Assembly: GCA_013265495.1 (NCBI GenBank)
Contig: MU057640.1
Coordinates: forward strand, 310,001-374,000
From: Vicugna vicugna
Lineage: Eukaryota
DNA length: 64,000 nt
Reading direction: 5' to 3'
Every line of letters starts with the position of its first letter. The stretch's first letter is position 1. Below the pieces are notes generated by a model that saw only the letters and a program-made list of their open reading frames with translations, made no database searches and was not told the DNA's origin. The position numbers and the translations under genes were made by a program. Positions 1 through 64,000 of this stretch are shown here, piece by piece.

Positions 1-1649
1 GTAGCTTGTTTAACTTCAGGAGTGGAGCAGAGAGGATCACTGACTGCAGGCCGAATGAGTCTGGCAGGAGCCCTGTTCCCCGTCTGGCCCCTTCCTTCCC
101 TCATCAAAGGGAATCTTCGTATCTTTGCTTGGCCTTCTCCTCCCGACTGAAAACCAGTCTTGCTACCACCCAGGCTGTTCATTCTGGCTTAGGGGAAAAA
201 ATGCTCACAGGTTAAGGGTGAATTGAGTAGTACAGCAGGAAGCAAAATCATGTTGAAAGGCAGACGATGGAAAAATGAAGCCTGTTCTCAGTTTGATGGA
301 CATGTTCTCATTTATCTGTTGATTTGATTAGCAACCACTACCCAGTCAGGGGAGGCAAAGATGGTTATATCCTCATTTTACATGTGAGAAATGCCATCAG
401 TGCATGTTAAATATTTATGTGGGGTTCCTCAGTAGAAAAACCAGCCTAAGGCTGTGAGCTCCTCCTCCTGGAATTCTTTGTGCTGGACTTAACTGCACAC
501 GCCCAACACATGAATGTGTATGCCTAACACGCCCGGGACACATGGTGCCAAAGTAATTTCCCCCCCAAATGCTGACAGGAGTGTTTTATTTTTCACCCTG
601 GACGGGTTATTTATGTATACTATGTACATCATTTCATAATCAGTATGAATCTTCAGACACTTAGATCTGTACCTGATGGCCCCTGCAGGCCCCTCTTCAG
701 GTGCCCACGCTTGGAGAGCAGTTGTTTCGTGGGCTACCAGATTCATGATGGAGTAGATTTCCAGGGGAGACATTCCCTAGGCCTTGTCATCTTCCCGGGG
801 TGGATGGCTCTTGTAGCCGGCCACTTCAACTTTATCTGACTCCTTGCTGGTAGAGTTTAGGTAGCTTTTGTTTGCTTTCTCTTATGGCTAAGTTGTTAGC
901 AGCATGGAACCAGGCTGGCTCAGTGACACTGGTCCAAAATGGGCTGTTCTGTGTAACTTCTTGTTCCTCTCAGTTGCCTGGGAGATCAGTGAGCCCATCA
1001 CCAAGTTCATCAAATGCTGCTGTGTACTGAGTCCTATGGAAGATACAGGGTGGAGAAGGTGATTAAAGTACCTAGCAAGGGGCCTGGCATTCATTCACTC
1101 ACTCAGTAACTAGGTACGAGCTCCTCCTGTGTGCCAGGCTCTGTCCCACGTGCTAGGGATGTAAAGATAGATTTGGTTCTGCCCCCATAATCCAATGAAG
1201 GGCACTGTCACAGTGGTGGGCATTCGGTAAATTATTAACATTATCATTAACATTAAGGCTATTAATGTAACAACAGTGATGTTATCAATAGAATAATGAG
1301 TGCTTTACCGTCCTGATGAGATGATGGGAAATGAGGGCTTATCCTATTTCACACCCAGTGGTGTGTCTACATTTTTCTAACTTCTCTTTATCAAACCAGC
1401 AGACTCCTGAGAATCAGGATGCGAGGTGTAAAGGTTCATGACTCCTGTAGCAGGAGTGGAACATGGCCTGTTTGGATTAGGAGCTTTGACCCTGGGGCTC
1501 TATATTCTGAGAGGAGGGGACCTGGGCATTTTTCTGGAACTCTCACTGGCACCAAGTCTCTTCTTTCCTGGCTTGACTTTTTATATGCACTGCAATGTTC
1601 TTTAAACTGTAAACAGAGGAATTATGGATGGATGAAGTTTAGCCAATAA

Positions 1650-2845
1650 GTTCTTTTTTTTTTAACAGCTTTATTTGGATGTAATTCACATACCATGTAT
1701 TTGTTGTCCTTTTAAAGTATACAATTCAATGTTTTAATATATCCATAAAGTTGTGCAACCCTTAGCACTGTCTAGTTCCAGAACATTTTCTTCGCCCCAA
1801 ATAGAAACCCTGTACCCATTAGCAGTCATTCCCTAATCCCTCTTTCCTCCAGCCTCTGGCAACCACTAATACACTTTGTGTCTCTATGAGTTGACGTGTT
1901 GTGGACATTTCATATGAAGGGAGTCATAGAATATGTAATATTTTGTATCTGGCTTCTTTCACTTACTGTAATGTTTTCAGAGTTCATCCATGTTGTCGCA
2001 TGTATCAGTACTTCCTTCCTTTTATGGTTGAATAATATTCCTTTGTACGGCTGTACCACATTTTGTTCATCCATCCATCAGATGATGGACACGTGGACTG
2101 TTTCTATCTTTAGCTGTTACAGATAATGCTGCTACAAGCCTTCGTATTCAAGTTTTGTGTTGATGTGTGTTTTCTTTTCTTTTTTTTTTTTTGACATGTG
2201 TTTTCAGTTCTCTAAGGTATATACCCAGGAGTAGATCTACTGAGACATATGGTAACTCTGTTTCACTTTTTGAGAAACTGCCATACTGTTTTCCAGAGTG
2301 TGTGCCATTTCACATTGTTACCAGCAGTGTTTCTTGTGTTGAAATTTCTCCATATCCTCGCCAACACCTGCTGTTATTTTTTTGATCGTAGCTCTCCTAG
2401 TGGATGTGAAGGGATAACTCATTGTGGTTTTGATTTATGTTTCCCTGATGACTATGGTATTGAGTATCTTTTTATGTGCTTATTGACTGTTCGTATATCT
2501 TCTTGAGAGAAATATCTGTCCAAATTTTTTGCTTGATATTTAATTAAGTTATTTTTTTCTTGTTGAGTTAGAAGAGTTATTTATATATTCTTGACCACTA
2601 GTCCCTTACCAGATATATGATTTGCAAATATTTTCTCCCATTCTTGGAGTTGTCTTTTCACTTTGATGGTATCCTTTGCAGAATAAAAGTTTTTTGATGA
2701 AGTCCATTTTGATGAAGTCCATTTTATCTCTTTTCTTTTGTTGTATTGCTTTTGGTGTCATTTGTAAGAAGCCATTGCCTAATCCATAATCACAAAAATT
2801 TGCGTCTGTGTCTTCTTCTAGGAGTTTGTAGTTTTAGCTCTTTCA
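1650..2845 (-). mobile_element. Old L1 3' end (L1MA/MB-like), antisense
   Basis: T-run head, ttgtgcaacc..ttccagaacatttt, ctcattgtggttttgatt, tttgcaaatattttctccca. Confidence 0.85.
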
Positions 2846-3068
2846 TGACTACTAAGCTCTTACACTGATTGAGACTTTAAAAGTTCCCGTTAGCTGTTTG
2901 CTAGGGCCAAGCACTGAGTAGGAGGCTGTTATCCTGGGGCTTCTTTTGTACCTTGACAAGTCAATCAGAGGACCTGACCCTGGGAAGCATTTGTTCTTGT
3001 AGGTCTTTTTAGGTATTTTGTAGTTTCTATATTTCATTGTCTCCCTCCGCCTTTTTTTTTTTTTGAAG

Positions 3069-3573
3069 GTAACGAATGAAGAGGAATTCATTAGGAAATT
3101 GGACTGCAAACCTGATCAGCATCTGAAAGTGGTTTCCATTTTTGGAAATACTGGGGATGGGAAGTCTCATACACTCAATCACACTTTCTTTTATGGCCGG
3201 GAAGTCTTCAAAACCTCTCCTGCCCAGGAGTCCTGCACTGTGGGAGTATGGGCTGCCTATGACCCAGTCCACAAGGTGGCGGTGATAGACACGGAAGGGC
3301 TCTTGGGGGCTACAGTGAATCTAAGCCAGAGAACACGGCTGCTGCTTAAGGTCCTGGCCATCTCAGACCTCGTCATCTATCGAACTCACGCAGACCGGCT
3401 GCATAATGACCTCTTCAAGTTCCTTGGGGACGCCTCAGAAGCTTATCTGAAGCACTTCACCAAGGAGCTCAAGGCTACCACTGCCCGCTGTGGCCTGGAT
3501 GTCCCCTTGTCCACCCTGGGCCCTGCTGTTATCATTTTCCATGAGACTGTGCACACTCAACTATTGGGCTCTG
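3069..3573 (+). CDS. ZFYVE1: ZFYVE1 exon, NTPase domain (VTNEEEF...TQLLGS)
   Basis: poly-T/aag acceptor, G|gtgagt donor; Walker A GNTGDGKS at 3144-3167, DTEG at 3288-3299. Confidence 0.97.
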
Positions 3574-6500
3574 GTGAGTAGATGGGGTGCTGTGTCACAG
3601 ATTGACCTTCCTGGGTAGGAGGAGGCAGCCATTGGTTGCAGTAGCAACTTGGTGGTGACATTGCCCAGAAAAATTTCTGCCTGGGCAAGGCATAAGGAAG
3701 TATTTCAGGAAGGACAGAGTGATCAACCGTGTTAGAATCTGCTTATGGTCAGGATGAGAATTGAGACTTGCTGATGGTTTTGGTGATACAGAGGTCCTGG
3801 TGATCTGGGTAAGACTGTTTCCCAGGGATGGTGAGCATGGAAGCCTGATCCGAGAGGGGACAGAAGGAGAGGATCAAGAGAGGACAGAAGGAGAAGAATG
3901 AAAGTTGCATACTCACCTCTTTCAAAGAGTTCTATAAAGGGAGCCAGACAGATGAAATGATAGCTGGAAGCTGATGTGGGATTGCAAGGAATTTTCCCTT
4001 TTTTAAAAATTTAAGGTATGAGGTATTGCAGATATGTGTGTACTGATGGGAATGATTCATTAGAAATTGAACAATCCAACTGTGAGAGAGAGAGAGCAGA
4101 ACAGTTGGAGTGTGATGCACAGGTGGAGGGTTGGCCTTCAGAGTGTGGACAGTTCATGTGTAACAGCAGGAGAGAAGGCAGATTACACAGACACGGTTGC
4201 AGGTAAGTAGGTAGATGTGGTGGATACTTGTGTGGAAGTTGTCTATTGCTTCCATTTTCTTAGAGAAATAGGAAGCAAGAGCGTCACTGGCATGGAAGGA
4301 TGATGAGGGAGCGGGTGCGGTGACAGTGATTGGATGCAGGTGGGGACAGTAGTGTTGGCCCCTAAAATAGTTACATTATTTAAATGGCGTGTGCTGAGCA
4401 CTGGGGCCTGAAGCTGGAAACAAAACAAAAACAAAAACCAGTTTCCACCCTCGAATAGCTCATAGTCTAGTTGGGGAGACCACACGTGTTGTGTTCTGTA
4501 GTGGATGCAGGTACTGGAGCTCTGGGAAAGGAACTCTCTACACCTCCTAATGGGATCTAGGAAAGAGGAGGTGACATTTGAACTCTAGAGACTTGGCCAG
4601 ATAGAGGAGGCGAGGAAGGACGCTCTAGGAAGAGCAAACTGCCAGTGGTTTGAAGGAGCTTGTTGTGGCCAGGGACCAGCAGGTAGTGACACTGTTACTT
4701 CCTGAATTCCATTCTAGCCCCTTCAGCGAGTCGTCCCCAAAGCATCAGGAGTGATGCTTTTTAAAAGCTTAATTTATAATTTAGATCATGTCATACTCCA
4801 GCTTACAGCCTACTAGTGGTTTTCTACTATGTTAAAATGAAATCCAGACTTCTAATTACGGTGTCCTTACTCTACCTCCTGTCTATGCCTCTGAGCTGCT
4901 GCTTTTGTTACCCGCTTTCATCCACTCCCGGGCCCACTAAATGCCCTTTCGCCTTCATGCACGTGTGCACGCGTGCTCACCTGCACCCCCCCAACTCTCT
5001 CCCTATGCCAAGTCTCTTCTCTGTTCCCATCTTTGCATATGCTGTTCTGTCTGCCTGCAACACTCTTGCCCCAGCTTCCCAGACTCTTTCTGATTCAGCT
5101 CAGCTCTCCCCCCCTTGGAGCCTTCCCTGTGTGGCCCCTTTAAAGGATCCTTCCTGTACCCTGGTGGTCACGCTCTTATTGCGTCACTTTGTTCATCTGC
5201 ATCAGGGCACCTGTTGCTGTCTGAAATCCTGTATGTTTGCTCACTTGTTTTGGGTCCTTTCCCTTTGGAATGGAAACCCCATAAAGGCAGGAACCTTGCC
5301 TGACTTATTCACGGTGCCTCTGAAGAGCCTGGATGAGTGCTTGACACATAGTAGGCTCTCATCAGATGTTTGCTGAGTGAAGAGGCTTAGTGTGTCTGAA
5401 GCATAGATTGTATGGGAAGGAATGGTGGAGATTGTCAGGGATCAGTTCATGCATGGATGGCCTGGACCCAGTTCTCAAGTATGACAGGAGCCCCTGAGGA
5501 TTCTAAGCAGGGAGTTATGTGATCAGATCTGTATTTTCAAAAGATCCCTGGCAGCCCGTTGCAGGATGAACAGAGAGGCATGCCTGGAGGCAGGGAGACA
5601 GCAGGGAGGTTTTCGAGGTCGTAGGTGAGACATGGTGGGGGCTGAGCCAGGGCAGCTGCAGTGGGAAGGAAGTGGACAGACTGGGACCATGTTAAGGAGT
5701 TAGAATCTGAAGGATTCTCATGGGTCTAGTGGAAAGATGAAAAGTGCACTGGAAGAAGAGCCTCATTAGCAAGTGACTCTAAGGTAAGGAGAGGGGGTTG
5801 GAAATACTGACTTCAGGATGCCTCCTGTGATCAGCATTTTTATGCCACTTTGGATCTTTACAACTTTGGTGAACGGAAGGTCTAATTTCCAGTTTCTAAT
5901 TTCTCGGATTTTGAAATAACCAGCCTTTCAAAAATAACTTTTTTTTTTTTTGCTTTGAGGCTTGCACTATGCTAGGTGTTTATTTTTTGTTAAGTGCTGA
6001 ATAACAAAGATATATTATTTTTAATAGATACTAACATAATGTATCTTTGGTATTCAGCCCAGTCAATAGCAGCCCTATTTACACATGAAGAAACTGAACT
6101 CAGATAGCTTAAGTTATGTAACCAAGGAGGTTCCAGCTAATGTGTTGCAAAATTGGGATTCAGAACAGGTCTTCTAACTCCTAAATCCTTGTTTCTGGAA
6201 TACCATTGCTGTTTCCTGAAACCTTGAGATGGAACCAAGACAACCTCAGTTTATGCAGGGCAGAAGGCAAGGGCCCAGGATTGTTGGCAAATTGCTAATT
6301 AGATTTCTCTGTCCTGTAGACTTTCTGATTTTGTTCCATCCTGTTCCTTTTCTGGACAGAGGATTCCTAGGTAAGAGTAAGTAGGCAAATGAATTATCTC
6401 TGTTTTACAGATGAGCAGATCAAGCTCCCATAATCACTTGGGAGTGATTCCTTGTCCAGGGACAAGCTGTGAGATGACGTTGGGAGGAAGTGAAGGTGGC

Positions 6501-9500
6501 CAGGCTGCGCTCCTGGGCGGCAGTGGGAGAAGCCCCCCACTGATGGCCGCCCCCCTCCCCATACTGCCTGCTCCTGCCTCCAGCTGTGACTGCTGCAGGA
6601 AAAGTTCAGGAGGAGATGGGTTTAGGGACTAACTGCAGAATTTTGGCTACTTGTCTTTGATGACTGTACCTTTATATTGAAGCTAAAGCCATATCTCCAG
6701 TGTTAATTGGAGTGATTTTGTTGTTGTTTTAATATTAAAGGAAATCTAAATAAAACATCCAAGTTTCACCTCCAAAATATTTATTGAATCCGTTTATACT
6801 ACTACCACCCAAATTTCTGGATAAATGTTGGTGAAGCTGTGGGGAGGCTGACACCCTCACACTTTGTCTGCAGCTTCACCAGCATAAGACCAATATTTTC
6901 ACAGTAGCTGTTTATTTAAATACTCATTAGTAGGTGACTGGTGAAACATGTCCATAGGGTGGAAGGCTGTGTAGCTGTTGTAAAGAATAAGAAACTCAGA
7001 ATGTATCATAACAAGGACACATACCTACAGTATGTTATTAAGTGATGAAAGCAAGTTACACATAATGTGTTGGTAATTGTGTAGAAGAAAAAAGTCTGAA
7101 AGGGTAAGTACTGAACTGTAGTTACCTTTGGGGAGTAAGAGGGAGGAGAGGACATACATTTCTTTTCTTTTAGGCTTTGACATGTTTGAATTTTTCTCAA
7201 TGAGCAGATTTAAAAAAAAAAGACACGTCCTTGAAGTATAGTGTACCTACAGAAAAGTGCACATCGTATCAAAAGTGTATACGTGATGCATTTTCACATC
7301 CTGAGCGTATACATGAATTCAGTACCAGATCATGACACTCTAGCACCCACTTCATAGAAGCCCCACTCGTGCTCCCTTCTCGGCAAAGGTAACCTGAATT
7401 CTAACAGCACAGATCAGTTCTGCCTGTTTATGAACTTTATATGTATGGAGTCAGACTACCTACTCCTTTTATAGTGAAAGACAGGCAACTTTTTTTTTTG
7501 AAGAAAGGTCACTGTTCGCATACCTGTTTCTGTTTGTCCAGATCACCCCTCTGAGGTACCCGAGAAGCTCATCCAGGACCGGTTTCGGAAGCTGGGCCGC
7601 TTCCCTGAAGCCTTCAGTTCTATTCACTACAAGGGAACGAGGACTTACAACCCTCCCACAGACTTCTCCGGGCTTCGGCGTGCTTTGGAGCAGCAACTGG
7701 AGAACAACACCACCCGTTCTCCCCGGCACCCAGGGGTCATCTTCAAAGCCCTGAAGGTCAGTGGGCTTCTGCCCTGAGTGCTTCTCATTGGGGTACCAGT
7801 GGGTGGTGAGAACACTCAGTTCGCTAGCTTTGGCCAGTGTTGGTGATAGAAACCTGGGCTGAGAAGAGAAGTTTTATGAAAAAGTGGAGTTTGCACCTGT
7901 TGAATGAACTCATCTTGCCAGGAACACTAGTACGGAGGAATCTTGGATGATAGTTAAAAACTGACAGTTCCTCTTGGAGAGAAACTTTATTTTACTATGC
8001 TTTATAATGAATTCATCAACTCAGTCCCTGCCAATACTGCTTCCTTTTTTGCAGTTTGCTTTGTGTACACTCTGTGTTACCATGCCTGCAGGCTGAGGAC
8101 AGAGGAATAGGAAGGGAGCAGGGCCTTTGGGCAGTGCTGGGAGTGTGGGATCTGGAGAAAGGACCCGGAAATGTTGACCTGAAGATTGCAACTGGGGCTA
8201 TGAGGATGCTCCAAGGGTAAGGGCATAGAGCCTGAGACTGGAGGGGATAGGAGAAGCGGGTTTGGCGTAAAGCTAGGCTGGCCCTGCTTTTCAGAGGAAC
8301 AGACTTTGGGCACATGCTGATCTGACTAATCCATTGAGTTAAGAAGGTTTTTTAGTGGGACACAATGTAAACAGTTTGTGATTCTGGGTAAATTGCATAT
8401 GGGAGGGAGTTCCTTATACTGTTCTTGCAATTTTCTACATTAGAAATTATATAAAAAGTTACCCCTCAAAAAAGGTTTATGGTTTTTGCATAGTGGTTGC
8501 TGTAGGCTGGATGTTTGTATCCTCCCAGAATTCTTAGGTTGAAATCCTAAGGCCTAATGTGATGATATTAGGAGAGCCTTTAGGAGGTGATTGGCTCATG
8601 AGGATGGAGCCCTCATGAGTGAGATTTCTGCCCTTGTAAAAGGAGCCCCAGAGAGCTCCCCCACTCCTTCTACCAAGTGAGGACACAGTGAGAAAGTACC
8701 ATCTGTGAACCAGAAGGCAGGCCGTCACCAGAAGGCAGCCACGCTGGCACCCTGATCTTGGACTTCCAGCCTGCAGAACTGTGAGGAACAAGTTTCTGTT
8801 TGTCCAGTCTGTGGTATTCTGTTACAGCAGCCTGAATGGACTATAAAAGCTTGGGCTCTGGAGTCAGACTGACTCCTGGTTCTGCCATTTAGCGCTGCTT
8901 GTTCTTAGGAAATTTGTTCTTTCGTTCATTTATTCAACAAATGAATGAATGAGTCTCTGTGCCAGGTAGAGTCAGAAGTGCTGGAAGTACAGTGGCAAAT
9001 AAGTCTTTGCCCTTGTAGTGCTTCTTCAAGCCTTTCTCCTCACCTGTGAAAGAGGGGCAGAAGTAGAATGTTCCTGACGAAGCTGAGGGGTTAAACAAGA
9101 ACACATACTTTAAGAAACAAAGTACTGTGTATATAGTCAGTATTCAGTAAGAGTTAACTGTTGTGAATAATATTAAGAAAAAACTATGAAAATGATTATA
9201 GTTGAATAATTCATGAAATACATATTTCTAATTAGAATTTGAGGTTTAAGTGTACTTAGATTTACTGGCCAGTGTCCTTTTTTTTTTAAATTGAGTTATA
9301 GTCAGTTTACAATGTTGTGTCAATTTCTGGTGTACAGTGCAATTTTTCAGTCATACATGAATATACATATATTCATTTTCATATTCTTTTTCACCATGAA
9401 CTAGTATAAGATCTTGAATATATTTCCTGCGCTATACAGTATAAACTTGTTTATCTATTCTATATATATCTGTCAGGATCTACAAATCTTGAACTCCCAG

Positions 9501-12500
9501 TCTGTCCCTTCCCACCCATCTCCCCCCTGGCAACCACAAGTTTGTATTCTATGTCTGTGAGCTGTGAGTCTGGCCAGTGTCCTTGTCATGGCTCAAAGGT
9601 AGTCAGGTGGAAGATTACACCCAGGTATGGCAAGCATTCTTAAAAGAGGCTGAATCCATGCTGTGTTACACACAGGGCTGTAAATCTGATCAGCATGAAT
9701 ATCAATGCCTAGGCCAGTGGCTGGGTTATAGAGCTCCTCAGGGTTTCTCAGAGCTAACCCAGTTTAATGTTTAAATAAGACCTTCAGGGACGCCAAGTGC
9801 TGTAAGCAGTAATTAGTGCTCAGGGATTTTACCCTCAGGCAAGTCTTGGATGTCCTACTCCAAGCCAATTTGTTAGGCACTTTTGAGAAAAATAGGCCGT
9901 TTTCTTATGAGGTGATATGATTCATGAAGCTTTCTGTGATTAAATTGAGCCTGGTCATGTGGAGTTTTGAGGATTCTTGGTAACTTCTGTCCTCAGAGTT
10001 TCATATGGACCCTATATTTTCCATTCTCTGAGGTAGGGGCTGAGCTGTGGGCCCACCGCTCTGTCAGCTGGAAGGAGTTGTCTGTTTACGCATGTGTTTT
10101 GGGCTCTCCCCAGGGAATTGTGGGGTTCTTGCAACTTAAATCCTCGAAAAAATTGTTTTTGTCTTTTTCTGGTGGTGGTTTTGTTTTTAATCCTCTTCTT
10201 TAAATTAGAAGTTGTTAGTTCCCTGGTAATCATTCTAATAGAAAGCTACCTGTAAGATCTGTATTAGGCAAATTGACCCAGAAGGGTTTTATTGCTGTTA
10301 AAATTCACTCGAACAGAAGTCCTCATAGTTCACAGAAGTGTATGATATAGTGCCTGTTTATTTTTCTCCACCTATTTTTGAGAAAATTTTTAATTTTATT
10401 TCTTTTCTTTTTAATTGGAGGTACAGGGGATTGAACCCAGGACCTTATTCTGCATGCTAGACATGTGCTCTACAGCTGAGCTATTTCCCTCTTCCCTCCA
10501 CTTATTTTTTATTTTGTTTTATGTTGTTGTTGTTTTTTACAAGTAGCTTTGAATCCTTTTTGGAATAAAACAGTGGGGATTATCCTAAACCGATAAATTA
10601 TCAGTGCCAAAATAACTTGTTTGGCTTCCTGTTTCTCCCATTTTTTTTCTTTCTCTCTTGGAATTTATTTTTTTACCTTTTCCAGTGCCTCACTAACTCA
10701 CTGCGTAAACATTTCAAGAAGCTTCAGGATATATTCTAATATGATTTATATGATTTTGTTACCTATATGATTTTCTCCTTATGTTACATAAATATGCAGG
10801 AATATTGTTAGGAAAAAAAAATAAACCTTTTGGGAAAATGGAGAGACAAATCACTTAAGAAAGGCAATCAAAACTGTGATGCACAAATAAAGAAATCTCA
10901 ACTCTCTAGTAATCAAAGAAAGGAAAATTAAAACCACAACCATGCAAGGGCAAACGATGACAAGTTTGGCAATAAAATGTCAAAAAGCAATGTAAACTTT
11001 TACGAACTGCCAGTTGAAATTAAAATTAGTATAACCGCTTTGAAATGCAATTTAGAAATATCTAGTATAGATAAAGATGTGCATAATGTGCATTCTAGCC
11101 GTATCATTTCTAGGAATTTGCATTAAAGAAACTCTTCCACAGGGACACAAAGAGACCTATCTCAGGATGTTAATAGCAACATTCTTTGTAATAGCAGAAA
11201 AAAAGCAAATTAAGTGTGCAAAAAATAAATAAATTGGGTATTATATGATCCTTTGCTATTTATTTTAAAACGAAAATTGGGGCGTGATGTATTTAGGTGC
11301 ATTTGTAAACCTTGCTTTTTTTTCTTTTTAAAAAATATTTATCATTGCATTATTTTATTTTGGCGGAGTTGGGGGAGGTAATTAGATTTATTTATTTTTA
11401 GAGGAGGTACTGGGGATTGAACTCAGGAGGAGGTACTGGGGATTGAACTCAGGACCCGTGTATGTTAAGCATGCACTCTACTGCTTGAGCTATACCCTCC
11501 CCTGCTTTTTTTTAATGAAACATTGAAACCCAGTATTTTTTTCCATGCCATTAAATATTCTGTGAAAACATGTTTTTAAAACAGAGGTATTCTTTTCATT
11601 TATATGGATGGGTCACTTTTTATATTCAGTAATTTTGTTCTTATTTTAATAGTAGTTTCCATTTTTCCTTATTATATTTTCTGTGTATTTAAAGATATTG
11701 TTCACATTCTGCCTACTTCCTTAGAATAAATTACAGCTCCCAGTACTGCTGCTGGCCATCCTTTCAGGAGTGTTTATTGTATACCATGTACTGTGCTCTG
11801 CACTGCACGTGTATTAATTCATCTAATCCTCATACAAGCTCTAAGGTAGAGAAACGGAGACACAGAGAGGTTAATTAATTTGCTTGGGATGACTTATCAA
11901 GTAAGTGGTGGATAATTTGAACCAGGTGGTCTGGCTCCCAAGTCTATGCTTTTAACCCTGTGCTATATTCCTAGTCTCAGGAGTTAACTCCACTTTTAAG
12001 ATGGCCAGAAGTTGTGGCCATCTTTAAAGGTTCCTGATGCATACTGCCAGCTACCTTTACAAAGGGCGTTCCTGTAAGTTGTATTTGAGTGTTTGGCTAC
12101 TGTAATTTAAACAGTTATTTTTAAATTATAAAAGCAGTGTGTGCTCATGGTAAACAATTCAAATAGTATAGAAACATGTAAGGTATAACTTAAGTCCCTT
12201 TCCTCTCCCTCTCTCACTATATAACTAATACTTTCTTGTATATGCTTTTAGAAATACTCAGTGCTATGTAAGTTCATACAGAAGTATGTTTATATCATCT
12301 CTATGGTTTTCTCCCTAAATGAAGCAGATCATAGAAAAGTTAAATCCTTTTTTTCCTCCCCCATATTATCTTTTCATTCTACAGATAACCATTAGTAGTA
12401 GTTTCTTGGATATGCTTCTAGAAATGTACACACATATATTTTTTTCCCCTCATAAATGGGATCATATCATTCATACTATTCTACAACTTCCTTTTTTTCC

Positions 12501-15500
12501 ACATTATCTTGCATCTTAGTTATCTTTCTGTATTAGCTCATAATACATACCTCATTCTTTTTAATGCCATTAGTATACTTTTAAAACTTACTAGTTGTCT
12601 TAATTTATGAGGTTCCACCTGGTTAGATTCAAAGGGAACCGAAGTGCTGCTTTTCATGTTCATTATTGAACAGGAAAAGTGATTAATGAGAAAGATTGAG
12701 GAGTTTGTAGAGTGTGTGTGTGTGTGTGTGTGTGAGTGTGTGAGAGTAAGAGAGAAAGAGAGGGAGAGGAAAAGAGAGAGAGGGAGAGGGAGAGGGAGAG
12801 AGAGGGAGGGATTGATTGATTGAGATCGACCTGCTGTCAGTTACTGCTCTAGTGGCTTGCCTGTATGTTTCCCGATTCATCCTGCCGACCTGATCACTCT
12901 TCTTGCCATTCAGCCACATTGTGGTCCAGGCCCCAGTCCCTTTTTCCCAGTTGGGTTATTTCCCACTTCTTGACCTCTCACTCCTTTGCTCAGTTGCCAT
13001 GGTAGCAACAGCCCAGATATCTACCAGCAGAGCATATTCTCACTGGTTAAGTCAGCCTGTTTAAAGAAAAGAGATGCTCAGTCCCTATTGAATAAGGGAA
13101 CTGAATATTGAATTAACTATTGTCTGTATTTACAGTTCTGAATAATTGACAGAACCATTTTAAAGTTGAATTCACACAGGTTTTATGTAATACCTTCTTT
13201 AGCTTCTGATCTCTAAACGTAGAAACTCTGACTTTCCAATTCTGTCACATCAGAAAGCATCTATTAAGTGTTTATAAAGTTACTATAATTTGTTGGGGGG
13301 GGTGGCATCATGGATTATGTAAGAGTCTCCATTTTGAATCAGAAAGTCCACTGCTAGCCCTTGATGACTGGGGCTAACCTTAAAACAGTTTCAACAGAAA
13401 GAGTCATACTGTTGCCAAGGCAACGAAAGTTCAAAATCATCTGGTCTCCAGGCAGTCTTTTCCAGACTGGCCTCAAATGCTTCCCAAGCTTTTTCAGGAA
13501 AGGTCCTTCCCTGCCTCTTACAGCTTTGGGACCCCAGAAGGAGAGCCCAAGAAACCCTGGAATGATGGGAGGTTTGAAATTTTTGAAAGACAAAAGTATA
13601 TCAATTAGGTGGTAGTGTCCACGCTGGAAAGGAACAATCAGGTTATAAAGGAAGGGAGGCAGTATCTCCTTACTCTTGTATCTAAAACACATGAGCATAG
13701 GATTTTTTTTTTTAACAATTACTGTTCTGTTCCCATACTCTTGATTCCTGCAAGTCCTCCTGATGCTTGTCAAGGTCTGATTCATTACTGACTGCCAGCT
13801 CTTCAGTGACTTGTGAGGGAAGTGAGATGCTTACTGTATTACCCAGCATTTGAGAGGATGGGTGACAGCATCTGCAAGTGATGAGGCGGTTGGTCTAGGA
13901 GTTCTCTTTCTGATGTCATAAGAAGTTCCTGTTGCCCTGGCTAATATAAGCCAGCAGTTAATTTGATGACGGAGGGTCTGTGGGGATTTGTCCCATGGGA
14001 ATCAGGTTGTAGCCTGTTTCATGCTAAGCCTTGAGATACTTACAAATGCACCCATTTTTCTGAAGAACTTTCAGAGAAGTGCACCAGGCTGCTTGGGTTT
14101 GGAACAGAAAAAACCTTGTGCTGTCACTGTTACTGGGCTGCAGTTTTGTATGTACTGGAGAGTGGCATGCCTCCTGAATTCAACCCAGCTGTTGAATTCA
14201 TGCTAAATTTGATGTATTTTTCCTAAGGAAAACTAGTCTTTAGGTTATCGTTTCAGTTACCTGTTTAAAAGGAAAAACTCTGGGGCTAAAAATGCTCTTC
14301 TTTGCATTTCCTTATACCTCTTCTGTAGCTTCTACATACCTTAGTTATGTCTTTCTTTTCTTTTCTTTTTTAATGGAGATACTGGGGATTGAACCCAGGA
14401 CCTCATTCATGCTAAGCAAGTGCTCTACTACTGAGCTGTACCCCTCCCCCTTTTCTTTCTTATTTTAACACCTCATTAGATACATAAGCATCTTTTTGCA
14501 ACTCAATATTCACCCACAAATGCAAGAAGCCCTGAAGACCAGTGAGCCATCATGGAAAGAGAAAAGTTCTTATATCTGCTGTGTTACCTGATTAGTGAGT
14601 GAGGGTATCTAAGGAAGAAAAGAAGAGAATTCCCAGCACAAAAAATAAAAATGATACTAATGATGGCAGCTAATGTTTCCTGAACTCTCAATCTATGCCA
14701 GGTGCTCTACATGAGTAACTTCTTTTGATCTGCACGGTGTAATCCATGAAGACCCCTAAGGGGAAGATATTGCTAATCCCCATTTGGTAGATAAGGAAAT
14801 AGAGTCACAGAGTGCGAAGCTGCCAGCTACAAGCTGAAATGATTTTGGGGGCCTCATTTATGCAATTTTTCTTTAGTTTCATACTATATTCTTTTTTTTA
14901 ATATAAAAATAACTTCCTTCCCAAACCTTTTAGTAAACTGATGCATTGAATTAATGCTGTATTTTGCCACCAACTCCCCTCAGAGAGTTATGCATTCTCT
15001 GGGAACTACTGTTTGAGAACTATAGCCTTAAGAATTATCAGTAATTTGGCCAATCAGGGAATAGTTAGCCTTATATTTGAGAGGGCCTGTGGGCCTGGGA
15101 TGCAGCCTGGCGTGGAGGTAGAGCCAAGGTGAGGAGGAGGGAGGGCAGGGGTTGGTGTGTGCATGGGGGCGGGTGCTGGGGCACTTCACTCCAGAGGGCG
15201 TAGTTAAGTACCTGTTAGGACCTTTGCTAGGAGTTAGAGGAGGATATAAAAGTAGGAAATGTCTTTCACAGCGTTTATGAACTAGTCTGGGAGGTAAAAT
15301 ACATGCAGTAGTCTCATAGCTTTGCCTCATCTCCTAATCTCTCAGTACCTGGTTCAGATGTTGAGGACAACAGGTATTCAGAGAAGGCAAAGCCCAGTTT
15401 TCTACAGTGGTTGGGAAGAGCTGAGACCAGAAAATCCCCGAAGGATGGGTCACATTCAAAAGCAGGAGAGAGGAGGATGGTGTAGGCTCGTTTGTAATTC

Positions 15501-18500
15501 TACTTGCCTGGCTTCTCGTTTATGCTCATTTGTATTCTCTCTCAAAATCTCAGTTTTCCCTAAGTTACACTTTACAAAATTATGCCCATGAGAACAGAAC
15601 GTATATATATTATTGTTAGAGCGTTTTTTGGAGTCTAAGTCAAGGGTTGCCACTTGGTTGGCCATCGCTGGCAGATGGTACTTTGTGGGCCTCCGTATTA
15701 TCCTTCAAATCCAGAAGCTGCATTTGTATGCACGTGGGTGGGTCCCACACTCTTAGTTTGATACTTGCTTTGCCACTACTCTTGTCTTACACCTGACCTG
15801 ACTCAACATTGGTAGCACGTGCCCTTGTAAACACTCACGTTTACAACTCAGGGTATTAGACGTCATTAAAAAGAGAAAAGGAATTTTAATAAATAAATTC
15901 TGATTAAACGAAATTCCCTTTAGAGCTTGAGAACGTTAGTTTAAGACCTAATCTGTCCTTTTCCCAAATCTCATCTTAAAATTTCTTTGGCTTTCTGCTA
16001 AAGGAAATAACCTCTTGTCCTTTTGTTTTAGGCTACTGTTCCTTCTTTTCCCCTAAATAGTGCCTGGCTGCCTCAGACTGAGAGATTGAGGGCTAGAAGC
16101 TTGGAATTTTTGAGCATTTAATAACTTTTAAAGCCTGGAAGCCCATTTCTGTTTAATTTGTATAACTTTTCCCAACTGCATATAACTAAGGGCCTGGAGG
16201 GAAAAATTTCAGCCTGAAGAATACTTTCAATATAAAGTATTTTTTTTTATTTAAAAATCTTTATTTATTTTTTGATGGTGGTATTGGGGACTGAACCCAG
16301 GACCTCGTGCATGCCAAGCACGTGAACTACCACTGAGCTATACCTTCCCCACCTCAATGTAAAGTATTGAGCAAAAAAACAGAAGATTAGAAATGGAAGC
16401 TGCCTTTAAACATAAAAATTTCCGTTTGTTTCTGCAAATACTTTTATCTCTCTTCTTAGCATTTATTTTGGCCACTTGCTGTCTTTTAGGTTACTGTAGT
16501 TGATAAAAGGCTGCCAAAAACTATAGTAATTCCTCCATGTTTTTTGGCTGATAACCCTTTTTCTACATTGAGAGAGTTTTGTGGCCTAGTAAATAAACTC
16601 CGAGTGCCTGTGGTTAGAACTGGTGGAGACGCCCAGGAAACTCCCAGCTCACTTCTCAGTTCGGCCTCACTCTGACTCAAAAACGAGCCACCTTCTTGAG
16701 TGTCGGGTTCTTGGTCTCAGCTTCACAAAGATGAATGGGCATTAGTCAATATCTGGTGGTTTTGAATGAAAGACGGGGTGTTGAGGTGATTATAACTTCC
16801 AGGATAACTAGGAGAGAATGGTAAGTTTGTTTGCTTATTATGTCTGACCTCTTGGGAAATGGGCTGGTTCTTTCTGAGGTTTCCTGTGGTGAGGATTGGT
16901 GTAAGTTGGGCCGGGAAGGTTGAGGGTAGGAGCAGAAGTCACTGGGCTCCCTCTTCTAGCTGTGGAGCCTGCGAGAAATAAGCCAGCAGCAAGGGCATCT
17001 TCTAAAGGCCAGCAGTGGGAGGGCCAAAGCCAGGGCTCTCTGTGGAGTTGCTTCACTGTCATCTTCCCTCCTCTGCAGGCGCTGAGCGACCGCTTCAGTG
17101 GTGAGATACCTGATGACCAGATGGCGCACAGCTCCTTTTTTCCAGATGAGTACTTCACCTGCTCCTCCTTGTGCCTCAGCTGTGGGTAAGTGAGGCCAGC
17201 TGTCTCCCCACCTTGGGAAAAGGCACTTAGAACCATGCTGAGTAGACTCCAGTGTGCATGCAGATCACATGGGGTCTGGTTAAATTAGATTGTGATTTAA
17301 GGATGGGGTAGGGCCTGAGATGGTGTATTTCCATCAAATTCCCAGTGATCCTGATTGGAGGTTGCTGGGAATTCCAAGGCATACGGTTATGAAGGATCCC
17401 CTGAAGGTTACAACCTAGTTTACATGTGAAATTGACTGGCTTCTGGTTTGGGTAGTTTTTACCGCAGAAAACGTTAGGTTGCCTGTTTCTCTATGTTGCT
17501 CCTACCAGAGCTTTCAGTTGTAGTCTATTCAGCTAATATTTGATAGCCCAGTGTGTGCAAAGCACTGGGGGAGTTATCAATCCTAGCTGATTCCTTTTAC
17601 CATGAGGGCAAATGCTTGGAGCACATTAGAATTCCAGGGAGTTTCACAATTATCAAGGCCTGGGCCTCACCACCAAGGATCCTTATTTAACAGATCTGGG
17701 GTGGGGCCTCACCATTAGTATACTTCAAAGGCTCATCAGGCAATTCTTATGTGTAGCCTGAGTTAAGTTAGGGCAGTGTTCTTAAACTTTAATCTGTGCG
17801 TGCACCACCTTGGGATTTTGTTAAATGCAGATACTGAATCAGCAGGTCTGGGTGAGATTCTGCATTTCTTTTTTTATTTTTTAAACATTTTTTTTTATTG
17901 AGTTATAGTCATTTTACAATGTTGTAGATTCTGCATTTCTGACAAGCTCCCAGGTGATGCCTGTGCTGCTGGTCCATGGATCACACTTTGTTACAGGGGG
18001 AACAGAGCGATGATTCTCAAATTTCAGCATGCATCAGAAAAACCTGAAGGACATGTTAAAACAGATAGTTGGGCCTAGCATCCCCAGTTTCTGGTTCAGT
18101 AGTTCCAGTTTAGGGCCTGAGAGTTTGCATTTCTGATAAGTTCCCAGGCGATACTGATTTTGCTGGATGGGGACACACTTTGAGGCTCACTGGATTAATT
18201 TGATCCGTTGATGGCTATTAAATCACAGTCAGTGACTTGTCTGATGGAGCTCAGGAGATTTAAATGCAGTGTGTCAGGGTCAGATTGCAGGCTGTCTTGT
18301 AGACACTCCCCAACCCATCTACCTGTTTCGCCAGTGAATTGTCTTTGCTCACATCAGAACTCTGCTCCTGTCCTCCACATTTGCCTACGTAGAGGAGACC
18401 TGAGCCTTTTCTGTTATGAGTGGCTTTTCTGCATTGAACCTTGTGGGCCACCACCTTGGAATTTGGAAAAAGGATTTGGCTCTTGGTTTATACAGTCTGA

Positions 18501-21500
18501 GCAAGGAGAACTAAGGATTATCTTGGAGAGGAAAGAGGGATGTTAGTTGCCGGTGTGACTTACCTTCCTTTGGCCTGCCCCACCAGCCCAGCATGAGAGG
18601 CTTAGGCTCTGTTGGATCATTGCTTTTCCGTTCTAACTGAGCCTCACCAGATTTCCAGAACTTTCCCTTCTATCATAGTGAAATTCTAATGTCCCAATCT
18701 CTGTTTTTGCACTGTCAGGATGGCAGAGCTCACTGTTCATTTGGAAGGTTTTCTGGTTCAGCTTAAGCCTCCTCTTAATGCGTTGCCAAATTTTGAGGGT
18801 TGGTTTTTGTTTTGCATCTTGGCAGCCTGTTCGGGTTAAACTTCCCATTTTGTGCTGTTTGGATTTTTGAGTTCCCTGAGGGCCATTCAGGTTTTATCTC
18901 TTGTCAAGGTAGTGTCTTCTGGCTCCTCCATTCCTACGGAGGGGCCAAGTGGTTTTCCAAGAAGGGATTCCTCCTCTTGCCCTGTCTCCTCGTTCAAGGG
19001 TAACAGTTGCTTTACCTGTGTAGTGCTGTTGACTGCAAGTATAAGAGAGGCATGTAGGTTTCTGAAACAAACTGCCCTCTCTCCGCTCAGTATTCAGGGC
19101 GCAGTTAGTAACGGAGGTCTGGTTTTGGCCCTGCATCTGGCTCAGGGTCAGACTCTTCTGTGTAAGTGGCACTGGGTCCTCTGGCTGCCTCATTGTCAGC
19201 TTTTGGGCTTCCCTTAGGGCTGGATGTAAGAACAGCATGAATCACGGGAAAGAAGGAGTACCTCATGAAGCCAAGAGCCGCTGCAGATACTCCCACCAGT
19301 ATGACAACCGCGTTTATACCTGCAAGGTGAGTCCGCCCCGCTTCTCCAGCAGCTGGCTTGCTGGTCACACTCTCCTTTTGGAAAGACTGGCTTGGGACCA
19401 CGCTTTGCTGACTCCCAAAGTATTTGAAATCAAATTGAGTATCTCTGGAATTTCTTTCCAGCTCTGCCCAAAAGAACTCATATATGTCTGTTGCCAGGGC
19501 CCCTTGGTTTGTTCTTTTAAGCTTATGTTCCCCTTACTCTATTGAGCTTGTATACAAGGGTCATTGACATTGACTATTCATTCTTGAGAGCAGAAATGCT
19601 CTTCAGGAACCCAGTTTTGATGGATTTCTCCTGTCTGTGACAGGGATATGATTTATAGCTCGGTTTTGGGGCCCAGGATGGGTGTACATTCAGCTCCTAA
19701 TCATCCAGGGTGCTGATTTTAGAGAAATAAACTTTCTACTGATGTGCTAAACTCGGGTCTGTAAACCCTCAGCTGGTGTGGTCTGCGGGGAGTGGGCCTA
19801 GACAGGGATGTGGAGAGGCCAGGGCGCCTGGTGTTCGGAGAAGCAGCTGGCAGACTGCTCCATGTTTCAGGCCTGCTATGAGAGAGGCAATGAAGTCAGC
19901 GTGGTGCCCAAGACGGCTGCTTCCACCGACTCCCCCTGGATGGGTCTTGCAAAATATGCCTGGTCTGGGTGAGTTCCAAGGACTGGTTGTTTGGTGTGTT
20001 TGTCTCCCCAGACACCTGGTGGGGTTACAGCATCTGTTTATCTTCCTTGTAGGTATGTGATTGAATGTCCCAACTGCGGTGTGGTCTACCGTAGCCGGCA
20101 GTACTGGTTTGGGAACCAAGATCCCGTGGATACGGTGGTGCGGACAGAGATTGTGCACGTGTGGCCTGGAGTAAGAGCTGTTTTGTTTTTCTTCTTTCTC
20201 TTGTCCAGTTGTTCCTGTATGTGGAAAAGTGGGACCTGTTTACAGTTTAGCTTAACCATGAATTTCAGTATATTGGTGATTTAGGAAGGCATGATCTTGG
20301 AGAGCCTTTCTTGTTCTTTATCTTCACTCTTTATCTTTCTTGCATAAATATTAGAAGCACAGCTTTAAATAAAATAAACTAAAAATTGATCTATAGTTAC
20401 ACTGCCTTAGCAAATAAAACTTGACTTTTTCATCTTCTCCTCACTCATTTTCCATATGCATGTGCTTGTATAGATACAGTTATAACTATGTGCCACTTAA
20501 CTGCATTTTTCTCATACCACAGTTTTGTTTTCACATTGCTTTCACTTTTCTTGATTCTCATTTGTAATCACTGTGTAATATTCTGTCTCATGTTATAGTT
20601 TGATTCCCCAGCCGCCCCCCCTTTTTTAACATTCATGCTGTTTATAATTTTTTTTTTTAAATTTTCAAAGAAATTGCTGTAGTGACCATCTTCACGTACG
20701 AAAGCCTTTTCTTTATTTTGGAGTATATTCTTCTTGATGTATAGTCTAAGAAGTGGAATTACTATAGACCTTTACTATTTTTAAATTTGATTTTTGAATT
20801 CAAGATGTTGGAAAAACAAATCTGTTTATGAGGCAGTGATACAGTGCTTTCATTCTGCATTAAACCACAGTTCACTTAGAATTACCCATAAATCACAACA
20901 CATCCAAAACCTTTTTCCCTTTATGGGAAAAAGATAAGCGACTTTCTCTAGGGGACTTATTTTCCTTGGTGTTCCCCTTCCTGGGTGATTCCTAAAGGTA
21001 CGGGGCAGCCTGACGGGCTTCCTGGTCTGTCCGCATTTTTCTGTGCCGGGGAAATTTGTAGCTCTGAGTTGGCCATGATGAGTGTACAACTCACCCGAGA
21101 CCCCTCTCCTTCCTTTCACTCCCTTTGCTCAGAGCATGATGGGAGCCTGCATTTTCATTTCAGACCGATGGATTTCTCAAGGACAACAACAATGCTGCCC
21201 AGCGCCTCTTGGACGGGATGAACTTCATGGCTCAGTCGGTGTCTGAGTTTAGCCTTGGGCCCACCAAAGCTGTGACGTCCTGGCTGACAGACCAGATCGC
21301 CCCTGCCTACTGGAGGCCCAACTCCCAGATCCTGGTATGGTGTGATGGGGTGCCCTGCGTCCCTGGCACGGCCCCTTCTGCTCGTGCTGCTTCGCCCTCT
21401 CCTAAGCTTGTGCTGTGAGGGGGGCTTGGAATTTCTCTCCCAGTCAGATTAGCTCCCAGAGTATTGGAAAGGGTGAGCTACCCTGAGGCAGCCAGTGTCC

Positions 21501-24500
21501 TCTGTGCTCACTGATTTCCCTTTGTGTTACTACACAAGTATTTTCTTTGTGGTGATTTTAGTTTCCCTCCCGGCAAGGGCCAGTTATTATTGGTCAGATG
21601 TCTGAGGTCATACATGCAGAATCTGGACAAAAAGGGGCCTTTAGAGGTCATTAGGGTCATCTTCAGCTTACTCATAGCACGCACAGCAAGGGAGCACCCA
21701 GCTTTGACCCAAACACTTGTGATAGGAAACTCGTTCCTCATCACCCCCCCAGAGGTTCTTTTGGGAAGCTGTGAAAGAAAATGAATTCTCATTGCTCTTT
21801 TGGCTGGAATTAGCATAGTCCCTTCTGAGAACGCTGTGACTCAGCCAGATAAGTTTGAGGTACCTTTCCAGGCACTTCCTGAAAGACAATGTTAATGACA
21901 GTTGTGCTTCAGGAGGGGCATTCTGTGTGGCTGGAGGCCTTAGGTTCCCTCTGTTGCACCCTCTGGGGTCCTGCCATTGTGAGATGCTTCTGTGGGCCTC
22001 CCCTGGTCTTGCTGACTGTCTCAGCTGAGCAGACGTGAATGATACCTGCCTCTCTGTTATTTTGGGCTTGGAACAGAGCTGCAACAAGTGCGCTACATCC
22101 TTTAAAGACAACGACACGAAGCATCACTGCCGGGCCTGTGGGGAGGGCTTCTGTGACAGCTGTTCGTCCAAGACCCGGCCAGTGCCCGAGCGGGGCTGGG
22201 GCCCTGCACCCGTGCGGGTGTGTGACAACTGCTATGAAGCCAGGAATGTCCAGTTAGGTAACGTGGGGCCCGGGAGCTGCATGGGTGGAGGGGGATCCTC
22301 TCTCCGTGGCATTGGGTTTTGGGAACTGGACTCCCCCATGCCCAACCCTGTCCTTCCCCGCATCAGTCTTCTGAGAGCAGTTGCTCCCCCGGTCTTGACC
22401 AGTCTTCCTCTAAGTTCCTTGTTAACAGAGTCCTGGGGGTGCTGTTCCTTGGTAGGAGTAGGGTGTGGGGATGGTTAAACCCGTCCTGTGTTTACCACAG
22501 GCTTAGACTGCATCTTCTCCCTGGAGGAGGTTCTAGGTCATGGTCCTAGAACATTTTTGGCTCACTTTGAAGGAAGGATATAAAGAAGCCCCAGAGGGTT
22601 GAAGTAAAGGACTAACGGATGTCACTGGTTGTGGTGTCTGGACTGACCCCCCACAGCCCAGACCCTCGCCATCACTGCAGAACAGCACAGTGGGAGAAGC
22701 GTCCAGAATGCTCTGCTGCTGCCCCCGAGCTTCCCGTCTGGGAAATGACTGAGAGGAGATGGCTGTTCCTTTCTCCTTGTCTGCAGATGTTACTGAGGCC
22801 CAGGCGGACGACGAAGGTGGGACGCTGATTGCTCGGAAGGTGGGCGAGGCCGTGCAGAACACTTTGGGAGCCGTGGTGACAGCCATTGACATACCACTAG
22901 GTGGGCCTGGCCTGGCAGTGCTTCTTTTGGGTGCGGTGTGTGTGGGTTGAGGGCTTTTACAGGGCCCTGGGCTGTCATTTTGTCAAAGGCTTGCTGACCT
23001 AGGTTGAGTTGGGCAGCAAGGAGGTGACTGAAAGTTTACATTTGTCGGCTTCTTCTGCTAATACCTTCGTGGTTTCATGTCTATTCCTGGGGGCCATCCT
23101 CTGATACCACCTACTGCTGCGTAACAAGCTGCCTGCAAATGTAAAGGCTTAAAACAACCCCTCATTTTATCATGTGTCACGGGAAGGGTAATTGTTCTGC
23201 TTTAGGAGGCGCTGCCTGGAGTCACTGCCTGATTTTCCATCAGGGCAGCTGGACTGGTCTCACTGTCATGCTGGGTGCCTTGGCAGGGTGCCTGGAAGGC
23301 TGGGCCCAGTGGGGACCCTCCCCTCCTCACCCACTGTATTCTCCAGGCCTCTCCACGTGGTTTTCCGGCAGTAGGGGGCTTCTTACATGGTGGCTCAGGG
23401 CTCTCGGAGACGGGCCTTGGCCTGGAAACTAGCTCTCGTACCTCAGCCTCCGACAGTCACGGAGCCTGCGTAGGTTCGGCAGAGAGGCAGGTATCAAAGA
23501 CTTTGTGGCTGTCTTTACTCTGCCATACCTGCCAAGCTCTTATTCATTTAAGGATTTAAGAGAGCTGCCCCCCTCTGGTTGTGAGGGGGTACTTGTAACC
23601 AGGATGGGAAGAGGGAGAAGGGAGACCCCACAGCGTGCGGAGGGCTTAGGCAGTGTTGGCCGGGCCCGGGGTATTTCAGCCCGTTGTCGGGGAGAGACCA
23701 AGGGCTTCTGGGTGGCTGTGATAAAAACTGCTTGGATCATCACTGTAGCTCACAGAATGAGCTGATGATGAGCTTTTGACTCTAGAGTGCAGGGATAGGT
23801 GGATTCGCCCAGGTTTGATGCCCAGAGGCAACTGGGAGAGGCAGGAGCCCTGCCAGTGCTGCTCACGGGTGCTCACTCGCTGGCTGTCAGGTCCCAGTGT
23901 GTCAGACACATTACTTCTTGTAATCCTGTAACCACTTTTGAAGGTGGGTTGTTAAAGATGAGTAAACCAAGGCCCGGAGAAGTTAAGAAACCTCTCTTAA
24001 TCCCGTAGCTACTAACTCAAGCTCAGTGGAACTGGGATGAAGATAAGTCCTGACTCCGGAGACCAGACGTCTTTGTCGTTACTCCAGTGGTTTTAATCCA
24101 GCTGCCCTTCAGGATCACCTGGAGAGCTTCATATACAAATGTCAGTGCCTAGGCCCCAGCCCCAGAGGCCCTGACCTGGGCGGAAGGGCTGAAGGTCGGG
24201 CGTCTGCACGTTTAAAAGCTCCATAGGGGATTCTGTGTGCAGTTAGACTGGGAGCCAATGAACGAAGTGTCTGAGGATGGCTTCTTGCCTGGTGGGACTC
24301 GGGGTGTTGGGTTCTGCATGTCCCCCCCGCCATCGTGGTTCCTTCCCTGCTGCAGGTCTGGTGAAGGACGCAGCCAGGCCGGCGTACTGGGTACCCGACC
24401 ACGAGATCCTGCACTGTCACAACTGCCGGAAGGAGTTCAGCGTCAAGCTTTCCAAGCACCACTGCCGGGCCTGCGGGCAGGGCTTCTGTGACGAGTGTTC

Positions 24501-24588
24501 CCATGACCGCCGGGCTGTCCCCTCTCGAGGCTGGGACCATCCTGTCCGAGTCTGCTTTAACTGCAATAAAAAGCCTGGTGACCTTTAA
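3069..24588 (+). CDS. ZFYVE1: ZFYVE1/DFCP1 (double FYVE-containing protein 1), partial spliced CDS: join(3069..3573,7542..7756,17079..17185,19218..19326,19871..19968,20053..20170,21164..21334,22077..22257,22787..22900,24356..24588); first coding exon lies upstream of the window
   Basis: Exon lengths sum to 1851 nt = 616 aa plus TAA, all introns GT-AG with consistent phases; P-loop GNTGDGKS, DTEG, two FYVE domains, C-terminus NKKPGDL as in mammalian DFCP1. Confidence 0.97.
4690..5385 (+). mobile_element. L2 3' fragment
   Basis: Ends cacatagtagg..ctc..atgtttgctgagtgaa; tagatcatgtca..ctcc motif. Confidence 0.6.
7542..7756 (+). CDS. ZFYVE1: ZFYVE1 exon (DHPSEVPEKL...IFKALK)
   Basis: tttgtccag acceptor, AAG|gtcagt donor, 215 nt, phase 1 to 0. 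Confidence 0.95.
8498..8844 (+). mobile_element. MaLR solo LTR (MLT1A/B-like) inserted in a MIR
   Basis: gttgaaatcctaa, gtgaggacacag, ctggcaccctgatcttggacttccagcct..agaactgtgag, tgtggtatt..gttacagcagcc. Confidence 0.85.
9280..9569 (-). mobile_element. Young 5'-truncated lineage-specific L1 3' end with perfect 15-bp TSD
   Basis: ctggccagtgtcctt at 9265-9279 and 9570-9584; T-run at the left end; ctggcaaccacaagtttg L1 3' UTR motif. Confidence 0.85.
10380..10496 (-). mobile_element. tRNA-derived SINE (camelid Vic-1-like)
   Basis: ggggattgaacccaggacc..ctgagctat; flanking tccac(c/t)tattttt repeat. Confidence 0.8.
11320..11502 (-). mobile_element. tRNA-derived SINE with an internal 26-bp tandem duplication
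   Basis: gaggaggtactggggattgaactcag twice; ends gagctataccctcccc. Confidence 0.85.
12712..12822. repeat. Compound (TG)n / (GA)-rich / (GATT)3 simple repeat
   Basis: Directly visible. Confidence 0.9.
14350..14450 (-). mobile_element. tRNA-derived SINE
   Basis: actggggattgaacccaggacctc..ctactgagctgtacccctcccc. Confidence 0.8.
16242..16353 (-). mobile_element. tRNA-derived SINE with 15-bp TSD
   Basis: TSD tcaat(a/g)taaagtatt at 16227-16241 and 16354-16368. Confidence 0.85.
17079..17185 (+). CDS. ZFYVE1: ZFYVE1 exon (ALSDRFSGEIPDDQMAH...LCLSCG)
   Basis: ctctgcag acceptor, GG|gtaagt donor, 107 nt. Confidence 0.95.
17260..18193. mobile_element. Cluster of about four MER5A/MER5B-like hAT MITEs
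   Basis: Repeated ggggcctgag..tgcatttct..caagctcccaggtgat..cacactttg motifs at about 17265, 17620, 17775 and 18006. Confidence 0.75.
17870..17925 (-). mobile_element. Ultra-short (56 nt) L1 tail insertion with perfect 15-bp TSD inside a MER5A
   Basis: agattctgcatttct at 17855-17869 and 17926-17940; insert matches the start of the 9280 element (attgagttatagtca.tttacaatgttgt). Confidence 0.85.
19218..19326 (+). CDS. ZFYVE1: ZFYVE1 exon (AGCKNSMNHG...RVYTCK)
   Basis: cccttag acceptor, AAG|gtgagt donor, 109 nt. Confidence 0.95.
19871..19968 (+). CDS. ZFYVE1: ZFYVE1 exon (ACYERGNEV...KYAWSG)
   Basis: tttcag acceptor, GG|gtgagt donor, 98 nt. Confidence 0.95.
20053..20170 (+). CDS. ZFYVE1: ZFYVE1 exon (YVIECPNCG...VHVWPG)
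   Basis: ccttgtag acceptor, GGA|gtaaga donor, 118 nt; preceded by an 84-nt intron. Confidence 0.95.
21164..21334 (+). CDS. ZFYVE1: ZFYVE1 exon (TDGFLKDNNN...WRPNSQIL)
   Basis: tttcag acceptor, CTG|gtatgg donor, 171 nt. Confidence 0.95.
22077..22257 (+). CDS. ZFYVE1: ZFYVE1 exon, FYVE domain 1 (SCNKC...KHHCRAC...RVCDNC)
   Basis: aacag acceptor, G|gtaacg donor; 8-Cys FYVE pattern. Confidence 0.96.
22787..22900 (+). CDS. ZFYVE1: ZFYVE1 exon, inter-FYVE linker (DVTEAQ...IDIPL)
   Basis: ctgcag acceptor, G|gtgggc donor, 114 nt. Confidence 0.94.
23085..23440 (-). mobile_element. Old MaLR LTR (MLT1I/J/K-like)
   Basis: tgctgcgtaacaa..ggcttaaaacaac, cttcttacatggtggctcagggctc. Confidence 0.65.
24085..24257. 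mobile_element. MER5-like MITE
   Basis: cagtggttttaa..atcacctggagagctt..tttaaaagctcc..gattct..gggagcca. Confidence 0.6.
24356..24588 (+). CDS. ZFYVE1: ZFYVE1 last coding exon, FYVE domain 2, stop TAA
   Basis: WVPD, KHHCRAC and RVC motifs; TAA at 24586-24588. Confidence 0.97.
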
Positions 24589-25794
24589 CCCCAGCTCCCT
24601 CTCCGAGTCCTTCACAATTCCTTAGGTTCTCAGGGTTAGAAACAGAAGTCTTGTTGAGGTAGGCCCTCCTCCTGCTCACCTTTTGTGGTATGTGTCCTCC
24701 CTCATCTTGGGGCCACTTTCCCACGGTGTGGGGTGGGCAGGTGGCGAGCTGGGGTGAGCCTGGCGGCAGGCCCGAAGGTGTGAACCCCTCAGGGCAGGGG
24801 ACCGAGCAGCTTATATTATAGCAAAGGGGAATGAACCTGAATCCGTTGCATTTTATGTCAGTTAAAAATAATACATATATATATATATACCCGTATAGAC
24901 ATATAAAAGGAACGTGGCGTGTATTCAGGCTGCTGCTGGCTGCAGAGACTTGCAGTCTGTCCCCAGCACCGGGGTAAGGTGGCAGTGGCAGCAGGTCTTC
25001 CCCACAAAACCGAGCCAGGTCCGGAGCCACTGTGTGTTGCTAGTCAGTCACCTTTTGCTGCTTCTCTCCGAGCCTTCGAAGCCTTCGTGCCCCTCAGCTG
25101 CCGGGGGAAGGGAGCTTCCCAGGTACTTCTTGCTTGGAACAGCCCGCAGGGGATCTCCCTGCGCCCTCCAGAGGCGGATCCCAATTCTTGGCCTAAGCCT
25201 GTTTCAGTCAGCAACCCCTCAGCCTAGCGTGCAGGTCACGGATGGGTGGAGGGTGAGAGGTAGGGTCCTCGGCCCTGAGAGTCCAGGAGCAGGTGACATG
25301 ACATCCCCTGTTCCTGGGGAGATCACGGGAGACAGGCCTTCCCCAGCAGTGTTTCTTGCTTGTTGATGCTTCTGTCTGTGCAACCACTTGGCTTTCCCTG
25401 CCCTGACGTAGAGCACCTGCTTCTCTCCCTTTCCAGCCCCCTAGAGCCCACCATCCACTGAGTGTTGCACTAGGATTTTTGCTTATTTCAAAGTGTCTTA
25501 ATTCTTTGTTCCCAGACACATGGCCCCTCTAGCCATTGGAGGGGTGATCATGAGAAATCTTCCAGGGAAACAGAGCACAGACTGGACTGTTAGCTGTTTG
25601 GTTTTTTAAATAGTATATATAAATATTTCAGCAGATCATTAAGAAAAAATTCTCTCTTCGGTCCTGGAAAGAGAAGTCAAATGAACTTTTCTCAGCAAGA
25701 GCTGGGACATCCGTACCTATCGTGACTGGAAGGACTGTTGTGCTGAAATCTTGAGAGCATGGTGGAGTTTATCTTCAGTGGCCAAAAACGAAGA

Positions 25795-25800
25795 ATTAAA
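25795..25800 (+). terminator. Probable ZFYVE1 poly(A) signal ATTAAA (3' UTR about 24589-25820)
   Basis: ATTAAA followed by a GT-rich tract (ttcttggttgactggtgggt). Confidence 0.55.
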
Positions 25801-28244
25801 AGCGACATCGTTCTTGGTTGACTGGTGGGTGGGCCGAGCTTCAGGGAGATATGTGGCGGTCATTTTTGATGTGAGTGTCACTGTGACGTGAGCCCTGGAA
25901 TGTGTCGGTCCTCTGCAGACCTGTTCCCTTCCTGCCTCCCATGGCCCAATGGCCGAGGCCCTGCCCTAGTACCGTGTATTATCAAACGCGCCGTCATAAA
26001 GGAATCTTCTGTGGAATGTGGACTTGCTGCCTTTTTCCTCTAACTCCATCAGCACATCTTGCTGCCTCTTTCTAATTGATGGGAAAGTAGCTGGTGGCTC
26101 TCAGAGCAAAAGCCAAGTGAGAGACGGTAATATTTTAACTGTAAACACCTCAATCCCCTAGGGACCTCTCTCACAGAAGAGACTAGGTGTCACTAGTGAC
26201 CTCTGGAAACACTGGGGAGAAACTGTTTTCCACCTTTGCACCTGTCACTCGCTCTTCGCTCCTCTGCCCTGCTTGGTCTGTCCACCTCCTGTTGAACAGC
26301 TCCTGTTCTCCACTGTCTGCTCTTGTCGCTGTCCCCTCCCTTCTGTGCCCCATCTTTTCTCCCATCTTTCTCTTTCCTGATCCTGTTCTTCTTGTCCTTC
26401 TCTTCTATTTTCTGGGCAAGGGGGGCAGGGTGGGGAGGGTCTGGGGAGGCGGGATGTGTACAGGGTGGCCTGGCTGCTGGTCCTATTGTCCAGGGGCATT
26501 TGGGTTGGCCTGACCACATAGGAATGATGCAGAAAAGCTTTCTGAACTCTCCCCCTTACACTGGTCAGACCAGTAGAGAGAAGGGGAGGTAGCCCAGTGT
26601 CAGAGCCGCTGGCAGTCCTTTTCTTGCCTGCACATCCAGTGTCCTCCCTGCTCTTGCAGCAGCTTGTATTCAAATGAAGCCAGGAGTGCAGGTGCGTGGG
26701 TGATAGGAACAAGCAGGGAGATGTGTTCAGAAGTCACCTGCAGGAGACAGAAGTGGCTGGTCTTGAGGAAAGAAGAAAGGAAAATTATGTCGAGGAGATC
26801 TTAACCTTCCAGAGGTTAAGTAAAAATAAAGTGAAAAAAAGGTTGTTTCCTTCCAGAGGAAAAGCAGAAATTCCATTCTGTCAAACACAAGGGGCCTAAT
26901 ACATTCTGGGACTTGAGCCGGAGACCCTGCCGGCTCTGCCACTTACTAGTAGATGACCTTGGGCAAATTGCTTTCTTTTCAGTTTTTTTCTTCAGTATAT
27001 TGGAGTGACCTTCACCTACTTCATAGGGTCCTAAGAATGATAAGGAAGTAATGATGCAGAAATTGTTTGTTCAGTGTACTGTGTCTGGCTGTGGCAAGTG
27101 CTGGAGGTTTCTGTGAAGCTGAGACTTAATAGCTGGCCTTTTATAGATGAAGCCGAGTGGAGGACAGCTGGAGCAGAGGCCCAGATGAGGGAGGGACTGG
27201 AAGCGTGTCCTGAGAGCACCAGGTGGGAGGTGGAGCAGGGGTAACAAGGTGAAGCACACGGGGTCAGATCTCAGGAGGCCGCACCTTCTATTCTGAGGCC
27301 CAAGAAGCCACTAAACGCAGGGATCTTTTGGGACGGTCACTCCTGTGGCAGTGGCCTGGGGAGGAAGACTTAAAAAAGTGGGCCCAGGGGCTTTTTACCA
27401 ACACCTACTAATGGAGAAATAGAGGAGGAGACTGAGTTCATCCTGCAGTTGTTTTCGGAGCTGGTTGTGTGGAAGATTTAGACCAGGACAGAACAAGGGC
27501 TGACAGGTAACTGGGGCTAACTTGGTCTCAAAGGACACTTCCGGGTCCCCTTGCTTCGGGACCAGAAGGCAGCCGCCAGTGCTTTCCAGAGCAGGCGGGG
27601 CCAGCTGGATCCTAGGGTGGCTGCAGAGGAGGATGGAGCATGAGGCAGGTGTTTATCCGTGGGCATTTCTGGTAACCAGTTTGTGCCACTGCTGTCCTCT
27701 GTTTAGAAGGCTACAAGCAAGCAAATGGCAAAGGGTTTATTTGAGCTCAGTGCTGCTTTCACCATTGCCTGTTCATTCTCTACCTTTCACTGTCACCTGG
27801 GGGAAGGGCAAAATGCCCTAACAGACTTGCAAGTGAAAAACGCTTCCAGACTGTGTAACATAGTAATTTTCAGGACACTCTAACAAGCAAACATAACAGA
27901 CAAACACACCAAAATGCTTAATCAACTTCTCAGCTAAATTTAACCACTTTTCACACAACCTAGAGAATGTGACCTCTTCTGGTTCCAAGTCCCAGCTCTC
28001 CACTTAACAGGTCTGTGATGGAAGGCAAATCATTCAATTTCTCTGTGCCCAGAAAATGATGCTAATAATTTTAGTATTACTACTCCTGTCCTACCTCCTT
28101 CACAGGTTGTTATAAGGGTCAAATCAGGTAAGATGGGGGGCAAGTTATTTATAAAACATAAGGCACTAAAAATATGTTATTAACATTAAGCTCATCCATC
28201 AGACGATCAATCTCATACTCTCCTGTTTTTTTGGATTTCGTTCT

Positions 28245-28600
28245 CTGTACATTAAGTTGTAGGAGGGTTCTGACAGGACAGATATGTAACACTCAAGGGG
28301 GTAACTGAAGAGAGTTTAATTGGTGAAGCATCCTGGGCTAGCAACACTGAGGTAGTTATCAGCTATAGGTCTGAAGGGACAAATGGAGAGTTGTTGGAAA
28401 CAGAGCTGTGTTCCCACAGAGGAAGAGAGCCTCAGCCCAGCAGGAGGGGTGCCTGGGAAGTAACAATCCCACCTCACTCTCCTGCCCTCTGCTTTCCTGC
28501 TGCTTCATCCCACTGGCTGAACCTGATGTCCACAGAGGCCAGCCTCTTGGGCATGGAGTGGATCTGCAGGGGAAAGTGGAAGCTCTCCAGCAGAGCCACT
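28245..28600 (-). mobile_element. ERVL LTR16-like solo LTR between the two poly(A) sites
   Basis: Reverse strand gtcccttcag..gttgctagccc..attaaactctcttca; similar to 62080-62475. Confidence 0.55.
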
Positions 28601-28737
28601 GAAGCTGGTCTCAGTCTCTGCCCTTTTGCCCTAAGATTTGAGATGTTACTGTAGCTGGCCTGCTGCTACAGCAGCCAAGCATCATGATCTTCTAAATTAT
28701 TAACAAAAGCAACACACCATGCCATGGTTCTTTCTAG

Positions 28738-28743
28738 TTTATT
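28738..28743 (-). terminator. Probable DCAF4 poly(A) signal AATAAA (3' UTR about 28720-29597)
   Basis: Plus-strand tttatt; GT-rich element ggtgtgttgcttttgtt follows on the minus strand. Confidence 0.7.
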
Positions 28744-29597
28744 GTTTGGTAGAAACACCGGCTCTTTAACACTTTGTATAAACATCTCACAAACTGCTTC
28801 TCCTAGATGACAAAAAGTCAAAAGCCAGTTTTTTTTTTTTTTTTGAGATGGGGCCCCCTGAACCTGACACTGAAGTCACCATGATAGAAACAAGAGCTGC
28901 TGTACCTAACATTCTGGAAGGTGCCTCAATGAAGGCATGGTAAGGCCTGTTTAAAACCTCTAACATCTAAAAAGAACCATCTTTCTTTCCAATGCCTATG
29001 AATGGTAATAAAGGAGAATCCCAGACATCTGATACTAATATAGAGTGAGTCTGAAAAGGCTACTTTCATGATTTCCAACTCTAGCCTTAAATCTTTCTCT
29101 AGATTCTCAGAGAAATGACTTCCCCTGCTCTCCAGCTGACTGTAAGTACACATGCATATTTCTGGGACCCAGGCACCGGCTCCGACAGTCTTGCCTGGCC
29201 TCATCATTAGGTTTCTTGAAAGGGCTTTTGGTGAAAGAACAAGCTTTAATTTAATTATTGTCAATCTTAAGCCCTTAGAAAAGTACTTTTTGTTAAAAAA
29301 AAAAAAGCGGGAGGGGGTATTCTAAGGAATTCAACAAGAAAAGGAAATAGGTACCTTTTATGAAAAGGACTTTTAAGCCTTCTGAGCCCACAACTTAACT
29401 GAAATAACTTTACTGAAGTGTCTCCACATAAAACAGCACCCGTTCCCCCACAGCTGGATGGATGGATGGGATATGCATACATGGAGCATCCATTTAAAAC
29501 AAAATAACCTCACTGCAAACAGCAGTTGTGGCAAAAACATGGCTACTCTTCACTCCCTTGAGTCACATCCACCTCCCTCCAGGCTGCACCCTCAGAA

Positions 29598-29791
29598 TTA
29601 GCTGTAGGAGAAGCAGTAAAGGTCCTGCCGGACGGCCATGAGCAACCCCGGCGCTCCCTGGAAGCCCCCAAGCCGAGAAGAGAAGGCCACGCTGGGAATG
29701 TCGGCCTTGGAGGTGGGGTAAGGGGAGGGTATGGTTCTGAGCAGCTGGGCATCGTGGAGGCTCCAGATTCTCGTGTAGCAGTCCTGGCCCA
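29598..29791 (-). CDS. DCAF4: DCAF4 last coding exon ([10 protein letters not shown]...YCFSYS*)
   Basis: ttctcag acceptor; TAA at 29600-29598. Confidence 0.96.
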
Positions 29792-32700
29792 CTGAGAAAG
29801 AGGGAAGGCAGGTGGCAGGTTAGTGAGAGAATGCAGAGGACAATTTGTGGACCTGGTTTTCTCCCATGATTCCTAAGGGCTAAAGATGAGTCCATGTGAG
29901 CCAAAACAAACTCCAAACAAATTATTTCTACTGATAAGATGTACTTTTTGAAAATTAAAGTTACAGGTCGCCCTGGGTCTCTAAAACCACAGCTAACTGC
30001 AGGCACTCAAAGTGACAAGAGGCACTGGCTGGCTGTGACACCCTGGGTGGCTCATGGGGCACCATGGCTAACAGGTGGGCATCCTGCTCCTCTTGGTGTC
30101 AAGGGCTATTGAAGAGGGAACCCAACCCACATGGTCTAGATGACATGCAACTGATTTCTTTTTCATGAAATGGTAACCAGGAAGATCTCTTAACTTCATT
30201 GTATCCTGGGGACAAACCAGGTGACAACCCTCCCCAGAGCGCTTCCTAGTTTAATAAGGTTCAGTACACAAGACCGGATAGTCCTCGTCACCGTTGTGAG
30301 GAATCTGACACCTGACACCATTGGTTACGGCAGCCCAGACAACATGTGCTACTGGAGATCTTCAGGGAGGAGGGCAGACCTTAGATGTCATGGATTTCAG
30401 TGTGTGCTTTTGACCACCTGAATGACATTACGACCAGCTATGGTTCAGTTCAGGTTGTGCAGTTCGAAGATTATTGCAGCCCGCCTACTACCCACATCTG
30501 CCTCTCAACAAGGCTATTTTCTACTATCCAGAACACAAAAACTCTTCTGAGATGAAAACTTGGGGAAAACAGACTGTTGGTGGTGAGAGTAATAAATAAT
30601 GCCTAAGAAAGTTCTAAAATGATGCTTCTTAGCCACACAAAAAAACTCACAGCAAATAGGTACTTCCTGTAGGACTATTAGCAAATTTGAGGATCTGTGA
30701 AGACTGAGAACATATCCCTTAATAGTAGGGCCTACTATTTCATCTGTGAAACTGTCCAATTTTCATGCTAACAGAATATTCTATAGCCCAGAAGCACTAT
30801 AATCTATGATCAACTTGTAATTACTTTCAAGGGGTTTTGGTGCTAGGAAGCTCTGCTTCCATTCTGCAAATCATGTGTTCACAGTAGTGCTGTTAAAGGG
30901 ACCCAGCCATCAATTCCTTTCAAGGACCTCAATCTCTTTTCTTGGCATCCGCTGGTGGATGTAAGAGCAAAAAGGACAGGGAGCCCAACGTCTTCGACGG
31001 GACAGCTGCATGATAGGATGAGGGTCGCATTGAATGCCCACCTGGTGAACAGACTTAAACCCCTCACCCAGGTCTCTTCAGTCACTATGTTCTATTGCAC
31101 TTTAAACTCTTGTTTACTAATGTCCAATTCTACATCCTGTCGTCTCCCTGACCCCAGGAGTCCAAAATTCCTTTATTCGGTTTTGTTTTGGAGTCATTTC
31201 TCCCTCGTCTACTTAAGTTGCTGGGTACCTAAGGGACAGTGTTTGATGAAACCAATCTCCTCATCCCCAGGTACCTGCCACCACGATTCCTTCTTCTTCA
31301 TGCACGTGCAGAGGCAGGTGGGCATACTCGTTCACGTGCCCTTCGTACTGCCTTATGCACTTAGTGGTCCTCAGGTCCCACAGCTTGATCTGTGGGAAGA
31401 AGCACAAGGGGCCGTTAGGGAGGGTCCAGCAGGTACACTGGTGAACCCCAGGCACAGAAGCCAGAGAGGGTGATGTGGTCTCCAAAGAACTCTTCATGTC
31501 AGAAAAATCTAAGTCTCAAACTTCTAAGCCTTTGCTTCCATTAAAAGCACCGGAACCAGCTTCATGTCTATTTAGACCGGGCAGGGCTTCCAGTGGGCAG
31601 CAAAGCCCCGCACAGCCCACAACTCGCCTGGTCTCCAACTGCCTTTCCCCGGCTGCTGTCTGGCATGAGGGTCTCTTCGGCAGAGCCTTTCCACCTGGCA
31701 GAGCTCTCGGCCACCAGCTCCAGCAGCCTGAGAAAGTCAGTGGCACCCCTACCGTTCCAGCCATGTCGGATGCCATGACACATTGCTCTTCTTGGAGGAT
31801 TTGTACAGAGGTAACTGCTGAGTCGTGGAACAGACGGGTGGCCTGCCAGCCCTTGCCCTGATTTCGACAACGCAGATCAATAGCAAAGATCTCCCCGGAA
31901 CGACAGCCATTAAACAGCAAGGGAGCCTGTGGAAAGAGGGGCTGCTCAGTACCTCCCTACCAAGGCTGGGAGGGCTGAGACCTCTGGAATATAACCCCTG
32001 CTTCCCCTCCCCTATCCCAGCCCCTGGTAAGAAGTACAGGTGCAGACAGGTTCCTTAGGGTTTGAGCCTCAGTGGAGTTGGAAGGGTCCTTAGAAAGGTC
32101 AAAGAACTGGATGCTACATGTCTCTCCAGTGTCCTCCCCAATGGCTGCAACTGGCACCTAAGGTCTTACCCTGACCCCCCTCCCTGTGAAGTGATGGCAC
32201 CCTGCCTCCTCCCAGGTCTTTAGTGAGAAGCTGGGTGGTGAGTGGGGAAGGGGAGAGAGAAAGATCCAGATAAAGACACTGGGTCCCAAAGAGAGTGGGA
32301 AGATGACTGAGGAACCCTGAATAATGACCTCTGCTTATTGTCCAAAGCAGGCACATCTCCTTCCACACTTTTAAAGAAAGGTGGCATTTCTACAGGTCAA
32401 GTCTTTGAAATGTAGCAATAAGAAGAATCTTGATTGTTTAACATATAAAAGGTGTATCTGACAGTTGCATATAAAACTATTAGGTGTTATGAATTGGTAC
32501 TTGATTTACACATTAAAAAAAGGACTTGTGCTGCTGGCTAATCTAAGTACTCAAGAACTGCTAACAATTTATTTAAACAGGAAGTTGTTTAAAGCCAGCT
32601 GAGCCAGGCATTTCTGGATCAGCCAAATTTCACTCAGCACAGACTTATTCACCAAGTAACCGTCAGTCCTTCTGCTGCCCTCTTTTTCCCTGTAAGAGGG

Positions 32701-35700
32701 AGGACCACTAGATGCCACACAGGGAATCCCATTTCAATCCAGCAAAATGTCCACTCTTGGGAAACTGTGTATTATGCACACCCTTCCAATCCAACCAACC
32801 ATGAGCGCAAACTGCTGGGCCAAGACATCGCTGCTGGTCCCGAAGGACTGCCGGTGCCCCGTCACCACACTGGTCACCAGGACTCGCCGAGACAAACCTG
32901 ACAGACACGGAGATGGGTGGGGAGACAGCGTTACCCGCAGTCTGCGGGGAACGACTGTGGGCAGGGGTTTAAGGTCTGTGAAATGCTTCTTCCTGGGCAC
33001 GTGGGGCGTCAGCTGTAGCTCACCTGTACTAAAGCAGTTATTTGCCTGGATGTTCAGGGACCATGCACAGGACCAGGCCCCAGGGATCCGAAAACTGCAG
33101 AGCATGCCAGGCCGGTCTCCTCCTGCTGAGGGAACAGGAGTGTAAAACTTGGCGGCTGCCTTCCAGGGATGGACATCTACCCTCCATGCTGCTGGGCCAG
33201 TGACCACCAGGTGTGGGAAGCCTCCAGAAATAGCTGCTCAGAGGGCCTACATCTTGGCTCCATCCTGGGTTTTATGGTAGCAAAATAAGGGGCACTCGGC
33301 TAAGGGTGCCTAGCTCAAAAGTGGTTACTCTGAGAGTGAATATATGGACCTTTCCTGCCTTCCCAGCAGCAGTGCTAGAAACACCAGGGAGCTAGAAATA
33401 CCAGCCACCAGGGAGGCAGTGTGGTGTCACAGATAAGAGGGTTTCAATTCCAGATCACACTCAAAGCTGTGTGAACTCAGGCAAACTTTTTTTAAAACTT
33501 TTTTTTAACTAATAAAACATATATAAAGGGTACAAATCATAGTATAAGTTTAATGAGTCATCTCTAAGTAAGTACAGGCATGTAACCACCACCCAGGTTA
33601 AGAAATAGACCCCTTGTGTCCCCTCCCAATTACTACCTCCCCACGCACTCGTCCCCTAAGAGAACCACTATCCTGACTTCTAACACCATCTCTCAGTTTT
33701 GTAAGGCAAATTCTGAACACCTTTGTTTCAGTTTCCTCACCTGCGAAATGGTGATAACACATACTCCCGCCTCATAAGCTTGCTGTATGATGAAATGCTA
33801 GGCACCCGGCTAAGTGTGCATTAAGTCACTCCATGTACCCCGAGGGGGTAGGTATTATCTTTCCTTTACAGAGGTCAGGCAATCTGTTCAAGCTGGGAAG
33901 GGGCAGAGCTGGGATTCATGCCAGCACTCTTACAGGACTGACCCTCATCCAATTGATCCTAATTCTCTGAAAGACCGAAAACTTAATATCCAGAATGCTG
34001 CCAGGCAGTTGAACTGTCTTCAGCCAGACAGAACGGAAGTATCTCTGACAACACCTGCCACACGGCAGGAGCTTAACAGATGTTCTCTGGATGATCTGCA
34101 CAGGCGGCCCAAGTAAGTATTTTGATCTCTTGTACTGGTTACACACGTTTTTAACTGTTCTGGCTACTGAAATGAACCAAAGGGAGGTGCTAAGTGAAGA
34201 TGCACATGTACAAATCCTGGGGCAGTTTAAGGAATCCTCCCAGTTGCTTCTGCAGACTGTCCCTACCCTGCGAGCTCTGACCTGGCTCACCCAGCCTGTG
34301 GTTCCCAGCCCTCCTGTCCAAGCCATCACCATGGAGCTTATGCCATTGTTGGCTGCAGCTCCTGGGAGGCAGAGGACAGAGACATTCCTCAGAGCACCTC
34401 CTTATCCAAAGGAAAAGGACCCCCTGTACCTGGATGACTGCTGACAAACAGTGATGCTGGAAGCAGGGTGGCGCAGCCTGGAGTCTCTGCAATTCCCATG
34501 AGGCACAGCCTGGAAAAGCTGTTAAGGACAGTCAAGTACAAGGTCTCCTCTGGGAGGAGAATAGGCATTAGTAGCTTTCAAAAATTCTTAATAATACCCA
34601 TCATTCATATTTAACACGTTTCATATTTTTTTAAAGGAAAAAAGGTCACAGTTAAAAGCCTCCCTTTAACTTTCCCTACCCAGAAAGAATCACTATTCTA
34701 AAACTGGTCTGAGGTCTAGTCCACAATACTTCCCCGATATGATATTTGTCCATGAGCAATATAATGAACTACTTGGCTTTAAAATATACATAAATCACAG
34801 CACACAGAATCTCCTATAACTGTTCAGCCTGCATTGCCTCCTAGTCATCTGTGTTTGTCTGCAGCTCCAGCTCATCTGTCATCACCACAGAGCATCCTCG
34901 TGTATGAATACACCCCAATTTATTTATCCCGTCTCCTGCTGATGGGCACTGAGGTCGTTTTGGCCCTTTTTTCTCCTCCGCTCCGTGGCTGGAATGAGCC
35001 TCTCTTCCTATCCTGTCTCCCACTCCCATGTGTGGGAGCCTTCTCTAAAGCAGTTTCTTACATCCATGGTAAGAATTTCACTTTACACTACAATGTGCTA
35101 TATACACACAGGCGTTTTAAAGTTTCATAAAATATTTAATGTTACTAAATACGAAACTGATATTTTCTAGTCTACTTCGTTAAAACAAAAAGCTGCTCAA
35201 TAAACTGATTTCATGGTCCTCTGATAGGTTATGACTCAAGTTGGGAAGCATGGCTCCAGTGTCTGTACCTGGAATGGAACTGTGGGGCGGGAGGGTACAT
35301 TCACTTGCAACCTAAAGTGGCTGTCTCATTTACTCCCACCAGCAGCTTCCCCCATTCTCCACATTTGCCAAATTTGGCACTAACAGACTTTAAAAATCTG
35401 TGCTCATCTGAATGGGCATAAAATATCTCATTTTAATTTGCATTTCCCTGACTACCTCTGATTACAGTAATTTGGGTTTCCCTTTCTTTGAACTGCCTCT
35501 TTATTCCCTTTGTCTGTTTTTCTATTGGACTGTCTCTCTTCTGACTGATTTGGTTCCTTTCCCTTCAGAGCCAAACTTCTCCCAACAGAAACCTATGTTT
35601 ATCCCCACTTCCTTGCCTTTCTTTGACTCAACCCACTGAAATCCAGGTCTGACCCTCGCCTGGAACATTCTTCCCAAAGTCTCCAATGAGCTCCTAATTT

Positions 35701-38700
35701 CTAAATCTGATGAATACTTTTCAGTCCTGCCCTGCGCCGAGCAGCAGTTTCTAACTATACACTCCTCTTGGTGTTTCAGCCTTGGACCTTCTCCTATCAC
35801 CAAGATTCCCTGGCCTTGATTCTAAGCCTCCTGGATTCATGCCTCTCCTCCCCCGCTGCCCATCAGTTCTCCCCCTCTCCACTGCCCTCTTACTCTCACA
35901 GCGGCCTTCTGTCCGAGGTCTCACCCTCACCAGCCCATCACCCACACTGCTATGTAAGAAATGGCTCCTCGACCACAGTCCTTCAGGGGCACCCCACAGC
36001 CTGAAGATCTGGCCTTGCAAGGCCCTACCTAGCCAGAGACATCACGGATACCAAACCACTTGCTGCTGCAAAGATGCCAAGCTCTCTCCTCACTCTTCCT
36101 TCTGACTGGAGCTCTGTCCTCTCCTTCCCATGTGGGAACCACCTCCAGAAAGGCTGCCCCCATCTCTGCACCCTATTGTATTCAACTGCCCCACAGACAT
36201 CACTGCATAGACTGACCACCCGTTCAGCTGCCCAGGTCCAGCACCTTGCACGGGGACTGAATATGCTCAACAGACATTGGTGGAACGAACACTCATGCAC
36301 ACCTCATTGAAAAATCTACATCTCTGCCACATAATGAGGCACCAGTCTTGACAGTCCGAATGTGTGACGTGGGCTTATCATGTTGCACTGGGTAGTCAGC
36401 TCCATGTTAAGGATGTCCAGGACAGTGGCTGCTGAAATTATAAACGAGAACGCCATATCGGGCAGCTCAATTCTTTCTGAAATAAATCTCTTTTCCTTCT
36501 GGGTTTTAAGGGCAAAAGGGAGAAAGTCCTTACCCAGGTACACTTTTAGTGACTATGGCTGAAAGCCAGGTTACACTCAAACCCTGTACGGTTCTTACAG
36601 GGCCAGTATCATAGATTTAATCCTTTCATAGGCCACAGGTCAATGCATAACCTCGTAAGTGCAGGAAAAATGCAGTCTAACTTCCCACCACTCTTTGGGG
36701 AAAAGCACAGAGCACAGGTCTGAATCAGGTTCCGTTTTGTGAAGGGAGAAACTTCCACGACCTTCAGCAGAAGCAGCAGGTGCACAAAAGCCTGAAGATT
36801 ACCTGAAATGACCACCAGGGGGCAAGCCGCTGATCAAACTACAAGAGACCACACTCTCTAAACCCAATTACAGGCATACCTTGTTTTACTGCGCTTTGCA
36901 GACAGTGTGTGCTTTGTTTTGAACAAACAGAAGGTGTGTGGTGACCAGGCGTCAGGGCAAGTCCACTGGCACTATTTTCCCAATGGCATTTGTTCATTTT
37001 GTGTCTGTGTCACATTTTGGCAATTCTCACAGTATTTCAAACTTTTTCATTGTTGTTGTATTTGTTATTGGTGGTCTGTGATCAGTGATCTTTGATTCAG
37101 AAAGATTATGACTTGTTAAAGGCTCAGATGATGAGCATCTATCACACTCTTAAAAGACTACAGTATAGTGTAAACATCACTTTTATACAGGCTGGGAAAC
37201 CAAAAAACTTGTATGACTTGTTTTATTGCGGTATTCGCTTTACTGCAGTGGTCTGGAACCGAATCCACAATATCTCTGAGGTACGCCTGTGTGTGGATTT
37301 TTGTCCTCTCTTTAGCCCACCGAGAAAAGTGTGGAGACAGTGCCGTATCATTTGAAGATCAGAAATGAGAGCAGGTTGTTTTCTCTCTTTTAAGGCCTGA
37401 TCTCTTCTGCCCTCTGGTAAGATCATCATAATAACACATGGTCCCATCACATCCCAGAACCCGACGAAATGAAAGCCACATAAAACTTTCAATTTACAGA
37501 ACACACAAGTTCTCTGTTTGTCTTACATAAAATTTATAATCAGATCTCTAATGTGCTTTAGGCTTTAAAACCTTTCGAAATAGAGTGCTGTGGAACAAAC
37601 TGTTAAAAAAACCCTGAAAAAACCAGGTTCCAATTCAGGCATCATTTGTTGAGGAACCATGACGTGGCCACGCACTGTGCTAAGTGAATTCATGGATGTT
37701 AACTAGTTAACCTCATGACAACTCGTGAAGTTGGTGTTCGGTATAACAAGTGGTCACATAGTTCTAAGAACTCATTTATTACGGAAATGAACTGTAAGAC
37801 TCAGTAATATGTGGCTTTGGGTCAAACAACTTCACTCCATGAAGGACATGAGGGACAGCTGTCCTGTGCATCAGCAGGAGCCCCCAGGGATTGCAAGGAA
37901 GGACCCAGCTCCCCTGACACTACACAGTATATACTATGTTCCTACAAATCCCTGATGGCTCTCTGGGAAGGGAAGGCACAGACTAGAATGAAGAGTGCTC
38001 TAAAGAAGCCATCTCCGGCTGGCGACCTAGGCCCAGAGCCCACAGCCCCAGTCCAATGTCAAAGGAACCTCCTCCTCTGGTGCCTGCCCTCAGCCTCCCT
38101 CGCCCCAGGACCACTGCAGCTCTGGGCTCCTCCTTGGCCTCAGGAGGATTTGGGGTTCCTTTCCAAGGCTTTACTGTTCCCTTCTGCTTTGTTCCTCTGC
38201 TAAAGCACTGACTCAGGTTTCAGAAGTGTCTGGCACATAGTGACATCATCCTAGGACCTCAACTACTTCTCTGTGCTTCATGGGAAGCCTTATTTTCTAC
38301 CCAGGTGCACTGCTCTTTCCTACAGGGTGAGGTGTATGTGCAGAATGGCCCAGACTTCTAGAGACTACGATACCATCTCACAAACCCCACAGATGCCTAG
38401 GTCCATATTAGGGCATGGCCTACCCACCAAACCCCTTTACCTGCCAAAAGATACAGAATGTGGGAATCCAGATGATTCAGTGAGGCCCAGCACACAGCAT
38501 TCACCTGGTGAGGAAGCACATAGCAAGATGCAAAAATTGGTTTGACTGTCAACTCATGGAGAGAAACAGACAAATACTTTCTTGTGGAATACACGTATGT
38601 GACTTCTTTCTTCTTTTCTCACTCCTTGAAAGGGGGCTGGAACAAGCATCCTGAGAACGGGGAAGCTCCCTACCCCACCATATAGAGCCTAGAGAGGGAA

Positions 38701-41700
38701 CAGGAGGAAGTAGCCCCAGGCCTCAGTTCTTCATACTCAGCATGGGCCTCACAATGAGACATCTGGTACACCCTCCGGGGCAGGGATGAATTCTGGGCAA
38801 TGGTAGGGACAAACCTAACTCTGAAGGTGTACTGGATCTCACTTCACCCAGAAACCATTTTCAACCTGTAGCCGTCTTGTGGCTCACGTCCCAAAGAACA
38901 GAAAGTCACAGCTTCTTACAGATACAGCCATCAGCCCACTGCAATGTAAAGACTGCCCCCTAGACAGCACACTGGGTACCTTCCGGTTGGTGAAGTAGAG
39001 GTTTTCATGCATATGCACCCGGAATGCAGGGGTCTTGAGGCCGCGCAGGTTGATGATGCCGTACTTGGAGCCCCCGACTTTGACATCATTTACCGTGAAG
39101 AGCCGGTCACTATTGGTATCCGCCTAGAAGGGAGACGTGGACTGGAGGTGACCTCCCAGGCTGAGCTGGGTGGGTTGCCTAAGCCCATCTCCCCAGACCC
39201 CATGCTTTGTGCATTTTCACCGCTTGAGAGCTCCCATCCATAAGGGAGTGTGGAATGATCTCACTTGCCCCTACTTGGTGTAGCCACCACTGGGCAAAGC
39301 TAACAGGTGCCTGGTCTCACAATTCAGGCATAGAAATGGCAGTGAGGGGGCATGGCCAGGAGTCTGAGGTCTGCACAGTGACCCGACTCAGAACTGGGTT
39401 TGGAAGAGTCCTAATGTCCATCCAAAGGAACTGCTCAGATGAACCACTTGGTGACAGAACATGCAGCCATCATGAAAGTCACACAGTAATGTGGAAAATG
39501 CTAGTTATAATTGCCAAGGGGCTAAAAAGAGGAGACAAAATTGTATTCCTATTATACAGGACCTGTGATTACTACCAAATTAAAGAAAAAAAAAGGGCAT
39601 TGCAGTGAAAAAAATATTACAAAAGAAAAGACTGCTTGGGATCTGGGTTATTTTTTTAAAATTTTCTTTTTTCATTAAAAACTATGGTTAATAATTATTT
39701 CAAAGCAAAACCTCTACATATTTTTGTGCTTTGTATAAATTCATAAATATAAAATATACACACATACATGGGTTTGGATGCTGGTGAAAATGCACTCACT
39801 TTGCAAGTTCACTTGGGAAGGACAATTATGCTCCTGAAGAATCATTACCAGTGGTAGAGTCAGATCCAAAAAAATTGATCCCTGGGTGGCAAACAGCACT
39901 TTTCACCCCTCTGGTCATACCAGCCAGCCAGTCATCGTGACTCTGCCTGAGAGGAAGGTCTTCCAAGAGCCAGCACACAGTTTGTGTGAAACAAAGTGTG
40001 AAGACCACGCACCCAGGCTACGCTCGGTAGCAGGTGCACAGTGACCTCCACTGTCCCCACCCGGCTTCCTGAAGAACCCCAGGGAAAGAGCTCCTGAGGG
40101 GAACCCACTGCAAGAAAGTATTCTACTGACTGAGGTCAAACTGTACCCCAAACACAGGGGAGTATGTGAGTTCCGGATTCCAACCTCCCTTAACGTGGGA
40201 GGGCTCTGCTGTCGAAGTCTCCTGGGGCAGGACCTCAAAGGTCAGTTCTGTAGCCTTGGCCTCCAGTCCTGTCAGCAAGCCACCAGGCTGAGGCTATTTC
40301 GTATCCTTCTCTCACTCTCCTTGGCTATCCCTTGGCCTCCAGGAAGGCCAGGGCTTGCAGGGCAGGCTACGCTCTCCTGTGGCCTCAAGTTGCCAGTCTA
40401 GCAGAGAGGTGTGGCTCCTGTTTGCAGTGAACCTTCTGGTCCTCTGCCAACATTTCTCTGGCCCGTAAGCTCAAGTAGTTGTCCCTGGCTTCCAGACCAG
40501 GTATAACCACAAGTAGAGAAGACTTTCTGCTTCTTGCAGATGATGTAATGGAGGTATGCTGGTTGTGTAGGCCCAGGGACACAGCCTGTAGGCCCCTGCT
40601 ACTGAAGTCAGTGATAGCAAGCAAGGGACTAATACGTTATTGCCACTGAAGGACACTGGGGCTTCAGGTCTGGCCACCATCCTGCCTAGTACAGAGAGGA
40701 TTAGAAGCCCCTGGTCCACTGTGTACCTTTCAATTGTGTACACAACACATCCAAGGGAAAGTTACTCTGTGATCATTTTCAGTCAGTGTGTGGTGGGCCC
40801 TGGCTCTAATGTCAAGTGACAGAGTTGTAATGAGGGTAATGATGGTCACATCACAGCCTATCTTGCCAGCTTGGCACCTGCCGATGGGTACCTGATAGGC
40901 GCTTATTAAAACCATAAGATTAAGAAGATGCCACCTGCTTTCATGGCAACTGGCTTCAATGCTAAGCCATGAACTGTCTGGGGGATGGCAACCATGCTCC
41001 CGGCACCACAGAAAGCTTCCTCCCACTCACCAGTATCAGGTTAAATCGGTCACTTGCCAAAGCGGAGGGATCCGAGCTCTGAATTTGGACCTTTTTCCTC
41101 TGCATACAGCTCACTCGCAGCTCATGGGCTAAACTGCAGTGGAGAAAGAGGGGGCAGGGCGGGTATGGATACATATGGAGATATCCATAAAGAAGATGCT
41201 GGGGTTCTGCCCTGTCCCCTGAAGACCATCTCCCCTGGTCAGCCCTCTCCTCTCCATATTAAATCTCAGCAATGGAGTTGAGCAAGGCCCCAAAGAATCT
41301 CAGTTTTAGAATTCTTAGGAAAACCAAAGCAAAGAAATGGGTGGCCCATTCACAGGGTCAAAGAAAGTCAGAACTAGAGGGATTTGTTTTGGATCACCTA
41401 CACAGCTCTTTCTTTTGAGACAAAGAGAATGCGCCTGAGAAATGGACAACCTGCTGAAGGGCACACAGTTAATGAGAAGCCAGGCACACAGCCACCCATC
41501 TAAGTGCTCCTCTCCCTCTCCGAGGACCGAGCAGGTTTTAGGTTGGAGAACAGATCTCTCTAACTAGACCTTTAACTCATCTCCCTCTCAGAAGGAGGGA
41601 CACGCCTCTACCTGTCCTGGTGGACACTGCCTGCAGGACTGGCCTTCCCTGAAGGGGGCTGCCTCCTGTAAGCCACCCACACAGTGTTGTTTCCTCACTG

Positions 41701-44700
41701 GCCCAGGCACAGTGGGAGGCAGCAGAGTGCAGGGGTCAGAAGCTCAGGCCTAGGAATCAGGACAGATCCCACCCTTTCTAGTTTTACCTTTGGCAAATCA
41801 TTCCACTTTGAGTCTCAGTCTCTTCAGCTGGAACCTGGGGGAAGTATCAACCTATCTCACAGGGTTTTAGTTAGAACTGTATCAGACATCACAAGAATTT
41901 AGATAAAATTTAGTACACATCCATTTAATGTTCCATTTTTGTTGACAACTCATTAGAAAGGGAAAAGGAGGCAGAAGTCTGATGAGATGAAGTTAAAGAA
42001 CCTTCTACTAAACTAAAAATGATTTACAAGTAACACAGAGGAAACATCTTGAGAAACTTCTGCCCAGTTTCGCTGCCTAGAGCCCCTCTCCGCTCTCCCT
42101 GGAGACAAGCAGGAGGGGCCCCCCTCCCCCCGAGGAAGAATGACTCTCTCAGGGCTGACTTCAGCAATAGAAGGTAGGCTGTGAGCTGGAGACGCAATTG
42201 TGAAGACTCCTCACAGAGTAGCTACGTGCTCTATCCTGACTGGATTCTTGGACCCCAAAAATTAGAAATAGGAGAAAAGCATTCATGAAGAAAACAACAA
42301 GGAGGCACTGTCTTACCGGCAATAGCTGGTGACGTTGAGAAAACCCAGCTTGCTTTTTTGTAGTAAGGAAGATGCATTAAATCCCAACCTGGCTATTTTC
42401 TAAATTAAAAAAAAAGAGAAAGATTCAATGAGGTTTTATGTTACAGGATAATGGAGACTGTTTTTAGTTTCATAGGATGCAATGAAGAAATAGGCACTAT
42501 GCTGGCAGAAATCACATGCATAAAAATCTGATGGTCTCCTTTGCTACAACACATCCAAGGGAGAGTTACTTTGTGATAGTTCTCAGTCAGTGTGTAGTGG
42601 GCCCTCCTCTCCCTGGAAAGAGGAAAACCCCATTACAATAAAGCATGTGTGAGCTGGGAAGTCTGCTTGGCACCCCTCCAAGCCCCCATCAATGTATACC
42701 TGGGGAGATGAGGCCACCGAGCTACTGAGCGCAGCGATGGCACTGGACACTCAGGTCTGCACTGTGCTTTCCATTCGACCTATGGTGACCGTGGGGCCCA
42801 GATTGTCCATTCTATTGTCCCATAATCATCAAAATGCCCTGGCATCCACCCCCAGAAGGGATACCAGAAATCCTCATATCTAAATCACACGCCCTGATTT
42901 TCTATTTAAAATACACAGTTACCGAAGCTCTACCATACTGCTACCCGTGAGTCTCCCAGGGAAGGAGAAGATGTTAGAATTACTGATGAGGCCTAGCAAA
43001 TAAGAAAAGCGGGGTGGCGGTGGGAGATCTCTTGCCTGTTCTTACACTCTTCATCAGGTTCCTGTCAGGGAAAATTCATTGCAACCCTCCCTAAAGTGCG
43101 CTGCGCTGAGTGTTACAGGGGCGTTTAATTGGCACTTCCCTGCGGCAGTGGGCGGAGGCTGGCAGGAGAGGAGGGGACAGGATAGCCGGCGGGAGCGTGG
43201 AGCCCACCTTTCCCTGCTTGTCCTCTTGCTCTAGCAGCTGCAGCCTCTTGCTCTCCATTTCCTTCTGCCGTATGCTCTCCTTCGTGAGGGGGTTGCAGTT
43301 GTTATGTCCAGGGAGCAAGCGGAAATAGCGCTTCTTTTCAGGATCATAGTAATAACCTGGTAGATCTTTAGTCAAAAGAAATAAAATCCAACTTAAAATA
43401 CCATGAACTAAGCCACGCAGTAAGGAGCCCCGGAGCCTGTCCACCAGCCCTCACAGCTGCCGGACTTTTCTGAGGGCAGGAGGTGGGCTAGCGCCATCCT
43501 GGGCCCAGGTCAGCACTGGGGGAGATGTTTGCCTCAGGATCACCATTCTAGACACGCCAGCTCCTCCCTTTAGTGTTTCAATTTGCTCCCAGAATTTCCT
43601 CCGAGCCAGGAACGGGCTGGTGACACATGAAGTGTACCCACATGTAACTGAAGACACACAAGGCTGAGAAGAACAGTCAGAACAGACGTAACCAGATGAG
43701 GAGGCAGGACAAGGTTTTTTTTAATCTTTCCCCACTGGCAGGGCGGAAGGAGATCTGTCCAGCAGGTTGCCTTACCTGGCACAGAAGAACTGCCAGCTGT
43801 GCCGGATGAGGTGGACGGGGCCTCGTCATCGCAGTGGCTAGAACGCCGTGGGCTTTGCTGTGCCCCCGCATTATGCCTGTTGACACACAGTCACGGTAAC
43901 TTGTAGCCAAGGGCTTGAGTCCCAGTAATTCTCTGACTGTGGGGTCCTACAGTTTCACAGCCTTCACCTCTGACCCTCTGATCCCCAATTACTTGGGGAG
44001 CAGTGACCCCTCTTTTCCTTGGAAGCAGTTTGCCTAATGCAAATATATCTAAGTCGGGGCAAGGTTTTGGTTTCTCATCCTTAAATGAATGCATGTAATA
44101 GTAATTCTCTTTCTGTATCTGCTCATTTGAGCATTTTGTGAGGTCTTTTGGAATTTTCCAGATGAAAATGAGAACAGAGATCTTGGCCAATAAGAATTTC
44201 ACCAGCTGGGCTTATTTGTCAGCTCAATAACAGTTACAAGGCCAGGTGAATTTCATTCTTTATTAGACTGAGCAGTATGGAGAATTTAAACTTTACTTGG
44301 CTACCCAACCCTACAGATGGAGAAACTGGGGTTCAGGGCACAGAGTTGATTTGCTCAGTAATACTGGGATAGAACCATGGTTTAAACGCTCACTTTGCAA
44401 AACTATAAGCCACTTTCGTGGCAATTTTAGACTAAAGGATATAATGATAGAACAAAAGACCTAATTTTAGAATCCTGCTACAATCAAGAACTTCCCCTGC
44501 CCCACAATACCAAAAAGAATACAAATTGCAAAACCAGGATGAAGGAATGAAAGAACTTTCTCTTTTGTCTATTAATACTAACTATGCACAGTTTCAGTGA
44601 AATTATTTATTTTCCTTCTTTTTATGGCCCAGAGCTTCCTGAGGCAGCCTGTCTGTGATCAGCAGCAAGAAGAGGAAGGATTAAGTGTCATGACAAATGT

Positions 44701-46127
44701 CTACATTTCTAGTCCAAGGACTGCTGCTCCATTCTTTCCACATGGAGCCCAGAAAGTGGCTGTCCACTGTTTCCACGCAACTCTGTCAAGCTGAGTCAAG
44801 ACTCTCTTCTTGCACAGATCACATTTTGCTACACTTTGTACTCTTGTGGGAAGGCCTGGAGCCCAAAAAGTATCCATGCTTCTTCTTACAAAACATACAA
44901 ATATTGGGTGCTGTCCTGCTCTTTCTAAATATGGGTCAAGTTTGGGACTCTGGTTCAGAGCAGTATTTTCTGCTGCATCTAATGAGGCCGACCAGGTACA
45001 GAGGGCCAATTCAGAACCAAGCAGCCTGACAGTGGCTTTATATACATTATTGTGAACCTCACAAAAGTACTGTACAGGAAGAGGGACTCCAAGTCACTAA
45101 GAAGCTTGCAGTTTCACACAGGAAAGAGCAGAGTGTCAAACCCAGACTTCCTAACTCCACGGTCCTTGTTCCTTCATATTTTGATGCCTTCAATCATCAC
45201 TGTTTAGGTTCATCCGTTCTAGAGAAACATCCTGGCGTTTGACATATTCTGCTCCTATAACTGGAATCTGTCCATTTTAAAAGGAGATCTGGAGTGTGGA
45301 AGAGTTTTGAAATTGGCATACGGGTCTCCTTTGGCGAGGAGGGGGCTGTGCAAAGACTTCCTATGGCCAGAGGTCATGTCAGCAGCCTTGAACTGTGAAG
45401 AGGTGTTTTCTCTTGGGGAGGGGAAGGGAGGGGTGTCTTTTGTTCTGAGACTAGACTGTATTTAATTCATGCAGAGAAATAAGTAGAGTATGGAAAATAT
45501 TTATTATGGGGACTTCAATTAAGTATACACTAAGTTTTATTTTTTTAAGCTAGGTGGAAGGTACAGTGTTGGTGTTCACTGTATTATTTATAACTTTCTG
45601 TGTTTACTAAATACAGTATTATTTATATTATCATATATACTATATATAGCCTTACTTAGGATTTAGGCTGAATTAATGAAGTTAGGTTGCCAGAAAGCTA
45701 TTTTCATAAGCTGAAAAAAAAAAGAAGATAGAGCAAGTCTACAAAATGGAGAAGCAGCTCTTCAGTTGTATCAGATAATGTTTACTTCTAAGCCTGTGGC
45801 CAAGGCTCTGGTCAGAAGTCATGGTCACTCTGAAAAGCAAGACAAGTGTGGTCAGCTCCTCACTACCCCAGCATGGCAGACAGGCCGATCTGCAGCAGAG
45901 ACACCCCCCTGGGAGCCTGTCAGAAGTGCAGACTCTGGCTGGGCCCCTCAGACCCTGCATTTTGCCGAGACCCCCAGTGAGTCATGTGTGTGTGAAGGTG
46001 CTGTCAACGCTAAAAAGACACTGGACAGCAGCACTTGCCTCTCGTTAGAACCATGCTGTCTGAACCAGGGATTCTGCCGGTGGCTTCTTCTCCCATGTCT
46101 TCTATTCTGCCAGCTGCTTTTATGCAT
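29598..46127 (-). CDS. DCAF4: DCAF4/WDR21A (DDB1- and CUL4-associated factor 4), complete CDS: complement(join(29598..29791,31275..31389,31753..31926,32800..32897,33024..33122,34430..34509,38455..38504,38980..39123,41031..41133,42317..42399,43208..43365,43776..43876,46039..46127))
   Basis: Exons sum to 1488 nt = 495 aa plus [17 protein letters not shown]-terminal motif, H-box, WD40 repeats with WDLR, C-terminus YCFSYS. Confidence 0.96.
31275..31389 (-). CDS. DCAF4: DCAF4 exon 13 (IKLWDLR...GIVVA), WDxR motif
   Basis: ccacag acceptor, G|gtacct donor, 115 nt. Confidence 0.95.
31753..31926 (-). CDS. DCAF4: DCAF4 exon 12 ([11 protein letters not shown]...SDMAGT)
   Basis: ccacag acceptor, ACG|gtaggg donor, 174 nt. 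Confidence 0.95.
32800..32897 (-). CDS. DCAF4: DCAF4 exon 11 (GLSRRVLV...QQFALM)
   Basis: tgtcag acceptor, ATG|gttggt donor, 98 nt. Confidence 0.94.
33024..33122 (-). CDS. DCAF4: DCAF4 exon 10 ([11 protein letters not shown]...CFST); alternative start 33125
   Basis: Tandem cagcaggaggag acceptor; G|gtgagc donor. Confidence 0.93.
34430..34509 (-). CDS. DCAF4: DCAF4 exon 9 ([26 protein letters not shown])
   Basis: TCCTTAAC branch site then ttttccag acceptor; G|gtacag donor. Confidence 0.94.
36809..36827 (+). promoter_or_regulatory. Candidate CTCF site
   Basis: TGACCACCAGGGGGCAAGC versus consensus TGGCCACCAGGGGGCGCTA. Confidence 0.5.
36871..37289. mobile_element. Tigger1-derived internally deleted DNA transposon
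   Basis: TIRs caggcatacct and aggtacgcctg; TA on the left, TG on the right. Confidence 0.85.
38455..38504 (-). CDS. DCAF4: DCAF4 exon 8 ([17 protein letters not shown]), U12-type donor
   Basis: 50 nt; donor CT|gtatctttt. Confidence 0.93.
38980..39123 (-). CDS. DCAF4: DCAF4 exon 7 (ADTNSDRLF...YFTNRK)
   Basis: ttctag acceptor, AAG|gtaccc donor, 144 nt. Confidence 0.95.
40742..40801. repeat. 60-bp element, copy 1 (direct repeat with 42546-42605)
   Basis: 54/60 identical, ungapped. Confidence 0.9.
41031..41133 (-). CDS. DCAF4: DCAF4 exon 6 (LAHELRVSC...RFNLIL)
   Basis: ctgcag acceptor, CTG|gtgagt donor, 103 nt. Confidence 0.95.
42317..42399 (-). CDS. DCAF4: DCAF4 exon 5, contains the DDB1-binding H-box ([13 protein letters not shown])
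   Basis: tttag acceptor, CG|gtaaga donor, 83 nt. Confidence 0.93.
42546..42605. repeat. 60-bp element, copy 2
   Basis: 54/60 identical to 40742-40801. Confidence 0.9.
43208..43365 (-). CDS. DCAF4: DCAF4 exon 4 ([15 protein letters not shown]...QGK)
   Basis: aag acceptor, AAG|gtgggc donor, 158 nt. Confidence 0.95.
43776..43876 (-). CDS. DCAF4: DCAF4 exon 3 (...[18 protein letters not shown])
   Basis: caacag acceptor, G|gtaagg donor, 101 nt. Confidence 0.92.
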
Positions 46128-46135
46128 TCCAGCTC
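46039..46135 (-). CDS. DCAF4: DCAF4 exon 2 with start ATG at 46127 ([22 protein letters not shown]...)
   Basis: Long pyrimidine tract plus cag acceptor; donor is AG|gcaagt (GC-type). Confidence 0.9.
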
Positions 46136-49100
46136 CTGAAAGAGAAAAAAAGAAAATTACTTACAAATGCATGTATGCACACTTTTCTCTACTGTTTGCT
46201 TCCCTCATGCTCAGAAGTAGGCAAAAGGATTGGCCCAACTTGGGTTATCATCAAAGTCGTCACCAAGCCTCACCTATAACAGGACCGCCACCAGGCAGAC
46301 ACATGGATAGAATCCAACGTGCCTGTAGCCACTTTTCTGGCTGAAGTCCTCTCACCTCACAGCTGATGCCTGGCCCACCAACCTGCCAACCTCCATTCCC
46401 TGGGTCACTGTGGAGGAGCTGACAGACTCTTACAGTTTACTTCACAATGACAGTTTGAGCCTGGCATGAGAACCCTCCTAGGCTAGACTTCTTTTCAGAT
46501 AACACCAGAGCATATAATAATTTTTCTTTCAATTCACACACATCCCTATTCACAGAAAATAGTTAACAGTGAACACTTTCTCCAACTCAGTTTCAATACT
46601 GACCAAGGCAAACTGAACAAATTAAGCAGGGCCTGCCTATTACTTCTCAATGTGCTTTTCACTTAAATCAGCAAATCATCACACGTTTTAACATTGGAAA
46701 TCATATTAGGAATTCTTAAAAAGACTGAACTGTAGTACATGAACCAGTTGCTGGGAGTTTCAAGCTTTCCTAACGCCTGCTTATCTTTTCCACCGGAGAC
46801 ATTGTGATATCTTACTGAATACACTTTAAAAACATATTCAAATGCCATAACAAAATTAGAAACAAATTTTTAAGGCTGAGTGCAACCAAACAATAGATTG
46901 GAAAATCTATTTGCCTTTATTTCTCAACTTCTACTTTTGAGTGGGGAATGTCTGTTAGCATCAAACAGAGCATTTGAAGTCTGGATCTGCATTCCAGAAT
47001 TCTGTATTTATCCAACAACTTTCGTGTCAACTTATGATTGTGAGTTGGGGCTAATTCAATACAAAGGAAGAGTAATTTAGTGAGTATAGTACTTAACCAA
47101 ACATAGCATGAATTCTGTAATGTAGTACTCGATCTGCTTGCTTCAGAGTCAGTCTGCCTCCCCCACTGGGCCACTCCACAACCTGGATTAATTTAACCAA
47201 CCACTCTCTAGTCCTGTGCCAGAATTAGTAAGCACTACTAGAGCGAGCTATATAGCCATGCTGACTTGGAGTCGTCATAAATGCCTCACTTTCATTCTCT
47301 GCTGGGACATTATAAATCAACCTGATCTTATTTACTCCTAGTCTGATTCACTCCTGACAGTCCAGGGTTTTATCACTCTCCTAAAATCCCTTCCTACTTC
47401 CTGCCAGTCACCCTTAATAGATAGCATAGCTCCCCACCTCACAGAGAAGAGATATGTTACCAGCAGGAATAGCCCAATTTCTTTCCCATCCACTCCACAA
47501 ACATCTGCCTTTACTACTTTTTATCATCTTCTCTCTTGTTTTGGAGAAACAGGTGTCCCTGTACCATTTCCAGGCAAACCCATCTCACCTGGCTGTTTAT
47601 CTCATTTTCTTCTCAAACTCTGCAGACATCTGTTCCCATATATGTTTAATCAATCTTCCCCTCTCCTTATCTCAGCTTACATAAACATGCTCAGGTTTTT
47701 CATTTGTATGTGCTCTACCTCTAACCCAAAAGGAACAGAAATGTTCGGAGAGCACGGTCTACAGGTATACATTCCACTTCTTTGTTTCCAATCATTCTTC
47801 AACCCACTGCAGTTAGACCTCCTCTATCCTCATCTTTCTGCTAAAATGCTCTTGCTGAGGTATTAACTAATGATGGCCTCCTTGCCAAAGTTAGCAGTCT
47901 CTTTTTAGCCCTTATTCCTGCAACGTGTGACACCATGAAGCATCACTCTTCCTTTAGCTTCTGTAATCTTCCTCTTGGTTCTCTTCTTACCTGTCAAGTT
48001 CATCCTTTTCTAGTTTCTTTTGGGTCACCCACTCCATGTGTGTTTTCCACTGTTCTGTTCCAGATCCTCCTGTTTTCATACTTAATACCACCTTACTTGT
48101 CACACAGCTTCATTACTAATCCTAGCATCCCTCTTGAGCATCAAGTTCTAATTAAAAGGCTGCCTTCTGTCTACTGCCATAGACCTAGCAGCCTCAACAT
48201 GTTTAAAAGTGAGTTCATGATCTCTCCCTTGTGCTCAGTTTGCTTCTACCTATCTGTAATTCCCTTCTCTGAAATTCTCCCACTGCCCCACTCCCATCCA
48301 AAAGTATAATAATTGTATTCATTTTCCTCAGCAATCCCTTTAATGGCTCATGGACACCACAGGCAAAGGTTTCCCTTTGGATTAATTATCTTATGCCTCA
48401 GCCAAAGAATAAAGTTGCATTTATTAACTAGTTAAGTTACAAACTAAAAGGCACTGTGTATAGGAAGGGAAATACGTATGCTCAGTGTTAAGAAAACTGG
48501 TAAGAGAAATAAGCCATGTTGACATAAGATTATTATTACCAACTTTATTCAGAGATAAAAATTTCTTTAGATTATACATTCTGTACATGACTCCAATTTG
48601 CTTAGTTATGAAATAATACATGAATATACTGAAGAACACAGGTAACGGTGAATCAAAGACTTTAGGTCATCCATCAGGAGGCAGGGCCACTGGTCCACCT
48701 GCATCACTATTCTCAACAGTTGGGCACTGCACGATCAGAAAGACACAGTAAATACTGAAATAAATGGTGAGTGATTTTGGCCAAAGACAATGTTTTTAAA
48801 CAATCAACTCACACAGCACAGGCTCAGACACTGCAACAGAATAAGGGAGGCTGACACTAACTATTTTAATAAGAAAGACCAAGTCAAAGCCATTTAAAAA
48901 AGCCACAATAAATAGAAGTTGACCAAATACAGAAAGGGTTAAGAGTAGGATGAAACGGTATCTTTTTATACTTTCAAGAAGCCTATTTGAGGGGTGGGGA
49001 GAGTCTTCCCCAAATGCAAACATAGTTCATTCTCAATGTGAACTTTAATGGATTATGCTTACACTTATCACCCTGTACTGAACTTCTGTTTGTACTCCTA

Positions 49101-50165
49101 CTTTGTATTAGACATGATGTGAATGTTTTAAGGCAAAGATCCTGCCCTTGTTCTTTTTTCTATTCCTAGCACCCAGGACCTAGTTGGTTCTTAGTAACTA
49201 TTCACTGAGCCAAAACAAACCAAACAAACAACTCCTTGAAATCCCAGGTAGCTTCCTTCTGCTCTGGGCATTTTCGTTTGTTATTCAACATATATTTACA
49301 AAGTGCCCACTCTATGTCAGGCACTGGGGAGCAGGCAGAGATAAAAAAACTGTGGTTCCCGTTCTCAAGGCACTCGTTGTTTAGCAGGGCACATGAATGC
49401 ATGAACAAATTCCTGTAGTGCATCATAAGGATGAAGACCCAGATCTCTGCAGGTGCAGTGGGAGAGAAAGGAGTGACTGGTCTGAGTGAAAGGGACAGAG
49501 GGGAGACAAGAGTTTTAACCACAGCCTGAAGAACGAGTGTCAGGCAAGGTAGTGCGCTGAGGGGCCTGCAAGCAGTTTGGTATGGCTAGAACCTTAAGTA
49601 AAGAGGGCTAAGGGATGAGGCTAGAGAAGAAGGCAGGACCAGATGCCAAGGTCTCTGGGTGCTGGGTGATTAGCATGATTAGACCTGCGTTTTAGAAAGG
49701 GCACTTTAAAGGCAGCAGTGGAGGGAGTAAGTTGGAAGTTAAAGACTGCTGGGGCAACTCAGGTTAGAGGAACCCACTAACACAGAAGTGATACTTGGGA
49801 AACAGAACCCTGAATTTAGAAAGATTTAGAAGGTGAATTTCACAGGAGAGGTGGAGAGAGGGGAGCTGATAACCGATACGTGAATAATTGGTAGTGTCCT
49901 GACCTGGGAGAGCAAGAATAAATGAGGAAAAGCAGTTTGGGAAAAGATGAGAGTAAGTCTCATTTTGAATAAATCAATCTCAAGATGTTTGTAAATAAGG
50001 GTCTGGGAACCAAGAGGGAAAATGAGGCTAAAGATAGAGTCATCAGTACGTGGTGACAGACTGAGACAAATGTGGCTCCAAAACCAAATATATAGCGGGG
50101 ATTAAAATTCAAAATTAGAGACAATTTTATTGGACAGTAATATGAAATCAGTACAGTTTCTCGAT

Positions 50166-50371
50166 CAGTGTTTCTTAACCAAGGACAATTTCACCCACCA
50201 GGGAACACTTGGCAATGTCTGGGGACACTTTTGTTTGTCACAACCTGGGGGTGGGTTGCTGCTAGCATCTAGTGGGTGGAAGCCAGAGATGCTGCTAACC
50301 ATCCTACAACACGGACGGCCCCTTGCAACAAACTATCAAGCCCCAAATAGTCCTGAGGTTAAGAAATCCTG
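50166..50371. mobile_element. MER20 (hAT-Charlie)
   Basis: cagtgtttcttaacc..ggcaatgtctgg..gcatctagtgggt..gaggttaagaaatcctg; degenerate 8-bp flanks ttctcgat and ttctagtt. Confidence 0.85.
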
Positions 50372-50714
50372 TTCTAGTTAGGAAGTGCTCAACAATTTGC
50401 TGGGTGAAATGCTGAATCCTAGTGCCTTCGTAGATACTCTGCCAGGCACAGACATTAAAACAGATGTGGAAGGCTGAGCTTGGCTTTGCCTCTTAGAGAG
50501 TCTTTCCAGTACTTAAAGGAGTAAAGAAGAATAATTTCTAAGAGATCACTATTCTAGAAAGACAATGTTAATCTCAAACAAATAAACATGATTTAACTTT
50601 TTGAAAAATGAGCAATACTTATCAAGTAACTTATACTTGCCTTTTTCTGAGAAGTGATTCTAAGAAAATAATACAAAAGATTATAAAAATTATATGTAAG
50701 ATATTTACTGCAAT

Positions 50715-51450
50715 TTTTCAATTCACTTTATGAAGCTAGTATTACTGTTGCCAAAACCAGACAAAGGTAATCACAAGACTAGAAAATTATAGATCTACTT
50801 TATGAACACAGACACACAAATCCTCAACCAAATGCTAGCAGACCAAATCCAGAAGCATATAAACAGGATTATACACCATGACCAAGTAGGATTTACCCCA
50901 GGAATATAAATGTACGATTCAACATACGAAAAGCAATCAACACAAAACGTATTAATAGAGTATATGAGGAAAAAACCCCTTTACACAAGTACCTCAATAG
51001 ATACAGAAAAAGCATTGGACAAAATCCAGTACCTTTCCTGATAGAAACTAGGCACAGAAGGTAACTTCGTCAACTTGATAAAGGGCATCTACAAAAACCC
51101 ACAGCTAACATTATATTTAATGGTGAAAGACTGCAAGCTTTCCTCCTAAGACCAAGAACAAGACAAGGATATCTGTTCTCACCACTTCAACACTGTACTG
51201 GAGGAGGGGGAGGATAGAGCTCAGTGCCAGTGACTGCTCAGCATGCAGGAGGTCCTGGGTTCAATCCCTAGAACCTCCATTAAAAAAATAAGCCAAATCC
51301 ACCCCCCCCCAAAAACCCCACTGTACTGGAAGTTCTAGCTAGAGGCAGCTAGGTAAGAAAAAGCAATAAATGGCACCCAAACAGGAAAAGAAGTAAATTT
51401 TTTTCTATTTGCAGATGACATGATGTTACATACAGGAAATCCTACTAGAC

Positions 51451-51485
<35 letters not shown>

Positions 51486-53108
51486 AAAATTTCAGTTTAC
51501 AAGAGTAATATATAAAAATCAGTAGTATTTCTATATACTAGCAAAGAACAATCTGAAAATGAAATTAAATACATTTACAACAGCATCAAACAGAATAAAG
51601 TACTAGGAATAAACTTAACAAATAAGTGCATAACTTGTACACTGAAAACTATAAGACACTGTTGAAAGAGATTAAAGAGGATCTAAGTAAATGGGAAGAC
51701 ATCCATATCATGGACTGGAAGAAATAAGATGGTCTCCAAACTGGTATAGTTTTAATGCAATCACTATCAAAACGACAAACTGATTTTGAAATTCATAGGG
51801 AAATGGCAAGGGAAGCAGAATAGTTAAAACAGTCTTGAATAAAAAGCGAAGTTGGAGGACTCACATTTCCCAATTTCAATGCTGCAGTAATCAAGACAAT
51901 GTGGTACTGGCAAAAGGAGAAAAATATAGATCAATGGAGTAGAATAGAGGGTCCAGGTTAATAAACCCACGTATCTATATGCCAACTGATTTTGACAAAG
52001 GTGCCAAAACCTTTCAGTGGAGGAAAGAAGAATCTTTTCAACTGCTGGGACAACTGGATATTCACCTGCAAAAGAATGAATCTGGATCCCTACTTCACAT
52101 CACATATAAAAATTAACTCAAATGGATCTAAGTTCTAAGACTATTAAACTTTTAGAAGAAAAAGGTGTAAATCACCACAAACTTGGATTAAGCAATGGTT
52201 TCTTAAATATGATACCCAAAGCACAAGGAAAAAATAGATTAACTAACTAGACTTCAAAATTAAAAACTTTTGTGAAAAGAATACTTTCAAGGAAGTGAAG
52301 ACAATTCACAGAATGGAATAAAATATTCCTAAATCCTGTATTTGATAAGGATCTAGTATCCAGAATATATAAACAATTCAACAAGAAAAATAACTCAATT
52401 AAAAAATAAGGAAAAAATTTGAAGACATTTCTTCAGAAATATACAAATCGCTATAGAACATGAAAAGATGCTTAATATTGTTAGTCATTAGGTAGATGCA
52501 AATCAAAACCACAATGAGATACCACTACTTATCTACCAGGATGGCTATAAAACAGATAACAAGTACTGGTGAGGATGCAGAGAAATTTGAACTCTCATAC
52601 ACTGCTGGTGGGAATGTAAAATGCTGCAGCCACTTCGGAAAACAGCTTGGCAGCTCCTTACAAGGTTCACTATAGAGTTACCGTATGACCTAGCAAAACC
52701 CAGCAGAAACGAAAACATATGACCATACAAAAATTTGGACAGTATCGTTCACAGCAGTATTATTCATAATTGCCCCAAAGTGTAAACAATCCAAATCTCC
52801 ATCAACCAATGAACTGATAAAACAAAATGTGGCACATTCATACAACAGAATATTATTCAGCCATAAAAAGAATGTAGTACTGACAACATACTACAATGTG
52901 GATGAACCTTGAAAACACTATACTAAGTGAAAGAAGTGGGACACAAAAGGCCACATACTGTATGATTTAACGTATATGAAATCTCCAGAACAGGCAAACC
53001 TAGAGAGAGTGTGAGAGAAGTGGTTTCTAAGGGATAGAGGAAGAAAAGAAGGTAGATACAAAAAAAAAAAGGAGGTAGAGAGTGGGAAGTGACTAATTGG
53101 TACAAAGG
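50715..53108 (+). mobile_element. Old L1 (L1MA/MB-like) ORF2 3' part plus 3' UTR, left portion
   Basis: Typical L1 motifs (gaaaaagcatt..gacaaaatccag, caaatcaaaaccacaatgagataccac, gctggtgggaatgtaaaat); decayed; interrupted by a SINE. Confidence 0.85.
51203..51318 (+). mobile_element. tRNA-derived SINE nested in L1
   Basis: TSD cactgtactgga at 51191-51202 and 51319-51330; gctcagtg..gggttcaatcc A and B boxes. Confidence 0.85.
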
Positions 53109-53109
53109 T

Positions 53110-55032
53110 CCACTTCTTCTTTTTTTTTTTTAAGCTTTTTTGAAGTCTTTTTTTCTATTTTGAATATGCTTTTTTCCGTTATCCCAAATGAGTTGATAAA
53201 GGCTCTGATTAAACTGTTTTATGTTTTCAGGAATAAGAGTGACTTTTATTATGTAGTTAGTAGCTTGGAAAATTTTTATACAATTTTAAATGATTTATGA
53301 TGTTCCATGTGTTCTTGTTTACATTTCCCTAAGCATCATTCTACCAAATTCCTAGTTTCCAAAAGCTGTAGTACCATACATAATATTTTAGTATGATAGT
53401 AGTTTTGTTTTAAAACTAGAATCAGGTTGATGTGACTTTAAAATTTATGCTTTGCCCATTTGTAAAACACTGAGATATTCACGTCACATTTCCTTTATTG
53501 TTTGACTATACACTTGTTGAAAGGTAAATTTACAGATCAAATGATGAAGCTTCATGTTTCAGTAAAAAAACTTTTGTCTTTTTACTTAAAGATTCATGGA
53601 ATAGAATTTATACTTAAGCAGAATGACTACACAGAATCTTTTTCTGGAGTCAACTTAAAAGCAAAGTGGAACTGGTAGATCTTTTGGTTTTTGTTATTGA
53701 CTTACTATATAGGACTCCCAACCAGGTATAGAGCATTAATATGAAATACTGAGAAATCCATAATCTTTAAAAAAAGGTGGGGGACGAAGTATACAAAAAG
53801 ATCACATTACCACTAAGAGGCTGAAATGACTGGATTTGTAGTATTTTTTAAAACCTTCATTTTGGGTCAGCATAAATATCCTTTAATTTTTTTTTTCCCT
53901 ATTTTCAGAAGCATTCCATTGAGGTTTAACATAGCAAGCCAATATAAAGTTCTACAATTCAGCAATCCTGAATTTTGAGTCATATTAAGATGAAAATGGA
54001 AGTCAGAACTTAGGAAAATTTTCATCTGTTACGTCTAATTCATCTTCTGCTTGTTGATCCTCTCTTAGAAAGGTGGACACCTTTCCTGTTCCAGATAGAC
54101 ACTTAGCTGACAGAAAGCTCTGAAAAGGCAACTGTGAATTTGCTCTTACAGTATCTAAATGAGATGGATAATTTGGTAGACACCTAGAGCTTCTGAAAAC
54201 CTAGCTATCTGCTCATCAATCTTTTGTATATGTTGGTAGGAGGCAATGTATACCTCTAAAGCTTTGCTGTGGAAAAGCATTTCAATAGTGCTAAATTCTG
54301 AAAACATAATGTTTGTATCACTTGCTTTCTGCTTTTCAAAACTGCCAAGTTTCCTCCAGATGAGAGCTGTTTGCATGGCATCCACCGTGGCTCTCTGTAA
54401 CTGGCTTCGCCCTGAAATGCGCGTCCAGCAGATAGATGGGCGTGCTGATTTGCCCTTTTTACTTAAGAGAGCTGCTTAGCTTCTCCATTCCTTGTTACTG
54501 ATGTTGCCGTGGGGTTATCTTGTTTCGTTTTTACAACGGTTGCTTTGGCTGCACGTCTCTCAACTGCGGCGTGTCCGTTACCCTGAAGTTCTGCAAACTC
54601 CTGAGCGATGTTTCCAGCCTGGCTTCAAATGTGGGGTCTCTGTGACGCCTACTCAAGGCTCTCACTCACCGGAAGGTCGGCCTTGCCTCCCAGTCTGGTA
54701 GTTTTCCGCGCTCCAGAATGCTTCCGTTCGAGCGGCCCCCATTCCGGTGGCGCTTCCTGCCCCGCCCCCCAGCCGCCATTCCGGGCCACACAGGCCCGAC
54801 CCCGCGGCCTCAGGCTGGTGGCGTGGCAGGCGGCCTCCCTCGGCCTCGGCCCGAGGTGGGCCCGGAACTCGGCGGGCGGTCTGGGCTCCAGCCCACGGCC
54901 GAAATTCAACGTCGGGGCCAGGCTCCACTCACCCCACGTCGCAGCCGGCCCTCAACGTCCCACAGAGCACATGGCCGGGGCCCTCAGCGGGAGCCCAACT
55001 CCACTGCTCAGAGCTGCCTGGGCCGCGCTGGG
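53110..55032 (-). pseudogene. CIBAR1: Processed pseudogene of CIBAR1/FAM92A (BAR-domain ciliary protein); intronless, with 3' UTR and poly(A) remnant, disrupted by stops and frameshifts
   Basis: Minus-strand pieces RKTTRLGGKADLPVSE, FSEFSTIEMLFHSKALEVYIASYQHIQKIDE and DQQAEDELDVTDENF match recalled FAM92A ([59 protein letters not shown]); no introns; T-run at 53120-53131; TAG at 54651-54649. Confidence 0.9.
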
Positions 55033-55180
55033 GCCACAGGGTTTCTTTTCGCAGAGATGAAAATGTTCTGGAATAAGACAGCGATGACGGTCGCACGACC
55101 CTGCCAACATACTACAAAACCCGCCCAACCGTACCCCGTAAAACGGCGAATTTTATGGGTTGTGAATTGTATTTTACTAC
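55033..55180 (+). mobile_element. Right-hand continuation of the same L1 3' end, separated by the retrocopy
   Basis: acagggtttcttt..gatgaaaatgttctggaa..aattttatgg..tgtgaatt continues where the 53108 piece stops; aligns with the reverse complement of 1711-1820. Confidence 0.8.
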
Positions 55181-55689
55181 AGCAGTGCTATATTTATAAG
55201 TGAGAAGCATCCTAAGTATCCAGCGACAGGTGAGTTAGGGTTGCAGACACCAGCGTCTGGAAAACGCAAACGCCACCGGTTCGTAAAGCTGAACACGAAA
55301 TGGCCTCTACGGGGAGCCCGCCGTGCCCACCCCAGCCGGCACTGTAACTGCCTCACAAACGGAAGCCGCGACCGTGCCCAGGACAGAGTGGTGGAAAAGG
55401 AGTTCCATCCCTGCTGGTCTGGCCTCAGGACTTATGACCCTCAGGACACCACCTCAACTACAATTCCCACTGCCCTTGAAAGCTAGAGTTGGAGGCTTTG
55501 GAATGTTGCCCGTTTCGTCCAGGAAGTTGTCGCCTCAGTCTTCTTTCCTACTGGCTGTCTGAGTCACAGGACAGCTCTGCAGACCACCTCACGCCCGTCC
55601 AGGGAAAGGGGGTGTCACGGTTTCCGAGGTCAACTGGGGAGACGACGGGGCCTGCTAGACATCGCGAGTGCCAGCATGGAAGGGTGGCT

Positions 55690-55920
55690 TTGTCGCTAAT
55701 GTCACAATTCGGAAAGCTTGGATTCAAGCCGCGATTCCAGCGCTTACTAGTTGGTGAGTTACCTCGGGCAAGTGACCACTTCACCGGGGCTCCTTAAGCG
55801 TCCGACAAAGGTACTACCGCCTAACTCCCAGGGCTGGTGTGCGGAGAGCGAGGTTAATGCCCGTAAAGCAGTCAACAGCGCCCAGCACTCAGTAAGCGCT
55901 CAGTACGCGTTACCTGTTAG
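55690..55920 (+). mobile_element. MIR inside the CpG island
   Basis: ttggattcaag..cttactag..tgagttacctcgggcaagt..gtaaagca..cagcactcagtaagcgctca. Confidence 0.65.
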
Positions 55921-56338
55921 GCTGACCTGTGTGAAAAAAGTCAACCACAACCTGAACTTTCAGGTAAACCGCCCCCGAGGGCCCGTAGTCCAGCCACTGG
56001 CAGCTGTTGGGTGGCATCTTCACATCAGGGTTTAGAAAAACGTTCCTTCGGGTCAGACACGGAGCGGCGACACTCGCGGTCCCCCTCCCCCGTCTCCACG
56101 GCTGCAGAGCCGACAGGAAGAGCCGGCTCCGCGCGCTCGCGGATCCCACACAGCCGGAGCTCGCCGGCCCAGCCCCCAACCCACGCCACGGTCAGGCCGG
56201 CGATCCACGTGCTCGACTCCTCCCCGCCCCCTTCTCAGGCCTTCCTCCCAATCCCCTCTCCGGTCCCGAGCTTTGCGGGGCGCGCAGCAGCCGCCTCCAG
56301 ACCGACCCCAACTGTCACTCCTGATAGCGCAGACTTAC

Positions 56339-56490
56339 TCGATCAAAAGGGTCCTTTCCGGCTTTCCCTCGGGCCCAGGGTCAGCAGGAGGAGCTGCTAG
56401 GCGTGGAAAGACCCGGAAAGACCGAGCCGTAGCGTCCGCCAGTTAGTTGCGTCCGTTCTTGTGTTACCTCAGCGGATAGGGCCATGGCGG
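56339..56490 (-). other. DCAF4: Putative DCAF4 non-coding exon 1 (5' end uncertain)
   Basis: GA|gtaagt donor at 56339/56338 just downstream of CCAAT and GC boxes in the CpG island. Confidence 0.65.
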
Positions 56491-56730
56491 CCGCCCCTTC
56501 CTTCTCATTGGATGCAGCTTCTGACAGTCTACGCCAATAGGGTGGATCTTAGGTAGGGGGCGGGGACCGGGGGCTTAGCTCCGCCCAGCTTGGCAAAAAG
56601 GCCGGGAGCCGGCGGCTGGCGAGACTGGGCTCGCCGCGTTTGGGGCGTGGCCATGCGTTTGGGGCGTGGCCACGCGCATTTTGGGGCTGGGCGGGGGCGG
56701 GCCGGGGCGGGGCTGGGCGGGGCCGGAGGC
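56490..56730 (-). promoter_or_regulatory. DCAF4 core promoter: CCAAT boxes (about 56506-56511 and 56533-56538), multiple SP/KLF GC boxes, G-run cluster
   Basis: attgg and ccaat; ggggcgggg and ggggcgtggc motifs repeated; no TATA box seen. Confidence 0.75.
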
Positions 56731-58789
56731 TGAGTTCGGACCTCAGGAGAGCCGAGGTGGCGTGTTCCTAAACCGTGGATACGACACCCGGCACCGGGTA
56801 TTTTCTCTGTCTGTGGCTGGTCGATACAGCCTGGGAAGTTCCTTTCGCCGCTCGGGGCCACTATCTTTAAAACTGAGACTTGGGAAAGAGGAAATACTGT
56901 GTTGTGGGAAGGGCGAAGGAGGCTCTGAGATGAGTGAGAGAAAAAGGAACAGGTAGTGAACTGGTGGTAATGAGTTTCGCTGTGACCTCAGGTAGCTGAG
57001 GCTGCTGACCCTTGTTCTGCATGGCTCCAAGGTGCAAAGGAACGTGCCCTGAACGTCAATCAAGAGGCCTTGGTTCTAGGTCTATTTCTGTTTTCTTCTT
57101 GCTGTGTGACCTAGGGCGAGCCTCTTCCCTTTCTGTGCCTTGATTTCTTTTACTGAAACACGGAAGTTGTTCTAACGTTCTGATGGTCTCACCAGCTCAG
57201 TTTGTTCATACAACTAACATTTCCAGAATGATCTCTGTGCTGTGCCTTTTTCAGGTGTCAGCTGACAGCCATCAGATCTGAAAGGAAAACGGAAGCTTGT
57301 GATGGGCACTTGACTAGACTGACATTTTTGTGAGGCGAGCTGAGTTGTAATAGGCCAGGCTTGATTGCTGCAGGGAGCAGGCCTGGCACACCATGTGCCC
57401 TGTTAACCCAGGCCCCTGTGAGTGGCTAGACCCATTAGAAAACAGATTGTGGGGTTTATCAGTTGTACCCATTTTAAAAGCATTTTAGTCAATAATAAGG
57501 AAGGTGGGATTTTGGCTCTCAAGAATTTTATATTAAAAACTATGGAGTGGCAAGAGGTGATGAGGATAATGAGTGAAGTGAATATAGTTGGAATAAAGGA
57601 CAGCTTCAGGAAGCTTGAGTGGCCTGGAAGAGAAAGTGGAGAGAGAAATTCTAAGCTGGACAAACAAGCTGACTGGAAGCCTGATCAAGGAATAGTGAGG
57701 CATTCGTTTTGGCTGGATAAGAGGGGAGTCTTAGAAGCAAAACTGGCAGGGTAGGATGGGTCAAATGGCAAAGGTAAAGACCTGCAGGCAGAGGGAGCCT
57801 CCGAAGGCTTGAGAGCTGGGGAGTGGCAAGACAAGAGCTTTGGGGAAGTCACCTGGGCAGCACTGTAGATGAAACTGGAGAGGAAAGATTGTGGAAGTCA
57901 GCTGGAAGCCTCCTTAGAACCTTCTTGCACCTACAGTCCTTTTGAAAGATAGGACTGAACCAGAGTGGCGGAGGCTGGGATGGAAGGAATGGGTGGAAGT
58001 GAGACATTTTAGAGGAGGGAGAATTCTGTGAGAGGAGTCAAAAGGGATTCCAACCTGCAGAGCCAGGGTCACTGGAGGAAGTTTGAAGGAGTTGGCTTGG
58101 GGTTTGCTGAGTAAATGAATGAATGGCAAACAGCTGGCCATTGGGCTCTCTTGAAAGTTCACTGAGGGAACCTGGGTATAGGCACAAGATGTGCCTTGGA
58201 GACCTGCAGCAGGCACATTGAGAAAAAAGATTAAAAAACATTTGCAAATCACAAAGGAAGCCTGGCCTTGGGCAAGTCTTTTGGCATCTGTGAACCTAAG
58301 GTTCCTCACAGGTGAAATGAGGATAATGATACCTGCTGAAGGGCCTTGTGCTAAGTAAATGCGATGACTGTAAAGCACCTCGCTGCTAGGTCTGCACTCC
58401 CACGGACTGAGCACCCTTTTTTATGAGGATGGCTTGGTATATAAATGGTGCATATTACTATCAAAGGTATAAATAATTCCTTTTTAAAATTTCCTCTCCA
58501 GAATTTGAAGCCAAGGCAAATAAGTTTTTATTTGAAATGACATCTAAAATGATAGACATTAAATTTGACTACATTAAAAAATACTTTTATAGTCCTTGTC
58601 ATGTGTCACATATTTTCTAAGCCCTTTCCATATATTTGTTTTTTTAATTACAACAACCTGTGAGGCAGGTACTGTCAATGTCAACACTTTACTGATGAAT
58701 TGAGTCCCAGACAAGTTAAGTTGCTTGAGCTGGTGAGTGGCACAGCCAAGACTCAACCCAGATAGTTTCCAGAGTTTGTGCTCTCAAGG

Positions 58790-59780
58790 CAAAAACTACT
58801 ATAAGGAAGGCAAAAGACATACTCCAATTTGGTGTTAAGTATCTACAACTCATATCACAGAAAATGCTAATATTTCTAAATTATAAAGTGCTCCTACAAA
58901 TAAACTCAATAGAAAAAGGAGCAGTCACTATACCAACCATATAGGAAAGGAAGTCAGCACGAAAGGATGCTCAGCCTTACTCAATGTAAGGAAAATGTGA
59001 CTTAAAACTCCTGACATATACTTTTTTCATAACCAGATGGGCAAAATCCAGAACTTTGCTAACATTCAGGGAGACTCTCGTGTGATTTCTAAGGGAGATA
59101 GTTTGGCACTATATCAATATTTATCAAAGTTAAAAATGCACATATTTTGACTTAGCAATTACATTGCTAGGAATTCATCCTAAAAATATATTTGCTTGTG
59201 TGCAAAATGACTTAGGTACATGGAACATTGTGTAATAGTGAAAGTTTGAAAGCCATCTTAGTGTCAATTAGTTGGAGACTAGTTAAAAAAATGATGGTAG
59301 GGGGAGGGTATTGCTCAAGTGATAAAGTGCATGCTTAGCATACAGAGTCCTGAGTTTAACCCCCAGTACCTCCTCTAAAAATAAGTAACTAAATAAACTT
59401 AATTACCCCCTCTCCTCCGCCAAAAAAAGGTAAACCTAATTACCCCCTCAAACCCCCCCAAAAAAACAAATAAAAAAGTGATGATATATTCATTAAGTGG
59501 AATATAGTGTGCTTAAAAAAAATTAGGCTATTTATATATTGATATAAAATCACCTCCAAGATAGAGTCTTGGTGAAAAAGCAATGTGAAGAACAGTATGT
59601 AAAGTATTACATAGGGTGAAAAGTGTATGTATGTATGTATATCTCCCTGGAATGATAATATCTGTTACTTCTAGGGAGGGGACCTGGGTGGTTAGGTGAC
59701 AGGGATGGGAGAGAGCTTTTTACCCCATTGTACCTTTTGAAATTTGACCAAGTGCGTATGTTACCTATTAAATATAAAAT
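58790..59780 (+). mobile_element. Old L1 (L1ME-like) 3' fragment
   Basis: aaaggatgctca, atggcaaaa, tttgac..agcaatt..ctaggaatt, tgtaccttttgaa. Confidence 0.55.
59299..59475 (+). mobile_element. tRNA-derived SINE with duplicated tail, nested in an old L1
   Basis: ggggagggtattgctcaag..ccccagtacctcc; taaac(t/c)taattaccccctc occurs twice. Confidence 0.8.
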
Positions 59781-61527
59781 TTAAATGTTAATTAAACCAA
59801 GTCCACATATTACATACAGCAACTGACTGCAGAAATTATTCATTTTAAGAGGTGACATGTAAATGTGCTGCGAAAGGAACTAGGATGCCTGTCAAATCCC
59901 ATCATGGAGATGCTAATCCAAAATGTAGTCAATACAAACGAAACATAATCAAATTAACATGCCCATTATGTGATAACTGTCTTCCCAGAACTCAGAAAAA
60001 GGATTCTTTTAATCAGAATTTGTCGATGTTTATTCAGCAGTATCCAAGGGATGTGAATGTCTTGGTCACTGGAAGTCTGGATCCAGAAAAATTCTCTAGT
60101 CCTTTCCCTAATGTGAACTAAATATCCCATAAAACTCTCCAAACCACGTAGTATAATTACTTGTTCACCAAACTGCTGATGACTGATTCAACTACTCAGG
60201 GAACATGATTCTGGGAAGGAGGGAGCCCTGAGTAGTGGGCAGGAATATTCTAGACACTAGGAAGTTATATATCCCAGTAATAATTAGTGTGTAGTATTGG
60301 TATCTATGTACTTAGGTAAACTGAAGCAGTTTCCAAGGGTCTGGTTCAAGTAACTGGTAACATCAAATGTTGAAACCCACAAAACCAGGGACGAGACTTG
60401 TGGTACTTCTAAAATATTATTCTTAGTTAACAGCCTGACCAATTTAACAATTAATAAAACACGCTTGATTCAGAAAATTTAAGACACAGAGAAGCACAAG
60501 GTAAAAAATATACCCAAATTACCTATGATAATTCCATACCTCCAAAAAACCATTTAATATTTGGATGTCTCTATTTCTAAGCATCTAATTGTTGTAGTTG
60601 TTTGTATAGTTCATTAATTCTTTCAAGAAATAGTTACCGAGCCCTTGGAATGCCATGCCTGTTCTAGGTGCTGGTGATGTAGTTGTGTTTTTTCTTTTTA
60701 ATTAATTAAAAAAAGTTCTTGAAACAATCACCAACTAATAGAAAATTCCAACTATAGTACAGAGAACTTTCATACTGGAATACTTTTAGTTACATTTTCT
60801 ACAAACAAGGGCATTCTCTTACATATCCACAATATAACCATCCAAATCAGAAAATTAACATTTCTATACCACAACCCGCTAATCCTCAGCCCCCACTCAA
60901 GTATCACCCATTGTCCCAATACTTTTCTTTATGGCAGGAGGATCAGTTCAGAATCATGTGTTGTGTTTAGTTATGTCTCTTAAGTCTCCTTCAGCCTAGA
61001 ACATTTCCTCAGTCTTTAATTTTCATAACCTTGACACCTTTGAAGATTATAGACCAGTTAATTTGTAGAATGTCCTTCAGTTTGGGTTTGTCGGATAGTT
61101 TCTGTGATTAGATTCAGACTGTATCTTCAACAGGAAAATCAGAGACGTGACACGCATTCTCATTGCATTCTATCAGGTGGCAATGATTTTGATTTGTCCC
61201 ATTTTGGATGATGTTAATTTTTCACTTCTTGATTAAGGTGATGTTAGCCAGACTTCTCCAATGTAAAATTACTCTTCCTTTTTTTTTTAATTTAAAAAAT
61301 AAACATTTAAAAAATTTTTAAATACTTATATAGACTCACTGGAAGTTGCAAAAATAGTGCAGAAAGGTCCCTGCACTTTTCACATAACTTCCCCAGTGGT
61401 AACATCCTGTATAACCATAGTACACATCACTCTTTTTGTACTATGGTTATTATTTGTGAGTCTATGTGAATATACTATTCTTTATCAAACATTCAGTTAG
61501 TTAATTTATTTAGGGACTCATGGTTTC

Positions 61528-61528
<1 letters not shown>

Positions 61529-61576
<48 letters not shown>

Positions 61577-61591
61577 ATCTATCTATCTATC
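61529..61591. repeat. (TATC)12 ATC (TATC)3 tetranucleotide microsatellite
   Basis: Directly visible. Confidence 0.95.
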
Positions 61592-62079
61592 TTGAAAACC
61601 ATGAGTTCACACCAATTCCAATTCCAGTCCATCACCACAGGGCTCATTCAAGTCTTTTCCCTTTCTATATTTGTATCTCCCTTCTCCAACAGTGAAATTC
61701 CTATTATCTTTAGTTTATTTACTTACTGATCAATTCTTCTCTATGTGGCCATACATACAGAAGTCTCTGCCACCACCCCTTCCCCAATGCAGATGCCCTC
61801 CTAATCCCACACAGGCTCTGAGAACCTGTACTGGGCCTTACTCTCCACCCCCCACAAAGAGGATGCCTTCCTCACTCCTCCTGGACTTCAACACTCCATG
61901 TGAGGGTGTGGTTTTGGAGAAATAAAATCCTTACTTTCAAGGAGCTTATATTCTATTGGTGGGGAGGGGAACAAAGAAATAAAACACAAGGTAATGGTAA
62001 GTACAATAAAAAATAAACAGGATAGTGTGATAAGAAATGAGTAGGGTGCTACTGTGGGTTGGTGATGTGTTGATTATTG

Positions 62080-62475
62080 TCTTTAAGCTCTCCCTCACCC
62101 CATCCCCATCCTTCTTTGTCCTGGTCTGTGCATATGTACAAAATACATTATGCTGGCTCCTCTGCTGCCTGCTTTCTGATTGAATTCCACCAGTAGGAGA
62201 CAGGTGGGTGGGAGGAGAGAGAATCCCTTGCCTGCTTTGGGATGTATTTTCTGGCAGTGGCCTCTCCTCTGATCCCAGATGGCCCCAGCTCTCATCAGGC
62301 TCCAGAAATTCCGTTTCCTCCCCTTGTCCCTTCAAGGTCCCTGTGGTGATAGCTTCCTGTTGTTGCTAGTTCGTGGGTGCCCCCAGTGGTCTTGTCTCTC
62401 TTTATCCTGCTTACACCTTAGTTAATAGTTCCTTCATTAAGGTCTCTTGAACCATCAAGTTGGATTCTGTTTCAG
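62080..62475 (+). mobile_element. ERVL LTR16-like solo LTR
   Basis: ccttgtcccttc..gcttcctgttgttgctag..taatagttccttcattaa. Confidence 0.6.
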
Positions 62476-62597
62476 GAAAGGCTTTGAGGAAATGACTTTG
62501 TTTAAAAATTATTGTGTACTATTTTCTCAGGTCAATACGTACTCTTATACAATATGATTTTCAAAAACTCAGTTTGATCAGTTAAAAAAGGAGAACA

Positions 62598-62745
62598 TGG
62601 GAGAAGGGTATAGCTGAGTGGTGGAGTGCACGTGTAGCATGCATGAGGTCCTGGGTTCAGTCCCCAGCAGAGCACTTCCATTAAAAAAATAAATAAATAA
62701 ACCTAATTACCTTCCCCCGCCAAAAAAAGAAAAAGAAAAAAAAAA
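62598..62745 (+). mobile_element. tRNA-derived SINE
   Basis: gggtatagctgagtggt..gggttcagtcccc; A-rich tail; aaaaaagga(g/a)aac flanks. Confidence 0.85.
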
Positions 62746-63084
62746 AAAGGAAAACGTTAGCCAGGCTTGTCTTTCTGGAATTGTGCACAGAATGGATTCC
62801 CTTCTTGTCCTGCCCCTGACCTGTGGGCTAAGAAAGTTGAGTTGTGCTTTCAAAGGGGTTGTATTTACCTTGTTGTGACTCTACCCTTCCCCTAATCCTG
62901 GGCATCCAGAGTAGCCAAGAAATGCCATTTTTGGCCTCTTGATGGTACAGAGTGTAATTTATCCATCAGGCTTCTTCCTCAGCTGTGTGTTTCTCCAGTC
63001 TCCGCCCTCCTGGGAGGGGTCTCAGCAATTAGGAGTCAGTGGAGCCCTTTCTTGGACACATATCATTGCAGGAGCGTACTTTTT

Positions 63085-63262
63085 CTTTTTTTTTTTTAAT
63101 TATTTTTATTTTAAAAATTTGGTTTATTTTGGGGGGGGAGGAGATCATTAGGTTTATTTATTTATTCATTTATTATTATTTTTAATGGAAGTACCAGAAA
63201 TTGAACCCAGGACCTCATGCATGCTAAGCATGCACTCTACCACTGAGTTGTACCCTCCCCGC
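63085..63262 (-). mobile_element. tRNA-derived SINE
   Basis: TSD caggagc(g/c)tacttttt at about 63069 and 63263. Confidence 0.85.
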
Positions 63263-64000
63263 CAGGAGCCTACTTTTTCTACCTTCTTTTATTACCGTGT
63301 CTACTGGGTGCCAAGAATTGTGGTTCCATTTGGAGGATTCTTCAAATAATAAAGTTTTCGTCCCCCTCTGCTAAATATTTGCAAGCCTGGGGGTCGTCCC
63401 AGGATGGTCTAGATTGGAGAGTGAGAAGGGGCTTACAGGAAGAGTACCTTGCTATAGCTTCCATAAACATCATCCATTTCCTCAGCAAGACTGAAGAACA
63501 TTAAAAGGATGTGCACTGTTTCCTGTGACTGGCTTTATGAGTGTCGACAGCTTTATAGACATAGGAAGCTATAGATGGAGAGAAGGAAAAAAATGTCCTG
63601 CAGTATAAGAACAGGAAAAGAAAAACTGAGGCATATAATTGTTCCAAATCATACTGCCTCCCTGGTTTCTTCTGCATTCAAATTTCTGTTGAACACTGAT
63701 AGGAGGATTGCCATTCGGGGACACGAGGAAGGGAATGGGGAGGAATTTGGCTTCAGTTTAGACTTAGGAAACTACAAAAGGACTTGAAGCAGCACTGAAT
63801 TCATCAAGAAACTCGTGTGTACGTGTGCCTGGGGAGGCTCTTAAAAAATCTAGTGGGAATGTGGTCCCTGATCCCAGGAGAGGACACAGGGACTGGGATC
63901 AGCCTTTCTGTTGTGTTTTCTGGAATCAGATTTGTAGACAGTCAAGTAAACCAAGACAGCTAAAGTTAAGGAACATTTGCAGCCCCAAATTGTGTTCCCT

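Follow-up and report, generated by a model that had tools for sequence, protein, structure and literature searches.

A decayed copy of another gene, CIBAR1 (FAM92A), lies in intron 1 of DCAF4 in Vicugna vicugna, and on the minus strand, from which DCAF4 is read, its 5' part carries an ATG, an open stretch and a splice donor in frame with the DCAF4 start. As the initial annotation of this locus had proposed that the dead retrocopy was exapted as a second promoter and N-terminal extension of DCAF4, we asked whether it serves as a coding first exon. The analysis covered a stretch of 64,000 nt (contig MU057640.1, positions 310,001 to 374,000), here called the window, and all positions are those of the window unless a contig is named. 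If the exon were used and translated, the locus would provide a clean, datable case of a dead retrocopy that equipped its host gene, which encodes a ubiquitin-ligase substrate receptor, with a promoter, a first exon and new coding sequence outside the parental frame.

53790 to 54799, minus strand: decayed processed retrocopy of CIBAR1/FAM92A without introns; its 3' limit is set where BLAST homology ends, its 5' limit lies somewhere from 54799 to about 55031.

The Pfam FAM92 profile (PF06730) matched the minus-strand ORF at 54155-54475 with E 1.8e-17 and, weakly, that at 54463-54624 (E 0.051). Comparison of 53850-54950 with the genome it came from returned the stretch itself and, at 74-86% identity, five segments of exon size that belong to a single gene on contig C6466; sensitive BLAST gave 73-86% identity to these parent exons. 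The corresponding blocks (54709-54569, 54400-54312, 54308-54213, 54202-54078 and 54066-53790) are colinear with the parent exons and lack the introns, the gaps between the last four measuring 3-11 nt, while the parent exons are spread over about 22 kb (C6466:2820680-2843155), where the Pfam profile recovers the gene exon by exon. Five colinear intronless blocks and the FAM92 matches thus identify a processed CIBAR1 retrocopy. It is oriented in sense relative to DCAF4, and its CIBAR1 frame is split across several ORFs in different frames. The stretch is a decayed processed pseudogene of CIBAR1 in DCAF4 intron 1, and the Pfam match, the five exon blocks and the broken frame bear out this part of the initial annotation. 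A second multi-exon FAM92 gene, presumably CIBAR2, was found on contig C8969 (4634050-4640127); it was ruled out as the source of the retrocopy, since the nucleotide matches go to C6466 only.

Both ends of the copy are less sharply defined. At the 3' side the homology stops near 53790, where no clear A-tract was seen by eye. At the 5' side a match to the parental 5'UTR reaches 54799 in the gap-tolerant global alignment only, apparently including about 70 nt of 5'UTR and the exon 1/exon 2 junction. Local alignment of 54800-55150 to parent exon 1 and its 5'UTR scored 58, no better than shuffled sequence (mean 56.7), and a second local alignment of the 5' part scored 16.5, a value that 52 of 300 shuffles attained as well. 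Homology beyond about 54735 on the upstream side therefore lacks statistical support. The gap-tolerant alignment also placed deletions of 32 and 27 nt in the exon-2 part of the retrocopy, the former between two CAAAC repeats, and set the parental ATG opposite a gap in a weak part of the alignment.

The elements at issue, and the DCAF4 exon to which they would be joined, are as follows (a slash marks an exon boundary in all sequences given).

54670 to 54742, minus strand: candidate coding segment, with its ATG at 54742-54740 and 73 open nt to G54670.
54664 to 54669, minus strand: donor hexamer GTGAGT (CCG/GTGAGT), with the GT at 54669-54668; eight of nine consensus positions.
54759 to 54768, minus strand: GC box GGGGCGGGGC, retrocopy-derived, at the position of the parent 5'UTR just before its start codon, in a part of the alignment without statistical support.
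46039 to 46135, minus strand: DCAF4 exon 2, starting after tttcag, with the annotated ATG at 46127-46125 and a GC-type donor (GAG/GCAAGT).

The minus-strand text around the candidate reads ...ggggggcggggcaggaagcgccaccggaATGggggccgct...gaccttccg/gtgagtgag, and the start-codon context at 54742 (ccggaATGg) is strong. ETS-like motifs are found as CCGGAA at 54782-54777 and 54747-54742 and as GGAAG at 54757-54753 and near 54725, again on the minus strand. GC box, ETS-like motifs, ATG, open stretch and donor all lie where the initial annotation had placed them, 1.7 kb into DCAF4 intron 1. ATG and donor are contained in the minus-strand ORF 54662-54928, whose text includes MGAARTEAFWSAENYQTGRQGRPSG. 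A splice from 54670 to 46135 would read ...TCC G/GA GCT GGA ATG, which is the DCAF4 frame, and would leave no stop between ATG 54742 and the DCAF4 ATG; the claimed in-frame join was thus confirmed by frame bookkeeping and by the ORF text. The predicted extension comprises 27 residues (peptide stretches MGAARTEAFWSAENYQTGR and GAARTEAFWSAENYQTGR) and is read in a non-CIBAR1 frame, as had been proposed. When the 88-aa ORF was compared with longer proteins (cluster representatives), none of 1139 candidates reached E <= 10, and a metagenome scan with a 30-nt piece of the candidate exon gave 0 matches. At the other end of exon 2, the annotated protein is obtained with no junction other than the GC donor (46033-46041, minus strand).

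Both the donor and the ATG differ from the parental sequence. The parental exon 2 (C6466:2820593-2820827) reads ...GCAGACCTCCTGGTGAATGAAATC..., compared with ...GCCGACCTTCCGGTGAGTGAGAGC... in the window. At the splice site the parent has CTG/GTGAAT (codons CTG GTG AAT for L-V-N) and the retrocopy CCG/GTGAGT, which corresponds to T>C at -2 and A>G at +5, and the retrocopy donor is therefore derived. The parental ctggtgaatg, which the initial annotation had given in describing the donor as newly strengthened, is indeed what CIBAR1 exon 2 of this genome reads. In the gap-tolerant alignment the retrocopy ATG falls on the equivalent of the parental exon 1/exon 2 junction (GGAAAACC/GGG), so the ATG is derived as well. 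Its descent from the parental out-of-frame ATG in CAA GAT GCT was considered and dropped for the 32-nt deletion between the CAAAC repeats.

The surroundings of these elements have the composition of a CpG island, which runs from the canonical promoter over an interspersed repeat into the retrocopy, of which it covers the 5' third.

54250 to 57000, no strand: CpG island of about 2.7 kb, GC 0.50-0.67, CpG observed/expected 0.56-0.90.

The 5' block of the retrocopy (54569-54709) shows 15 W>S and 5 S>W changes and has 7 CpGs where the parent has 5, whereas three downstream coding blocks (within 53790-54400) have 1, 0 and 0 CpGs against 4, 2 and 2. The W>S bias and the CpGs kept or gained show that the 5' third evolves like island DNA, and the edge of the island thus falls inside the pseudogene, near 54400-54570.

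As an ATG and a donor in matching frames may also meet by chance, the frequency of such pairs matters. The 46136-57200 interval contains 663 GT sites on the minus strand, 22 of which match at least seven of the nine positions of MAG/GTRAGT; for 8 of these 22 good donors there is in addition an ATG whose frame stays open and, once joined, would be that of the DCAF4 start. Eight positions are matched at five sites including the candidate, which is alone in this among the six good donors of the CpG island. Genuine DCAF4 donors within the window reach 6-8 of 9 (seven junctions resolved for eight adjacent exon pairs); at 8 of 9 the candidate is level with the best of them and competent by consensus. 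The combination of ATG and donor nevertheless lies within the chance range, and in-frame pairs of this kind arise easily in GC-rich promoter-proximal DNA.

Other first exons for DCAF4 are documented upstream of the retrocopy.

56339 to 56508, minus strand: ancestral (canonical) DCAF4 exon 1 region, identified by tblastn homology, with donor CGA/GTAAGT at 56339.
55927 to 56017, minus strand: coding part of the 5' exon of NCBI alpaca DCAF4 isoform X7 (MPPNSC...FFHT(G)), with donor CAG/GTCAGC at 55927; 31 of 31 residues identical.

The N-termini of DCAF4 from elephant (P0068, E 2.8e-12), armadillo (P0066, 2.7e-9), sheep (P0147, 3e-7) and manatee (P0061, 0.042) matched 56508-56339 by tblastn, and the sheep protein crosses onto exon 2 (...SDR/ELKCIK) precisely at donor 56339. 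The stretch just upstream (56500-56730) contains GC boxes, a CCAAT box and a 19-bp tandem repeat. To judge from this homology and these motifs, DCAF4 ancestrally has its promoter at 56500-56730 and its first exon at 56339-56508. The elephant, armadillo and sheep models read through this exon to give their proteins a longer N-terminus; two stop codons interrupt the same frame in the window, where the exon can be 5'UTR only. The second first exon was found when the exon 2 query was extended to 41 aa, which led to nine proteins (cluster representatives) with alpaca X7 (XP_072819469.1, P0001) as the best match at 100% identity. X7 maps exon by exon to the window at 100% identity and has a 33-residue extension, MPPNSC...FFHTGAG. 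A 5' exon within the CpG island supplies this extension (MPPNSCQWLDYGPSGAVYLKVQVVVDFFHT), which begins at an in-frame upstream ATG. The extension had no match among 122 DCAF4-related protein N-termini compared, and it may be as incidental as the candidate.

The five other camelid DCAF4 proteins compared (Camelus dromedarius/bactrianus, three Camelus ferus isoforms and alpaca X6/X4) all start with MHKSSW, that is, at the exon-2 ATG. The comparison drew on 15 of the 66 members of the cluster that holds the camelid isoforms, and one of alpaca X1-X3 and X5, which are outside it, could carry the candidate extension; among the camelid NCBI models compared, none joins 54670 to 46135. A motif search for DCAF4 exon 3 gave nothing useful. 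Annotation and homology thus back first exons with donors at 56339 and 55927, and lean against the second promoter with N-terminal extension of the initial annotation. Co-option of the retrocopy as second promoter and first coding exon finds no support here and is disfavoured by several independent lines.

We infer instead that the retrocopy is probably an ordinary intronic processed pseudogene whose donor at 54670 is not used or only marginally used. In this reading, a CIBAR1 pseudogene inserted in sense into DCAF4 intron 1, some 1.5 kb past the canonical exon 1, and its 5' end has been absorbed into the CpG island of the DCAF4 promoter, with CpGs kept or gained and AT-to-GC biased change. 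ATG 54742, the 73 open nt and the GTGAGT donor are then by-products of decay, namely of the two deletions, small indels and the A>G at +5. DCAF4 transcripts would normally begin at exon 1 (donor 56339) or take the 55927 exon, and the retrocopy would leave with intron 1. Where the 54670 donor was used at all, a minor transcript would be expected in which the uORF of a further ATG at 54779 dominates translation, without a stable extended protein. Three observations count against non-use: the donor, with eight of nine positions matched, lies in a CpG island alongside ETS-like motifs and a GC box; two substitutions have brought it closer to the consensus; and a gene predictor picked this donor in Camelus ferus (P0086, discussed below).

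Alternatively, a minority of DCAF4 transcripts might use the 54670 donor and so include the stretch as a non-coding 5' exon. The geometry of this exon depends on two further features.

55067, minus strand: candidate acceptor ctgtcttattccag/A, with 15 of 20 pyrimidines, the only good one upstream of the ORF.
54777 to 54779, minus strand: upstream ATG in strong context (cccggaATGg), which, spliced at 54670, opens a 41-codon uORF ending in exon 2 past the DCAF4 ATG.

The exon could be an alternative first exon, with its start at the downstream border of the CpG island, or, together with the acceptor at 55067, an internal exon of 398 nt that sits between exons 1 and 2. Three ATGs lie between 55100 and 54670 on the minus strand (54972, 54779 and 54742), the first of which opens a uORF of 6 codons. 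The effect of such an exon would be regulatory, with the two uORFs that begin at 54972 and 54779 lowering DCAF4 translation and no new protein being made. The strong donor, the one good acceptor and the CpG-island chromatin likely to extend over the stretch argue for it, as does the established occurrence of retrocopies as alternative exons or in chimeric transcripts with host genes, described in passages of Kubiak and Makalowska (2017; PMC5408686). The present case resembles the intronic exonised retrocopies of that source in that a parent with several exons gave rise to a decayed copy without introns, inserted in sense in a host intron and equipped with a usable donor. It differs in being proposed, from sequence alone, as a first coding exon in a non-parental frame, for which the passages concerned contain no example. 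As no annotated camelid protein among those compared needs the exon, we regard its use in a non-coding form as possible, yet unlikely.

Translation of the exon is more demanding. If the 5' end of the retrocopy acted as a second promoter, with ATG 54742 adding 27 residues in an alpaca/llama-specific manner, transcription would have to start within 54778-54743. This follows from the strong ATG at 54779, which lies 37 nt upstream of 54742 in another frame: the extension needs either a start in this window of 36 nt or leaky scanning past the 54779 uORF. The in-frame ATG in strong context, the open stretch and the derived strong donor speak for translation, as do the GC box and ETS-like motifs 15-40 nt upstream, and alpaca X7 is an instance of the annotation pipeline admitting an extension through the same phase of exon 2. 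X7 shares with the candidate the acceptor at 46135, the phase, the approximate length (33 against 27 added residues) and the lack of similarity to any other protein. It differs in using an exon of its own upstream of the retrocopy (56017-55927) and in being a database model, which the candidate is not among the NCBI models compared.

The only model compared that does use the 54670 donor is a Camelus ferus protein annotated as 'WD repeat domain 21A isoform 1-like' (EPY81244.1, P0086). Its first exon is the orthologue of 54779-54670 and begins at the equivalent of ATG 54779. It shares first-exon region and donor with the candidate, but it differs in starting at this ATG and in reading two other frames. 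The donor is joined to 45392 and not to 46135, so that the true exon 2 is skipped, and the record is probably mis-annotated; we read it as an ab initio-type model and no proof of transcription. Its exons at 45318-45392, 35930-36028 and 34265-34360 (minus strand) are missing from the other camelid DCAF4 proteins compared. The protein places the retrocopy in Camelus and, most likely, the donor as well. Residues 1-18 correspond to one frame of the window (54779-54726; 17 of 18 identical) and residues 24-37 to another (54711-54670; 14 of 14 identical), while the five residues between them need 15 nt, compared with 14 in the window. The first exon thus has 37 codons (111 nt) against 110 nt, indicating one extra camel base between 54726 and 54711, as far as one protein from a draft assembly can tell. 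From the camel equivalent of ATG 54742, whose presence the Asn-Gly residues would allow (AAT GGG), the frame would then reach the donor in another phase and stop at a TAA in exon 2. With this phase shift an in-frame extension can be at most specific to the alpaca side. Of the conservation that carriers of the insertion might show, the donor therefore most likely stands in Camelus ferus and the 54742 frame, judging from this protein, does not.

Together with the five camelid proteins that start at the exon-2 ATG and the 54779 uORF upstream, the apparent lack of the frame in Camelus ferus argues against an N-terminal extension. The peptide is absent from the database representatives, it is short and similar to nothing, its frame rests on deletions of the pseudogene type, and such a frame is obtained by chance for 8 of 22 good donors. 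We therefore consider a translated extension very unlikely. A new first exon of the alpaca/llama lineage, built from the donor changes at +5 and -2, a 1-nt difference from camel that framed the AUG and a CpG-rich 5' end firing a start, is likewise very unlikely. It would imply a lineage-specific DCAF4 with 27 new N-terminal residues, next to the region at which this CRL4 substrate receptor could make contact with substrates or DDB1.

Also very unlikely is a unit independent of DCAF4, in which an unspliced or locally spliced non-coding RNA starts from the edge of the CpG island: the retrocopy seems to hold part of the CpG-rich 5'UTR of its parent (match to 54799), a gene with its first exon inside a CpG island of GC 0.7-0.8, but homology upstream of about 54735 is without statistical support and no intact ORF is present. 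That retrocopies can draw on their own 5' sequence for transcription is established, with PABP3 as an example in the passages concerned (PMC5408686). The CIBAR1 copy resembles this type in having a parent with its first exon in a GC-rich CpG island and in apparently retaining about 70 nt of 5'UTR; it differs in lying inside a host CpG island of about 2.7 kb and in its weak 5'UTR homology. As the retrocopy sits in an existing host island, its CpG richness need not be inherited. In the literature searched, no paper linked DCAF4 with a retrocopy, and the combination of DCAF4 with an alternative promoter gave nothing relevant.

The island contains further inserted DNA. Between the retrocopy and the upstream exons, at about 55035-55190 on the minus strand, lies a dispersed repeat that had 147 candidates in a first look at the genome, of which 39 other copies were scored (70-83% identical). 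It is a putative L1 3' end and looks CpG-enriched relative to such ends. DNA inserted beside a promoter, be it a retrocopy or an interspersed repeat, may thus acquire CpG-island composition. The 19-bp tandem repeat upstream of exon 1 (2.2 copies, CGCGTTTGGGGCGTGGCCA) extends over 56635-56676 and adjoins a run of GC boxes at 56690-56730.
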